From: Heterodontus francisci
Lineage: Eukaryota
Direction: 5' to 3'
Assembly (NCBI RefSeq): GCF_036365525.1
Contig: NC_090404.1
Span: 44,463,544-44,527,543, forward strand
DNA length: 64,000 nt
Part shown: positions 1-64,000 of the stretch, one piece after another
How positions within the stretch are numbered: the first letter of the stretch is position 1
Layout: each line of letters begins with the position of its first letter
Position numbers and translations under genes: made by a program
Notes under the pieces: generated by a model
Seen by the model: the letters and a program-made list of their open reading frames with translations, nothing else
The model's database searches: none
Told to the model about the DNA's origin: nothing

Positions 1-1330
1 TGCGCCAGACAGGAATAAACAATTGTTGCAGTTCATCCATGCACGCTTTGAATGTTTGCCATTGCCTATCCACTCTCATCCCTTTAAGTAACGTTTCCCA
101 ATCCATCATAGCCAACTCGCGTCTCATACCTTCGTAGTTTCCTTTATTAAGATTCAAGACCCTAGTCTCAGAATCAACTATGTCACTCTCCATCTTGATG
201 AAGAATTTTATCATATTATGGTCGCTCATCCCCTAGGGGTCTTGCACAACTAGATTGCCAATTATTCCTCTCTCATTACACAATACCCAGTCTAGGATGG
301 CCTGTTCTCCAGTTGGTTCCTCAAAGAATTGGTCCAGAAAACTATCCCGTACACGACAGGAATTCCTCCTCTCTGGGAGGAATTGAATTGCACAATCTAT
401 ATGCAGATTGACGTCACTCATATTTGCAGCTGTTCCTTTATCGCATGCTTCTCTTATTTCCTGTTTCATGCCATTCCCAACATCACCACTACTGTTTGGG
501 GGTCTATATGCAACCACCACTAACGTTTATTGCCCCTTAGTGTTTCTCAGCTCCACCCATACAGATTCCACATCGTCAGAGCTAATATCCTTCTTCACTA
601 TTGTGTTAATTTCCTCTTTAACCAGCAATGCAATTCCACTGCCTTTTATTTTTTTGTCTGTCCTTCCTAAATACTGAATACCCCTGGATGTTCATTTTCC
701 GTCTCTGGTCACCCTGCAGCCATGTCTGCATACTCCCGACTACATCATACCTGTTTACATCTATTGGCGCAATTAATTCATCCACTTTATTGTGAATACT
801 CTACACGTTAAGGCACAAAGCCTTAAGGCTTGGCTTTTTAACATTACCTGTCCCCTTCCCACTATTTTTCACTGTGACCCTATTTGATTCTTGACCTTGA
901 TTTCTCTGCCTATCACTTTTCTTATTCCCTTTACTGGTTTTTGTTCTTGTCCTTGATCCTCCCTCCTCTGTCCACTTGCAAAGGCTCCCTTCCCACTGTC
1001 ACTTTAGTTTAAACCCCCTGGTGTAACAAGTCCAGTTTGTACTGGTCTCACCTCCCCCAGAACCGGTCCCAATATCCTAGGAATCTAAAACCCTCACCCT
1101 CGTATTAATCCGATATATCCGGCTATTTCTACTCTGACTAGAACTTAGCACTGGTAGCAATCCTGAGATCACTACCATTGAGGTCCTACTTTTCATCATA
1201 CTTCCTAACTCCCTATATTCTGCTTTTCGGAACTCATCGCTTTTTTGCCTACGTCGTTTGTACCAATGTGTACCACGACCACTGGCTGCTCATCCTCCCA
1301 CTTCAGAATATCCTGTAAACGCTCTGAGAC
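1..1330 (-). mobile_element. CR1/HER1-type LINE fragment (endonuclease region and upstream), degenerate
   Basis: ORF 233..520 has CR1 endonuclease motifs YRPPNSS and EPTGEQAILDWVLCNE; stops and frameshifts. Confidence 0.85.
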
Positions 1331-1334
1331 ATCC

Positions 1335-2050
1335 TTCATACCTTAATAGTTTCCTTTATTTAGATTCAGGACCCTATTCCGGGAATCAACTCTTTCACTC
1401 TCCATCTTAATGAAGAATTCTGCATGTTGTGGTCGATCTTCCCCAAGGGACCCCGCACAACAAGATTGTTAACTAATCCTTTCTCATTACACTATATCTA
1501 GTCTAGGAATATCCTGTTCTCTAGTTCATCCTTCAACGTATTGGTCTAAAAAACCATCACGTGCACACTCCACGAACTCGTCCTCTACAGTATTATTGCT
1601 AATTCGGTGTGCCCAATCTATATGTAGATTGAAGTCACCCATAATTACAGTTGTACTCTCATTACATGCGTCTCTAATTTACTGTTTAATGCCATCCTCT
1701 TCATCACCACTGCTGTTTGGGGGTCTATATACCACCCCCACCAGCGTTTTCTGCCGCGTGGTATTTCTTAGCTCCACCCATACAGATTCGACATCAGGAT
1801 TCACTGAGTTAATATCCTTCCTCACTGTTGTATTAATTTCCTCTTTTACTAACAACGCTGCTCCACATCCTTTCCCTTTTTGCCTGTCCTATCTAAATAT
1901 TGAATACCCCTTGATGTTCAGTTCCCATCATGACATAAAGGGATATGGGGATTGTGTGGGAATAAAGACATTGAATTGGATGATCCGCCATGATCATATT
2001 GAATGGTGGAGCAGGCTCGATGGGCTGAATGGCTTACTCCTACTCATTTA
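1335..2050 (-). mobile_element. Second CR1 endonuclease fragment (-), abutted at ~1930-2050 by a CR1 3' tail (+)
   Basis: 1335-1930 is homologous to 125-700 and 19430-20010; 1930-2050 has the CR1 3'UTR motif 'gaatggtggagcaggctcgatgggctgaatggcttactcc'. Confidence 0.75.
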
Positions 2051-2054
2051 TTCC

Positions 2055-2551
2055 TCTGCCTGCTGCATTTAAAGTGCTTTGGATGCCTATCTATTGAAGG
2101 ACTGTTTCATCAATTGCGTGTGGAGTCTTCGAGATGCATTTGATTTTTTTACACTAGGATACCTCACCCATCAGGAACGTAACCCACAAAGCTTATAACG
2201 CAATTATTTATTTATTCTTAAGAAGCAGCTAATTGTTAAAGCATAATTTTTAAACAAGAACAACCGGTTAACCGTTGATTTTTGAGTGCATGTGTGTGAA
2301 TGGTGGAGTTAAGTTAAAATAAGACCTTTAGACATCGGTGAATCTGAATAGTGTTTAAGATTTAGTTTTTAATAAATAGTTAATTTGTTGTTGTCTATAG
2401 ATACCTGACTTGGTCTGTTTTATTCTGGGGGTAACGAGAGTGTTTAATTTGGCTGTTTCCCGGTTTGATGGGAAAACTTTAATAATATGCTGCGACCTGT
2501 GGAGTGATGGGACTGAATTGACAGTGCATTACTCCCGCCTTGGCTGTAACA
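2055..2551 (+). mobile_element. Partial Gypsy LTR (3' half)
   Basis: Ends 'gacagtgcattactcccgccttggctgtaaca', the reverse complement of the LTR termini at 14556, 24205 and 31508. Confidence 0.75.
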
Positions 2552-2821
2552 CAAGGAGAAGCTAAGACATGTCAGAGCAGTTTATAGGCCTCCTAGTAGG
2601 AGATATACTGTTGCATATGGTGTTAATCAAAGGCAATCAGGATGGGCAACAAGTGCGTGCCTTGCCAGAGATGCACTTTAAGTAATAAAAGGATCTTGTA
2701 CCAAAGTTTGGCATCAAATGCCGAACCCTAACTGCACCCACCTATAAAGACAGTGGCTGCAAGAACAGGTCAGAGGCTGGGTATTCTGCTGGGAGTAACT
2801 CACGTCCTGGCTCCACAAAGC

Positions 2822-3665
2822 CTGTCCACGCTGAATGCAACCTCACTTAACTGGATCTGTGAACACTAAATGTAAGCATGCTCTATTGGACTTGTCAACG
2901 CTGAATGTAGCCATGCAAAACTGGAAGTTTCCACAATAAATGTAATTCTGATGAACTGGGCCCCTCTGCACTGAAAGTAACTGTGCAGTACCGGGCAGGT
3001 ACACGCTGGTAGTAACAGTGCTCAACTGGCCATCTGCACACTAGATATAACCACGCTGACCTGGGCAAGATTACATTGTCAGTAACTGTGCTGAATTGGG
3101 TTGTCAAAATTCAATGGAGCTAGGCGGAACTGAAGCTGCCCTGGCTGAAAGTAACAAGACAGAACTGGATCTGTCCTCTCCTAATGTGAGTGTGCTGAAC
3201 TGGAACTTTCGACAATGAATATTATGCTGCGGACCTGGACATGTCCACACTAAATATCACTGTGCTGATTGAAGCTGCCTCTACTCATGCACTGAACTTG
3301 ACCAGTCAACATCGAATGCAACCGTATTGAATTGAACTTTTCAACACTGAGAGTTAGCGTGCACAATAGGACCTTCATACATGCAATGTAATCGAGCTGA
3401 ACCCGTCAACAAGGAGAGAACCCGTGCTGAAATTGACCTCGGCACACAACATATAACCGTGCCAACTTCGATCTGTCTGCAATAAATATAAAGGGGCTCA
3501 ATTGGACATGTCTCCCTTGAATATAAGGGTACAGAACTTGACCATCCATCGTGAGCTCAACTGTGCTGAACTGGATGTTTTCAAACAAAACATAAGCATG
3601 CACAATTGCACCTATGCACACTGAAATTACTGTGCTGATCTTGAGCGGTCCACACTGAATACAAT
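2822..3665 (+). repeat. Degenerate 35-bp tandem array (~24 units) upstream of gene A
   Basis: By-eye consensus AATGTAACTGTGCTGAACTGGACCTGTCCACACTG; paralogous array at 59560-60415. Confidence 0.85.
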
Positions 3666-4078
3666 CAGCTGTGTTGAAGTGGATGCCCCATCTCAGAGGG
3701 GTTTGGAGTCAGGTGTATGTGCCTTGAATTACACTGACTGGAGCTGAATAGTGATCGGCATCGAGAACATGGCTCCAATTTCCTTCAGAACCAGAATATC
3801 TCTGGTCAGTTACATCTTGTACTGAGAGCACTCAGCATTAAATGCTTTGAAACCTGACAATTCCTTGCATACACATTTCATTTTCACCATTGAAACCGCT
3901 TAATGAACTTTTCAATTATCGTAACTGTAATTAAGATCATATTGTCATCTCTGGCTAGTTCACTTTAGAGCTGTGTCAGGTCCCTTGAAGAAACAGTCCG
4001 TTCCATCAAAACAAAAACATGAGTCAGGCATCTGCTGCACTGATCTGTTTATGTAATTAATGCAAAACATGAAACCAT

Positions 4079-4114
4079 CTAATTATCTCCCTGGAGTTTG
4101 ACATCAGGTATAAA
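4079..4114 (+). promoter_or_regulatory. Gene A putative proximal promoter: TAATTA + TCCCTGGAG (O/E-like) + TATAAA
   Basis: CTAATTATCTCCCTGGAG at 4079-4096 and TATAAA at 4109-4114; AATTATCTCCCTGGAG is identical upstream of gene C. Confidence 0.6.
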
Positions 4115-4165
4115 TGTGGCGATCTTACAGTGTAGGTCAGATCGTTCTCAGAGCTCCTGGTAGAA

Positions 4166-4235
4166 ATGCACGTATCACCAACAGACCTGGTGTTTTCCAT
4201 TTACTATCCTGTCCTTGCAGCTATCGGGGTTCCAG
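4166..4235 (+). CDS. GPR139-like class A GPCR gene A, coding exon 1 (MHVSPTDLVFSIYYPVLAAIGVP)
   Basis: ATG at 4166; 70 nt ending CCAG|gtaaag (phase 1); joins exon 2 to give TM1 'IGVPANL'; paralogous exon at 59041-59110. Confidence 0.9.
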
Positions 4236-4319
4236 GTAAAGTGTTGGAGGTAGTTATTCGTTACAGGAATCATTGCTTAGCTGTGTTACTGCTTTCATTT
4301 ACCAGTAGCTGTTATGAAT

Positions 4320-4660
4320 ATCCTTTTTCCCTGTAACGTGTTAATTTCTCCACTGAAAGGGAAACATTCTTCCTTCCAATTGGTATAATTTCTCTCCTTC
4401 AACCTTATCATTTTGCCACTTTAATGCTATACATTCTCCATCTTAACAGCAACATTTTTCCCATTTACTGATATAATTTCTCGTCACGAATGATATAATT
4501 TCTCCCCTTCAGAAGTGTCATTTCTCACCATTACTGGCATAATTTCTGAACATTGCTCGTGCAATTTCTGCCACTTGCCACTTTTAGGGCATAATTGCTC
4601 CTCTTTAGCCGTATCAATTTCCCATTAACAAGTGTAATTTTTCCTGCTTAAAAGGATAAT
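4320..4660 (+). repeat. Degenerate ~21-22-bp intronic minisatellite
   Basis: Recurring 'tataatttctc' core; reverse copy at ~58570-58940 in the gene C intron. Confidence 0.6.
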
Positions 4661-4689
4661 TTGGAGCTTCCAAATCCACACCTTTACTT

Positions 4690-5235
4690 GTGCTATTTCA
4701 TGGTGTAAATGCAGTTCTATTATGTTCACTGTGGGTGAATTATCACACTGTTATCAGTGTGTAAATGTAGTTCGATTGTATTATTCACACGGTTACTATG
4801 GGTCGATTACCGCACTGCTATCACGGTGCAGATGTAATTCTGGTGCGTTATTGACACTGTTACCGTGGGTGAAATACCACACTGTTATCCCAGTGTAAAC
4901 GTAGTGAAATTGTGTAATTGACATCGTTTCTGTGGGTACATTATCACACTGTTATCCCAGTGTAAATGTCGTTATATTATGTAATTGACATTGTTTCTGT
5001 GGATGAATTATCACACTGTTATCACGGTGTAAATGTAGTTATACTCTTATTATTTTCATAATTACTATCGATGAATTATCACACTGTTATCCCGGTGTAA
5101 ATATAGTTCTACTCCATTATTTTCATCATTACTGTCGGTGAATTATCACACTGTTTTCTCAGTGTAAATGCAGTTCGATTGTGTTATTCACACTTTTGCT
5201 GCAGGACAACTGTCACGCTGTTATCACGGTGCACG
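4690..5235 (+). repeat. ~67-bp intronic tandem repeat, ~8 units
   Basis: 'gaattatcacactgttatc'-type core at about 4737, 4805, 4871, 4938, 5005, 5073, 5140, 5207. Confidence 0.85.
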
Positions 5236-5608
5236 TGGAGGTATATTGCTTTAATGGCAGTAACAGCAGATGTGTGATTTTCATAAATTATTACTGACTA
5301 AATTTATTCAACTTGTAAATAATGCTTGACTTCATTTAATTATTGAATTTATTGAAGAAACATTATTGTTGTGAACAGAAATATAAGCCATGTAACAAGT
5401 GGCCGTTCTATGAACGTATCCGCACTTACCCCAAACCTCACAGCAGAAGTGTGAATAACACAATAGAACAGCATTTACACTGAGAAAACAGTGTGATAAT
5501 TCACCGACAGTAATGATGAAAATAATGGAGGAGAACCATATTTACACCGGGATAACAGTGTGATAATTCATCGATAGTAATTATGAAAATAATAAGAGTA
5601 TAACTACA
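5034..5608. repeat. 168-bp inverted repeat (arms 5034-5201 and 5441-5608, 239-nt spacer)
   Basis: Arms are ungapped reverse complements with 5 mismatches counted by eye. Confidence 0.92.
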
Positions 5609-6116
5609 ATAACACTAATCATTTTACAGTAATTCATCGGATGAGAGCCTGTTAGTTTCTTTGCGGATATAATCCTTTTTAAATGCAATTTCTGTTTCCT
5701 CCTTTCCTCTAAGTTTCCACTTTTATTGTTCGTTATTGCATTTTAAACCCTGTTAAATATATTCTCGACTATGTTACTGGCGTTATTTTTCTTGTCTGTT
5801 TGATGGCCCCGTGTTGGTTTCAATTGATTAACGATGCCTTTTTGTTCTCCATTATGTTTGGTTGTATTATTTTACATTATGATGATATTGACCTGTCTGA
5901 TTTTTAATCCAGATGATTCATTGAAGCACAAAAACAAGTACCCAGAGGTTAAGCGATAAGTTTCTATTCAGGATCATGTGTCTAAGCTGTGAATCTCACA
6001 GAGAATTCTGTAAATCCGATGGTTTTGTTGGAGTTGGACCAGTGCATTTCCTGTTCTCTCTCGCTCACACACACATACTCTCCGACTTTCTCTCAGTCTC
6101 TCTGTCTCTATTACAG

Positions 6117-7024
6117 CTAACTTGGCAGTGATTGTGATCCTGTCCCGAGGAAGATGCGGTCTCTCCAAATGTATCACTTCCTATCTGGTGTCGATGGCAG
6201 TAACGGATCTCCTGGTCATGATCACCGCTGTGATATTAAACCGAATTGCTGGCATTTATTTCCCTTTCAGTTTCCTGTCCATCACACCGGTGTGCAGTCT
6301 CCGTATTGCCCTAAATTATGCGATCGTAGACTGTTCTGTCTGGTTAACAGTCGCTTTCACCTTTGATCGATTTTTGGCCATTTGTTGCCAGAAACTGAAG
6401 ATAAAATACTGTACTGAGAAAACGGCAGCACGGGTTATAGGAATACTGGCTTTAGTGAGCTGTTTAAAATATACTTTCCTGTATTTTATATATAAACCTT
6501 TGTATATAATTAACAATATACCCTGGTTCTGCAGAATAAAATCAATATTCTATACGTCACCTGCATGGGTCGCATATCAGTGGATTCACCACATTTTAAC
6601 CCCTTATCTCCCATTCATTCTAATTTTACTGCTCAATGCTCTGACCGTCAGACATATCCTCATGGCCAGTAAAGTCCGCAGGAGACTCCGAGCCCACAGC
6701 AATGGAGAGAAACAGAGTGACCCGGAGATGGAAAGCCGGAGGAAGTCCATTGTTTTGCTCTTCTGCATCTCGGGTAGTTTTATCCTGTTATATTTGCCAT
6801 TTCTTATAAATTTCCTTTATATCCGAATTGCGAACATTAGTTATTTTTCTGGTTCCAATTTCAATGAATCAAATTTTATTCTGCAGGAAAGTGGCTATAT
6901 GCTTCAGCTTTTGTGTTCTTGTGTCAATCCATTTATTTATGCAGGGACCCAGAGTAAATTCAGAGAGGAGTTAAAGAATGGAGTGAAATATCCACTGAGT
7001 CTAATTGTTAATTTGTTGAAATGA
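6117..7024 (+). CDS. GPR139-like GPCR gene A, coding exon 2 (TM1 end to C-terminus); full protein 325 aa
   Basis: Pyrimidine tract and ttacag| acceptor at 6116; class A motifs MAVTD, TFDRF, NPFIY; hydrophobic segments; no internal stop. Confidence 0.93.
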
Positions 7025-8246
7025 TGAAAATAGTACAATGCTACATGATTCGAACGTTATATTCTATCCATTGCCGTTCTTGTCCATGTCACACACGGCC
7101 TCCCCTTCCAGAAAAATAGCCACTCGCTTTGAGATCCATTTCCATTGTGTGAATTTAAGAATGCATAAGCAACGCTGCAAAGCCACATAATTCAGTGCTG
7201 TAACATGTTCTTATTTGGTTTCCAGTTCTCTTCCCCGTGTCGACTCTAACTTCATACATTTGCATCAGCCCCAAGGGCCTAGAAGTTTCGCTACATTCCT
7301 ATGGGAGACAGAGATTCTGACCTCTGATCTATTAATAGTTATCAAGTTTCACTGGGAAGTGAAGGGAAATCAATATGCCTGCTGGGAATGATTTGTGCCT
7401 TAAGGGTAGAATAGACTCTGAAACTGAATCATGTAATGCCCCATGCATTGCTCTCCAATCCAACAGCACCCCTCACAGACGCAGTCTTGTACCCATAAAC
7501 ATCAGAACAGAGGAAATGCTGGAGGAAAGAGACAGTTCACCTTCTACACTTTTCATTAACCAATTAGGTCAGCATCCCTGTTTCATCAAACAGAATAAAA
7601 TCATTAGAACAAAAGTCCTCCCATTTTAAAAGGGATGCAAACAATAAATATCAGAAAAAGAAATTCATCAAATTAAATGAGGATATTATCTTCACTATTG
7701 ACTATGCACTCCAGTCACTTTGCCTTCTACCATAGTAGCCCCAATTCCCATGATACAATGTTAATAGATTTTTCGACTAATCACAGCAATCGCAATAAAC
7801 TAGCCTACAACAGAGCGAGATATGAAAAGAGTTAGACTCCAGTGGTGAAGAGCTTTAGGAACCATATTTCCAAATTCATCTGTTCCTCTCAAGCAATTCT
7901 ACATTTACCGCATGTCATGTCTCAAATTTCTCACATACCGTCTCCCAAAATGCCATGCTGTGAATGAATTCTGCCTAATTTGAATGGTAAGAATCAATAT
8001 TAACTGCTTTCACCTTAACTGTAGGGAATGTGCTCCATAGATCGACTGCTCAGTAAAATATTGTTTCAGTAGATTGGCTTTGAATTTACCTCATTCACTG
8101 TAGCTGTTACCTCTGGAAAACTTGTCGGGCTTACATCATCGAGTTCATTTTTGAATCTGGAAAATAGAAAGCGTACCACCCCGGCACCTTCCATTTTCCA
8201 ATAAGGATTTGCTCAATATACATAATCGTTACTCACATTCCAATCT

Positions 8247-11203
8247 GCTACGAAGTCAATAAAAAAGAATGAAACCAGACGGACCACTTGGCATCGAACT
8301 GGGCACTGGAAATGACAACGGCAAATCCAGGCCTGTCGACCCTGCAAAGTCCTCCTTACTAACATCTGGGAGCTTGTGCCAAAGTTGGGAGTGCTGTCCC
8401 ACAGACTAGTCAAGCAACAGCCTGACATAGTCATACTCACGGAATCATACCTGACAGGCAATGTCCCAGACAATGCCATTACAACCCCCGGGTATATCCT
8501 GACCCACCGGCAGAACAGACCGACCAGAGGTGGCGGCACAGTGGTATGCAGTAGGGAGGGAATTGCCCTGGGAGTCCTCAACATCGACTCCGGACCCCAT
8601 TAAGTCTCATGGCATCAGATCAAACAAGGACAAGGAACCTCCTGCTGATTACCACCTATCGCCCTCCCTCAGCTGATGAGGCAGTACTCCACCATGTTGA
8701 ACAGCACTTGGAGGAAGCATTGAGGGTGGCGAGGGCACAGAATGTACTCTGGGTGGGAGACTTCAATGTCCATCACCAAGAGTAGCTCGGTAGCACCACT
8801 ACAGACCGAGCTGGCTGGGTCCCAGAGTACGTATCTGCTAGACTGGGTATGTGGCAGGTGGTGAGGGAACCAACAAGAGGGGAAAACATACTTGACTTCA
8901 TCCTCACCAATCTGCCTGCCACAGAAGAATTTGTATTGGCAGGAGTGACCACCGCAAAATCGTTGTGGAGACGAAGACCTGCCGTCACACTGAGGATACC
9001 CTCCATCGTGTTGTGTGGCACTACCACCGTGCTAAATGGGATAGACTTCGAACAGATCTAGCAATGCAAAATTGGGCATCCATGAGGCACGATGGGCCAT
9101 CAGCAGCAGCAGAATTGTACTCATCTACTATCTGGAACCTCATGGCCCAGCATATCCCCACTCTACCATTACCATCAAGCCAGGAGACCAACACTCGTTC
9201 AATGAAGAGTGTAAGATGGCATGCCAGGAGCAGCACCAGGCATACCTCAAGATGAGGTGACAACCTGGTGAAGATACAACCCAGGACTATCTGCGTGCCA
9301 AACTGCGTAAGCAGCATGCAATAGGCAGAGCTAAGCGATCCCATAACAAAAGGATCAGATCTAAGCTCTGCAGTCCTGCCACATACAGCCGTGAATGGTG
9401 GTGGACAATTAAACAACTAACTGGAGTAGGTGGCTCCACAAATATCCCCATCTTCAATGATAGGGGAGCCCAGCACATCAATGCAATAGATAAGGCTGAA
9501 GTATTTGCAACAATCTTCAGCCAGAAGTGCCGAGTGGGTGATCCTTCTTGACATCCTCTTGAAGTCCCCAGCATCACAGATGCCAGACTTCAGCAATTTG
9601 ATTAATTCTGCGTGATATCAAGAAACAACTGAAGGCACTGGATACTGAAAAGTCCATGGCTCTGACAATATTCCGGCAATAGTAATGAAGACCTGTGCTC
9701 CAGAACTTGCTGCACCCCCAGCCAAGCTGTTCCAGCACAGCTACAACACTGGCATCTACCCTGCAATGTGGAAAATTGCCCAGGTATGTCCGGTACAGAA
9801 AAAGCAGGACAAGTCCAACCCGACCAATTACAGCCCCATCAGCCGACTCTCAACCATCAGTGACGTGATGGAAGGTATCATCAACAGTGCCATCAAGTGG
9901 CACTTGCTTTGCAATAACATACTCAGTGACCCTTAGTTTGAGTTCTGCCAGGGCCACTCAGCTCCTGACCTCATTACAGTCTTGGTTCAAACATGGACAA
10001 AAGAGCTGAATTCAAGAGGTGAGGTGAGAGTGACTGCCCTTGACATCAAGGCAGTATTTGACCGAGAATGGCATCAAGGAGCCCTAGCAAAACTAAGGTC
10101 AATGGGAATCGGGAGAAAACACTCCACTGACTGGAGTCATACCTAGTGGAAAGGAAAATGGTTGCGGTTGTTCGAGGTCAATCATCTGAGCTCCAGAACA
10201 TCACTGCAGGAGTTCCTCAGGGTAGCGTTCTCGGCCTTACCATCTTCAGCTGCTTCATCAATGACCTTCCTTCAATCATAAGGTTAGAACTGGGGATGTT
10301 CGCTGATGATTGCACAATGTTCAGTGGAATTCGTTGCTCGCCAGATACTGAAGCAGTCCGTGTAGAAATGTAGCAAGTGCCTGGAACATATCCAGGCTTG
10401 GGCTGATAAGTGGCAAGTAACATTCGCGCCACACAAGTGCCAGGCAATGACCATCTGCAACAAGAGAGAATCTCACCATCTGCCCTTGAAATTCAACGGC
10501 AGTACCATCGCTGAATCCCCAAATATCAACATCCTAGGGGCTACCATTGACCAGACACTGAACTGGAGTTGCCATATAATTACCGTGGCTGCAAGAGCAG
10601 GTCAGAGGCTTGGAATCCTGCAGTGCATAACTCACATCCTGACTCCCCAAAGCCTGTCCACCATCTAAAAGGCACAAGTCAGGAGTGTGATGGAATATTC
10701 TCCACTTGCCTGGATGGGTGCAGCTCCATCAACATTCAAGAAGCTCGACACCATCCAGAACAAAGCAGCCCTTTTGATTGGCATCCCATCTGCAAACATT
10801 CACTCCCTCCACCACCGACGCACAGTGGCAGCAGTGTGTACCATCTACAAGATGCACTGCAGCAACGCAGCGAGGATCCATGGACAGCACCTTCCAATCC
10901 CGCGACCTCTACAACTGGAACAACAAGGGCAGAAAATGCATGGCAGCACCACCACCTGCAAGTTCCCCTTCAAATCACACACCATCCTGACTTGGAACTA
11001 TATCGCCATGCCTTCACTGTCACTGGGTCAAAATCCTGGAATTCACTTCCTATCAGCACTGCGGGTGCACCTACCCCACATGGACTGCTGCAGTTCAAGA
11101 AGGCAGCTCACCATCACCTTCTCAAGGGCAATTAGGGATGGGCAATAAATGCTGCCCTGGCCAACGACGTCCACATCCCATGAATGAATTTTTTTTTTAA
11201 AAA
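8247..11203 (+). mobile_element. RTE-X-like non-LTR retrotransposon, near-complete degenerate ORF
   Basis: Endonuclease (QQPDIVILTESYL), RT (GVPQGSVLG, FADD), C-terminal MEYSPLAW, tail 'cccatgaatgaat'. Clade assignment is by recall. Confidence 0.8.
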
Positions 11204-11720
11204 CTATTCCGCCCCCTTAATCATTCTGTTTACTTGCGTATATTCAATAGCTGCAACATCCTATAGTGTCCAGAACTGTAGAAAGCAATCTAAGTGAGGT
11301 TGCACCAATGATTTATAAAGTCACATGTGTATCTCACTATATCGGCTCAATATTGTTCTTTATTTAAATCCCAATATCTAATTTGCTTTGCTCAATGTTG
11401 TGCTATCTTCAATGTATTGTCAATCAAAAACACAGCTCTCTTTCGATTTTTCATGCAAACTAATTTCTTTTCTTTGAAGTGATTGCCCATTTTTGGATTT
11501 CTTCTCTCCATGTGACGTAGTTTCCATTTCTCGACATTAAATGTCATCTGTCGCCTGTCTGCCATTTTTAAGTAATTTAATCTTCCCTTAGCTTATCCCT
11601 TCAGATTTGCAGTATACCATCTGCATCAGCTTTATTTCACCTGCAAAGGTAGTCGTTGTCTTGTAACTCCTCATTTCCGATCACTTAAAAAGCTATTAAA
11701 CTAATGAGATCCGAAACAAA

Positions 11721-13317
11721 TAAAAGCAAAATACTGCAGATGCTGGAAATCTGAAATAAAAAACAAGAAATACTGGAAATACTCAGCAGGTTTGGCAGCA
11801 TCTGTGCAGAGAGAAGCAGAGTTAACGTTCCAGGTCAGTGACCCTTCTTCAGAACTGGCAAATATTAGAAATGTGAAAGGTTATAAGCAAGTAAAGCGGG
11901 GGTGTGGCAAGAGATAACAAAAGCAAAGGTGTAGATAGGACAAGGTCACAGAATAGCTGACCAGAAGGTCATGGAGCAAAGGCAAGCAACATGTTAATGG
12001 TGTGTTGAAAGACAAAGCATTCGTACAGATAGGATGTTAACAGACTGAAAATTGAACAGCCGCAAGTACAAACATGAAAAAAAACACTGGGTAAGAAAAC
12101 TGTACAAACTAAGATGAAATATAATAAAACAAGCAGAAAAAAATGTATAAAAAAGAAAAAAGAAAAAAATAACTAAAAATAAAAGTAAAATGGGGGGGGG
12201 GCGGATTGTTGGCCGTCATGCTTTGAAATTATTGAACTCAATATTCAGTCTAATCGGCGAATGAGTTGCTGTTCCTCATCCTTGCATTGATGTTCACTGG
12301 AATACTGCAGCAAAACCAGGACAGAGATGTGACATTGAGAGCAGGGAGGAGTGTTGAAATGGCAAGCAACTGGAAGTTCGGGGTCCTGCTTTCGGACTGA
12401 GTGGATGTGTTCTGCAAAGCAGTCACCCAGTCTGTGTTACATCTCCCCACAGTAGAGGAGACCACATTGTGAGCAGCGAATACAGTATACTACAATGAAA
12501 GAAGTGCAAGTAAATCGCTGCTTCATCTGAAAGGAGAGTTTGCGGCCTCGGATAGTAAGGAGAGAGGAGATAAATGGGCAGTTATTACACCTTCTGTGAT
12601 TGCATGGGAAGGTGCCATGGGAAGCGGACGATGTGGTGGGGGTAATGGAGGAGTGGACCAGGGTGTCGTGGAGGGAATGATCCCTTTGGAATGCTGACAG
12701 GGGAAGGGAGGGGAAGACGTGTTTGGTAGTGGCATCCCGCTGCAGGAGGCAGAAATGGCGGAGGATGATCCTTTGCATATGGAGGCTGATGGGGTGGAAA
12801 GTGATGGCAAGGGGAACCCTGTCGCATTTCTGGGAGGGAGGGGAAGGGGTGAGGGTACAGGTGTGGGAAATGGGCCGGACACGGTTGAGGACGCTGTCAA
12901 CCACAGTGGTGGGGGGGGGGGGGGGAATCCTCGGTTGAGGAAAAAGGAAGACATATCAGAAGCACCATCATGGAAGGTGGCATCATCAGAGCAGATGCGT
13001 CGGTGACGGAGAAACTGGGAGAATGGAATGGGGCCCTTACAGGAGGCAGGATGTGAAGACGTGTAGTCGAGGTAGCTGTGGGAGTTGGTGGGCTTATAGT
13101 GGATATTAGGAGACAGCCTATCCCCAGAGATGGAAACAGAGAGGTCGAGGAAGGGAAGGGAAGTGTCAGAGATGGACCATGTAAAGGTGAGAGAAGGGTG
13201 GAAATTAGAAGCAAAGTTGATAAAGTTTTCCAGTTCTGGGCAGGAGCACCAATACAGTCATCAATGTACTGGAAAAAGAGTTGGGGGAGGGGAGCATTTC
13301 CATTTCTTGTTTTTATT
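11721..13317 (-). mobile_element. Penelope-like element, 5'-truncated, with decayed 16-bp TSD
   Basis: RT YIDD, GIY-YIG 'VVYCIRCSQCGLLYCGE'; flanks tgagatccgaaacaaa (11705-11720) and tgaggtcctaaacaaa (13318-13333). Confidence 0.88.
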
Positions 13318-14474
13318 TGAGGTCCTAAACAAATCTCTGTGGGACCCACTGGCAACATTTCCCCAGATCAATGACAATGCCGATATCACGAGCCTTTGGG
13401 GATTATCGATCAATCAATTACAAATCGATTTTAAAATATTTTAACAGATCCCCACTTTATTTATTTACAGTCTCATTCTTTCCAGAGCAGGTTTACACAT
13501 AAGTGCAGCACACCCATCGCCTTAACCTTATCAAGATCCTCTGTCACACGCTCGAAGAAAACGAGTGAACTATGTCGGCAAATGTATCCCATTCATGAAA
13601 ACATATTTTGAGATTATATTTCTTTCCAGATGCTCCATGAATTACCTTTAATAAGGGTTTCCACAGTTTTACCCAAACATTAAAAAAGGCTTAGATCTGC
13701 TTTTCACTCCCCAGACACCTCGCCACTGTTCAATAATTGCTTCTAGATTTATGACGATTATCAATATGCCCCTATTTCCAAAGGATACTGGGATGCATCT
13801 CGTCCATTCCCCAACATGGTTTCATCTTCAGTTTCCACAGCTGTTCGACAACCATGCTGGTGGGTATGCGAATCGTGTCACAACTGACTCTGAAAGGTCC
13901 TCTAGTTCCCATTTCCTGATAAAATCTATTATCTGTCCGCTCCTTGGAAAAAACTGAGGCAAAATAGTATTTAGGTTGTTTTCAGCCTGTGTTGCTTCAT
14001 TCCATCCAGTGTTTCAGTTTTTCTCTGAATGTTACTAAAAAAAACAATTACCGACCTTTTCTTTGCTTGCTACATTCATTTTTTCATTGCTACCTCTCTG
14101 TTTTTTTTTACACTCTAGGCTTCCCTTTGATATTGAATTCATCTTGATTATGTTGCACTTTCTTTAATGTTCTTACATTTTTTTTCTTCCTTGGTACTTC
14201 TGGCAGCATAACTTTTAAGGTGATGGTAGCACAAAATGCTTCCCAGCATATCAAGGGGCAGTCATTAGAGAGTGGTATATCTGTTGATGAAAACGCAACT
14301 TGTTTAATCATAACAGACAATTAGAGAATTGATGCTAAATTGCTGTCAACCACATATTGATGAATAATGTAAATTCATTAAATGCTTACCTTAAATTTAG
14401 GCAATATGTGATTAGTTTGAATTTGACTTCACAAAAGTGGAGAAACTTGCCAGTGGCATGGTAAAGGATGGCTT

Positions 14475-15730
14475 TAGTTCTGCAATCGCTGGTTCCCCTC
14501 CCTCTCCTCCCCTGAAAATGCTGACTCTGACTGGGTTCAATTCTGCACTCACTGGTGTTACAACCGAGGTGGGAGGAGAGCACTGTTAATCCAATCCCAA
14601 CTCTCCACAGGTCACAACATTTATTTAATGTTTCCCACTTACCGAAATTCTATTTTTCCACCAGTATAAAGAACACCAACGATAAACAGCAATATCAGTT
14701 TATTATAAAACAGGTTTTAAGAAATAATGAAGTAAAACATACATACAAATGTATGGAAGAAGTCCTTTGGTTTGGCGAGGTGTCCCAAAGATAAATAGGG
14801 GGCTGTCAATGGGATCTTCGTCGAACAGTTCTTTCCAGGCAATGTTGATGATTAGTCTGAGTCAGCTTTCCAAGAGATGCAGCACAGAAAGCTCCAGTCA
14901 GGCTTTGCAGCAGGAAGCAGCAGCAAAGATTTTGTTTAGGTCTTATAGCTGTAATGTAGCAGTAAAGGATTATTCAAATACAGTAAGAAATAGTAAACAC
15001 TTGATGCAGGAATTCTTTTCAAGAGGGAACGATATCAGCTGTCTTCTCCTGGCAAGTACACAGCAACTGACTTTTTGTAACTGTTCAAAATGAAACCAGA
15101 ACTATTCAGATGCAAGTCCTGTGACATCTATAAATCTTGGCCTTTCACACCTTTGCAAACATTTTTCAAAGTCACATGCACAACGCCTGCTGGGTTATTT
15201 GGACACAGGCGCATTCCAGTCTATTTAAATTTCACTCAGTTGCAAACACTCTGTTGACCTTCCTCTTCACAGCAAAAACACAATGTTTAGCAATCTCCTG
15301 TTGAATCAGTGTCCAGAATTCAAATATAAGTTATTGAAAACATGTTTTACAAAATAAACAGAAGAAATCTCGTATAACTGGTTCCTCTTCCTCTCCTCTC
15401 CTGAATATGCTGACTGACTGGGTTCAGCTCGACATTCCCTTATTCCTCACCCTCTCCTGTCCTGACGGAGCTGACTCTGTCTGGGCTCTGTGATACACTC
15501 ACTGATTCCCCATTCTCTCCTCTCTTGAATGTGCTAACTCTAAATGGGTTCTGTTGTACATTCACTTGTTTCTCTTGTTTCTCTTGCTCTCCTCTCTTGA
15601 AGGTGCTGTCTCTAGCTTGGCTCAGTTCTGCACTCACTGGTGCGCCCCTCTTCCTCCTCTTTGGAAGGTGCTGACTGTGATTGGGTTCAGTTGTACTATT
15701 TCCACGCCAGCTCCTCCACTGAAGGCTTTG
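14475..15730 (+). repeat. ~60-bp degenerate tandem repeat interrupted by a solo LTR
   Basis: Recurring 'gctgactctgactgggttcagttctgcactcactggttcccctc' units at 14475-14555 and 15378-15730. Confidence 0.75.
14556..15377 (-). mobile_element. Gypsy solo LTR, 4-bp TSD CTGG
   Basis: Begins TGTTAC; CTGG on both sides; homologous to 31508-32606; far terminus is mutated. Confidence 0.75.
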
Positions 15731-15999
15731 ACACATAAAAGGAAACAATAGCAAAGGAGGAGGCCATTCATCCCTCTATCCTGTTCTTCCATTCAATCAG
15801 ATTGTTTATGATCCGTATATTATCTTCAGGTACCTTCATTCAGTGACCATTGATAGCTTTGTCTAACGAAAGTCTATCACTTTGTTTGGAAATGTTCAAC
15901 AGACGCCACCCCCCACCACCAACCCCCCCACACCCCCCCACCCCCACCCCCCATCCCCGGCCCATCTCAACAGCTTTTTACAGGAGTAGATTACATTAG

Positions 16000-17960
16000 A
16001 GGTAATTATGTTAATAGCCGAGTAATCCTGATGATCTAATGATCTAAAGACATGACTTCAAATTCCGCCAGTGAAGCTAGGGAATTAAAACTGAATTAAG
16101 AAAATAAGGCTGGATTAAAATAAACACAAAACTATGGGAATGTCATTTTAAAAAACTGGTTCAATAATGTCCTTCAGGAGAGGAAATCTGGCTTCCTTAA
16201 CCAGTCGGGCCTATATGTGACTCCAAATTGTAATGCAGTTAACACTTCACTCACCTCTGAAATGGCCCAGCAAGACATTCACTTGTGCCACATTTCAAGT
16301 GAAAGCATAATGAGAATAAAACCGGACGGTTCACTGAGCTTCAACCTGGCCTCGGATTCGGGCATGACAACATCAAGCATAAAAAGCAGGGCTACGGGGA
16401 GAGGGCAGGAAGGGGAATAGCTGAGTAGCTCTTGCGGACAGACTACACAGACAAGACAGACAGAATGACCTCTTTCTATATTGTAAAGGCTCCAGGGTTC
16501 CATGCTTCTATTATTCTTCACTGACACCTGCGGACTGATAGCAAAGTTGGGAAATCTGTCTCACAGTCTGGCCACAGCAGCACAATGTTATACAACTGGG
16601 AGCAATTGGCCCTGGGAGTCCATAACAGTAACACTGGATGCCTCAAGTCGTCTGGAATCAGGTCACACTTAGAGTCATAGAGTCATAAAGAGATACAGCA
16701 CAGAAACAGGCCCTTCGGCCCAACGAGTCCGTGCTGACCATCAACCACCCATTTATACTAATCCTACATTAATCTCATTTTTCCTCTCACATCCCCACCT
16801 TCCCTCAATTCTCCTACCACCTACCTACATGAGGGACAATTTTTACAACGACCAATTTATCAATCTGCCCGCAAGTCTTTGGCATGTGGGAGGAAATCGG
16901 AGCAGCCGGAGGAAACCCATGTGGTCACAGGGAGAACTTGCAAACTCCACACGGGCAGTACCCAGAACCAAACCCAGGTCGCTGGAGCTGTGAGGCTGCA
17001 GTGCTTGGAAATGAAAAATTCGTGCTTATTACTGTCCTCCCTGACCTGATGAATCGGTACTCCTCCACGTTGTGCACCAGTCGGAACAAGCACTGAATGT
17101 AGCAAGAGAACAAAATCTACTTCATATGGGGGAATTTCAGTGCCTATCACCAATAGTGGCTCAGTAGTAACAATACTGGCTGAGTCCTGAAGGGCATAGC
17201 TGCCACACTGGACCTGTGGCAGGTGTCGAGTTAACTGACAAGAGAGAAAAACGTGCTTGGCCTCGTCCTCAGAAATCCAGCTCCTGTAGATGCATCTGTC
17301 CATGCTAATATTGATTTGAGTGATGACAGCACAATCTTTGTTGAGACATTGTCCTGTCTCCATCCTATTGTGCAACACTGCCACCTTGCTAAATTATGCA
17401 GAGCGAGCAGGTCAAATTGAGCATCTATGAGGCCACGTGGGCCATCGGTAAGAGACGAATATTATTGCACCACAATTTGACACCTCATAGTCTGGTATAT
17501 CCCTCATGCTATACTACCATGAAGATAAAGAAGTAATACTAGTTAAATGAGGAGTGTAGCAGAGCATGCCAGGAGCATCACATGGCGCACCTGAACATGA
17601 AATGCCAACCTGCTGAAACAACAACACATGATGGCATGCATGCCGAACAACAAAAGCTGTATGCTATTGATCGTGCTAAGCAATCTGACAACCAACAAAT
17701 CAAATTTCTGTAGTTGTCATATCCAACACTGATCGTGGTGGAAAATTAAACAACTAACGGTAGGGGGAGGCTCCATGAACATTCCTATCCGAAGTGATGG
17801 CGAAGGCCTGCACGTCGTTGCAAAATAAAAGGCTGGAGCATTTGCAACTATCATCAGCTAGAAATGCTGAGAGAATGATCCATCTTGCCCTCCTCCTGAG
17901 GTTCTCACCATCACAGATGCCAGGCTGCAGCCAAATTAATTCACACCACACGATATCAAC
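16000..17960 (+). mobile_element. Old, heavily decayed RTE-X-like element
   Basis: Patchy collinear similarity to 8260-9620; interrupted by a SINE. Confidence 0.6.
16672..17005 (-). mobile_element. HE1/V-SINE-type SINE, 5'-truncated
   Basis: Reverse-complement match to 42978-43310; tail repeat 'tagagtca'. Confidence 0.85.
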
Positions 17961-18144
17961 AAATCAGTCCGCAAGCAGGACCCTGAGCTTCCGGTTGCTT
18001 GCCATTTCAACACTCCCCCCTGCTCTCATGCTCACATCTCTGTCCTGGGATTGCTGCAGTGTTCCAGTGAGCCTCTTTACATCCTCCTCACTGCTCACAT
18101 TCCACACCGCACTCCCATCCCCACCCCCTCACTACCACCACCCC

Positions 18145-20245
18145 TCGGCCCCCAGCTTTGTGCCATCTGCAAACTTGGAAATGTTACATTTAGTTCCTTT
18201 GCCCAAGTCATTAATATGTATTGTTGAGCAAATGAGGCCGAAGCACTGATCCCTTCGGTACCCCACTAGTCACTGCCTGCCACCCGGAAAAATACCCATT
18301 TATTCCTACTCTCTGTTTCCTGTCTGTCAACCAGTTCTCAATCCATGCCAGTCTATTACCCCCAATCCCATGTGCTTTAACTTTACACACTAACCTCTTA
18401 TGTGGAACCTTGTCAGAAGCCGGCTGAAAATCCAAATATACCACATCCACTGGTTCTCCCTTATCTATTCTACTAATTACACCATCAAAGAACTCCAGTA
18501 GAGTTGTTAAGCATGAATTTCCTTTTGTAAACCCACGCTGACTCTGTCCAATCCCGATTATGCTTTCCAGGTGTTCTGCTATCACATTCTTTACAATAGA
18601 CTCTGGCATTTTCCCCAGTACAGTTGCAGGGCTAACTGGTCTGCAATGCCCTGTTGTTTTACTCTCTCTCCTTTTTTAGGTAGTGGGGTTATTTTCTCCG
18701 CCCTCCAATTTGGAGGAACTGCTCCAGAATCTAGGGAATTTTGGAAGATGACCATCAATGTATCCAATATATTCAGTGCCACTTCATTTAATACTCTGGG
18801 ATGTCGGTCATCAGGCCCTTGCGATTTGTCAGCCTTTAACCCCATTAATTTCCCTAGCAATGTTTTTTTTACGAATACTGATTTCCTTCAGTTCCTTCCT
18901 CTCATTAGACCCTTGATTCCCTAACATTTCAGGGACGTTATTTGTGTCCTCCTTTATGAAGACAGAACAAAAGTATCTGTTTAATTGTCCTGCCGTTTCT
19001 TTGTTCCCCATTATAAGTTCCCCGTTTCTGACTGTTAGGGGGCTGCATTTTTCTTCACTAATCTTTTTCTCTTCACATATTTATAGAAGCTGTTAGAGTC
19101 AGTTTTTATATTCCGCACAAGTTTACTCTCATAGTCTATTTCCCCCGTTTAATCAACCTCTTTGTCCTCCTTAGCTGAATTTTGAACTACTCCCAATCCT
19201 CAGACTTGCTGCTTTTTCTGTCAATTTTATAGGCCTCCTCTTTAGATCTAATACCATCCCTAATTTCTTTGGTAAGCCACGGTTGAGCCACATTTTCGGG
19301 TTTATTTTTGCATCAGAGGGGAATGAATGATTTATTGTAATTAATGTACAGGTTCTTTAAATATTATCCGTTGCCTATCCACTGTCAACCCTTTTAGGAA
19401 AGTTCCCCAATCTCCCATAAACAACTCGCGCCTCACATCTTTGTAGTTTCCTTTATTTAGATTCAGAACCTTAGTTTCGGATTCAGCTACTTCGCTCTCC
19501 ATCTTAATAAAGAATTCTATCATGTTATTGTCGCCCCTCCCCAAGGGACCCCGCACAACAAGATTGTTCATTAATCCTTTCCCATTGCACAATACACAGT
19601 CTAGGATCGCCTGTTCTCCAGTTGGTTCCTCAATGCATTGGTCTAAAAAACTGTTACGTACTCACTCCAGGAAATCCTCCACAGTATTATTGTTTATTTG
19701 GTTTGACCAATCTGTATGTAGATTAAATTCTCCCATGATTACAGTTGTACTCTTATTGCATGCGCCTCTAATTTCCTGTTTAATGCAATCCCTTGCATCT
19801 CCACTACTGTTTGGGGGCCTCTCGACAACCCCCACCCACGTGTCCTGCCCCTTGGTGTTTCTTAGCTCCACCCATACAGATTCCACATCATGATTTTCCA
19901 AGCCAATATCCTTCTGCACTACTGCATTGGTTTCCTCCTTCACTAACAATGCTACCCCACCTCCTTTCCCTTTTTGACTCTCCTTCCTAAATATTGAATA
20001 CCCCTGGATATACAAGGATTTTGATGACTCACTAGATAGCTTAGCTTTCTGCTGCAATAGTCAATACCGATTGAACGTAACTACTTCCACCTTATTGACT
20101 GCGAACTGCCACTGCTGGCTGCTTCTTATTTAACAAGGCTATTGACCTAACCAGCAGGTTTAAAGCCTCATTCTTATTATAAAATTTATACTGGACTAAA
20201 ACTTACCAGAACTTACCACGTGCACCAAATTTCCAAATTCACTCT
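18145..20245 (-). mobile_element. CR1 LINE (endonuclease and RT), degenerate, abutting the Gypsy RT
   Basis: ORFs with ESVWVELRN, KSQGPDDRHPRVL, VYLDFQ, SGVPKGSVL. Confidence 0.88.
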
Positions 20246-20254
20246 GGAAAATAT

Positions 20255-23200
20255 CTCTCATTCAGACAAACCGTCTCTTCTCAACTGCGGCCCCTCACTG
20301 ACCTTTGTGTAGGTTATACAAAATCGAGTTGACCTGTCAGTTTTAGGGACTAGAACTATTGGTGAGCTCAAGTTGCTTTGTCTAGATTCGATCAAGTAGT
20401 TTTCCTGTAGATATAGGATTTCTGCTTTCACTTGGGACTGTTTTAAAGGAATGGTTCCCCCTATATCCACATCATGTGTGGCTAAGTTTGTCCGTCCAGG
20501 CTTATCACTGTAGACTCTTTTAAATGTGTGAAAAATCTGGTTACGTCTTCACGTTGCTTCGCCTCTAAGTGCAAAAGCATGTTGTCTAAACTTTCGAGCC
20601 AATCTGCATTTGGCAATCTAATAGTTGGAGGATCAATTTGAGAATTGACTGTGCCTCCTTCTGCCTCATCCTCATTATCCTTTTCGTCCACAGTAGTTCC
20701 GATTTCCTGACATACCTGTACTAGCCTATTCTCCTCCCTGCGATAATATTGCTTTAACATATTGATGTGACACAACTGCTTCTGCTTCTGGCAATCAGGT
20801 ATGTCAACTCAAGTCACCTACCTTACCCACTCCTTTAATCATTCTATACGGGCCACTGAACCGTGATTTTAATGGTTCCCCTGTAACGGCAACAATACCA
20901 ATACTTCACCCCCTGGTTGAAAATTGCCGGTTTTTGCATTCTTCTCTGCCCTTTATTTTCATATTGACTTGGGATGCATTAAGGTGTTCCTTAGCCACAC
21001 CACAAGCTTTCACAAGCCTTTCCTGAAACATAGATACATAGTCCAGTATCGAAGATTCATTCTTTTGTTCCAAGAATCTGTCTTTTATGAGTTTTAGAGG
21101 ACCTCTTACCTCGTGTCCATAAACCAGTCCGAAAGGACTGAAGCCTGTAGACTCATTCGGTGAGTGTCTGGTAACAAATAAAAGAAAGTGTAGTCCATTA
21201 TCCCAGTCATGCAGATATTTGTGACAGTATGTTTTAATCATTGGTTTTAAGAGTTTGGTGGTCTCTCTCCCTCTGACTGCTTGCCTGGGTGATATGCTGA
21301 AGATTTCAACTGTATAATGCCCAAATTGCCCATGACTTCTTGAAATATCTTTGACATGAAATTAGAAACTTAATGCGATTGAACTTCAAGTGGAAATACA
21401 GATCTCATCAAGAATTGGGTTAATTTTTCTACTACTATTTTAGAAGTATTTTTCCTCAAAGGAATGACTTCTGGAAATCAAGCAGCCATATCCATGACAG
21501 TAGTTATGTTTTGATGTCCTGCTTTTGTTTTGGCAAGAGTCCTACACTGTCTGCCAATGCCCTGCTGCATGATATGGGAGCTATTGGTGCGGATTATATG
21601 GTAGGTTATGGTTTTGTCACCATTTGACAGGTATGGCATATTCTACCAAATTGTCTCACATCCTTTGCAAGACCTGGCCAGTAATAATGTTGGCTCATAA
21701 GTGATTTGGTCTTCCAAATTCCCCTATGTCCTGCAAAAGGAATGTCACGTGCTAACTTTAATAATCCTTGGCAATATTTAAGTGGTACCACTATCTTACA
21801 GTTACAGTTACAACTGTTCAACAACTGTCCACACTTTGTCTGCAGGTCGATGATGCAGTCTCCTTTCCACCTCAAAACTCGTTTGCCATATTATAGCCAT
21901 CCGGAACTCCTTTCACCTCAGCTTCTGTCAGAGCTGTCTGTGCTGTTCTGCATATTTCTGGATCGGTGTGCAGTGCTGCAATGATAGACAATTTGCTAAA
22001 CTTCTCATTTAGATTATCTAAATCCCCAAATACGGTTTCAGATGCTTGGCTATCTGTTCATGGTGCCACTTTTACCTCCAACAATGGAGCCTGTTTAGCC
22101 ATTGCTCAGGTGAATACACGCTCAAGAAATATTCCCAGAACTTGTTCCTGTAATTGTTCCATTCCTTAATTGCACTGGGTTCCTCTGCAGTTGAAGGAGA
22201 AACCGATACTTTTGGTCCAGCCAAATAATTTCCTCTGAGTAGATCAATTCCCTTTCCTGGCAAACTGTGGACAACTCCAGCAGTTATTATCCAAGATATT
22301 AAGTCAGTCACTAGGTGTGCTTTATAAAAATGTCCGGGTATGTACACCCCGCCAATTCCATTTACTAAAACTTTCACATTCAAGGAGCTCTCTCGTAAAA
22401 CCTTATATCTTTCCCCACAAGAGTGTTTGGTTTGCTCCCGTATTCCTGACAATAATGATAGTTTTTCCTGCCTCACTTAGAGGGTATGGAGTTACTTTCC
22501 CCTTTGACAAAAATTCATTATAACTTTCGTGTATTTTATTCTTAACCACGACACTCCTTTTAGTTTTATTATCTGGTTTTGCAATTGTTGTTGAAGCTAA
22601 GGCCTGGTCTGCTGTACTTTCAATAAGAGTCTTTTCCTCTGCACCAGTTTTTCATATTCCAACATCAGCTCTGTGTTCACCTCGCAATTTCCAGCATTCT
22701 GAACGAAGATGACCCGTTTTGTGACAAAGATAACACTTTGGCTTGCGAATCTCACTTCCACCCTCAGCACCTTCCTTTCTGACGTGAGGAGGTGATCCTG
22801 CGGCATTCCAAGCTGTTCCTTCTTGCACCTGGCTGCTGGCATATTTTCACTCTCCCACTTTCTATCCTTCTCAAACTTATGGGGATGAAGGACATAAGAG
22901 GTTGGTTTATTCACAAGCTCAAAATCATCAGCAATTTCTGATGCTTGCTTAGCTTTCAAAACTTTCAAGTTATCTACATGAGTTCTCACTAATGAAAGAA
23001 TGAAGTTTTTAAACTCTTCTAAGATAATCAAATCGCGATGGTTCTCATGTGTGGTTTGCATCTTTAATTCCCGTATGAAGCAATCAAAATTAATTTTATT
23101 CACCCTCTTAGATTCTACATATGCCTACCCAGCCAATGTCTGTAAGCTCCGAAAATTCTGGCAGTAAGATTCAGGGACTAACTCATACGCGGCGAGATTA

Positions 23201-23900
23201 ACCTTTCTCTTGCTATCTGATACCATGCAGAAGCCTCTTCAGCAATCATGGCATAAACTTCATGAGCTCTGCCGACCAACTTGCTTTGCATAAGCACTGC
23301 CCACCTTTCCTTTGGCCATTTCATCTGTTTAGATATTTTTTCAGAAGATATGAAAAATGCCTCTACGTCCCTTTCCTCGAACATAAGAAGAGATTTAATA
23401 TATTTAAGCAACTTTTCACTGGGTCCTGACCTGAATTTTCCCTGGATTCAAGAGAACCCTTTGTCTTAGTTCCATCTCTTTGAACTTAAGTTTCCTCTCT
23501 TCTCTTTCACTTTTTCTCCGAAATGCTCCCGCTTTCTCCTTTTCCTCCTTTTCCAATTCATGTTTTTTCTTTAATTTCTAACAGAATCCTAGCGACTTCA
23601 ATGCATCACTTGTAACTTATGACCTTCTTATCTCTCGTAATCCCCTCCTTCTTCTTCTTCTTCTTCTTCTTCTTCTTCTTCTTCTTCTTCTTCTTCTTCT
23701 TCTTCTTCTTCTCATTTCAGATGTTGGTTATGTTAATTATCTCTTCATTTTTGGCACCTCATGTCAATTCTAACACAATTTTGCTGCCAATTCCTTTACT
23801 TTATTCTTAGTTAAAGTTATCAATTTAGTGAGGAAAACATTCTGCTTTCCCAAAAACTCTGCTGAGACCACTAATGCCATTACTATGGTGTAGACTTATT
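20255..23900 (-). mobile_element. Gmr1-like Gypsy internal region (gag-PR-INT-RT order), degenerate
   Basis: Gag 'FEERDVEAFF..WPKERWAVLMQSKLVGRA'; CCHC knuckle CYLCHKTGHLRSEC (~22690-22735); protease-like RNTGA (~22440); integrase 21875-20900; RT start SPIVLVPK..RFC (~20350). Confidence 0.85.
23648..23711 (+). repeat. (CTT)~21 microsatellite
   Basis: Directly visible perfect run. Confidence 0.97.
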
Positions 23901-23947
23901 ATACAAGCCAGGCTTCTTTTGTTTCTTCGTAATTGCCGTTAAATTTA

Positions 23948-24204
23948 GATCCCAGCAATCGAGTTCCCAACTGATATGATCCCAGGCGCGAGATCATTTA
24001 ATATGATGCCAGACGTAAGACCCCAATTTATGTGTTATCCCCAGAAAGGAGCAATTCATATGATTCCAAAGGTGAGCCCTCCAAATTACTTTGATTCTGA
24101 TCACGGATGCAAGCTGCCAAATTAAAATATGATTCGACTGAGGATGAGCCCCCAGTTAAAAATATGTTACGACCGCTCATGACAAAGCCTCCAATCAAAA
24201 TATA
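23948..24204 (-). repeat. Tandem array of ~8 degenerate PBS-like units; best copy is tRNA-Pro type
   Basis: Minus-strand TGGGGGCTCATCC at 24154-24142 versus tRNA-Pro PBS TGGGGGCTCGTCC; units recur every ~27-40 bp. Confidence 0.6.
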
Positions 24205-24930
24205 TGATTCTGATCGTGGTGGGAGCAATGCACTGTCAATTCAGTCCCGTTGCTCCACAGTTCGCATCATATTTCTTTAAGCAGACCAAATCCAAGAAGG
24301 CAGCAGCCAAATTGAACAATCTAATAACCCCCAAATGAAGTGAACCAAATCAGCTATCTTTAGATATCAACAAATTAACTATTTATTTAAAATGAAAACT
24401 TAAACACTACTAAGATAAATCAATATCTAAAGACTTTATAACTTATTATTTGAAAATGTAACTCCCACATTCGCACACACAAACTAACAGTAGTTTGTTT
24501 TTTAATTAGCTGCCAGAAAAGATGGAGAAAAACAATAAAGTCTTTGCAGATTACACTTCTGACAAAGGATCTTCTAATACAACACAGTCAAAGTTGACTT
24601 GAAGTCTTCTAAGACCTGATGAATCCGAAGATCCTTCCAAAGATAGGAATTCAGCAGTTCAGTTCAGCAGTTGTTGTATTAAACTCTTCTTTTTTTTCCA
24701 GCGATGAATGCAGCAGATCAGTAATTTGTTGTGAGAGAATAAAAAACTATTTTTATTGCTATTTATTTAAGGAATTAATTTGGCTTGAAGCTTTTACGAA
24801 TTTTGAGAGAGAAACTAAATAAGGTTTAAATTGACTAAGAGAGTGCTCCTTCTTCCTTCACGTGCTGGAACACTCTGTCAACCGAACAAACCAGTTTTTT
24901 GCCAACCAGTTTTCAAGGTCGAAACGGATA
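24205..24930 (-). mobile_element. 5' LTR of the Gypsy relic (distal end uncertain)
   Basis: 'ggtgggagcaatgcactgtcaattcagtccc' matches the solo LTR termini. Confidence 0.7.
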
Positions 24931-25114
24931 CATTGAGGCTGTTCTCTCTCTATTTGTGGTTGCGGCCTGGCAACCAGAATACACTTCACAGTCTCCGGAG
25001 CTTGCTGCCTTAAAGATGCACTGATCGTTTGCAACCTTAATGGAGCACCAGAATATTTCCAGAGGAGGTGCAGGAGCTTGGCAGTGTTGATGCAGAATGT
25101 ATGAACATTGACAC

Positions 25115-25325
25115 CAGAAACTAGCACAGCTGGAGAGGGCTACATAGGATCTAGCATAGCTGGACAAGTATGCAGACGAAGTGCCATAGCTGGACAGGGA
25201 TACTCACTGAACAGCACAGCAAGTCAAGAATATTCAGAGAGTGGCACAGCAGTGTATAGATTACCAGTAAAAAGCATGGCCAGCCAGGGATAAGCAGGCA
25301 TTAGCACAGCATGACATGGATACCC
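25115..25325 (+). repeat. Degenerate ~30-bp tandem repeat, ~7 units
   Basis: Recurring 'agcacagctggacagggatac'-like units. Confidence 0.6.
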
Positions 25326-25394
25326 AAAGACAAACAATTTACATCAAGAAAATGGGCCCACTGACAGGATCTGCCAAAAAGCCACGAAGGTTCT

Positions 25395-26010
25395 GCGTGC
25401 CACACAAGTCAGCAATGTGGTATATGAATTTCAGTGCCAGTGCAATGCCAGGTATGTAGATAATACCACCCAACAATTGGTCGATCATATCAAACAGCAC
25501 ATCCCTTTGGCTGTTCGCAATAGGCAGAGTATTAGATGTAATCAACCAGCCTGTACTTGCAAAACCCAGACCAGAATGTCCAACATTTGTGTGATTTCAT
25601 GATTGGAGAGCACTTGCTGAAAAATCGTGAGCACGCTAAAATAACAGTTTAAGATTATCAGTTAGGCATGCAATGTTGCTCAATAACACTTGTAGAAGCT
25701 GCATATATTCATACACTCGTACCTGTCCGCTGCAGGCAAAAACAACATATACAGCCATTATGTTTTTTTCTTGATGTAAACAAAGGCATGAGGGACAATG
25801 GTTTCCAGATGCATTCTCCATGGAAACGCCTCGACCAATCAGAGTAGCCTCGCCAAACAATCAGGACCCATTTCGCATGTAATATCAATTGTTGTTCCCT
25901 TGAAATTTGGCACTCGTCAGTCCTGATAAGTGCAAGACAAAACGCTTCGACAGCATGTCTCTTCCTTCAACAATGTTCATGTTATGTACTACCAAGCAAC
26001 TGTATAAAAA
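25395..26010 (+). mobile_element. Penelope-like element (second family), 3' fragment
   Basis: GIY-YIG-like 'VVYEFQCQCNARYV..T.Q.L..HIKQH'; 3' end 'gtcctgataagtgcaagacaaaacgcttcgacagc'. Confidence 0.75.
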
Positions 26011-26445
26011 AATAAATTATTGCCGCAGTCACAGAATGAGAATGGGAATGGAGTTTCCCAGATGTGCAGGGTGGCCGGTATCTATCCAAATGGATCCCAA
26101 CGAAAGTGATCTGATTCAGAAAATTCAGGGAAGGAAATACCAGGCTCCTTTGGGAGTTTAAAGACTTTTTGATAAGTAGTTTGCCCGTATAAGTTGTGTG
26201 GTTTGAATGGTGAAATGTTTGTTAAAGTGAGTCAGTACAAAGGATTCAACATTTCACCTTCTTCCTTAACACTGTCTCCAACCCGAGGCCATAAGATCGG
26301 TGTTTACCCAATGTAACAATCATCAGCTATCAGGTACCTGGTCATTTGGCAAGCATTTCCTTCAGTGTGCAACAGAATGTCGGAGAATTATTAATAGTGA
26401 TGACGGATTGATAGTCTGACGGATTAACTGTTTTGTAAGAGCTGC

Positions 26446-26517
26446 TTCTGTGACTGGCAATCAAATCTAGTCAGCGGTTGTGAGTGCACTCGATCCGAGG
26501 CACTATACCACCAGGGA
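26446..26517 (-). pseudogene. tRNA-Glu(CTC) pseudogene
   Basis: Minus strand TCCCTGGTGGTATAGTG...CACTCACA...GTCACAGAA aligns ungapped over 72 nt to the vertebrate tRNA-Glu-CTC as recalled; stems and B box decayed. Confidence 0.75.
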
Positions 26518-26769
26518 AAGCCGCAGGCACGCAATGAGATCATTGTAAATATAATTAGATTTGTTAGTGTTACGTGCAACTATATTTTTGATCAGTTGTG
26601 TTGGACATGTTTTTGTCGGATGCACTGTCCCTTACAAATCTATTAAAATGTATCTTATTTTTCAGATGAATCTGTCTTCTGTTGACAAGCAATTCCTCTC
26701 TATTTGTTTCTCTCTTACTATTCAAATACATGTAAATATATATTCACAACACAGATGCACACTGACACA

Positions 26770-27886
26770 AAGAACAAAGAACAAAGAACAGTACAGCACA
26801 GGAACTGGCCATTCGGCCCTCCAAGCCTGCGCCGATCTTGAGGCCTGCCGAAACTAACACCTTCTGCACTTCCGGTGACTGTATCCCTCTATTTCCATCC
26901 TATTCATGTATTTGTCAAGATGCCTCTTAAACGTCGCTATCGTACCTGCTTCCACCACCTCCCCTGGCAGCAAATTCCAGGCACTCACCACCCTCTGTGT
27001 AAAGAACTTGCCTCGCACATCCACTCTAAACGTTGCCCCTCTCGCCTTACACCTATGTACCCTAGTAACTGACAGTTACACCCTGGGAAAAAGCTTCTGA
27101 CAATCCACTCTGTCCATGCCACTGATAACTTTGTAAACCTCTATCATGACGCCCCTCCACCTCCATCGTTCCAGTGAAAACAATCCGAGTTTATGCAACC
27201 TCTCCTCATAGCTAATGCCCTCCAGACCAGGCAACATCCTGGTAAACCTCTTCTGTACCCTCTCCAAAGCCTCCACGTTCTTCTGGTAGTGTGGCAACCA
27301 GAATTGAATGCAATATTCAAAGTTTGGCCAAATTAAAGTTCTGTACAGCTGCAGCATGACTTGCCAATTTTTATACTCTATGCCCCGACCGATGAAGGCA
27401 AGCATGCTGTATGCCTTCTTGACTACCTTATCCACCTGCGTTGCCACTTTCAGTGACCTGTGGACCTGTACGCCCAGACCTCTCTGCATGTCAATACTCG
27501 GAAGGTTTCTGCCATTCACTGTATACTTCCCACCTGCATTAGACCTTCCAAAATGCATCACCTCACATTTGTCCGGATTAAACTCCATCTGCCATTTCTC
27601 CACCCAGGTCTCGAACTGATCTGTATCCTGCTGTATCCTCTGACAATCCTCATCAATATCCGCAACTGCAACAACCTTTGTGTCGTCCGCAAACTTACTA
27701 ATCAGACCAGCTACATTTTCCTCCAAATCATTTCTATATACTGCAAACAGCAAAGGTCCCAGCACTGATCCCTGTGGAACACCACTAGTCACATCCCGCC
27801 ATTCAGAAAAGCACCCTTCCACTGCTACCCTCTGTCTTCCATGACAGAGCCAGTTCTGTATCCATCTTGCCAGCTCACCTCTGATC
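26770..27886 (-). mobile_element. Young 5'-truncated CR1/HER1 LINE
   Basis: Open 270-aa RT ORF (SGVPQGSVLGP, KFADD); (TGTTCTT)n tail. Confidence 0.92.
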
Positions 27887-29464
27887 ATAGCATATGTTAT
27901 TGATAAATAACACAGATATGCACATAGCAGTTGTCTACTTTCATTGTGTTGAATCTGAGTGATGACTTTGGGACTCGGTGTGTGTGATTGGATTTGTTGC
28001 AGTCCGCTGAGAACAGGTGATGGAAATGGGCAGACATTTTCGCTGACAGCTGAACGTGGTCCGGTAAATTTGCCTCAGCTTTCTGCAATGTATATTTCTA
28101 TTGTTTGTAGGTGACTGGAAATTCATCGAGTCTGTGCAGGCTGTTTCAAAGAGCAATCCAGTTAGCTCCACTACTCTGATCTTTCCCAACATCCCTGCAA
28201 TCTTCGACTTCAAGCATTCACAAATACAGGTAACAACTTCGAAAATCTAATCAATGAAAATTTGCAAGACTTTATTTTAAAACTAACTGCTATGAAGCTG
28301 AAAATGAGTACTGTGGGAATGGTTTCATTCATGATTGTTTTCCTTTGTTTGTCCGTCAGGTTTGCATTTCAATTTGTGTTGGAAGTTGAAGAGAAGTTTA
28401 TGTCAAGTTGAGGGCACAATATACTACGTTTAAAGCTACAGATCGTTAAAATGGCAGATGGTGATTTTTTTCAGCACCTCTGATACTAAACCCTCTCAAT
28501 GCCAGTCAACGGGTAGATTGATGAAAGAAAATGATCATTGGGAGAACAGAAATGTTACTGCGGCATTTAAAGTTATTGACCATATTTATAAATAAGCACG
28601 GTAAGCATTTTGATCAATTGAAAAGTTCGACTCTCAAATTACCCTATTCAATCCTTTCCCAATCCGAAAAACCCTGAATCAATTCGCCACTGAAGCTTCT
28701 ATATTCCAAGTGGTAGACACCTATTTTGCATAATTTTGGCTCATAATCTAAACATTAGAATCATACAAACATTCTGGTGGATCTTCTCTGCCCTGTTGCC
28801 AAGGCCAATATGTAACCTTGATACAATACCATGCCCAGAACTGTACTCAGTGCTCCAGGAGTGGGTAACCAAAGACTTTTTAATAGCTGTAGCAATCTTC
28901 ACCTCCTTTATGTAACTGAATCTAGAACAGATTTATTAGTGACAGCAACCAAAATATACATACGGACTCAGCAAAATTATGAGTTATTTCATCTGAATAA
29001 ACTTTTCAAACATTGTGGTTTGAAAATTAATTTCTTTTTTTTTAAAACAAACATTTTTTCTAAGCTGTATGAGAATCCTGACTTCAAATCTCGGCGTCAT
29101 TTGGTCAGGGAAAAGTTGTCAATGTTCATATACTCTGCATCAACACTGCAGAAGCTCCTGCACCTCCTTCAATATTGTTCTCCTTAAATCGCAGTTCTCA
29201 AAAGGAAATTGTATAATTGCTTCAAAGAGAAAGAACACAGGGCTATGTGGAGAGAGCGGGGATGTGGGACTAATTCAGCAGCTCTTTTGAAGAGCGGGAT
29301 AGGCACGATGGGCCAAGAGTCTCCTTATGTGCTGTATCATTTTATGATTCTATTATGGATCCGTCGCACCAACATTCTATTTCTGTAAAACAAGATCGTG
29401 AAATACAGCATGACTAAACAGGTTAATGTTCTGCGAGTGTTTCTAAGGTTCACCCAGCCATAGT

Positions 29465-29536
29465 GTTTTCATGGTGCAGTGGTCACCATGTTCACCTGCC
29501 ACACGAAAGGGCCCAGCTTTGAAACCGGAGGAAGCA
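29465..29536 (+). pseudogene. tRNA-Val pseudogene
   Basis: GTTTTCATGGTGCAGTGGTCACCATGTTCACCT...GAAACCGGAGGAAGCA resembles vertebrate tRNA-Val; followed by TTTT; anticodon loop decayed. Confidence 0.75.
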
Positions 29537-30439
29537 TTTTCAAAATGTATTCAAATAAATTGGGAAATATAAAATAATTCACATTTGTTGTTTGATAATA
29601 ATACAAAAAATGATATATCCCACTGGTCTATGTGCGGATTTCTCCAATTTGAAGAGACATCCTGTGTCAAGGTGCTCCCTGGAGCACCCTTTAGCGAGAT
29701 CGTCAGCATTGAAAACTGCATTCGCTTTGCTACTGATGGGAAGTGCATTGTCAATATTGTTATTTCAAGTAGTTGCAAAATTGTTGATTCGGCCACCAGA
29801 CACGGCCATATGCAGCCTCCTTATCCAACCTGAAAGAGCTCTGTGGTGGGGTAACGGCATTGAGTAATTGATCCCTTCGACAAGGTTTTGTTTGGGAGAA
29901 AAAAATACTTTTATGTAGCGCCTGTCCCGTCCTCAGGACATTCCAAATAAACAGATAACTTTTTGAAGTTTTGAAGCCACGGCTACCCTTTTACAGGACA
30001 ATGGTGATTGTACTAATAGTCTGCATCCACTTCACCATGACCAAGTTATCACTGAACAGTAGGTTCTGGACGAGGAGACGGTCACTGGCGACTCGGCTGT
30101 TCTCTGTTTCATTATCTTCAGTTATTGTATGTTTGGTTTTGCTCTTCTGAAGATTAATTCACGGGGGCGGGCGTGGCGGGTTCGGGTGCGTTTGGTGGGG
30201 GGGGGGGAGTGCCGGTGCTGGTTTGGCAGAAGGCAATCCAGACTTGTGTCTCCCACCTGTGTATTTTCTGTATATATTTTATGCCCTTTTTTCATTGTTG
30301 AGTCCCACAGATTTAAATAATGTCCTGCAATACTCACATTTTGATCGTTGTTGTCACTATATTAGCTCCCTATCTCTCCATTTCCCAACATTCATGGTGT
30401 TGGAAGAAAACAGATCAGAACACAGTTCAGAGTTGAGTT

Positions 30440-31050
30440 AAAGAGGGTAGAAAGTACTCGAGTGGAAACAAAAACAAGAGTTGCTGTCGTTACCTAATCC
30501 ACTCTGTCCTTGTGGGTCCAAGAGTTGTTGCTCAATTGTAGGAAACATGTGTAAGAAATATGCACACGTACTCACATACAGATACACATACAGACACACA
30601 CAACCATAGACACACCCAGACACCAGTACACAGAGATTTACACACGCAGTCCCGACATTCTGATGTGGATTAGAATAACTCTCAAATGCACTCAGGATGA
30701 ACAATTCATAGCAGCATTTTGCAAATCTTCTAATAGTATCAGAAGTTGCTGTTGCTGCTGCCAATCCATGCTGGCCTTTTCTAGGCGCTTATATCCTCGA
30801 CAAAGAGCATATCCAGTCTCCGGATACATTTACTGTAGGCAGCCTTCTGCAATATTTTCCTACATTTTACCTGCAAAGATTCAAACATTCTGATTATACC
30901 TGACTTCAAATTTACCATAAGTTCCGTCACAGGGACAACATTACAAGCTAATGAACGCATCGAATTCTCCATTCCAGTCCTCCATGTCTCCAAAATGTTC
31001 CTTGCAAAACTTTAATAATCAGTTGCACTTTGTGTTTGGTGGACTGTTGC
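30440..31050 (-). pseudogene. Decayed IL-1 receptor-family TIR-domain relic
   Basis: Manual translation: FCKEHFGDMEDWNGE-FDAFIS (box 1, 30964-30947), ETGYALC (box 2, ~30814-30800), LLILL, CCYEL, LRVILI, NSCFCF/LEYFLP (box 3, 30482-30445); stops and frameshifts. Confidence 0.55.
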
Positions 31051-31507
31051 AGACTTCACATGGGTTTGGATTTGTAGAACTATAAAGATATTTATAATGT
31101 GCATGCTGGTGTTGGCACTCTGATTAATTTTAGATCATTTTAGATATAAAAATGGACGGCTTATTATGGTCTGGAGCCTTAATGAGAAGACACTTTAATA
31201 TATGTGTCAGCATCAAGCGTACTGAGAGTATGCAGTCAATGGGCTAACTGCATATTGATTTTACTGTTCCCAGCCTTACTGAGGTCCTGAATAGCATGAC
31301 ACCCCCCACTGAGGACGAATTTAACACCATGCGGGAAATTTACCTATAAAATCCGGGAAATCCCAAATTAGCTTTGAATTCGTTTCCTCCAGTGGAAGGG
31401 ACAGTCAACGCGCTACATTTGGTTTGAGCGTTCCTGGGTTAAGAAGGGTGAAAATCTACCAGCATTTCAATGACTAGCCAGCGCTGGTAAAGATTATGTC
31501 TACATAT

Positions 31508-32606
31508 TGTTATGATCAAGGCGGGAGTAATGCACTGTTAATTCAGTCCCACTACTGCACGGGTCACAGCATATGATTAAATTTTCTCATCTCTCAGAAA
31601 ATAGCGAAAGTAAATACTTTATTTATCCGCAGAATAATGCACACCAAACCAGGTTTCGTTAAACAACAACAAAATTAACATTTATTAGTCAACTAAATCT
31701 CAAACAATAATGAGATAAATCTATATATGAAAAGATTTCCCTACTCTTTATTCTTCCTAACCCTCATGCACAGGCATATACATTCAAAAATCGGTTACCT
31801 GGGGGAAAAAGGATGCTTTCATGTACAACGGTTTGTTCGAAACAAATAAATAATTGGTTGTCACAGTCTGATACATATTTCCAGATCGGTGAGGTGTCCC
31901 AGGGTCGAACAGTTGAATGGCACACCAACTCTCTCCAGACGAGACTGATGAACAGTCTGTAATGAGTAGGCGTTCAAGGCAATTCGTCTGCAACAGGCGT
32001 CACACAGATCTTTCAGCAAAGTGTGTAGCAACAGGTGTGCTTGGATTTGGAAGTAGCATTTTTCAGGATCTTCCAAAGCGCAAAAGGCATCAGGAATCAG
32101 TCTTGAAGCAGGGATTATTCATAGACTGGAGACAATAGTAATCTGCAACTTTAAAAATACAGGGCTTCCCCTCTGTAAAGCAGTTTTCCTCCACAGAGTG
32201 TTGCAACTCTACTTTCCTGGGTCATTTCTCTCCCCAGGCAGACACTGGAACAAGGGTTAGCTCCCATGCATTTGATTTGCAACTCCTTCAATTTCTTTTA
32301 ACTTCATGAGAAAATTGGAATTATACTTGATGCAGGAATTATTTTCAAAATAAAGAATTTTTTTTGGCTGTCTATCTGGCACGTCTAACAGCAACTGACT
32401 TTTCAACCCAAATGTGAAACTAACTTATGACAGTCAAGTCATATGACAGTAATAAATCTTCCCAGTTGCTTGGAAACAGGTGCCTTTCAGTCTGCACACT
32501 TCTACCACCAAGTTTCAGCATTCAATGTTCACAGACCATTTTATTTCTCATTGTCTAAAAGCACACAGAACTTTTTTCAAAACGTTTAATCAAAACTCCT
32601 GTGACA
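31508..32606 (-). mobile_element. Gypsy solo LTR, 1099 bp, TSD ATAT
   Basis: TGTTA...TGACA termini flanked by ATAT at 31504-31507 and 32607-32610. Confidence 0.88.
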
Positions 32607-33469
32607 ATATCAGTGACAGCTTCGATTAGCGCACCACAACGAACTGGCCAGTGCTTCTCTCTGAATCTGGAAGTCCCTGATCATATGACAGAATTACTGT
32701 TCTAAAGCAGCGCCGTTAACAGGTAGAGTTATTCGCCAATATGATTTGTTTTGTGATGAAACAATATATTGTTATTAGAAAATATTTTCCTTGTATAAAT
32801 GAATTCAATCGACAATGACATTCTTGCAAAGCTCTGTGTTGTTGGGTTATAAAACAGTGACGAGCAGAATATTCAGCTGGAAATAAGAAGTCGGATATTG
32901 ATCACGTCAGTGCGTCTCTGTCACATTCAAAACTAATCACTGTAAAATATTAATCCCATCATCCAAAAGCTAGCCGGAACATATGGATCCATTTTAATAA
33001 AATATAACGCAGTTAACAGCTTCCAACTGTCTTGTACCCAGCTCCTCATATCAGAGCTGGACCCGGTTTTTCCTGAGCCAGAAGGCTGATATCAACAAAT
33101 TAATTCAGGAATCACAGCGATTAATTTCAACAGCTACCAGTTCATCTTCAAAGATCTCACTCTGTTAGAGAGACGGCGGGTGGAGGATTGTACCCTTGTC
33201 CATTCATAGTAATTAGGACAGGAAGAGTTTTCACACTCAGAAAAGGGTCATAAATACAGAAATATAGATAGAATTGATAATAGGGAAACTGTAAAAATAT
33301 TCGTGAATAAAAAGGCAGGAAGGTAATCACGCAGTCCAAGATACCTTGATCTCAAAGCTGATATTTAGAATTTTCACGTGAAAAGGGGAGATAACCATTT
33401 AATAGAACTCGTGCGAGTGGTGTTGCAGCTGATCTCACTGTCACGGAAAGGGGACGAGGTGTTGGGGGA

Positions 33470-34650
33470 GGAGAACGTTTCTGATATGTCTTCCTTTTCC
33501 CTCATCCAAGGATTCCCCCGCTCTGTGGGTGACAGGTCTCTCGACTGTGTCCGTCCCATTTCACACATCTCTGCCCTTACCCCTTCCCTTCCCTCCCATT
33601 ACAGCGACAGTGTTCCCCTCGTCCTCACTTTCCATCCCACCAGCCGATATATCTGAAAGGTCATCCTCCACTAATACCACCACCTCCAGCGTGATGCCGC
33701 CACCCGAAACATTTTCTGTTCCATCCCCTGCCAGTTTTACATCGGGACCATTCCCTCGGTGACACACTGGTCCACTCCTCCATCACCCCCACCATCTGAG
33801 GCCCCAAACACTCCTTCCAGGTGAAGCAGCAATTTACGCTTCTTTTAATTTCGTATATTGTATTCACTGCTCACAATTTGATCTCCCTGCATTGGGAAGA
33901 TTAAACTCAGATTTGGTGACTACTTTGCTGCACACGTCTTCAATCATTACCCAGAGCTTCCGTTTGCTTGCCATTTAATTCACCACACTGCTTACACATC
34001 TGTCCTCGGCCTGCTCCAATATTCCACTGAAGATAAGTGCCATCTCAAGGAACAGCACCGCATCTTCAATTTGGGCCCTCTACAGCCTTCTGGACTCAAT
34101 ACTGAGTTCAATAANNNNNNNNNNNNNNNNNNNNNNNNNNNNNNNNNNNNNNNNNNNNNNNNNNNNNNNNNNNNNNNNNNNNNNNNNNNNNNNNNNNNNN
34201 NNNNNNNNNNNNNNNNNNNNNNNNNNNNNNNNNNNNNNNNNNNNNNNNNNNNNNNNNNNNNNNNNNNNNNNNNNNNNNNNNNATTTATTTTTTTAACGAT
34301 GTGCTTGTCATAAACTCGTTTTCATGGTTTTGCTTGCAGACAGAGCTGTTCATTGTTATTCCATTCGCACTGTCTCAAGACTCATGCTTTGTCTTTTATG
34401 AAAACTAATTAGCTCTCCATTTGCATTCGGTCCCATGACATTTAATCTCGTCCCTCTCCATCCTATCACAGAACTTCCCTCTTGTTCTTCTTCACCCACC
34501 CCCAATCCATTCATTGGCTCAAAGACTGTTACATTTCTAACTCTTGCAATTTCTGATGAAAGGTCACAGACCTGAAAAGGTAACTGTGTTTCTATCTGCA
34601 CAGATACTGCCAGAGCTGCTGGGAATTTCCAGCACTTTCTGTTCTCATTT
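33470..34650 (+). mobile_element. Penelope-like element spanning the assembly gap
   Basis: Same family as 11721-13317 (MSSFS..GFP, VPLVLTFHPTS; 3' 'ctgatgaaaggtcacagacctgaaa'). Confidence 0.8.
34115..34282. other. Assembly gap (168 N)
   Basis: Run of N. Confidence 0.99.
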
Positions 34651-35889
34651 AATAAACCTTTGATTCGGCTTTATTATGAAGGATGGAAAAAAGCAAGACA
34701 TGTAGGTGGAGTTAATATACAGATCATCCATGATCTAATTGAATGTGGAATAGACTTGAGGGGTTAAATGGCTTCTTTCCATTCCTATGTTCCTTCATAA
34801 TGGTACCTTCATGGGAAGGAGATTAAGCAGATTCCTCAGTGCACGACTAAGCTGATTGGAGGAGTAAACAGTTTGGCTGTTCTATCTGTGGGAAGAGATT
34901 TCAAACATCAGTGTGATTGGAAAAGCACCAAGGTAAACACACACACCAGAGGAAGCGTGTTCCAGTGCACTGACTATGAAAGACCAATAACCAGCTGCAC
35001 AGCCTGAGAAAAAAAATCATATCATTCACAGCAGGGAGAAACCAGATGCGTGTTCTGTCCATGGACGACAATTCGACTGATTGTCCAACGTGGAGAGATG
35101 CAATGACATCCACACCATGGTAAAAGCATGAAAATATGTGGATTATGGGAAGGGATTCAATTAACCGCCTGAGCTGGATATTCCTCGACGCAGTCACACT
35201 GGGAAGAGGCCATCCACCTGCTCTGTGTGTGGGAAGGGATTCGCTAAGTTATCCCATCTGCTCACACTCCAAGTATATTCACAAGGGAGCGAAGGCATTT
35301 AATTATTCCGTGGTTGGGGAGGGAGTCAGTCGTTTATACCAATTTCTGAGTTCACTGTCACTGCAGGGTTGGATTTTGCTGTTAATAGCAATGTTAATTG
35401 CATCTGAGGCTGTTTACCATTCGGCATAAATTTCAAATAAAGCAAAGATAATTGGTCAGGTTCAAACTTTGGAAGGCTGAAAACATGATTGATAAAAGTT
35501 TAATACACTTCCTTGGCTTTGTACTTCATGCCTTTCGTTATAAAGCCCAGGCACAGGTCTCATCAACTTTTCCTGCCTCCTTCAAATATTTGTGTTCAAT
35601 CATCCTCAGATCTCTCTGTTCCTGCGTTCCTTTTTAAACTGTACCATTAAGCCGGTATTGTCATTGATAATTCTTCTTACCAAAATGCATCATTTTACGC
35701 TTCTGTGCATTAAATTATATCTGCCATGTGTGTGCCTATTTCACCAGCCTGTCTTTCTCCTACTGAAATCTGCTACATTCTTCTTCACCGTTTAATGCAT
35801 TGATTGTTTTCTGTGTATGTAAACATTTTGTTTCTCAGATTAGAGGACGGTAGACAATCCCCGAGGGTCAATGTTGCGATTACTGCATT

Positions 35890-36665
35890 TTTTGCTTCCA
35901 TATAAATGACTTGGATCTTGGAATACAGAGTAGAATTGCAAAATTTGCTGATGACGCCAAACTTGGATGTGTGCCCAACAGTGAAGATGATATGAACCAC
36001 CAACAACAGGACATGGATAGGCTAGCAGAATGGGGAGAGAGGTGGCAGATGAAATTTAATACTGACAAGTGCGAGGTGATGTATTTTGGCAGAAGGAATA
36101 GGACGAGAAAATATATACTTAAGGGCACAGTTCTAAAGAGTGTTCGGGAACAGAAGGACCCAGGGATGCACGTGCATCGATGTTTGAAGGTGGAGTATTG
36201 TTACGACCAATGGGGTATTTTAGTTACAAGGTTGGGTTGGAAAAGCTGGGTTTGTTCTCCTTAAAACAAAGGAAATTGAGGGGAGATATAGCAGAGGTGT
36301 ACAATATTATGACAGGCTTAAATAAGTTAGAGAAGGAAAAACTGTTCCCATTAACTAATTGTATGAGGACTCGGGAACACAGATTGAAGGTTTTGGGCAT
36401 GAGATGCAGGGGGAATATGAGGAAGAACTTTTTTTTTACACAGTGCGTTGTCATGATCTGGAATTCGTTGCCCACAAGGGTGGTGGAAGTGGAGACAATC
36501 AATGACTTCAAGAGGAAGTTAGATGGCCACTTGAGGGAAATAAACTTGCAAGTCTACCGGGGATCAAACAGGGATGTGGGACTGACTGGATAGTCTGTGA
36601 AGAGAAAGCATGGATTCGATGGGCAGAATGGCCTACCTCTGTGCCATAAATGACTCTGTGACTTT
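35890..36665 (+). mobile_element. CR1 3' fragment
   Basis: KFADDAKL, WQMKFNTDKC, WNSLP motifs; 3' tail. Confidence 0.85.
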
Positions 36666-36669
36666 AAGC

Positions 36670-37400
36670 ACTTAACCTATAAATATACATCAAAAAAGGC
36701 AGTATTCCTCATACCAACCCCTGGTGACAGCACTGTATACCTCCCTCAGTCAGAAAATAGCCATTCACCACTACACTCTGCTGTCTTTCTTTAGCCAATT
36801 TTGTATCCATGTTGCCACTGCCTATTTAACCCCATTGATTTCAATATTGCCAAGACGTCTATTACACATCACTTTATCAAACACTGTTTGAAAGTCCATA
36901 CATATATCAATCTTCATGAACCCTCTCCATTTTCTTCATTTAAGTAATTAATCAAGTTTCTGTGATACGAATTGCTTTTTTCAAATCCCTGGTCAAAGTT
37001 ATATTAAATCATGTTTTTCCAAGGAGAGTTAACTTTTTTCCCGGATGTTGTCCACTTCAGAGTATTTTCTTCTACTGAGGTTAGTTTGACTACCCTATAT
37101 TGCCGGGTGCATGCCTCTACACATTCTTTGAACACTGAAGGAACATTTTCAGCCCTCCAGTGTTGTGGCACCCCGGCTGTATCCATGGAAGATTGACATA
37201 TTGTGACCAGATCTCGACAATTTCCACCCTTCGTCCCTCCAGCAACCGAGGATCCATCCTATCAGGACCCGGTGACGTTTCTACATTGAGAGCTGCCAAA
37301 CTATTTATCTACTTTTATCTTGTCCGATTGCACTGGCTGTTATTCTTTATCGTACCACCGGCAGGTTTCTCCTCCTTAGTGAAGACAAATTCAAACTAAT
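36670..37400 (-). mobile_element. Old CR1 fragment
   Basis: SPGPDRMDPRLL and WRAENVP motifs. Confidence 0.7.
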
Positions 37401-37409
37401 CACATACTG

Positions 37410-39700
37410 TTTAAATTTAATGTAAGTATTTAATGAATTTACATTTGTCAATGTGTGTTTGACAGCAATTTATTGCCAATTATCTCATTGTCTAAAGTTA
37501 AATAATTTGTGTTTCCACCAGCAGATATACCACCCCCGAGTCACTGCATTGTGTTTTTCTGGGAACGCTTCGATGCTAGCGGGACCCTGGAAGCTATTCT
37601 AACAGAAGTACAAATAAGGAAAAAAATCATTTATGCTCATTCAGGAAAATGGCTCAGCATTTAGATGGATTCAACATCAAAAGGCATGCCAGAATATGAG
37701 GGCAGCCTGATATCAAAGTTTGCTGATAGCATTATTAGATGGATTCAATACCAAAAGGTATGCCTGGAGTGTTAAAAAAGGCATAGAGACAGCAATGAGA
37801 ATTGAATTTAGTCATGCCATTTTTTTAGTTATCCATACAAAAAAAATTAAAACAATGGATGGATTGTGGCAACGCAAGCTGCAAACATCGAAATAGTTGT
37901 TATGCCTCACTTTTTAACAAGGAGGTAACAGATCTGATCGAGAAATGGTAACGAGAGGGTCTTTCAAAGGTTAGTTGTGACACTGTTCACATTAACATTA
38001 GCATTGTTGACAACAGCTGTGAAAGCTGAAGATGAATCAATCTCAGGGGGTGGATGAGATGCATCCCAGGAACCACGTGGAAATAGAATCATAGAATGAT
38101 AGAAAATTTAAGGCACTGAAAGAGGTCATTGGCCCATCGTGTCTGTGCCGGCTGATAATCTATCCACCCAATCTCATCCCATTTCCAAATATTTGGTCCG
38201 TAGCTCTGCAAATTAACAGGGAGAAAATATAAGGGCATTGGGCATAAATCTAGAGAAATTATTGACTACTGGAGACGTGTATGGGGGGAGTAGGGGGTGG
38301 GGAGGCGGTGGAGAGCAGATGTTATGTCTATTTATCTAGGGATAGGAAAGTGTTCGAGGAAACTGCTGATCAGTGAGTTAGATGGCCATTGTGGGTATAA
38401 TTGTGGAAATCCTTATTAAAGAGAATTTGGCGTCGCAACAGGTCAAAAACTAATCTTAAAATATAATCAATAAGCATTCATGAATGGGAGAACTTTGTCA
38501 ACATAGTTGACTAGTTTTCTCTGAGCGTATGACAGAGGAGCTTGATAGGGTTAATGCGTTGGATGTAGTACAGTTGGATTTGTGTAAACCTTTTATAAAC
38601 TTCCTCTGGAAACAATTGGAATGAAAAGAAATAAAGCAGGAATCAGTCAAAATATTTTGAGAGGGATTTGTAATTATTTGAGCAATAGATCCCAAAAGCT
38701 GCTGTTATAGGGATTGTCATCCCCCTGGGAAAATGTTGTCAGTGTGTCCCACAGAGAGCTGTTTTGGACCTCTTAATTTTAATAGCTTTTTAAATTATCT
38801 GTAACGAGGAATCACAAGACAACGACTACATTTGCAGATGAAACAGAGCTGATGCAGTTGTTAGACTACAAAGCCGAAGAGAATTAGCTATTTGGAAATT
38901 GGTCAGACAGGCGACAGATAACATTCAATGTTGAGAAATACAAACTACAGCACATGGAGAGAAGACATTCAAAAATTGTCTATCACTTAAATGAAAATAA
39001 ATTAATTTGTACAGAAAATAAAATACATCTGTGTTTTTTGATTCACAGTAAATTGAAGCTATCATGACAATGAACAAAGCAAATCAGACGTTGGGTTATA
39101 AAGAAAGGAACATATTGAGCTTAGATCGTGAGATAATCCTACTTCTTTATAAATTATTGGTGCAACCTCACTTAGATTGCTGTGTACATTCTGGACACTA
39201 CAGGATGTTCCAACCATTGAACAGACACCGAAGAGAGTGAGCAAAATAATAAAGGGGATGGATTAGATTAGGGCGTGAGGAACGTTGATGCAAATTGAGC
39301 ATGTTCTCATTGGAAAGTGATAGGTTAATGGTGTGGTATGCTTTTTGTGTTCAAGATTCTAAAGTGACGAGGTGATGTAGAGCTCGACACGTTTTCCGGA
39401 ACAGAACTACCAGAGGTCACGGGCTGGAATGAAGAGGGTAGCATCAAAGCCAATCTGCTGAAACACTATTTCACTAAGTGGTCGATCTAAGGAGCATACT
39501 CCCTTCAGATAAGGTGGAAGCAGCTGATATTGATTTTTACAATGCCAACTTGTATGATTTCATTCATTGGATGCCGTTTTGGGATACGGAGTGTCAGACG
39601 TTTGAGGCATGACATGTGGTAAGTGTAGCATTGCTTGAGAGGAACCGGTGATTTTGTAAATATGTTTCCTAAAGCTCTCAACCACCGGAGTCTTCCTCGC
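37410..39700 (+). mobile_element. Ancient CR1 relic and adjacent flank downstream of gene B (paralog of gene A flank)
   Basis: Inverted collinear similarity to 7830-14400 without the RTE-X-like and Penelope insertions. Confidence 0.65.
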
Positions 39701-40496
39701 CTCTGTTGTAGACTAGATGATAACAATTACTCTGATTAGTCAAAATCTCTATTAACATTATATCATGGTATTACCAGGGTGGAAGAATGCAAAGTGACTA
39801 GAGTGCATAGTCGAAGTTGAGATAACATCCTATTATAATGTGATAAGTTTCCTTTCACGATTTGAGTTTTTGTTGTTTGTATCCATTTTTTTTAAATGGA
39901 GCACTTTTGTTTGAATAACTTTTATTGATGACACAGGGTGTTGTTCTAATTGGCTAATGAGAGGAATAGAATGTGAACTAGATGTTGTTTTGCCTTTTTC
40001 CTGCAGCATTTGCTGTATTCCTATGTTTATGGCAGAGGAGTGAGGCTGTGGATATGGATTGGACAACAATGCATGGGGAGTTACACATTTCCATTTCAGC
40101 CCCTATCCTACCCTTAAGACGCAAATTATTTCCAGCAAGGATATTGATGTCCCTTAGTTAAATAGTTAAACGTGATATCGAATAACAGATCAGAAGTCAT
40201 AATCTCTGTCTCCCACATGAATGTTGTGATACGTCTGGACACTTGGGGCTGTTGGGAGTGTACTAAGCTGGAGTCAGCACGCAGAAGAGAACTGGAAACT
40301 AAACGATGCCACGTTAAAACACTGAATTGTGCGGTGATGCGACTTGTCTATGCATTCTTAAACTCACACAATGGATACAGACCGCAAATCGAGTGACTAC
40401 TTTTCTGGGAGGGGGGGGAGGGGGCATGTGTGGCATGAACAATGACAGCAATGAATGGAATGTGGCATACAATTCATGGTGGATTATACTTTTTCA

Positions 40497-41404
40497 TTAT
40501 TCCAACAATCTAACAATTAGTCTCAGTGGATATTTGACTCCATTCTTTAACTCCTCTCTGAATTCTGCCTGGGTTCCTCCATAAATAAACGGATTAACGC
40601 AGGAGCTCAAAAGCTGAAGCATCAATCCGCTTTGGTCCAGAATAATATTTGATTCATTGAAATTAGAGCCAGAAAAATAACTAAATTTCGCAATTCGGAC
40701 ATAAAGGAAATTTGTAAGAAGTGGCAAATACAGCAGGATAAAACTGCCCGAGATGCAAAAGAGTAAAACGATGGACTTTCTCCGCTTCCCCATCTCTGGA
40801 TCACTCTGAGTCTCTCCATTGTTGTTGGCCGTGAGTCTCCTGCGAGCTCTACTGGCCGCTAGAATGTGCCTGACAGTCAGAACATTGAGCAGTAAAATCA
40901 GAATGAATGGGAGACAAGGGGTGAAAATGTGCACCATCCAGACATATGCGATCAATGCGGGTGATGTATAAAATATTAATTTTATGTTGCAGAACCAGGG
41001 TACATTGTCAATTATATATAAATGTTCATGCATATAATACCAGAAGGAATTTATTAAACAGCTCAATCTGCAGACCGTTCCTATAACCCACGCTGCCGTT
41101 TTCTCAGTGCAGTATTTTATTTTCAGCTTCTGGTAGCAAATGGCTATACAGCGATCAAAGGTGAAAGCGACAGTTACACAAACAGAACAGTCTACCATCG
41201 CAAAGTTTAGGACAATACGGAAAATGCATACAGTTGTGATGAACAGGAAACTGAATGGGTAATAAATACCAGCAATCCGATCTAATATCACAACGGTGAT
41301 AATGACCAGGAGATCTGTCACAGCCATGGACACCAGGTAGTAAGTGATACATCTGGAGAGACCGCATCTTCCTCGGGCCAGGATCACAATCACTGCCAAG
41401 TTAG
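40497..41404 (-). CDS. GPR139-like GPCR gene B, exon 2 only (908 nt, open; orphan exon or incipient pseudogene)
   Basis: ttacag|CTAACTTG acceptor; same length and phase as gene A exon 2; TFDRC, NPFIY; no exon 1 found between 41405 and 53400. Confidence 0.75.
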
Positions 41405-41984
41405 CTGTAACAGAGACAGAGAGACTGAGAGAAGGTGGGAAAGTGTATGTGTGTGAGTGAGCGAAATAGGACAATTACTGGTCTGATGTCCAACAAAATC
41501 AGCCCTTTTACAGAATTCACAGCTGTAACACATGATACTGAGTAGAAAACTATCGCTGAACCATCAGAAACTTGTTTCTATGTTTGAAATAATTTGGATT
41601 AAAAATAAGACAGAACGATAATATTGGAATGAAAAATCATATAATCACAAATAATGTAGAACAAGAAGGCATCAGAAATCCATTGTAACCAACATGGGGA
41701 TATCAAGCAGACAAGAACGATAACACCAGTAACAGATTGTAGAAGATATTTAAAAGGGTAAAAAATACAATAAGAAACGACAAAAGTAGAAAAGAATAGC
41801 AAAGTAGGAAAACCTTTCATTTAAAACGGATTATATCCTGCTGAGAATCTAAAATGTTCCATTCAACAAATTATTGCAAAATGATTCACTGTTGAAAAAA
41901 ACGACTGTCACCCTATTCAAAAAGATCCACAAACAGAGCGAACAAAATGGACAATTAGTGTTTTCTCAGTTTGCAGACGGGATT

Positions 41985-42885
41985 TTATTTATTCATTCCT
42001 GAAATGTGGGCGCCGCTGGCTAGTTTAGTGTACATTACCCATCCCTAATTGCCCTTCAGAATGTGGTGGTGAGCTGCCTTCTTGAACCACTGCAGTGCAT
42101 GTGGGGCAGGTACACCTGGATTGTTGAAGGGAGTTCCAGGATTTTGACCCAGCAACAGTGAATGAACAGTTATATAGTTACAAGTCAGGATATATTGTGG
42201 CTTGGTGGGGAACTTGCAGGTGGTGGTGTTCCAATTTATCTGGTAGAGGTTGTGAGTTTGGATGGTGCTGACTAGCGATCCTTGTGCACTGCTGCAGTGC
42301 ATCTTGCATACGGTACACACTGCTGCCAGCGTGCGTCGGTGATGGACGGAGTGTATTTTTGTGGATGGGATGCCAATCAAGCAGGCTGCTTTGTCGTGGA
42401 TGGTGTCGAGCTTCTTGAGTGTTGTTGGAGCTGCATCAATCCAGGCAAGTGGAGAGTATTCCATCACACTCCTGACTGTGCCTTGCAGATGGTGGACAGG
42501 CTTTGGGGAGACAGGAGGTGAGTTACTCACTGCAGGATTCCTAGCCTCTGACCTGCTCTTGTAGCCACGGTATTTATCTGGCTACTCCAGTTCCGTTTCT
42601 GGTCAATGGCAATCCCCAAGATGTTGATAGTGGGGGATTCAGCGATCTTAATGCCACTGAATGTCAAGAGAGATGATTCGATTCTCTTTTGTTGGAGATA
42701 GACATTGCCAGGCACTTGTGTGGCATGAATGTTACTTGCCACTTATCAGCCCAAGCCTGGATATTGTCCAGGTCTTGCTCCATTCCTACACGGATTGCTT
42801 TAGCAACTGAGGAGTCACGAATGGTGCTGAACATTGTGCAATCATCAGCGAAGATCCCACCACTGACCTTATGATTGAAGAAAGA
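41985..42885 (-). mobile_element. RTE-X-like LINE 3' fragment
   Basis: FADD and MEYSPLAW; same family as 8247-11203. Confidence 0.85.
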
Positions 42886-42977
42886 TCCACAGTTTCCACA
42901 GCTGTTCGACAACCATGCTGGTGGAAATATGAATAGTGTCACAACTGACTCTGAAAACCCTCTAGTTCCCATTTCCA

Positions 42978-43310
42978 GGGCGGCACGGTGGCGCAGTGGT
43001 TAGCACCGCAGCCTCACAGCTCCAGCGACCCGGGTTCAATTCTGGGTACTGCCTGTGCGGAGTTTGCAAGTTCTCCCTGTGTCTGCGTGGGTTTTCTCCG
43101 GGTGCTCCGGTTTTCTCCCACATGCCAAAGCCTTGCAGGTTGGTAGGTAAATTGGCCATGAGCAATTGCCCCTAGTATAGGTAGGGAAATATAGGGACAG
43201 GTGGGGATGTGGTAGGAATGTGGGATGAGTGTAGGATTAGTATAAATGGGTGGTTGATGGTTGGCACAGACTCGGTGGGCCAAAGGGCCTGTTTCAATAC
43301 TGTATCTCTA
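42978..43310 (+). mobile_element. Full-length HE1/V-SINE-type tRNA-derived SINE
   Basis: A box TGGCGCAGTGG, B-box-like GGTTCAATTCT, central 'ttctccctgtgtctgcgtgggttt', CR1-like tail. Confidence 0.9.
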
Positions 43311-43319
43311 TCCATATTG

Positions 43320-45520
43320 ATTAGATCTGCTACCCTTTTGAGCCAAGATCCTTCTTGACGACTGTCCATATGTGATCCTTTAATATACAGGCGACCCTAA
43401 CTAATTTTGCATTTTGTCCGACTTAGCGAAGTATCATGTTGCCTGGTATAGTTAGTTCCCAACCTTGGTCACCGTGGAGCAATGTATCAATAATGCTATT
43501 CGATCAAACCATTTATCTCCATTTGTGCCACTAAATTTTCTATCTTGCTTCGTATCCTCTGAGCATTCAGCTAAAGTGCTTTTAATTTTAATGTTCGGCC
43601 ATTTTCCCCTGATTTTACCTCATTCACTGATACACAATTAGTGTTAAACTCTCCGCCCCTTCCTCTCACATTCTCCTTAACCTTACCCAAATTGCTACTC
43701 TTATCTGTGCCCTTGACTATTCTCTTTACATGCATTAGTTCCCCATCACTTTCTGCTTCCCCAGCTTTTTACGTTAAAGCCCCATCTACAGCGCCACTTG
43801 TTAAATTCACCTGGAGACTGGTCCCAGACCAGTTTAAGTGAACCTTATCCAAAGAGAAATAGTCTCTTTCCCCTATACTCGAGCCAATGATCCACGAAAT
43901 GAAATGCTTGACTCCCACGCTACTGTTTGAGCCACACGTTCAACTCACAGCATTGATCACCTTTTCCTCTATCACTCCTCATTTCTGTCCTTTTCTTCAA
44001 CACCTGGAGCAGGGTAAAGCTGCAGTGATTACCTATTCACTAGAAATAGGAGCAGAAGTAGACCACATGGCTCATCGAGCTTGCTCCTCCATTCAATATG
44101 ATCATGGCTGATCTTGGGCGTCAATTCCACTTTCCTGCCCACGCCCCATATCCCTTGGTTCCCTGTGAAACACAAAATCTATCCCAGCCTTAAATATATT
44201 CAATGATGGAGCAAGCACAACCCTCTGGGGTAGAGAATTACATAGATTCACCACCCTTTCAGGGAAGTAATTTCTCCTCATCCCAGTTCTGAATGATTGA
44301 CCCCTTACCATGAGATGAGTCCCCATGTTCTAGATTCCGTGGCGAATGGGAACAATCTCTCAGCTTCTGCACTACCAAGCCCTTTTGAAATCTTGCATGT
44401 ATCAATTCGATCGCCCTCATTCTTCTAACCTCCAGAGAATATAGTCCCAATTTACTCAACCTCCCATTATAGAACAACCCCCTCATCCCAGTGAATCTGG
44501 TAAACCTTTGATGCACTGCCTCCAGTGCAATTATACGCTTTATTAAAAGTGGAGACAAAAACTGCACACAGTATTCCAGGTGTGGCCTCACCAAAGCCTT
44601 ATACAATTTTAGTAAGACTGCTTTATTCCTGTACTTCAATCCCCTTGCAATAAAAGCTGACATGTCATTTGCCTTCCTAATAGTCTGCTGCACCTGCATG
44701 TTAACTTTGTGCGTTTCTTGTACGAGTACCCCAAAGTCTCTCTGAACATTAACACTTAGCAGTTTCACACCTTTTAAAAAATATTCTGCTTTTCTATTTT
44801 TATGACCAAAGTGAACAACTTCACACTTCCTTACATTATACCCCATTTGCCATCTTGTTGCCCACTCACCTAACCTGTCTTTATCGTTTTGCAGCCTCTC
44901 TGAACATCAAAACTCACCCGTTTCGCACCTTTTAAAAAAATATTTTGCTTTTCTATTTTTATGACCAAAGTGACAACTTCACACTTCCCTCCATTATACT
45001 CCATTTGCCATCTTGTTGCCCACTCACTTAACTTGTCTATATGTCTTTGCAGCCTCTATACATCCTTCCCGCAGCTAAATTTTCCACGAGCGTTGTATCA
45101 TCAGAAGACTTAGATACATTACTCTCTGTCTCTTCAACAAAGTCATTAATACAGAGTTGAGGCCCAGCACTGATCCTTACAGCATGCCACTAATCACTGC
45201 CAGCCAACTTGAAAATGCCCCATTTATGCTCACTCAATGTTTCCTGTCTGTTAACCAATCCTCTCTCCACGCTAATATATTACCCCAACACCATGAGCCT
45301 TTATCTTGCCTATTAATCTTTTATGTGGCACCTCATCGAATGTCTTTTGAAAATCCAGGTATTCTACATCTACTCATTCCCCTTTGTCTACGCTACTAGT
45401 TACATCGACAAAAAAACGTTAATAAATTTGTCAAACAGGATCTCCCTTCAGTAAAACCGTGGTGACTTGTTCTCATCATACTATGCTTTTCTAAGTGCAA
45501 AGTTAAGAATTCCTTAATAA
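43320..45520 (-). mobile_element. CR1 fragments; 44040-45520 RT/3' end with a ~140-bp internal duplication
   Basis: ORF 44259..44846 (LYKALVRPHLEYC); 44760-44900 repeated at 44920-45060. Confidence 0.8.
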
Positions 45521-45654
45521 TAATTCAATATGGAGAAAAGCCAAGTGGATCTCGAAACCCGAATCCCGAAATTCTGAAAGAAACGATGACTTAAATGAAA
45601 AGAAATTAATGTGCATGGAAAGTGAAAGAGATCTGGTGTTTCTGTTCAATAATG

Positions 45655-46316
45655 AGAACAAAAGAACAAAGAACAAAGAAAATTACAGCACAGGAACAGG
45701 CCCTTCGGCCCTCCAAGCCTGCGCTGATCCAGATCCTCTATCGAAACCTGTCGCCTATTTTCTAAGGGTCTGTATCTCTTTGCTTCCTGCCCATTCATGT
45801 ATCTGTCTAGATGCATCTTCAAAGACACTACCGTGCCCGCGTCTACCACCTCCGCTGGCAACGCGTTCCAGTCCCCCACCACCCTTTGCATAAAGAACTT
45901 TCCACGCATATCCCCCCTAAACATTTCCCCTCTCACTTTGAACTCGTGACCCCGAGTAATTGAAGCCCCCACTCTGGGAAAAAGCTTCTTGCTATCCATC
46001 CTGTCTATACCTCTCATGATTTTATACACCTCAATCAGGACCCCCCTCAACCTCCGTCTTTCTAATGAAAATAATCCTAATCTACTCAACCTCTCTTCAT
46101 AGCTAGCGCCCTCCATACCAGGCAACATCCTGGTGAACCTCCTCTGCACCCTCTCCAAAGCATCTACATCCTTTTGGTAATGTGGCGACCAGAACTGCAC
46201 GCAGTATTCCAAATGTGGCCGAACCAAAGTCTTATACAACTGTAACATGACCTGCCAACTCTTGTACTCAATACCCCGTCCGATGAAGGAAAGCATGCCG
46301 TATGCCTTCTTGACCA
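45655..46316 (-). mobile_element. Young 5'-truncated CR1/HER1
   Basis: Open ORF (LYKTLVRPHLEYCVQFWSP); (TGTTCTT)n tail; splits the gene C flank relic (45530-45655 and 46318-46915). Confidence 0.92.
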
Positions 46317-46924
46317 TCAATTGAAGCTATCACAATAATGAGCAAAGCAAATGAGATGTTGCATTGTTTTCAAATGTCAGGATTGAGCCGAAATAGTGAG
46401 GTAATCCTGCCACTTTATAAATCACTGGTGAGACAGCACTTCTATGACTATCTACAGTTCTGGACACCACAGAATATGACAGCCATCCAACGAACACAAA
46501 AAAGAGTAAACAGATGGGTTGGATTGTGAAGAGCGATAACATAAATCGAGCATGTGGTCACTGGAAAAGAAAAAGTTGAGAGGTAATATGTTTGCTTCTT
46601 TTCGGATTCTGAAGGGACTGGATAATGATCGACTAGTTATTTCCACTTCTTCAAAACAATAGAAGCAGACGAGATGGGCAGCGCTTGAAGGGGATAACTT
46701 CAAAACGATTCTGCTGAAGCAATGTTTCACTGAGTGGTCTATCTATGGAACAGACTCACGAGCATCACAGTAAAGCAGTTATGATTGATTCTTACAATGC
46801 TAATTACACGAACTCCATTCATAGAACAGCATTTTGGAATATAAGATGTGATTAATATGAGACTTGGAATGTAGTAAGTGTAGACTTCTTGGTCAGAACA
46901 GATGATCTTGGAACCATTGTCACT

Positions 46925-49900
46925 TATTTTGTGTGTGGGAGTTGCTATTCACAACCTGCACACGCTGTTTCTGATCAAGTTGGAGAGCACACAAATTTGT
47001 GCACCCATCTATCGATTGGGATAACGTTTGAGTAAACAGTTAGAAAGGGAAGGAATTTCCTAAATATGTTCAGGAGACATTCCAGTATGTTCTCGGTCTA
47101 ACTAGGAAGGAGGTATTTTTGGATCTGGTGCTGGGGAATGAGGTGGGCCAAGTGGGCCAAGTGTCTGTGGGAGAACACTACGGGAAGAGTGATCATTGCA
47201 TCAGAAGGTATTTAACAATAACGGGGAAGAGCAAGCAGCAATCTAAAGTAAAACTTCGAAATTAGTGGAGGGCCAACTTCGATGGAATGGGAAGGGATCT
47301 AGCCAGGGTAAAAAAGAACGAAAGACTTACAGGAAACACGGGAACAGAACAACAGATTCAAAAGGAGGAGATGTTTGAGGTACAGGCTATGCACATTAGA
47401 ACAGCCAGAAGGTTAGGAGACTCAAAGCCATCCTTGGATGACGGAGGTGATGGAAATTATGGTGAAACAAAAAAATGGGTGTATGATGCCTGGTAGGTGA
47501 ATTCCTCAAGCAAGAACCACGCCAAATAAATAGGTTAAGAGGGAAAGTGAAGGTGAAAATAAGACTGACCAAGAGAGAATAGTGGTATAGAATGGCAGTT
47601 GTATAAAAGCAAAACCAAAAATCTTCAACCGGCATGTAAATAGCAAGCAGGTAGTAAGAAGTGGGATGGCTCCTATTATGGCAAATACAGTGATATATGC
47701 TCAGAGAAGTAGGCAATGCTCGAATGTTTATTGCGTAGTTTGTATCGGTGCTCCCTGAGGAAGAGGATGCTGACAAATTATGGATAGTAGCAGAGGTAGT
47801 AGTGGTAATGCATGCGGTGAAAATTGAAAGGCAAAATGCACTGGAAAGGCTGGCTATCCTTAGAGTGTATAGTTCGCCTGGTTTGGATGACTTCCATCCC
47901 AGGATGCAAGTTGTTAAGTGAAGTGGGGATGCAGATAACAGATAAACTTGCCATGATCTTCCAATCTTTGCTAGATACTCTGGAAGTGACAGAGGATTGG
48001 CAGTGGCGAATGTCACACCCTTGTTGAAGAAAGGGTGTACGGACATTACGACAGGCCAGACTGTTTAACAGCTGTAGTGGGTGAAGTTTGAGAGATAATA
48101 AGCAGGAAAAAGGTCACAGTCACTTGGAGAGGTTTGTGTTTTGAGGAGAGCCACCATGGATTTGTAAAATGCAGACTGTGATTGACGAATCGAATTGAAT
48201 GTTTTGATGAAGTAACAGGGAAAGTTGATAACGGTAATCTAGTGGATGTTGTATATATGGAGTTAAAAAACAAGCGTTTGACAAAGTAGCAGGTAAGATG
48301 CTGGTGAACGAAATTGTAGCTCATGAAATAGGAGGGTGCCTGTCAGCTTGAACAAAAGAGATGGCTTAAGGGGAAAATAAAAGCAAATTGTAGTAAGTGG
48401 TTGCCTTTTGTCAGGCTATATATCAATTGGATATTGAAATATAGAGTGAAATTTCAAAATTTGCTGATGATATCAAACTTAGAGGTGTGGCAAAAAGTGA
48501 GTATAACGCCAGTAGACTACAGCATGGGCAGACACGTGGAAGATGAAATGAGTAAATTTGCGGATGACATGAAGGTCAGTGGAGTTGTGGATAGTGCCGA
48601 AGGATGTTGTAGGTTACAGAGGGACATAGATAGGCTGCAGAGCTGGGCTGAGAGATGGCAAATGGAGTTTAATGCGGAAAGGTGTGAGTTGATTCACTTT
48701 GGAAGGAGTAACAGGAATGTAGAGTACTGGGCTAATGGGAAGATTCTTGGTTGTGTAGATGAGCAGAGAGATCTTGGTGTCCACGTACATAAATCCCTGA
48801 AAGTTGCAACCCAGGTTAATAGGGCTGTTAAGAAGGCATATGGTGTGTTAGCTTTTATTAGTAGGGGGATCGAGTTTCGGAGCCACGAGGTCATGCTGCA
48901 GCTGTACAAAACTCTGGTGCGACCGCACCTGGAGTATTGCATGCAGTTCTGGTCACCGCATTATAGGAAGGATGTGGAAGCTTTGGAAAGGGTGCAGAGG
49001 AGATTTACTGGGATGTTGCCTGGTATGGAGGGAAGGTCTTGCGAGGAAAGGCTGAGGGACTTGAGGTTGTTTTCGCTAGAGAGAAGGAGGAGGAGAGGTG
49101 ACTTAATAGAGACATATAAGATAATCAGAGGGTTAGATAGGGTGGATAGTGAGAGTCTTTTTCCTCGGATGGTGATGGCAAACACGAAGGGACAGAGCTT
49201 TAAGTTGAGGGGTGATAGATATAGGACAGATGTCAGATGTAGTTTCTTTACTCAGAGATTAGTAGGGGCGTGGAATGCCCTGCCTGCAACAGTAGTAGAC
49301 TCTCCAACTTTAAGGGCATTTAAGTGGTCATTGGATAGACACATGGATGAAAATGGAATAGTGTAGGTCAGATACTTTCACAGGTCGGCGCAACATCGCG
49401 GTCCGAAGGGCCTGTTCTGCGCTGTAATGTTCTATGTTCCATGTTCTATAACACAGAGAAGCTTGAAGTGATATATTTTGGAAGATGGGACAGGGGAAGG
49501 CTGTATACTCTTCATGGCACAATTCGAAATAGTGCAGAACAGAGGGACCTGGGTGTTCATGTGTACAAATCTTTAAAGCTGGCAGGACAGATCAAGGGCA
49601 TAATTAACAAAGCATATGGGATCTTGGCCTTTATAAATAGAGTAATTAAATAGAAAAGCAGGGAACTCATGCTGAAACTTTATAAAGCTCTCGTTAAGCT
49701 ACAACTGGAGTCATGTGTCTAGTTCTGTTTACCATACTTTAGGAACGATGAGAGGGTCCTTGAGACGGTGCAGAGGGGATTTATTAGAATTTTTCCAAGA
49801 TGAAGGGATTTAGCTGCAATGTTAGTTTGCAGAAGCTGGGTTTGTTCTTGAAGCAAAGGAGATTGAGCTTTGATTTTATGCATATGTATGAGATTATGAC

Positions 49901-50255
49901 AGATTTCGATAAGGAAGACAAAGAAATTGTTTCCACTGACTGATGGTAACGGGGCGAGGCCACACAGATTTAAGGTGTTGGACATGAGATACCGGGGGTG
50001 GGCTCTGGACAGGATGTGCAGATGAACTTTTTTACGCAGTGAGTGGTAACGACCTAAAACACTCTGCCTAGGAGGTTGGTGCAAGCAGAGATAGTCATTG
50101 ATTTCAAAAGGGGATTAGATAGGCACTTGAAGAACAAATGCAGGGCTATGAGTATAGAGCAGGGGAATGAAACTGACTGGATTGTTATACTGAAAGCTGG
50201 CATGGACTCGATTGGCTGACAAGAGTTTTTCAGTGCTGCAATGACTCTATGACCT
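46925..50255 (+). mobile_element. Old long CR1, degenerate, host of a nested young CR1
   Basis: Endonuclease-to-RT motifs; WADTWKMK at ~48525-48548 resumes as NTEK at ~49450. Confidence 0.75.
48547..49450 (+). mobile_element. Young CR1 nested in the older CR1
   Basis: Open ORF from SKFADD to the stop at 49366; (TGTTCTA)n tail. Confidence 0.9.
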
Positions 50256-50439
50256 GATCTGCACGATTGCTGCATGTGGCTGAGTGAGTCCCGTCTTCCT
50301 AACTTCTTCATGCTCTTGACTGCCTTTGCACTTGTCAGGGGATTGGACAGCATTGTGTGGATGCTACGTGGCACAGGCAGCCTAATGTTGTTAAAAGCAG
50401 TCTGCCCCTTTAAAAGGAAAGTGCACCGATTAATATTGG

Positions 50440-50690
50440 TTGAATTTAAATGATGTAAATGGAAATCCCATGGCAGAGCAAGAGTTCCAGGGTGATGGAG
50501 ACACTGATGGTGGAGCTTGGCAGGAGGGGGAGATGGACAGCCATAAATGAGTCCTGGAGGTCCTGTACAACCACACTGAGAATGGAATGGGAGCATTTGG
50601 TGTGGGAGGTCAATGCCCAGCGTCAGAACCTGGAGATCTGGCAGCTGTGCCAGAGATGAGCAATGACATCATGTGGGTGGATAATGTCAT
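50440..50690 (+). mobile_element. Degenerate Myb/SANT-like ORF, probable PIF/Harbinger remnant
   Basis: ETLMVELGRR...EWEHLVWEVNA...IWQLCQR follows the Myb/SANT W-spacing pattern; no TIRs or transposase identified. Confidence 0.5.
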
Positions 50691-53439
50691 CTTCAAGGAT
50701 CTCTCCTATCCACACACCAGCAACCGGTCATGTTTTTGAATGCACCACAACTACATCACTCACCCAGCAGCCCTTGCTGGAACTCAGGACATACGCCTAA
50801 CATTCAGACATTCACCTCACCCTCATACACCTACCAATACTTCCAGCTGCACACCTACCTCTCCCTGCTTCCACTTATCTCCAACCATTCTGCTATGGCA
50901 GGAACTTCACCCATATGCAGAATCACTGACATTCTGCTCCCCGCCCTGCAGAACAAGGGGCTGACAATAGAAAAGAGCAGTGCAGAACAGCCGGGGAACA
51001 AGGACACCTAGAGTACTACAGGGAGATGAATCTCTAAAATCGGAGTGTCTGCATCTCCAGAGTCCAAGCCATCCAGCGTCACTTGGAACATTGAGAATGA
51101 CGGTATGGTCACGCCTTATGCCCCTCCTCATCACCCAGCTCACCATCATTCTTCGATTTGACATGATATGCAAGCTGCAGATGTTATTACCATTGGTATT
51201 TTGCTTGCCAACCCGCTCCCCTACCTCCACCTCAACGTTCCCCTTTTGATTTCCTGCTTTCAGACACCTACGAATTAACGTCTGCCCGGGCACAGCGTTC
51301 CAAGGAGGAAGGGAAGGAGGAAAAAAGGGAGAGAGAGAGATAAAACAACACAACACTAATAAAATTATGAAGCGGTCCTGCCGTTTGATTCTAACACTGG
51401 TAACCAGCAGCTCAGATATTGGGATCAGCGTATTGTGAGCCACTGGTCATGAGTGGGCAGATGTCTGGCCATCGGTAGTGTACGGTTCATTTGAAAGCTT
51501 CCCGGCGGGCGAGATCACAGTCGAGTCAACTGCAAAGGAGCTTGATTGGCTGGCATACAGGAGAGAGCTTATTAGAGTGCATAAGGAGATGCTGGGTACA
51601 TTGGCTGGCTTGCGAGGCACCTTTCTGTTACTGTCAAGAAGCCTGGCTCCAAACTGATAGAGGCCATGGCGCAGAGCTTTTAATGGGACAGAAACAATAA
51701 ACACACAAAATATTTTTAAAATGCCGAATTGATTGAGAACATTAAATTCACTCTCCACTGTGCACTCCAGCCTAGTTTGGCTTTGACTATCCTGGTAGGC
51801 ACGATCGAATAATAATGCGTTATTGAGGATTCACAGCATAAATTTCTATCAATTATTTTACAAAATACATAGACAGGAGGCGAGGAAAATCCCAGTGGTG
51901 GAGAGTTTTAGAATGAGGGGCATTAAATTATTTGCAGTTGTGCTACAGAGGTCCAGCATTGCTTTGCCTGGTGTGCTGCTTCCTGTACGGTCCCCCTGGC
52001 ATTCCATTAGTAAAAGAGCATACATATGACTCTATAAGGCTGTCAATAGACGATGTCCCATCATGCAGCAGACCCTGTGGTACTGTCATTACTGTCCGCA
52101 TTCCTGTTGCAGCCTTTGTGCTGTCATGCTATCAAAACAGCTTCTCTATCTTTGAGGATGCAGCAGAAATCTCTGGCAAGTGTAGAAAATCATCACAAAA
52201 TTTCCAAAAATAATCCAGTGTGCATCCAAACAATTGGTAACCGAAGAAGTTCTCAAAAAAGTACTTTACCTGCAATTTGGGATCCTTGCTAGATTAGGAA
52301 CTATAGTGCAGTGTTCATTTGCATCTCTGCACCTGTTATTGTAGGGTCAGAGACTTATACATTACCTGGACCTGCCTGGTCCAGATGTGGAATACTGGGG
52401 CACATCAGCAGATTGGGTTGTGTGAGGTCAATAAAGCCTTGACTCACCAGTTTCCAGCACATGCAGGGTCGCCTCCTCAAGCCACCTTTTACTAATGGAA
52501 TGCCAGGTGGGCTGCACAGGAAGTAGCCGGTGGTGTATGGTGCTCCAGCAAAGCGACGCTAGACCTCTGCATCACTGCTGAAATTCATTTTGTTCTCCTG
52601 ATTCCTAAAGGTCTTCACCACTGGGAATATCTTCACCTCATGCCTGGGCCTATTGCAGACTAATTGATAGAGATCGATCGTTATGATTGGTCAACATCAC
52701 CATTATCATTGAATTATGCAACTGTCAGGACAGTAAACAGTGAACTGAACAGGAGTGCACAGTCGCTAATAAGATAATGTTCCCATTCAATTTGATATAT
52801 TTAAATAGTTTTTTTGTGTGTTTATTGTTTCTATCCCTTTAAAATTGGGCACACTTGTTAGCTGGATTTTATTTTGTTTTGTGGCACTGGCGATGTTGTC
52901 CGAATTGGCCAATTAGAGGAGGAGAAGGTAAACTACCTGGTGCTTTGTCTTTTTTTTTTCCATCCAGCAGTTACTCTGTTCCTCTGTTTATGGGATCAGG
53001 ATTGTGGCTGGGGAGGGATGGGCAGGCGGTGCCCAGTGTGTGGTGAACAACGCGTGGGAACAGTATTCTTATTTCAGAGCGTATCCTACTCTCAAGGTCC
53101 TAACCATCCTCAGGGGGCATATTGTGGTTCCTTCTGTAAACAGTTAAACTTGGCATCCAATTACAAATCAGGGGTCGGCATTTCGGTCTCCCACGTGAAT
53201 GTGGAGATCCTCCGGGGCCCTTGGAGCTAGTGGATCAGGCCTGAGTCAGCACGGGGAAGAGAACTGGAAACTAACTGAGAATATACCACAATACTGAAAT
53301 GTGCAGTGTTGCAGCGTTTCTTATACATCATTAAAGTCACACAGTAGATAAGTGTATCAGGAAGTGGAGGCCAGGTGATATAAGCAAGAAGAGCAATGAA
53401 TAGAATACAATGTGCAACTCATGCTGAATTTTATTATTT

Positions 53440-54350
53440 TCATTGTTTACATAATTTAGCAATTAGACGAATTGGATATTTCACTCCTTTCTTTAACTCG
53501 ACTCTGAATTTACTTTGAGTCCCTGCATAAATGAATGGGTTGATGCAAGAACTCAGAAACTGAAGCATATATCCGCTTTCCTCCAGAATATAATTTGATT
53601 CATTGAAATTGGAACCGGAAAAATAAGTAAGGCTCGCAATCTGGACATAGAGGAAAGATACAAATCGTAACAAATATAACAGGATGAAAGTACCCGAGAC
53701 ACAGAAGAGTAAAACTATGGAGTTTCTCCGTTTCTCCATCTCTGGGTCACTCTGTTTCCTTCCGTTGCTGTGGGCTCGGAGTCTCCTGCGAGTTCTACTG
53801 GCTGCCACAATGTCCCTGACAGTCAGAGCATTGAGCAGTAAAATCAGAATGAATGGGAGACAAGGGTTTAAAATCTGATGAATCCATTCATATGCAATCC
53901 AGGCAGTTGATGTATAAAATACTGATTTCATGCTGCAGAGCCAGGGTATATTGTTAATTATATACAAAGGTTCACATATAAAAAACACAAACGTATTATA
54001 CAAACAGCTCAGTGTGCAGACCGTTGCTATAACCCGTGCCGCTGTTTTATTGGAGCAATATTTTATTTTCAGCTTTTTGCAACAGATAGCTATAAATCGA
54101 TCAAATGTGAAAACGACTGTTAACCAGACAGAAATATCTATGGCTGCAAAGTTCAGGGCAACTCGGAGACCACATACTGGTGTGATGTTCAGGAAACTGA
54201 ATGGGAAATAATAAATAGCAATCCTGTTTAATATCACAGCAGTGAAAATTACCAAGAGATCCATCACTGCCATAGACACCAGGTAGTAAGTGATACATCT
54301 GGAAAGACCACATCTTCCTTGGGGCAGGATCACAATAACTGCCAAGTTAG
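53440..54350 (-). CDS. GPR139-like GPCR gene C, coding exon 2; full protein 326 aa
   Basis: ttacag|CTAACTTG acceptor; MAVMD, TFDRF, NPFIY; open frame. Confidence 0.92.
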
Positions 54351-54403
54351 CTGTAAAAAAAAGACAGACAGAAGAGACTGAGAAAGAAAAGGGAAAGAGG
54401 GAG

Positions 54404-54876
54404 ACCTGTGTAAATAATTAACAATATACCTGGTTCTGCCACAGAAAATCAATATTTTATGTATCAGTTGCATGGGACGCAGATTAATGGACTCATTGGA
54501 TTTTAACCCCTTGTCTCCCTTTCATTCCGATTTTACTGCTCGATGCTCTGACCTTCAGACACATTCTAGCGGCCAGTATAGCTCACAGGAGACTCCGAGC
54601 CCAGAGATGGAGAAGCGGAGAAACTCCATCGTTTTACTCTTCTGTGCCTCGGGTACTTGCATCCTGTTATATTTGTTACAATTTAGATCTTTCGGAATTG
54701 CGAACTTTACTTATTTCTCCAGTTCCAACTTCAATGAATCAAATTTTATTCTGGAGGAAAGCGCATATATGCTTTAGCTTTTTGAGTTCTTGACTCCACC
54801 CGTTCATTTATGTCGGGAGCCAAAGTAAATTCAGAGTCGAGTTAAAGAAAGGAGTGAAATATCCAATGAGTCTAAT
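54404..54876 (+). pseudogene. Inverted decayed copy of the 3' half of GPCR exon 2, inside the gene C intron
   Basis: Reads PEMEKRRNSIVLLFC, NFNESNFILEES, KFRVELKKGVKYP; deletions and stops; partner region 53462-53971. Confidence 0.9.
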
Positions 54877-55106
54877 GTGTGAGAGACAGAGCGAGTACAG
54901 GACAGTTGCTGGTCCACTTCCAACAAAATGATCCGTTTTACAGAATTCTGTGCGAAATGTACAACTGTGAAGCGTGATCTTTGGTTAGAAGCGATCCATT
55001 CTGCTCTGTTTCTGTTTCTAAAGTAATCCTCTGAATGAAAAATAAATCAGGCCAATGACATCAAAATGTAAAATAAAATTAATAAACACAATTGACATCA
55101 GCGAAG

Positions 55107-56538
55107 CATCAGAAACCCATTAAAATCAACGTGAGAGCATCAAAAAGAAAAACAAAGTATATAACAGTAACTTATTATGGAAGATATTTAAAGGGGTGAA
55201 TAATGCAACAAAATACATTCGGTGTGGAAACAAGCAAGTTTCTTCTTTTCTTCTTTCTTTTGGGCCTCCTTATCTCGAGAGACAATGGATACGCGCCTGG
55301 AGGTGGTCAGTGGTTTGTGAAGCAGCGCCTGGAGTGGCTATAAAGGCCAATTCTGGAGTGACAGGCTCTTCCACAGGTGCTGCAGAGAAATTTGTTTGTT
55401 GGGGCTGTTGCACAGTTGGCTCTCCCCTTGCGCCTCTGTCTTTTTTCCTGCCAACTACTAAGTCTCTTCGACTCGCCACAATTTAGCCCTGTCTTTATGG
55501 CTGCCCGCCAGCTCTGGCGAATGCTGGCAACTGACTCCCACGACTTGTGATCAATGTCACACGATTTCATGTCGCGTTTGCAGACGTCTTTATAACGGAG
55601 ACATGGACGGCCGGTGGGTCTGATACCAGTGGCGAGCTCGCTGTACAATGTGTCTTTGGGGATCCTGCCATCTTCCATGCGGCTCACATGGCCAAGCCAT
55701 CTCAAGCGCCGCTGACTCAGTAGTGTGTATAAGCTGGGGATGTTGGCCGCTTCAAGGACTTCTGTGTTGGAGATATAGTCCTGCCACCTGATGCCAAGTA
55801 TTCTCCGAAGGCAGCGAAGATGGAATGAATTGAGACGTCGCTCTTGGCTGGCATACGTTGTCCAGGCCTCGCTGCCGTAGAGCAAGGTACTGAGGACACA
55901 GGCCTGATACACTCGGACTTTTGTGTTCCGTGTCAGTGCGCCATTTTCCCACACTCTCTTGGCCAGTCTGAACATAGCAGTGGAAGCCTTACCCATGCGC
56001 TTGTTGATTTCTGCATCTAGAGACAGGTTACTGGTGATAGTTGAGCCTAGGTAGGTGAACTCTTGAACCACTTCCAGAGCGTGGTCGCCAATATTGATGG
56101 ATGGAGCATTTCTGACATCCTGCCCCATGATGTTCGTTTTCTTGAGGCTGATGGTTAGGCCAAATTCATTGCAGGCAGACGCAAACCTGTCGATGAGACT
56201 CTGCAGGCATTCTTCAGTGTGAGATGTTAAAGCAGCATCGTCAGCAAAGAGGAGTTCTCTGATGAGGACTTTCCGTACTTTGGACTTCGCTCTTAGACGG
56301 GCAAGGTTGAACAACCTGCCCCCTGATCTTGTGTGGAGGAAAATTCCTTCTTCAGAGGATTTGAACGCATGTGAAAGCAGCAGGGAGAAGAAAATCCCAA
56401 AATCCCATCAGAAACCCATTAAAATCAACGTGAGAGCATCAAAAAGAAAAACAAAGTATATAACAGTAACTTATTATGGAAGATATTTAAAGGGGTGAAT
56501 AATGCAACAAAATACATTCGGTGTGGAAACAAGCAAGT
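55107..56538. repeat. 133-bp identical direct repeats (55107-55239 and 56406-56538) flanking the RTE
   Basis: catcagaaacccatt...gaaacaagcaagt identical by eye. Confidence 0.93.
55240..56405 (-). mobile_element. Young RTE-clade (BovB-like) LINE, 5'-truncated
   Basis: Open 335-aa ORF: LLFADDAAL, FTYLGS, LLYGSEAW, RLRWLGH, C2H2 finger CSTC..H...C; AAG-rich tail. Confidence 0.93.
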
Positions 56539-56599
56539 AGGTAGGAAAAAACCTTGCATTTAAAATGGAATATCTTTGTGGGAATTGCTTTGCCACTGT

Positions 56600-57760
56600 C
56601 AAGATCAGGTGAGGTGAGCGTGACTGCCGTTGACATCAAGGCAATATTTGATCGACTATGGCATCAAGGAGCCTTGGCAAAACTGTAGTCAATGGGATTT
56701 AAGGAAAGCTCTCACTGGTTGAAATCATGCCTAGTACAAAGGAAGATGGGTGTGGTTGTTGGAGGTCAGTCATCTCAGGTCCAGGACGTCACTGCAGGAG
56801 TTTATGAGGGTAGTGTCCTAGGCTCAACCATCATCAGCTGCTTCATCAATGACCTCCCTTCAATCATAAGGTCAGAAGTGGGGATGTTCGCTGATGATTG
56901 CACAATGTTCAGCATCATTCGTGACTCCTCAGATACTGAGGCAGTCCGAGTCGAAATAAAGAAAGACCTGCCGAATATGCAGGCTTGGGCTGATAAGTGA
57001 CAAGTAACATTTGTGCCACACAAGTGCCAGGCAATGACTATCTCCAACAAGAGAAAATCTATCCATTTCCCCTTGACATTTAATGACATTACCATCGCTG
57101 AATCCCCCACTATCAACATCCTAGGGAATACCATTGACCAGAAACTGAACTAGAGCGGCAACAAGAGCAGGTTAGAGGCTAGGAATCCTGCGGCAAGTAA
57201 CTCACCTCCTGACTCCCCAAAGCCTGTCCACAATCTGCAAGGCACAAGTCAGGAGTGTGATGGAATACTCTCCACTTGCCTGGATGGGTGCAGCTCCAAC
57301 AAAACTCAAGAAGCTCGACACCATCCAGGACAGAGCAGCCTGCTTGATTGGCACTCCATCCACAACTATTCACTCCCTCCATCACAGACGCAGTGGCAGC
57401 AGTGTATACCATCTACAAGATGCACTGCAGCAACGCTCCAAGGCTCCTTAAATAGCACCTTACAAACCCACGACCTCTAACACTTAGAAAGACAAGGGCA
57501 GCAAATGCATGGGAACACCATCACCTGCAAGATCCCCTCCAAGCCATGACTTGGAACCATATCGCCGTTCCTTCACTGTCGCTGTGTCAAAATGCTGGAA
57601 CTCCCTTCCTAACAGCATTATGGGTGTACCTGCCCCACATGGACTGCAGCGGTTCAAGAAGGCAGCTCACCACCTGCTTCTCGAGGGCAATTAGGGATGG
57701 GTAATAAATGCTGGCCTTGCGAGCAAAGCCCACATCCCATGAATGAATTTAACTAAAAAC
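56600..57760 (+). mobile_element. RTE-X-like LINE 3' fragment in gene C intron
   Basis: FADD, MEYSPLAW, tail 'cccatgaatgaat'. Confidence 0.85.
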
Positions 57761-57769
57761 ACAAAAGAA

Positions 57770-58560
57770 CCACATTTATATCGTGATAACAGTGTGACAA
57801 TTCACCCACAGTAACAGTGTCAATAGCACAATAAGGCAACATTTACAGCGTGATAACAGTATGTTAATTCACCCACAGTAACAGTGTCAATAACACATTA
57901 GAGACATTTACACCATAACAGTGTGATAGTTCACGCACAGTAAATGTCAATAACACATAATAAGTGCATTCACACAGTGAGAACAGTGTGATAATTCGCT
58001 CACAGTAATAGCGTGAATAACCATAGAACCATAACAAAATGACGCCCAGAAAGAGGCAATTCAGCCAATCGTATGTGTGCCGCCCAAAAAGTACTAGCAG
58101 CCCAATATATTCCCACCTTCCTGCACCTGGTCTGTAGCCTTGCAGGTTGCAGCACTTCAGGTGCATATCCAGGTGCGTTTTAAATAAACTGAGGATTTCT
58201 GCCTCCAGCACCGTCTGAGTGAAAAGGTTTTTCGTCATGTCCCCTCTAATCATTCCACCAATCATCTTAAATTTGTGCCCCATAGCAATTGACCTCAATA
58301 GAACTACATTTACAGTGTGATAATTCACTCAGGGTAAGTGTCAATCACAAAATAGAACTAAATTTACACCGCTAACAGTGTGCAGTAATTCACCAACAGT
58401 ACCAGTGTCAATAACACAATAAAACGACTTTGAATTGTGGTGAGTGCGGCAATTGACCTCCCGCAATATTGTCAGTAACACAATAGAACGACATTTACAC
58501 TGTGATAATTACCCCAAAGTAACAGTCTCAACACCACATGCAACTACATTTAAATTGTGA
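57770..58560 (-). repeat. ~67-bp intronic repeat of gene C, interrupted by a CR1 tail (~58020-58295)
   Basis: Reverse complement of the 4690-5235 units. Confidence 0.8.
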
Positions 58561-59040
58561 GATGGTCGTGGCAAATAGATGAAATTATATGATATCATTA
58601 CATGATGTAATTAGGGGGAATGATATCGTACCAATGAAGAGTAGCTCGAGACCATTATATGGATAAATTATACCTGTAATGTGAAGAGGCTACGCTGCTA
58701 ACGGGCAGAAATACTAGTGCTAAATAGGTGAAAAAGCAGCATAAATGATCGGAATTTATTTCGGTAAAGGGAAGAAACTATATCGTAAAATAGAAAACTA
58801 AATAAAGAATGACAAAATACTGTAACATGGGAAGAAATTATACCAGTTTAAAGGGAGAAATTATACAGTTAAAGTGAAGAAATCGCATTACATGGTAGAC
58901 ACTATCGCGTCAAAGTGGAGAAATCATGCCATTAAATGAGAGAGGATAGAGGCATAGCGGAGAAACACTATGGGTAAATGGGAGCAGTGACATGGCTAAA
59001 CAATGATTCCCATAATTAATAACTAACTACAATACTTTAC

Positions 59041-59110
59041 CTGGAACCCCGATAACTGCAATGATTGGATAGTAAATGACAAACACCAGACCTGTTGGTA
59101 ATACGTGCAT
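59041..59110 (-). CDS. GPR139-like GPCR gene C, coding exon 1 (MHVLPTGLVFVIYYPIIAVIGVP)
   Basis: ATG at 59110; 70 nt; CCAG|gtaaag donor; paralog of 4166-4235. Confidence 0.9.
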
Positions 59111-59154
59111 TTCTACGAGAAGCTCTGAGCATGTTCTACACTACTTGAAAAATT

Positions 59155-59196
59155 GTCATTTTAATACCCAATGTCAGGCTCCAGGGAGATAATTGG
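59155..59196 (-). promoter_or_regulatory. Gene C putative proximal promoter: CAATTA + TCCCTGGAG + TATTAAAA
   Basis: Minus-strand CAATTATCTCCCTGGAG at 59195-59179, ~69 nt before the ATG. Confidence 0.6.
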
Positions 59197-59559
59197 ATGG
59201 TTTTCTCTTTAACATTAATTACATTAATTGAAGCCGATGCCAGGCTCTCTTGTTTATGTTTTCAAGGAATGGAATGTTTTTCAAGGGATCTGACAAGGCT
59301 CTAATGTGAAATACCCCAAGTGTGCAGACTGATCCCAGTTACATTTCTTTATAAAATATAATGAAAAGCTAAATAGGAGGCTGCAATGATGAAAGTGAAT
59401 GCTTTACGCGAGGAATTACCAGGTTTAAACCCCTCAATGTTGAGTTGAGTGGTCTCAGCATAAGGTATAACTGACCAGAAATATTCTGGTCCTAAATGAA
59501 AACGTACCCAAGTTCTGGCCCCTAATCATTGTTCAATTCATGTGACCACGGGTTACCTC

Positions 59560-60415
59560 TACGTCTGCACACTGACTTTAACACAACTATCTCTGCATTC
59601 AGTGTGGACAGGTCCAGTTACGTCCCGTTGCATTCATTGTGCACAGGTCCAGTACCTTGCAATTATTTTCATTGCGGACTTGTCCAGGTCAGTGCCGTTA
59701 TATTCAATGTGGGCAGGTCCAGTTCATCTTACATAGGTCCAGTTAAGCACAGTTACATTCGAGCTGAACATGCCCAATGCTGCTCCCTTGCATTCAGTGT
59801 GACCAAGTCCTGTTCAGCATGTTTAAATTCAGTGTGAACTGGTCCAGTTCAGCATATTACATTCTGTGTGTACAGGTTCAGGTGCTGTATTCACCATGGA
59901 CTGGTTCATTGCAGCAAGATTACATGCAGTCGGGGCAGTTCCACTTCAGCAATAAAATTCAGTGTGGACAGATCCAATTCAGCACAGTCATATCCAATAC
60001 AGACACATTCAGATCCAGGTCAGGGAAAAGTCCAGTTTAGCACCATCAATTTCAGTGTGAATAGATCTGTTTCAGCAAAATTAAAGCCAGTCTGTACATG
60101 TCCAGGTCAGTGCTGTTATAGTTCTGGTGGACAGGACCTGTGCAGTAAATTTACATTCAATGTTGACAGGTCCAATTCAGTTCAGTGGGGTAATATTCAG
60201 TGTGCACTGGTTACATTGATTATTGACAAATCCGGCTCAAAGTTGTTGCATTTAGCGTAAAAACGTTCAATTCAATATTTCGCTTGCACAGGTCAAACTC
60301 TACATGCTTATGTTCTGAGTTAACAAGATCAGTACAGCACGGTTCCATTCACTGTATGCAGGTCCAGCTCTACATGGCTAGTTTCAAAGTGAACTGGTCC
60401 ACGGCAACTAGGTTA
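59560..60415 (-). repeat. Degenerate 35-bp tandem array upstream of gene C
   Basis: Units 'cagtgtggacaggtccagttcagcacagttacatt' on the + strand. Confidence 0.85.
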
Positions 60416-60419
60416 TGAC

Positions 60420-62005
60420 ATTTTTGTTGCATTCGTTCATGGGATGTGGGCGCCGCTGGCTAGAATATCATGTATTGCTCATACCTAATTGCCCTTGAGA
60501 AGGTGGTGGTGAGCTGCCTTCTTGAACGCTGCAGTCCATGTGGGGTAGCTACACCCACAGTGCTGATAGGAAGGGTTTTGATCCAGCGCCAATGAAGAGA
60601 CAGCGATATAGTTCCAAGTCAGGATGGTTTATGGCTTGGAGGGGATCTTGCAGGCGTTGGTGTTCCCATGTGTCTGCTGCCCTTGTCCTTCTAGGTGGTA
60701 AAAGTCATGGGTTTGGAAGGTGCTATCTAAGGAGTCTTGGTGTGTTGCTGCAGTGCATTATGCAGATGTACACACTGGTGCATCGGTGTTGGAGGGAGTG
60801 AATGCTTGTAGATGGGGTGCCAATCAAGCGGGCTGCTTTGTCCTGGATGGTGTCGAGCTTCTTGAGTGTTGTTGGAGCCACACTCATCCAGGCAAGTGGC
60901 GAGTATTTCAGCACACTCCTGTCTTGTGCTTTGTAGATGGTGGACAGGCTTTGGGGAGGCAGGAGATGCGTTACTCGCCGCAGGATTCCTAGCCTCTGAC
61001 CTGCCCTTGTAGCCACGGTATTTATATCGCTGCTCCAGTTCAGTTTCTGGTCAATGGTAACCCCCAGGATGTTGATAGCGCGGGATTCACTGATCGTACT
61101 GGCATTGAATGTCAAGGGGAAATGGTTCGAATTTCTCTTGTTTGAGATAGTCATTGCCTGGCACTTGTGTGGCACGAATGTTACCTGCCACATATCAGTC
61201 CAAGCCTGGATATTGTGCAGGTCTTGCTCCATTTCTACACGGACTGCTTCAGTATCTGAGAAGTTGGAAATGCTGCTGAACATTGTGCTATTATCAGCCA
61301 ACATCCCTATTTCTGACATTTTGATTGAAGGAAGGTCATTGATGAAGAAGCTGAAGATGGTTGGGCCTAGGATACTACACTGAGGAACTCCTGTGAATTC
61401 CTGGAGCTTAGATGATTGACCTCCAATAACTACAATCATCTTCGTTTGTGCGAGGTACGACTCCAACCAGTGGAGAGTTATCCTCCTGGTGCCCATTGAC
61501 TCCAGTTTTGATAGGGCTCCTTGATTCCATATTCAGTCGAATGCTGCGTTGATGTCAAGGAAAGTCACTCTGATCTCACCTCTTGAGCTCAGATGTTTTC
61601 TCCATGCTTTAACCAAGGCTGTAATAAGGTCAGGAGCTGAGTGGCCCTGGCAGAACCCAAATTAAGCATCACTGAATAAGTTATTGCGAAGTAATTGCCT
61701 CTGATAACAATGTCAACGACACCTTCCATCACTTTACTGATGATTGAGAGTAGATTGATGGGACGGTAATTGTCTGAGTTGGATTTCTCCTGCCTTTTGT
61801 GTACAGGGCACACCTAGGCAATTTTCTACATTGCTGGGCAGATGCCAGTATTGTAGCTGCACTGGAACAGCTTGGCTAGGGGAATGGCATGTTCTGGAGC
61901 ACAAGTCTTCAGGACGATTGCTGGAATGTGTTCAGGGTCCATAGCTTTTGTAGTATCCAGTGCCTTTAGTCGCTACTTAATTGCACATGGAGTGAATCGA
62001 ATTCG
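60420..62005 (-). mobile_element. RTE-X-like LINE 3' half
   Basis: ORFs 60723..61496 and 61589..61813 with RT motifs. Confidence 0.85.
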
Positions 62006-63282
62006 CCACCCTCGTCTTCTCCTCAATCAACCCAATACCACATCACTTCCCCATGGCACCTTCCCAAGCAAGTGGAGGAAATAAAACACCTGCCTCTTTA
62101 CCTCCACCCTTCACACCATCCAAGATCCTAAACACTCCTCCCCCGTGGTAGAGGTCATGGGTTTGGAAGATGCTATCGAAGGAGCCTTGGTGAGTTACTG
62201 CAGTGCATCTTGTAGATGGTGAAGGCAGTGAACGTTGACGGTGGTGGATTGGGAGCAGCAATCAAGTGGGCTGCTTGATGGAGGTTATTTATCCCATTGA
62301 CCCTTGCCAGCTCATTGAAAGAGTGATCCAATTAATCCCACTCCACTGCTTTTTCCCCAGTGCGCTGTAATATCTATAGCCTTTACTCTCCCCTTTTGAA
62401 AGCTACTACTGAATCTTATTTCAGTGCCCTTTTCAGTGGTACATTCTTGATTGTAACGACTCACCAAGTAAAGAAAATTATCTGAACCGCATCTCTCCCA
62501 TTCTGACTTTGATTTTAATCAATTATCTTTAAAATGTGTCATCTGGTTATCGACTCTCTTGTCAGTGGAAACAGTTCCTATCTATTTGCTGTATTGATCC
62601 ACTCTACTTCCTATCATTTTGAACACGGCTATTAAATATCCGCTTCCCCTTCAGTACTTGAAAGAAAACAAACCCGCCTCTTTACTCTTACCACTAACTG
62701 AATTTCCTCATCCCTCGACATGATACAAGACAGAAGATTGTGAAAACGTTTTGGAAAATATTGCCAGTTGGCAACGGGAAAATAGAAATAAATCAAAAAG
62801 CGAACACCAAGACACCAACTTTGTGAAATTTTATATTCGTTTTGTGAAATGGAATCAGAGCAGAATAAAGATTAAACCGCCCACCTGACCACAGCCAGTC
62901 AATGGACATTTTCCTTCTTTACAACGCTGGAACATTTACTCATATCTTATCACTGATCTGAGCCATTGAAATGATTCTCGTTACTGCACATTAGGAATTC
63001 AAACCTAATATTGGAAATGGGGCAATCAAATACTTGGCAACGGACAAGGCACCAACAGGTTCAAAGGGAGATGGCACCAGTTGTAGAGGAGCTGGTTTGC
63101 ACCGACGTGGATGTGTCTGCAGTGGGCGGGAACAGCTGGTTTCAATGCTTTCACAATGAATGCCCCATGCATTATTATGGAAAAGTAATACTTATAAAGG
63201 ACAATTGCCATTCTAGTCGTTTTAGGATGCTTTATCTGTCTGACACACTGGTTTAAGTGTCTTGCATCACTTCTGTGCTGCA

Positions 63283-63355
63283 GTTTCTGTGGTGCAGTTG
63301 GTTGGAAAGCTCGCCTGTTAACTGAATACGGGTGATTCGAGGCCACTCAGAGACA
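63283..63355 (+). pseudogene. tRNA-Asn(GTT) pseudogene
   Basis: GTTTCTGTGGTGCAGTTGGTT...CTGTTAA...GATTCGAGGCCACTCAGAGACA; acceptor stem pairs, D stem broken; T-run downstream. Confidence 0.8.
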
Positions 63356-63739
63356 AAGTCAGTCTCTTTTCTTCCTTCAGCATTCTTTACTGCACAGCTG
63401 CAGGTTGTCAATGTGTGCTTTAGCAGCAAGAAAATATCCACCAGACATTGCCAGCTGTGCTGTTATCCCGTAGCTTCTTTTATGAGTAGTCATTTCAAAT
63501 AAAATAATGAAAAAGTTAGATGGATCATTTGCCACCATCCAAATCATTAGAAATGTATTAAGTTGCTCGTCTCCAAGAAACTAATGGAAATTAATTCTCG
63601 ATATGCATTCATAGAATTGGAACACACCATCCCGCAATGTGATGCCACATTTAATTTGTGGCTGTTGTACAGCTGGAATTAGGCAAAAAAAAGAACACGT
63701 TGGACGAAATTAATTATGTTTTACCTGCATCATTTAACT

Positions 63740-64000
63740 TACTATTATAATCACTTGGTAATACAGAACATGAGCACTGCTGAAAAAGAGACATTCTGTC
63801 GAAGCTGTTTGTCTTGCACTCATCAGGACAGATACAAGAATGACAAATTTCAAAAGGGGCAACGGTTTATGCTGCATGATAAAAGGGTGCTGATTAGTTG
63901 GCAAGTCCACTGTGATTGGTCGATGCGTTGTCATGGAGAATGCACCAAGGAACTATTGTCCCTCACGCCTTTGTCTACTTCAAAAAAGGTGCAGTGCCTC
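63740..64000 (-). mobile_element. Penelope-like 3' end (family of 25395-26010)
   Basis: Reverse match to ~25780-26010. Confidence 0.7.

Follow-up and report, generated by a model that had tools for sequence, protein, structure and literature searches.

The locus analysed here raises the question whether a short element in the promoters of clustered receptor genes marks a chemoreceptor repertoire of the shark nose. Shark olfaction is a puzzle: the olfactory organs are large and smell is keen, yet the known receptor repertoire is small. According to PMC10116579 and PMC11979771, sharks have ORs, TAARs and ORAs in very small numbers and a V2R set of modest size; the V2Rs are held to be the main olfactory family, and all olfactory sensory neurons (OSNs) of the catshark are positive for TRPC2/Go. 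In the window, by which we mean the whole stretch of 64,000 nucleotides of the horn shark genome, the original prediction placed adjacent homeodomain and O/E sites of the odorant-receptor type on GPR139-like genes. The coding features of the window are the following.

4166..4235, plus strand: first coding exon of gene A, from the N-terminus to the middle of TM1, with a phase-1 donor GTAAAG at 4236.
6117..7024, plus strand: gene A coding exon 2 (rest of a class A 7TM receptor; Pfam 7tm_1, E=3.4e-22).
59041..59110, minus strand: gene C coding exon 1, in an open spliced frame with exon 2.
53440..54350, minus strand: gene C coding exon 2, in an open spliced frame with exon 1.
40497..41404, minus strand: gene B exon 2, an open frame with its acceptor present.
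54404..54877, plus strand: inverted, broken partial copy of exon 2 in the intron of gene C (46% identity, 2 stops).

The spliced model of gene A is identical to the database protein P0001 (325 aa), with a phase-1 intron at 4236-6116. For gene B, no promoter or exon 1 of its own was found within the 64-kb window; the gene may be promoterless, or it may use the first exon of gene C. The resemblance of gene B (40497-41886, minus strand) to the intron of gene A stops at a repeat near 41.9-42.9 kb. The hallmarks of the OR family are the motifs MAYDRYVAIC, PMY and KAFSTCxSH and an intronless coding region. None of these motifs occurs in gene A, whose coding region is interrupted by the phase-1 intron, and membership of the OR family was thus ruled out.

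The promoter features are listed below, with paralog counts taken from the set of 67 paralogs and site rates from the tree of 64 promoters described further on.

4054..4059, plus strand: second homeodomain site TAATTA of gene A, retained in 60/67 paralogs (rate 1.0).
4080..4096, plus strand: composite promoter element of gene A, consisting of TAATTA (4080-4085), a 2-nt spacer and the O/E-like TCCC-TG-GAG (4088-4096).
4099..4106, plus strand: TGACATCA (TGACA) in the interval between composite and TATA box; rate 0.69 over 4099-4103, TGACA in 44/67 paralogs.
4109..4115, plus strand: TATA box TATAAAT of gene A; rate 0.57, TATAAA in 54/67 paralogs.
59179..59195, minus strand: composite element of gene C, CAATTA + TC + TCCCTGGAG.

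As predicted, genes A and C have an identical 16-mer, AATTATCTCCCTGGAG, at 4081-4096 (plus strand) and 59179-59194 (minus strand). The element of gene A reads TAATTA-TC-TCCCTGGAG (4080-4096) and is followed by TGACATCA at 4099, TATAAAT at 4109 and the ATG at 4166, so that the end of the 16-mer lies 12 nt from the TATA box and 69 nt from the ATG, in agreement with the distance of about 70 nt and the adjoining TATA-like box claimed beforehand. In gene C, CAATTA stands in place of the TAATTA of the motif, and the TATA position reads TATTAAAA. The TGACATCA site at 4099..4106 was overlooked in the first reading of the sequence; we take its TGACA to be TALE- or CRE-like. The statement that the sequence around the shared 16-mer has diverged proved to be overstated, as genes A and C are 74% identical over 3764-4313 (550 nt aligned). 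In simulations at 76-80% identity over 390 nt, an exact run of at least 16 nt appeared in 69-90% of cases. The 16-mer shared by A and C is therefore weak evidence when taken alone, because the 74% likeness makes such a run expected, and the A-versus-C identity was discarded as evidence of conservation.

A set of paralogs was chosen by the exon-1 donor pattern without use of the motif. The pattern gave 219 matches; among the 100 matches listed, 80 regions contained 81 donors, 14 of which were set aside as divergent subfamilies, leaving 67 paralogs. By tree-based site rates, computed for 64 of 68 sequences, the 17-mer at 4080 evolves more slowly than any other of 350 non-coding windows, with a rate of 0.69 (permutation P=0.0004). 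The corresponding rates are 1.23 for the intron, 1.14 for the distal promoter, 0.96 for the 5′UTR, 0.57 for the TATA box and 0.56 for exon 1, the last being biased low because the sequences were selected by exon 1. Inside the 17-mer, YCCC is slowest (0.54) and the spacer (0.83) and NN (0.84) are fastest, while the homeodomain half is about as slow as the O/E half (0.70 vs 0.54-0.67). The mean column conservation of the element is 0.925 (56 de-duplicated promoters, gaps counted as mismatches), and the same measure gives 0.72 for 3780-4030, 0.85 for 4031-4079, 0.83 for the 5′UTR and 0.75 for the intron. Preferential conservation across the paralog promoters, which had been set beforehand as the test by which the prediction could be refuted, was thus found, the element ranking first of the 350 windows by rate. 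The preferential conservation is therefore real, and it is carried by the paralog set, not by the comparison of A with C.

The other upstream sites named in the prediction are all present in gene A, namely TAATGA at 3901, TAATTA at 3928 and 4054, and the shared TCCCTTGAA at 3981. Among the 67 paralogs, a homeodomain-type word is retained in 60 at 4054 and in 53 at 4080 (the strict YCCCNNGRR at 4088 being found in 49), against 4 at 3901 and 3 at 3928, and the exact TCCCTTGAA occurs in just 17. These counts rule out 3901, 3928 and 3981 as conserved parts, so that of the extra sites only the one at 4054 stands. The rate of this second homeodomain site is 1.0 over 4052-4062, no lower than that of its flanks; a CAATTA just 5′ of it, found in 49/67 paralogs, is deleted from gene A. 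By eye, a TGTTTGTTCA...GTAAYTAAT block at about 4045-4060, presumably forkhead-like plus homeodomain-like, is common to nearly all subfamilies when the homologous positions of loci L031-L043 and L161-L180 are compared, and is partly deleted in gene A.

The exact 16-mer has 98 copies in the 6-Gb genome, all on four contigs with clusters of the A-C subfamily, and its reversed control has none. These copies reflect paralogy and are not independent sites. All 98 sit in cluster regions, those examined lying 12 nt 5′ of a TATA box, and they are not intergenic enhancers; the spacing of 12 nt between element and TATA is kept in 88 of 92 located elements of the A-C subfamily. The 17-mer is a real and strongly conserved regulatory element of the promoter.

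As regards the factors, the shark 17-mer agrees in register with 16 of the 17 positions of the mouse Lhx2-Ebf composite pattern in the part of PMC11643329 that prints it, 12 of them at the first-listed letter. The single misfit is the spacer base T7, which is T and not a purine. As many as 1,444 of 127,664 window positions also attain 16/17 with this loose pattern, which was discarded as stand-alone evidence. The strict form TAATKR-NN-YCCC-NN-GRR, with a chance of about 4e-7 per position, has a single occurrence in the window, at 4080. Read as an O/E site, the element departs from TCCCNNGGGA at 2 positions at best, whichever of two registers is used. Among the probes given in the accessible text of PMC5608512, the OMP Ebf probe has CTCCCTGG in common with the shark element, and the Sfaktiria composite resembles it with one extra base after TAATT, the shark site being one base shorter between TAAT and TCTCC. 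The order and spacing, TAATTR followed by YCCC-NN-GRR, equal those of the mouse Greek Islands composite as far as it is given in PMC5608512 and PMC11643329, and further homeodomain sites lie close by, as in mouse OR enhancers and promoters.

The difference lies in the position. Unlike the intergenic-enhancer composite of the mouse, the shark element is part of each gene's core promoter, with the TATA box 12 nt away and the coding ATG at a distance of about 70 nt. For the mouse, PMC11643329 finds the composite enriched in enhancers but depleted from the promoters of OR genes; the latter bear separate homeodomain and O/E sites according to PMC12547500. By its sequence the element resembles the OR promoter code, yet it is not of the Greek Island enhancer type. 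The likely predicted binders in the A-C subfamily are a LIM-homeodomain factor of the Lhx2 type and an O/E (EBF) dimer, and for this subfamily the homeodomain plus O/E composite originally proposed fits in both sequence and spacing.

The situation is different in the rest of the family, where the EBF-type CCC is mostly missing. A homologous 17-mer was located 11-15 nt 5′ of a TATA-like word in 146 of 156 distinct promoters, a count that is partly circular because the locating template was derived from our own alignments, and the A-C class (92 located elements) includes 30 loci chosen by promoter likeness. TAATTR is found in 70/92 elements of the A-C class, 12/18 of the long-N subfamily, 2/2 of the 2-element class, 0/21 of group II, 0/6 of group III and 2/7 others; for the EBF-type YCCC the counts are 75/92, 1/18, 0/2, 0/21, 0/6 and 2/7, respectively. 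The group III figures rest on 6 promoters; in 29 group III promoters viewed by eye, a TGACTGTC-type variant predominates. The O/E core is thus not family-wide, with YCCC in 3 of 54 located elements outside the A-C subfamily. The letters that are constant family-wide are T7, T9, C10 and TGGAG, the first of which is the misfit to the mouse composite. The presence of a homologous element in the other subfamilies indicates that the element is older than the A-C subfamily and that the EBF-like CCC is not universal. The EBF half is mostly a feature of the A-C subfamily, the element at the same position elsewhere having other letters.

The missing CCC is the main argument for another binding factor. 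The element would then be a selected, family-wide core-promoter site (T.TC..TGGAG, or TGTCA/TGACA, which we take to be a TALE-type site), and its likeness to the Lhx2/Ebf composite would be secondary. The 146/156 promoters with an element at this position, for all their circularity, and the 3,907 exact genome copies of the variant TAATTGTGTCACTGGA (control 4) agree with such a site. On the other hand, CCC is slowest and NN fastest in the A-C subfamily, as in an EBF site, the Ebf half of composites is degenerate and tolerates pyrimidine/purine stretches (PMC5608512, accessible part), and the long-N promoters have a second TCTCCATGGA 13 nt upstream. We regard another factor as possible, if somewhat doubtful; it has no bearing on tissue and is compatible with a chemosensory role.

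To return to an Lhx2/Ebf-type site, the V2R genes of the same genome offer a comparison. Matches to ANF_receptor cluster on contig C11, where about 55-60 V2R-type matches were counted by eye, the label V2R-type being based on their clustering and the shape of exon 1 rather than on a tree. First exons were identified in 16 of 20 regions (C11:108-116 Mb, loci L247-L266). An O/E-like site with at most 2 mismatches, no more than 300 nt from the ATG, is present in 16/16 V2R-type promoters vs 227/395 background windows (10/10 groups of promoters, P=0.004). At no more than 1 mismatch, the V2R-type promoters showed no enrichment in O/E-like sites (2/16 vs 41/395). An adjoining homeodomain site is found in 7/16, belonging to only 2 of 10 groups, with a background of 14/395, and two V2R composite examples match 17/17 positions of the pattern. 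The equal composite test gives 69/98 for A-C-class promoters vs 18/212 for the window background. The V2R O/E-like sites, judged by their letters, lend modest support to an olfactory-type code. The V2R-type first exons also have TATA-like boxes, and their O/E-like sites lie 120-200 nt 5′ of the ATG.

The receptors that carry the element belong to a very large family. That it is clustered, as predicted, is borne out by at least 9,586 exon-1 and 5,151 exon-2 TM3 matches to exact patterns genome-wide (controls 0), arranged in tandem clusters on several chromosomes with a birth-and-death pattern. As the TM3 pattern caught 51 of 84 known copies, the true copy number may be nearer 8,000, while the many members on unplaced scaffolds and in near-identical blocks mean that haplotype duplicates may inflate the counts. 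Of the full-length exon-2 matches examined, 61 of 63 are free of stops, although intact genes are over-represented in this sample. A protein search in which 131 of 13,364 candidates were scored gave identities of 77-100%, 129 of the candidates being without stops. The very short N-terminus of the original description is true of some subfamilies and not of others, such as long-N.

Many sharks and rays have annotated relatives. A tree of 46 rows unites the family and one salamander gene in a clade of their own (100/99), apart from amphioxus, and genes A-C fall in a 14-row clade (100/99) that includes proteins from seven other shark genera. Two conserved GPR139-like genes stand outside the family clade, each with a separate ortholog in the horn shark genome, in this tree without true GPR139. 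The two orthologs, L241 (C25:37.86 Mb) and L242 (C3:166.5 Mb), group with coelacanth/teleost and teleost/caecilian proteins. Gene A matches human GPR139 at only E=2e-6 and the prolactin-releasing peptide receptor slightly better, at 1.4e-7. Orthology to GPR139 is ruled out by this E value, the separate clade and the thousands of copies; of the label GPR139-like, a distant kinship is what remains. Fish and coelacanth orphans of the GPR139/GPR142 group are named GPR210A/B in PMC6504862, whose accessible text gave no shark match for this group under the terms tried. The shark family differs from GPR139/GPR142 and from GPR210A/B in its separate clade (100/99) with the salamander gene. The salamander proteins P0228, P0273 and P0276 are close relatives with the TM3 and ICL3 motifs of the shark family, and would make salamanders a convenient tetrapod in which to study expression and ligands.

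Selection on the receptors was measured in 33 A-C subfamily genes, after 1 near-duplicate had been removed along with 19 matches that were gapped, truncated or interrupted by a stop. The pN/pS ratio is 0.43 overall, 0.25 in the intracellular half and 0.60 in the extracellular half, and falls to 0.04-0.14 in ICL1/ICL2. For the predicted pocket, 34 positions placed by generic numbering and not by structure (the TM6 numbering being less certain), it is 0.76 (0.56-0.98), vs 0.41 (0.33-0.50) at other TM positions. The A-C subfamily is under purifying selection, with a variable ligand pocket and a conserved G-protein face. Clusters, birth and death, a compact coding region and a variable pocket are features in common with OR, TAAR, V1R/ORA and V2R/OlfC genes, from all of which the family differs in its separate origin, the intron within TM1 and the thousands of copies; O/E-like promoter sites are shared by the A-C subfamily with the V2Rs of the horn shark genome. 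These chemoreceptor hallmarks go far beyond what the window suggested, and the family is probably a large chemoreceptor repertoire.

We therefore come to the reading that we favor. The 17-mer would be a conserved element of the proximal promoter, shared by a very large family of clustered two-exon genes for GPR139-related receptors, and each gene would bear its own composite site in the core promoter, duplicated along with it. In the A-C subfamily, a LIM-homeodomain factor, presumably of the Lhx2 type, would bind beside an O/E (EBF) dimer and switch the genes on in olfactory sensory neurons; the genes would then make up a chemoreceptor repertoire that has probably gone undescribed. Expression would be expected in the olfactory rosette, which in the catshark consists of microvillous TRPC2/Go neurons, possibly with the choice of one receptor per neuron. 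Kin of GPR139 are known for amino acid or peptide ligands, and the ligands here may likewise be water-soluble amino acids or peptides. Judging from the sequences, it is rather probable that the A-C element works as a homeodomain + O/E site and that the family serves the nose as a chemoreceptor repertoire.

The literature searches, with subscription papers excluded, returned no account of a GPR139-like expansion in cartilaginous fish or of such a promoter. Term look-ups in the accessible texts of PMC11979771, PMC10620051, PMC6504862 and bioRxiv 2025.06.08.657570 (without the supplements of PMC11979771 and the bioRxiv paper) found no such family, and there was no match in 8 supplementary files of PMC13188829 or in 12 of the 24 that accompany PMC8455134. 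The promoter conservation test, the V2R comparison, the family size in the horn shark genome and the first-exon arrays are new. PMC11979771 describes a brain-plus-olfactory library whose top 50 genes contain no GPCR; like the standing of the V2Rs as the main olfactory family, this counts against the olfactory reading, although sparse expression would have the same result. A deep-sea snail gene labelled GPR139 is among the osphradium-enriched genes in the accessible text of PMC10638732, which is an analogy only.

Hints of expression come from three runs of one sample, presumed to be RNA and without tissue label, which contain 31, 59 and 21 contigs at 80% likeness. In these runs no contig reaches 99% to gene A, and exon 1 is uncovered, which speaks neither for nor against its expression. 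A loose contig end in run X3 joins the end of a paralog exon 1 to the start of an exon 2, and another loose end shows an intron acceptor; from the apparently spliced end, some family members appear to be transcribed somewhere. Given the contigs in the unlabelled runs, expression may extend, for some members, to tissues other than the nose.

Other sensory cells, too, have active EBF and homeodomain factors, and the genes could be receptors of skin or gill chemosensory, taste, somatosensory or electrosensory cells in place of the nose. Family size and pocket variability would suit any diversified sensing family, the paralog contigs come from runs of no stated tissue, and most OR, TAAR and ORA genes of the catshark are more highly expressed outside the nose (PMC11979771, accessible part). 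Such an origin is made unlikely by the homeodomain site that adjoins the O/E site at the spacing of mouse OR enhancers and by the O/E-like sites in the V2R promoters.

The role of EBF in B cells suggests, as a further alternative, an immune-cell family, driven by EBF1 in B cells or expressed in other leukocytes, of diversified sensors of microbial or self peptides. Pocket diversification suits pathogen sensing equally, and catshark OR genes are high in spleen in the accessible text of PMC11979771. We consider it quite improbable, in view of the several conserved homeodomain sites around the O/E-like site and of a homeodomain half that evolves as slowly as the O/E half.

Returning to the olfactory reading, the organization of the long-N subfamily deserves attention. 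It has 3,907 exact promoter words vs 1,268 exon-2 words, and it has arrays of promoter/exon-1 cassettes: 12 same-strand cassettes and zero exon 2 in the 200 kb of C21:1.20-1.40 Mb, 8 cassettes 5′ of one frameshifted exon 2 at C7:138.565-138.765 Mb, and 11 cassettes with 3 intact exon 2 at C21:6.53-6.73 Mb. No same-strand exon-2 word was found near the C21 array. On C21, the first downstream exon 2 is on the same strand in 35/44 groups (P=5e-5; upstream control 19/44) and in 48/81 single promoters. In 22 orphan cassettes, pN/pS is 0.89 in nine codons outside the search pattern and 0.43 inside. Overall, arrays with few or no second exons span C21:1.19-2.21 Mb and C7:138.57-138.77 Mb (L181-L200, L221-L240).

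At the UGT1 locus and in the protocadherin clusters, each variable first exon has a promoter of its own, and a constant exon is shared by all. The several same-strand cassettes 5′ of one exon 2 (8 to 1 on C7) are alike, and going by the genomic layout, the arrays may be protocadherin-like or consist of orphan duplicates. Unlike in those loci, the variable exon of long-N codes only for the N-terminus and half of TM1, and in the one array mapped in full the exon 2 is frameshifted. The likeness is not applicable to genes A and C. At the N-terminus the long-N proteins also have a tandem repeat, with units of about 14 residues that include an N-V-T sequon; the number of units varies, and a catshark protein has them too (read in loci L141-L154, L158-L160 and L163 and in proteins P0136 and P0243).

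That the copies are largely passengers of segmental or satellite-driven duplication, most of them silent and the motif kept by descent, is very improbable: the 74% likeness of A and C across the whole promoter, the orphan cassettes (12 in 200 kb without exon 2), the members on unplaced scaffolds, the frameshifted exon 2 behind the 8-cassette array and the cassette pN/pS of 0.89 outside the search pattern would fit, but the receptor pN/pS (0.43 overall, 0.04-0.14 in ICL1/ICL2), a motif rate about half that of the intron, the 61/63 stop-free exon-2 matches of the biased sample and the occurrence of the A-C subfamily in several shark genera are against it.

The wider form of the olfactory reading is that of a shark and ray olfactory family of several thousand genes, independently recruited from a GPR139-related orphan, with an Lhx2/Ebf site in each core promoter and with some subfamilies multiplying cassettes to tune receptor choice; we give it an even chance. 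Several thousand genes would, to our knowledge, exceed any described vertebrate olfactory repertoire, in animals credited so far with a few dozen V2Rs. If the family is olfactory, the view of a small shark repertoire would be overturned, an independent recruitment of a GPCR lineage to smell would be added, and the control of receptor genes by homeodomain + O/E sites would date to the jawed-vertebrate ancestor, in microvillous neurons. If it is not, such a large receptor family in another tissue still needs explaining. With such a family, the puzzle of shark smell can be put to a direct test by means of the RNA data already available for catshark and a single cross-reacting in situ probe.

Several repeats accompany the genes of the window. 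A degenerate period-35 satellite lies 5′ of the promoters of genes A and C (2950-3680; 59597-59881), and a satellite with a period of about 67, partly as an inverted copy, is found in the introns of both (4723-5231, 5439-5615, 57772-58021). The intron of gene C further contains a 133-nt exact direct repeat (55107-55239, 56406-56538) around an ORF at 55307-56128 (minus strand), whose 273-aa frame looks reverse-transcriptase-like by eye.

What the first reader, a model, noticed from the sequence alone, without database searches (positions are those of the whole stretch)
53462..54876. Inverted self-copy of exon 2 that would fold back over gene C's splice acceptor
A 473-bp antisense copy (54404-54876) of exon 2's second half sits 53 nt upstream of the acceptor and shares C-specific residues (RRNS, YLL, EES, RVELKK). 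In pre-mRNA it can pair with 53971-53462, looping out ~430 nt that include the pyrimidine tract and 3' splice site. It also displaces the ancestral upstream intron sequence. Possible effects: exon skipping, ADAR recoding of TM5-TM7, or siRNAs against paralogs. The copy is decayed, so it may be neutral.
Basis: partly seen in the sequence, partly recalled or inferred. Interest (0 to 1): 0.72.

Follow-up and report, generated by a model that had tools for sequence, protein, structure and literature searches.

The report
Decaying inverted exon copy in intron
A shark receptor gene carries a real backwards copy of part of its own last exon just inside the preceding intron, predicted to fold the RNA into a long hairpin, but the copy has decayed as fast as neighbouring non-coding DNA while the gene stayed intact, so it is most likely a harmless relic of a DNA copying slip.

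Summary
54404-54876 is an inverted copy of 53462-53971 (86% of ungapped columns), 53 nt upstream of the exon 2 acceptor of an intact two-exon, 326-aa shark GPCR of the 'probable GPR139' expansion. A long duplex is predicted (-649 kcal/mol). The same insert sits in two sister paralogs from a triplicated block. The three inserts form one clade, sister to their three exons, so this was one self-copy event, likely a replication template switch. The regulatory reading is not supported. The insert varies at 49 of 468 sites against 446 of 4,206 in flanks. It has taken deletions and, in one copy, a LINE. Pair-keeping and pair-breaking transitions are 14:13. It pairs as well with other paralogs' exons as with its own. 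Exon 2 stayed under purifying selection after the insertion (dN/dS 0.17), so spliced protein was likely still made. The splice signals lie in the loop, and exon 2 is the last coding exon, so skipping is unlikely. Incidental ADAR editing remains possible; no RNA data could test it. Verdict: ordinary, probably neutral inverted duplication.

The parts
59041..59110 (-). Coding exon 1 of gene C (ATG at 59110, 23 codons plus 1 nt, GT donor)
   Evidence: Sequence. Exon 1 plus exon 2 translates to 326 aa, identical to database protein P0121
54351..59040 (-). Single intron of the coding region (4.7 kb), holding the insert, an RTE-like and a CR1-like LINE fragment and satellite-like repeats
   Evidence: LINE classes are named from recalled protein features, not from a library search
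54404..54876 (+). Inverted 473-bp copy of the 3' part of exon 2 (antisense within the gene C pre-mRNA), with 1-, 28- and 9-nt deletions, a 1-nt insertion and stops
53462..53971 (-). Template arm inside exon 2 (by my reading ECL2 through TM5-TM7 to the proximal C-tail)
   Evidence: helix assignment read from the sequence, not computed
54351..54403 (-). 53-nt pyrimidine tract with the family CTCAG motif (a candidate branch A at about -29) and the acceptor AG; lies in the 432-nt loop
   Evidence: the branch point is inferred, not mapped
54877..54883 (-). Upstream half of the family's CTCACACACATAC intron motif, pushed 473 nt away from the acceptor by the insert
   Evidence: Acceptor contexts of 60 family loci; junctions
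53440..54350 (-). Coding exon 2 of gene C, open to the TGA; class A GPCR (7tm_1)
   Evidence: (PF00001, E 2e-18)

Best explanation
The insert is a single inverted self-duplication of about 510 bp of exon 2, likely made by a replication template switch in the ancestor of gene C and two sister paralogs, and it is most likely a neutral relic. Shown: one origin before the block triplicated, decay at the rate of flanking DNA, no compensatory pairing, and continued purifying selection on exon 2. Inferred: the polymerase jumped from the intron to the opposite strand about 940 nt ahead, copied back about 510 nt and returned, losing about 4 nt, at 2-nt and 1-nt microhomologies. Inferred: the intron is still spliced because the pyrimidine tract and AG stay in a 432-nt loop and are transcribed 379 nt before the pairing arm begins. 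Any ADAR editing of the unspliced RNA would be a by-product.
For: Tree of 31 segments: 3 inserts monophyletic (bootstrap 100) and sister to their 3 exons (100). Variable sites: 49 of 468 in the insert, 446 of 4,206 in flanks, p=1.0, rate ratio 95% interval 0.74-1.28; no conserved sub-block (longest invariant run 34, shuffle mean 39.5). Pairwise: 0.085 vs 0.078 (C-P2), 0.040 vs 0.050 (C-P3), 0.086 vs 0.087 (P2-P3). Insert-lineage transitions that keep a G-U pair vs break the pair: 14 vs 13. The insert pairs with its own exon at -649, and with P2, L005 and L006 exons at -668, -656 and -650. A LINE splits the insert in P3. Exon 2 of C vs P2: 11 of 702 nonsynonymous and 18 of 204 synonymous sites differ, dN/dS 0.17, p=4e-6. 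Acceptor region mean unpaired probability is 0.61 with the stem base closed, vs 0.28-0.56 in 5 paralogs without the insert. Junctions against the empty site.
Against: Synonymous divergence of C vs P2 is lower in the paired half of exon 2 (5 of 112 sites) than in the looped half (13 of 89), p=0.023. Gene conversion between C and P2 may explain it (shared derived sites C+P2 vs C+P3: 3 vs 1 in the arm, 5 vs 15 in the 3' flank), but this is not proven. One site is shared only by the P3 exon and the P3 insert (column 403). With three copies the test excludes only constraint stronger than about 25%, and a short functional editing element could hide in it. A loosely specified duplex could be kept without base-level constraint. 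One of the three carriers (P3) is a pseudogene. Purifying selection shows that some protein was made, not that splicing is efficient.
Confidence: 0.78

Rival explanations
1. Mildly harmful or dampening: the hairpin lowers splicing efficiency or causes nuclear retention of edited pre-mRNA, so the three carriers are weakly expressed, and this is tolerated in a very large receptor family.
For: Very stable predicted duplex. The family's upstream CTCACACA motif, a second branch-point candidate, is pushed 473 nt away. 1 of 3 carriers is a pseudogene. Splicing of a last intron may be slow enough for the stem to form (general knowledge).
Against: 2 of 3 carriers keep open frames with dN/dS 0.17, similar to C vs the insert-free paralog L034 (0.22). 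The insert does not decay faster than flanks. Pseudogenes also occur among insert-free paralogs (L035).
Confidence: 0.11
2. The insert is a selected editing-complementary sequence: ADAR edits adenosines in the paired exon half before splicing and diversifies the receptor's ECL2-TM7 region.
For: A 470-bp, 86%-matched exon-intron duplex resembles known ADAR substrates. 114 A:U and 10 A:C positions lie in the arm, 87 nonsynonymous if edited. Coding-sequence editing clusters driven by a reversed paralog are described in human (PMC8897444, passages). Lower dS in the arm.
Against: Functional editing-complementary sequences are recognised by conservation (PMC5705066, passages), and this one shows none. 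No wobble bias, no locus-specific fit, deletions of 28, 9 and 5 nt and a LINE insertion. Exon-derived changes show no clear A-to-G excess.
Confidence: 0.07
3. The unspliced hairpin is diced into siRNAs that dampen paralogous receptors, like Drosophila hairpin RNAs.
For: Drosophila hpRNAs arise as inverted fragments of their target's exon next to the parent gene (PMC10317233, passages). Exact 21-mers are shared with several paralog exons (0-63 windows per paralog, 27 with its own exon).
Against: Only two perfect runs of 19 bp or more remain in C (20 and 47 bp). The duplex exists only in intron-containing RNA. Decay is neutral. Long-hairpin siRNA production is limited in vertebrate somatic cells (recalled; unknown for sharks).
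Confidence: 0.04

Closest known systems
Replication template-switch inverted repeats / MMBIR templated insertions (four-point model, PMC7954356; PMC8421209)
   Same: A nearby segment copied in reverse-complement into a site with a few bases lost and 1-2 nt microhomology, leaving one inverted repeat.
   Different: Much longer (about 510 bp) than the short-range events that PMC7954356 treats; the template is a coding exon; inherited by three paralogs. The mechanism is inferred from junctions only.
Paralog-derived or intronic editing-complementary sequences (CLDN9/CLDN6, TOR1B; PMC8897444)
   Same: An antisense copy of coding sequence on the same transcript would form a long duplex with the exon.
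   Different: Here the complement is a decayed fragment in the upstream intron, not a downstream reversed gene under a long 3' UTR; editing is not shown; no conservation.
Inverted-Alu RNA duplexes that promote exon skipping (PMC13019944; TBXT example in PMC11802352)
   Same: Long, about 85% matched inverted repeat in a pre-mRNA near splice sites.
   Different: Those duplexes are intron-intron and loop out a whole internal exon. This one is intron-exon, loops only the acceptor, and involves the last coding exon.
Drosophila hairpin RNAs such as hp58 (PMC10317233)
   Same: Inverted fragment of a parent gene's exon, near the parent, with many paralogs as possible targets.
   Different: No separate hairpin transcript, no small-RNA evidence, vertebrate host, one arm is the coding exon itself.
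Elasmobranch 'probable G-protein coupled receptor 139' expansion (database label)
   Same: Gene C is a typical two-exon member; 1,036 relatives at E<=1e-20.
   Different: 3 of 81 distinct loci examined carry this intronic exon copy, all from one event.

Membership tests
Template-switch inverted duplication | Inserted segment is the reverse complement of nearby sequence of the same locus | tested here: met
   inserts are sister to their own exon clade, bootstrap 100
Template-switch inverted duplication | Flanks rejoin with little loss, microhomology at junctions, no target-site duplication or poly(A) | tested here: met
   about 4 nt lost; AT and T microhomology inferred against the family motif; short enough to be partly chance
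Template-switch inverted duplication | Formed during replication or repair rather than by another route | not testable with these tools
   Ancient event; other repair routes give similar junctions
Functional editing-complementary sequence (ECS) | Forms a stable duplex with the coding region on the same pre-mRNA | tested here: met
   Predicted only:
Functional editing-complementary sequence (ECS) | Sequence or pairing conserved above neutral background | tested here: not met
   (three paralogs of one genome; no other species available)
Functional editing-complementary sequence (ECS) | A-to-I editing seen in transcripts | not testable with these tools
   No RNA holder listed; contigs cannot show it
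Duplex-driven exon skipping (inverted-Alu type) | Arms flank an internal exon with a downstream acceptor available | tested here: not met
   One arm is inside exon 2, which carries the stop codon; untranslated downstream exons were not looked for
Hairpin RNA / endo-siRNA locus | Dicer-dependent 21-23-nt RNAs from the arms | not testable with these tools
   No small-RNA run listed
Class A GPCR, elasmobranch GPR139-like expansion (host gene) | 7tm_1 domain, open frame, close relatives under that label | tested here: met
   orthology to human GPR139 not tested, and no PDB chain matched at E<=1e-10

The most novel reading that the evidence does not exclude
A receptor gene built its own editing guide in one step. 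The inverted exon copy makes the unspliced RNA an ADAR substrate, so gene C and its intact sister produce a combinatorial set of recoded receptors (up to 87 nonsynonymous adenosines across ECL2-TM7), and the duplex is kept loosely enough to escape the conservation test.
Probability: 0.07. Interest if true: 0.65.

Novelty: new member of a known kind. Interest (0 to 1): 0.2.

Why it matters
As a neutral relic it matters little. It is a clean example that a 470-bp exon-intron inverted repeat enclosing a 3' splice site can persist through about 9% neutral divergence while the gene stays under purifying selection. The three carriers and their insert-free relatives form a small natural experiment on how splicing tolerates long duplexes. 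It would matter more if RNA showed heavy recoding, since that would be a one-step origin of editing in a large, little-studied shark receptor family.

Tried and rejected
RNA evidence: no RNA holder listed. Three runs guessed to be RNA, laid at 88% likeness, gave only sparse exon 2 contigs carrying paralog-type differences, nothing on the insert, and no exon 1-exon 2 joint among the 15 joints shown (799 not shown). This is uninformative either way. DNA contigs tile both junctions with 0-2 differences, but none has 31 letters on both sides, and they may be the assembly's own sample; not used as independent proof. The database model P0121 uses this acceptor, but sister models have unrelated first exons (P0001-P0003), so I do not count it as RNA support. 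Dating: the only rate I read (7e-10 per generation, another shark, PMC10587355 passages) gives over 1e8 generations, which is implausible, so no age is given. Other inverted repeats in the family as independent cases: L017/L018 arms are a dispersed repeat (SINE-like by recall); the L096 fragment is about 74% to many paralogs, so it is an old opposite-strand remnant, not a self-copy. A cryptic AG at the insert's end would add 55 nt in C and P3 and 54 nt in P2, so its frame is not conserved. Rejected: assembly artefact; copy from gene A or B (81.6% and 78.2% vs 86.4%). Orthologs in other species: no relatives held. One search timed out and was redone; the accessibility control returned 5 of 6 paralogs tried. 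No earlier scan notes were found. Four paper searches for the receptor family and a term look-up in PMC8455134 showed no paper on it among the rows listed. None of the 10 searches listed a report of this insert; most subscription papers are not searched.

Full report
Host gene. Gene C lies on the minus strand: exon 1 at 59110-59041, a 4.7-kb intron, and exon 2 at 54350-53440. The spliced frame is open and gives 326 aa, identical to database protein P0121, labelled 'probable G-protein coupled receptor 139 [Heterodontus francisci]'. Exon 2 matches Pfam 7tm_1 and has 1,036 relatives at E<=1e-20; the named ones among the 120 listed are from sharks. It is one member of a very large tandem receptor family.

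Observation. 54404-54876 is the reverse complement of 53462-53971: 79.8% over 511 columns, 86.4% without gaps. The loop is 432 nt and includes 53 nt of intron with the pyrimidine tract and AG. Folding gives one long stem. The duplex energy is -649 kcal/mol against -154 to -167 for 5 shuffles.

Origin. A search of the own genome found the same insert in two more genes: P2 (L002/L031, intact exon 2) and P3 (L003/L032, frameshifted, with stops and a LINE inside the insert). Genes A and B also each have two close copies in the same 0.3-Mb region, so the A-B-C block was triplicated. In a tree of 28 exon segments and 3 inserts, the inserts form one clade (bootstrap 100), sister to the C/P2/P3 exons (100). 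The copy was therefore made once, from the ancestral gene's own exon, before the triplication. Against an insert-free paralog the flanks rejoin within 8 nt. Against the family motif about 4 nt were lost, with inferred microhomologies of 2 and 1 nt. This fits the four-point template-switch model, in which reverse-oriented copying leaves a single inverted repeat (PMC7954356, passages). The mechanism is inferred, not shown. Such inserts are rare: 3 of 81 distinct family loci examined, each with at least 1,090 nt upstream of the acceptor, and all 3 from this one event. Those 81 are the top relatives from three searches that each scored 40 of 955, 2,963 and 2,475 candidates, not the whole family.

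Is the duplex under selection? No sign of it. Across C, P2 and P3, 49 of 468 insert columns vary against 446 of 4,206 flank columns (p=1.0; ratio interval 0.74-1.28), and the longest invariant run (34) is below the shuffle mean (39.5). Pairwise divergences match the flanks. Polarised insert transitions keep a G-U pair in 14 cases and break the pair in 13; present mismatches split 19:18, 20:13 and 22:16 in the three loci. Read in the exon's frame, insert-side changes are 27 nonsynonymous or stop to 5 synonymous, as for free DNA. The C insert pairs no better with its own exon (-649) than with P2, L005 or L006 exons (-668, -656, -650). The inserts carry deletions of 1, 5, 9 and 28 nt.

Results against this reading. 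Synonymous divergence between C and P2 is lower in the paired half of exon 2 (5 of 112) than in the looped half (13 of 89), p=0.023. The arm groups C with P2 (3 sites vs 1) while the 3' flank groups C with P3 (15 vs 5), which points to gene conversion between C and P2, but the numbers are small. One derived base is shared only by P3's exon and P3's insert. Three copies cannot exclude weak constraint or a short functional element.

Does the gene still work? C and P2 both inherited the insert, and their exon 2 differs at 11 of 702 nonsynonymous and 18 of 204 synonymous sites (dN/dS 0.17, p=4e-6; dS 0.094, close to the flank divergence). Protein was therefore likely made after the insert arrived. 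Both keep exon 1 and its GT donor. The CTCAG motif and the pyrimidine tract stay next to the AG, while the family's CTCACACA motif at about -50 was split and its upstream half displaced (60 acceptor contexts). With the stem base closed, the last 35 intron bases have a mean unpaired probability of 0.61, against 0.28-0.56 in 5 insert-free paralogs; in the nascent RNA before the arm is made it is 0.45. The acceptor is transcribed 379 nt before pairing can start. A review notes that loops can present signals single-stranded and that transcription kinetics govern long-range pairing (PMC11802352, passages). Efficient splicing is inferred, not measured.

Comparison with known systems. It works like a template-switch inverted duplication and meets the testable features. 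It resembles an editing-complementary sequence: human coding clusters are edited through reversed paralogs or intronic complements (PMC8897444, passages). But functional ones are found by conservation (PMC5705066, passages), which is absent here. Inverted-Alu skipping (PMC13019944, abstract and outline) needs an internal exon between the arms. Drosophila hairpin RNAs can arise from an inverted exon fragment (PMC10317233, passages), but there is no small-RNA evidence here. PMC8421209 was seen only in a search listing. No supplements were read.

Verdict. Real, correctly described, single-origin inverted self-copy; most likely a neutral relic (0.78). Incidental editing is plausible if the gene is expressed where ADAR acts, but it is untested. 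Interest 0.2; a new member of a known kind.

Noticed in passing
window 51678-52016 and 52486-52844: A second, older inverted repeat (70%) in the 3' flank of gene C, shared by P2, P3, L034, L097 and partly L033. Own-locus arm identity (70.4%) is no higher than cross-locus (67.8-73%), so it also looks like a neutral relic.
   Followed up: partly
window 55240-56405, flanked by 55107-55239 and 56406-56538: RTE-like LINE fragment with a 366-codon open frame in gene C's intron, same sense as the gene, flanked by a perfect 133-nt duplication, unusually long for a target-site duplication. Absent from P2 and P3, so recent.
   Followed up: partly
window 56607-57758 and 60421-61581: Two CR1-like LINE fragments in inverted orientation (81%, 1.18 kb) flank exon 1; the pair is also present in P2. 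They would pair only if transcription starts upstream of 61581.
   Followed up: no
window 5027-5201 and 5441-5615: A 175-bp, 96% inverted repeat of satellite-like sequence about 500 nt upstream of gene A's acceptor, not seen in A's two close copies L037 and L038: probably another recent local inversion.
   Followed up: partly
G000:C34:44.21-44.52 Mb: The A-B-C receptor block is triplicated (A copies 95% and 93%, B copies 98% and 94%).
   Followed up: yes
L096:6393-7223: Decayed opposite-strand remnant of a paralog (intron end plus about 140 nt of exon 2) about 900 nt past the stop of an intact family gene; a possible paralog-type editing complement if the 3' UTR is long.
   Followed up: partly
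window 57755-58538 and 59591-60409: Degenerate tandem repeats of about 62-67 nt in the intron and 35 nt upstream of exon 1; the intronic type recurs near gene A (4698-5615).
   Followed up: no
L035:6005-6431 and 7556-7981: A 427-bp, 98% inverted repeat near a family pseudogene.
   Followed up: no
whole family: The shark 'probable GPR139' expansion is very large (1,036 relatives found), yet four paper searches listed no study of it; the family itself may deserve more attention than this insert.
   Followed up: partly
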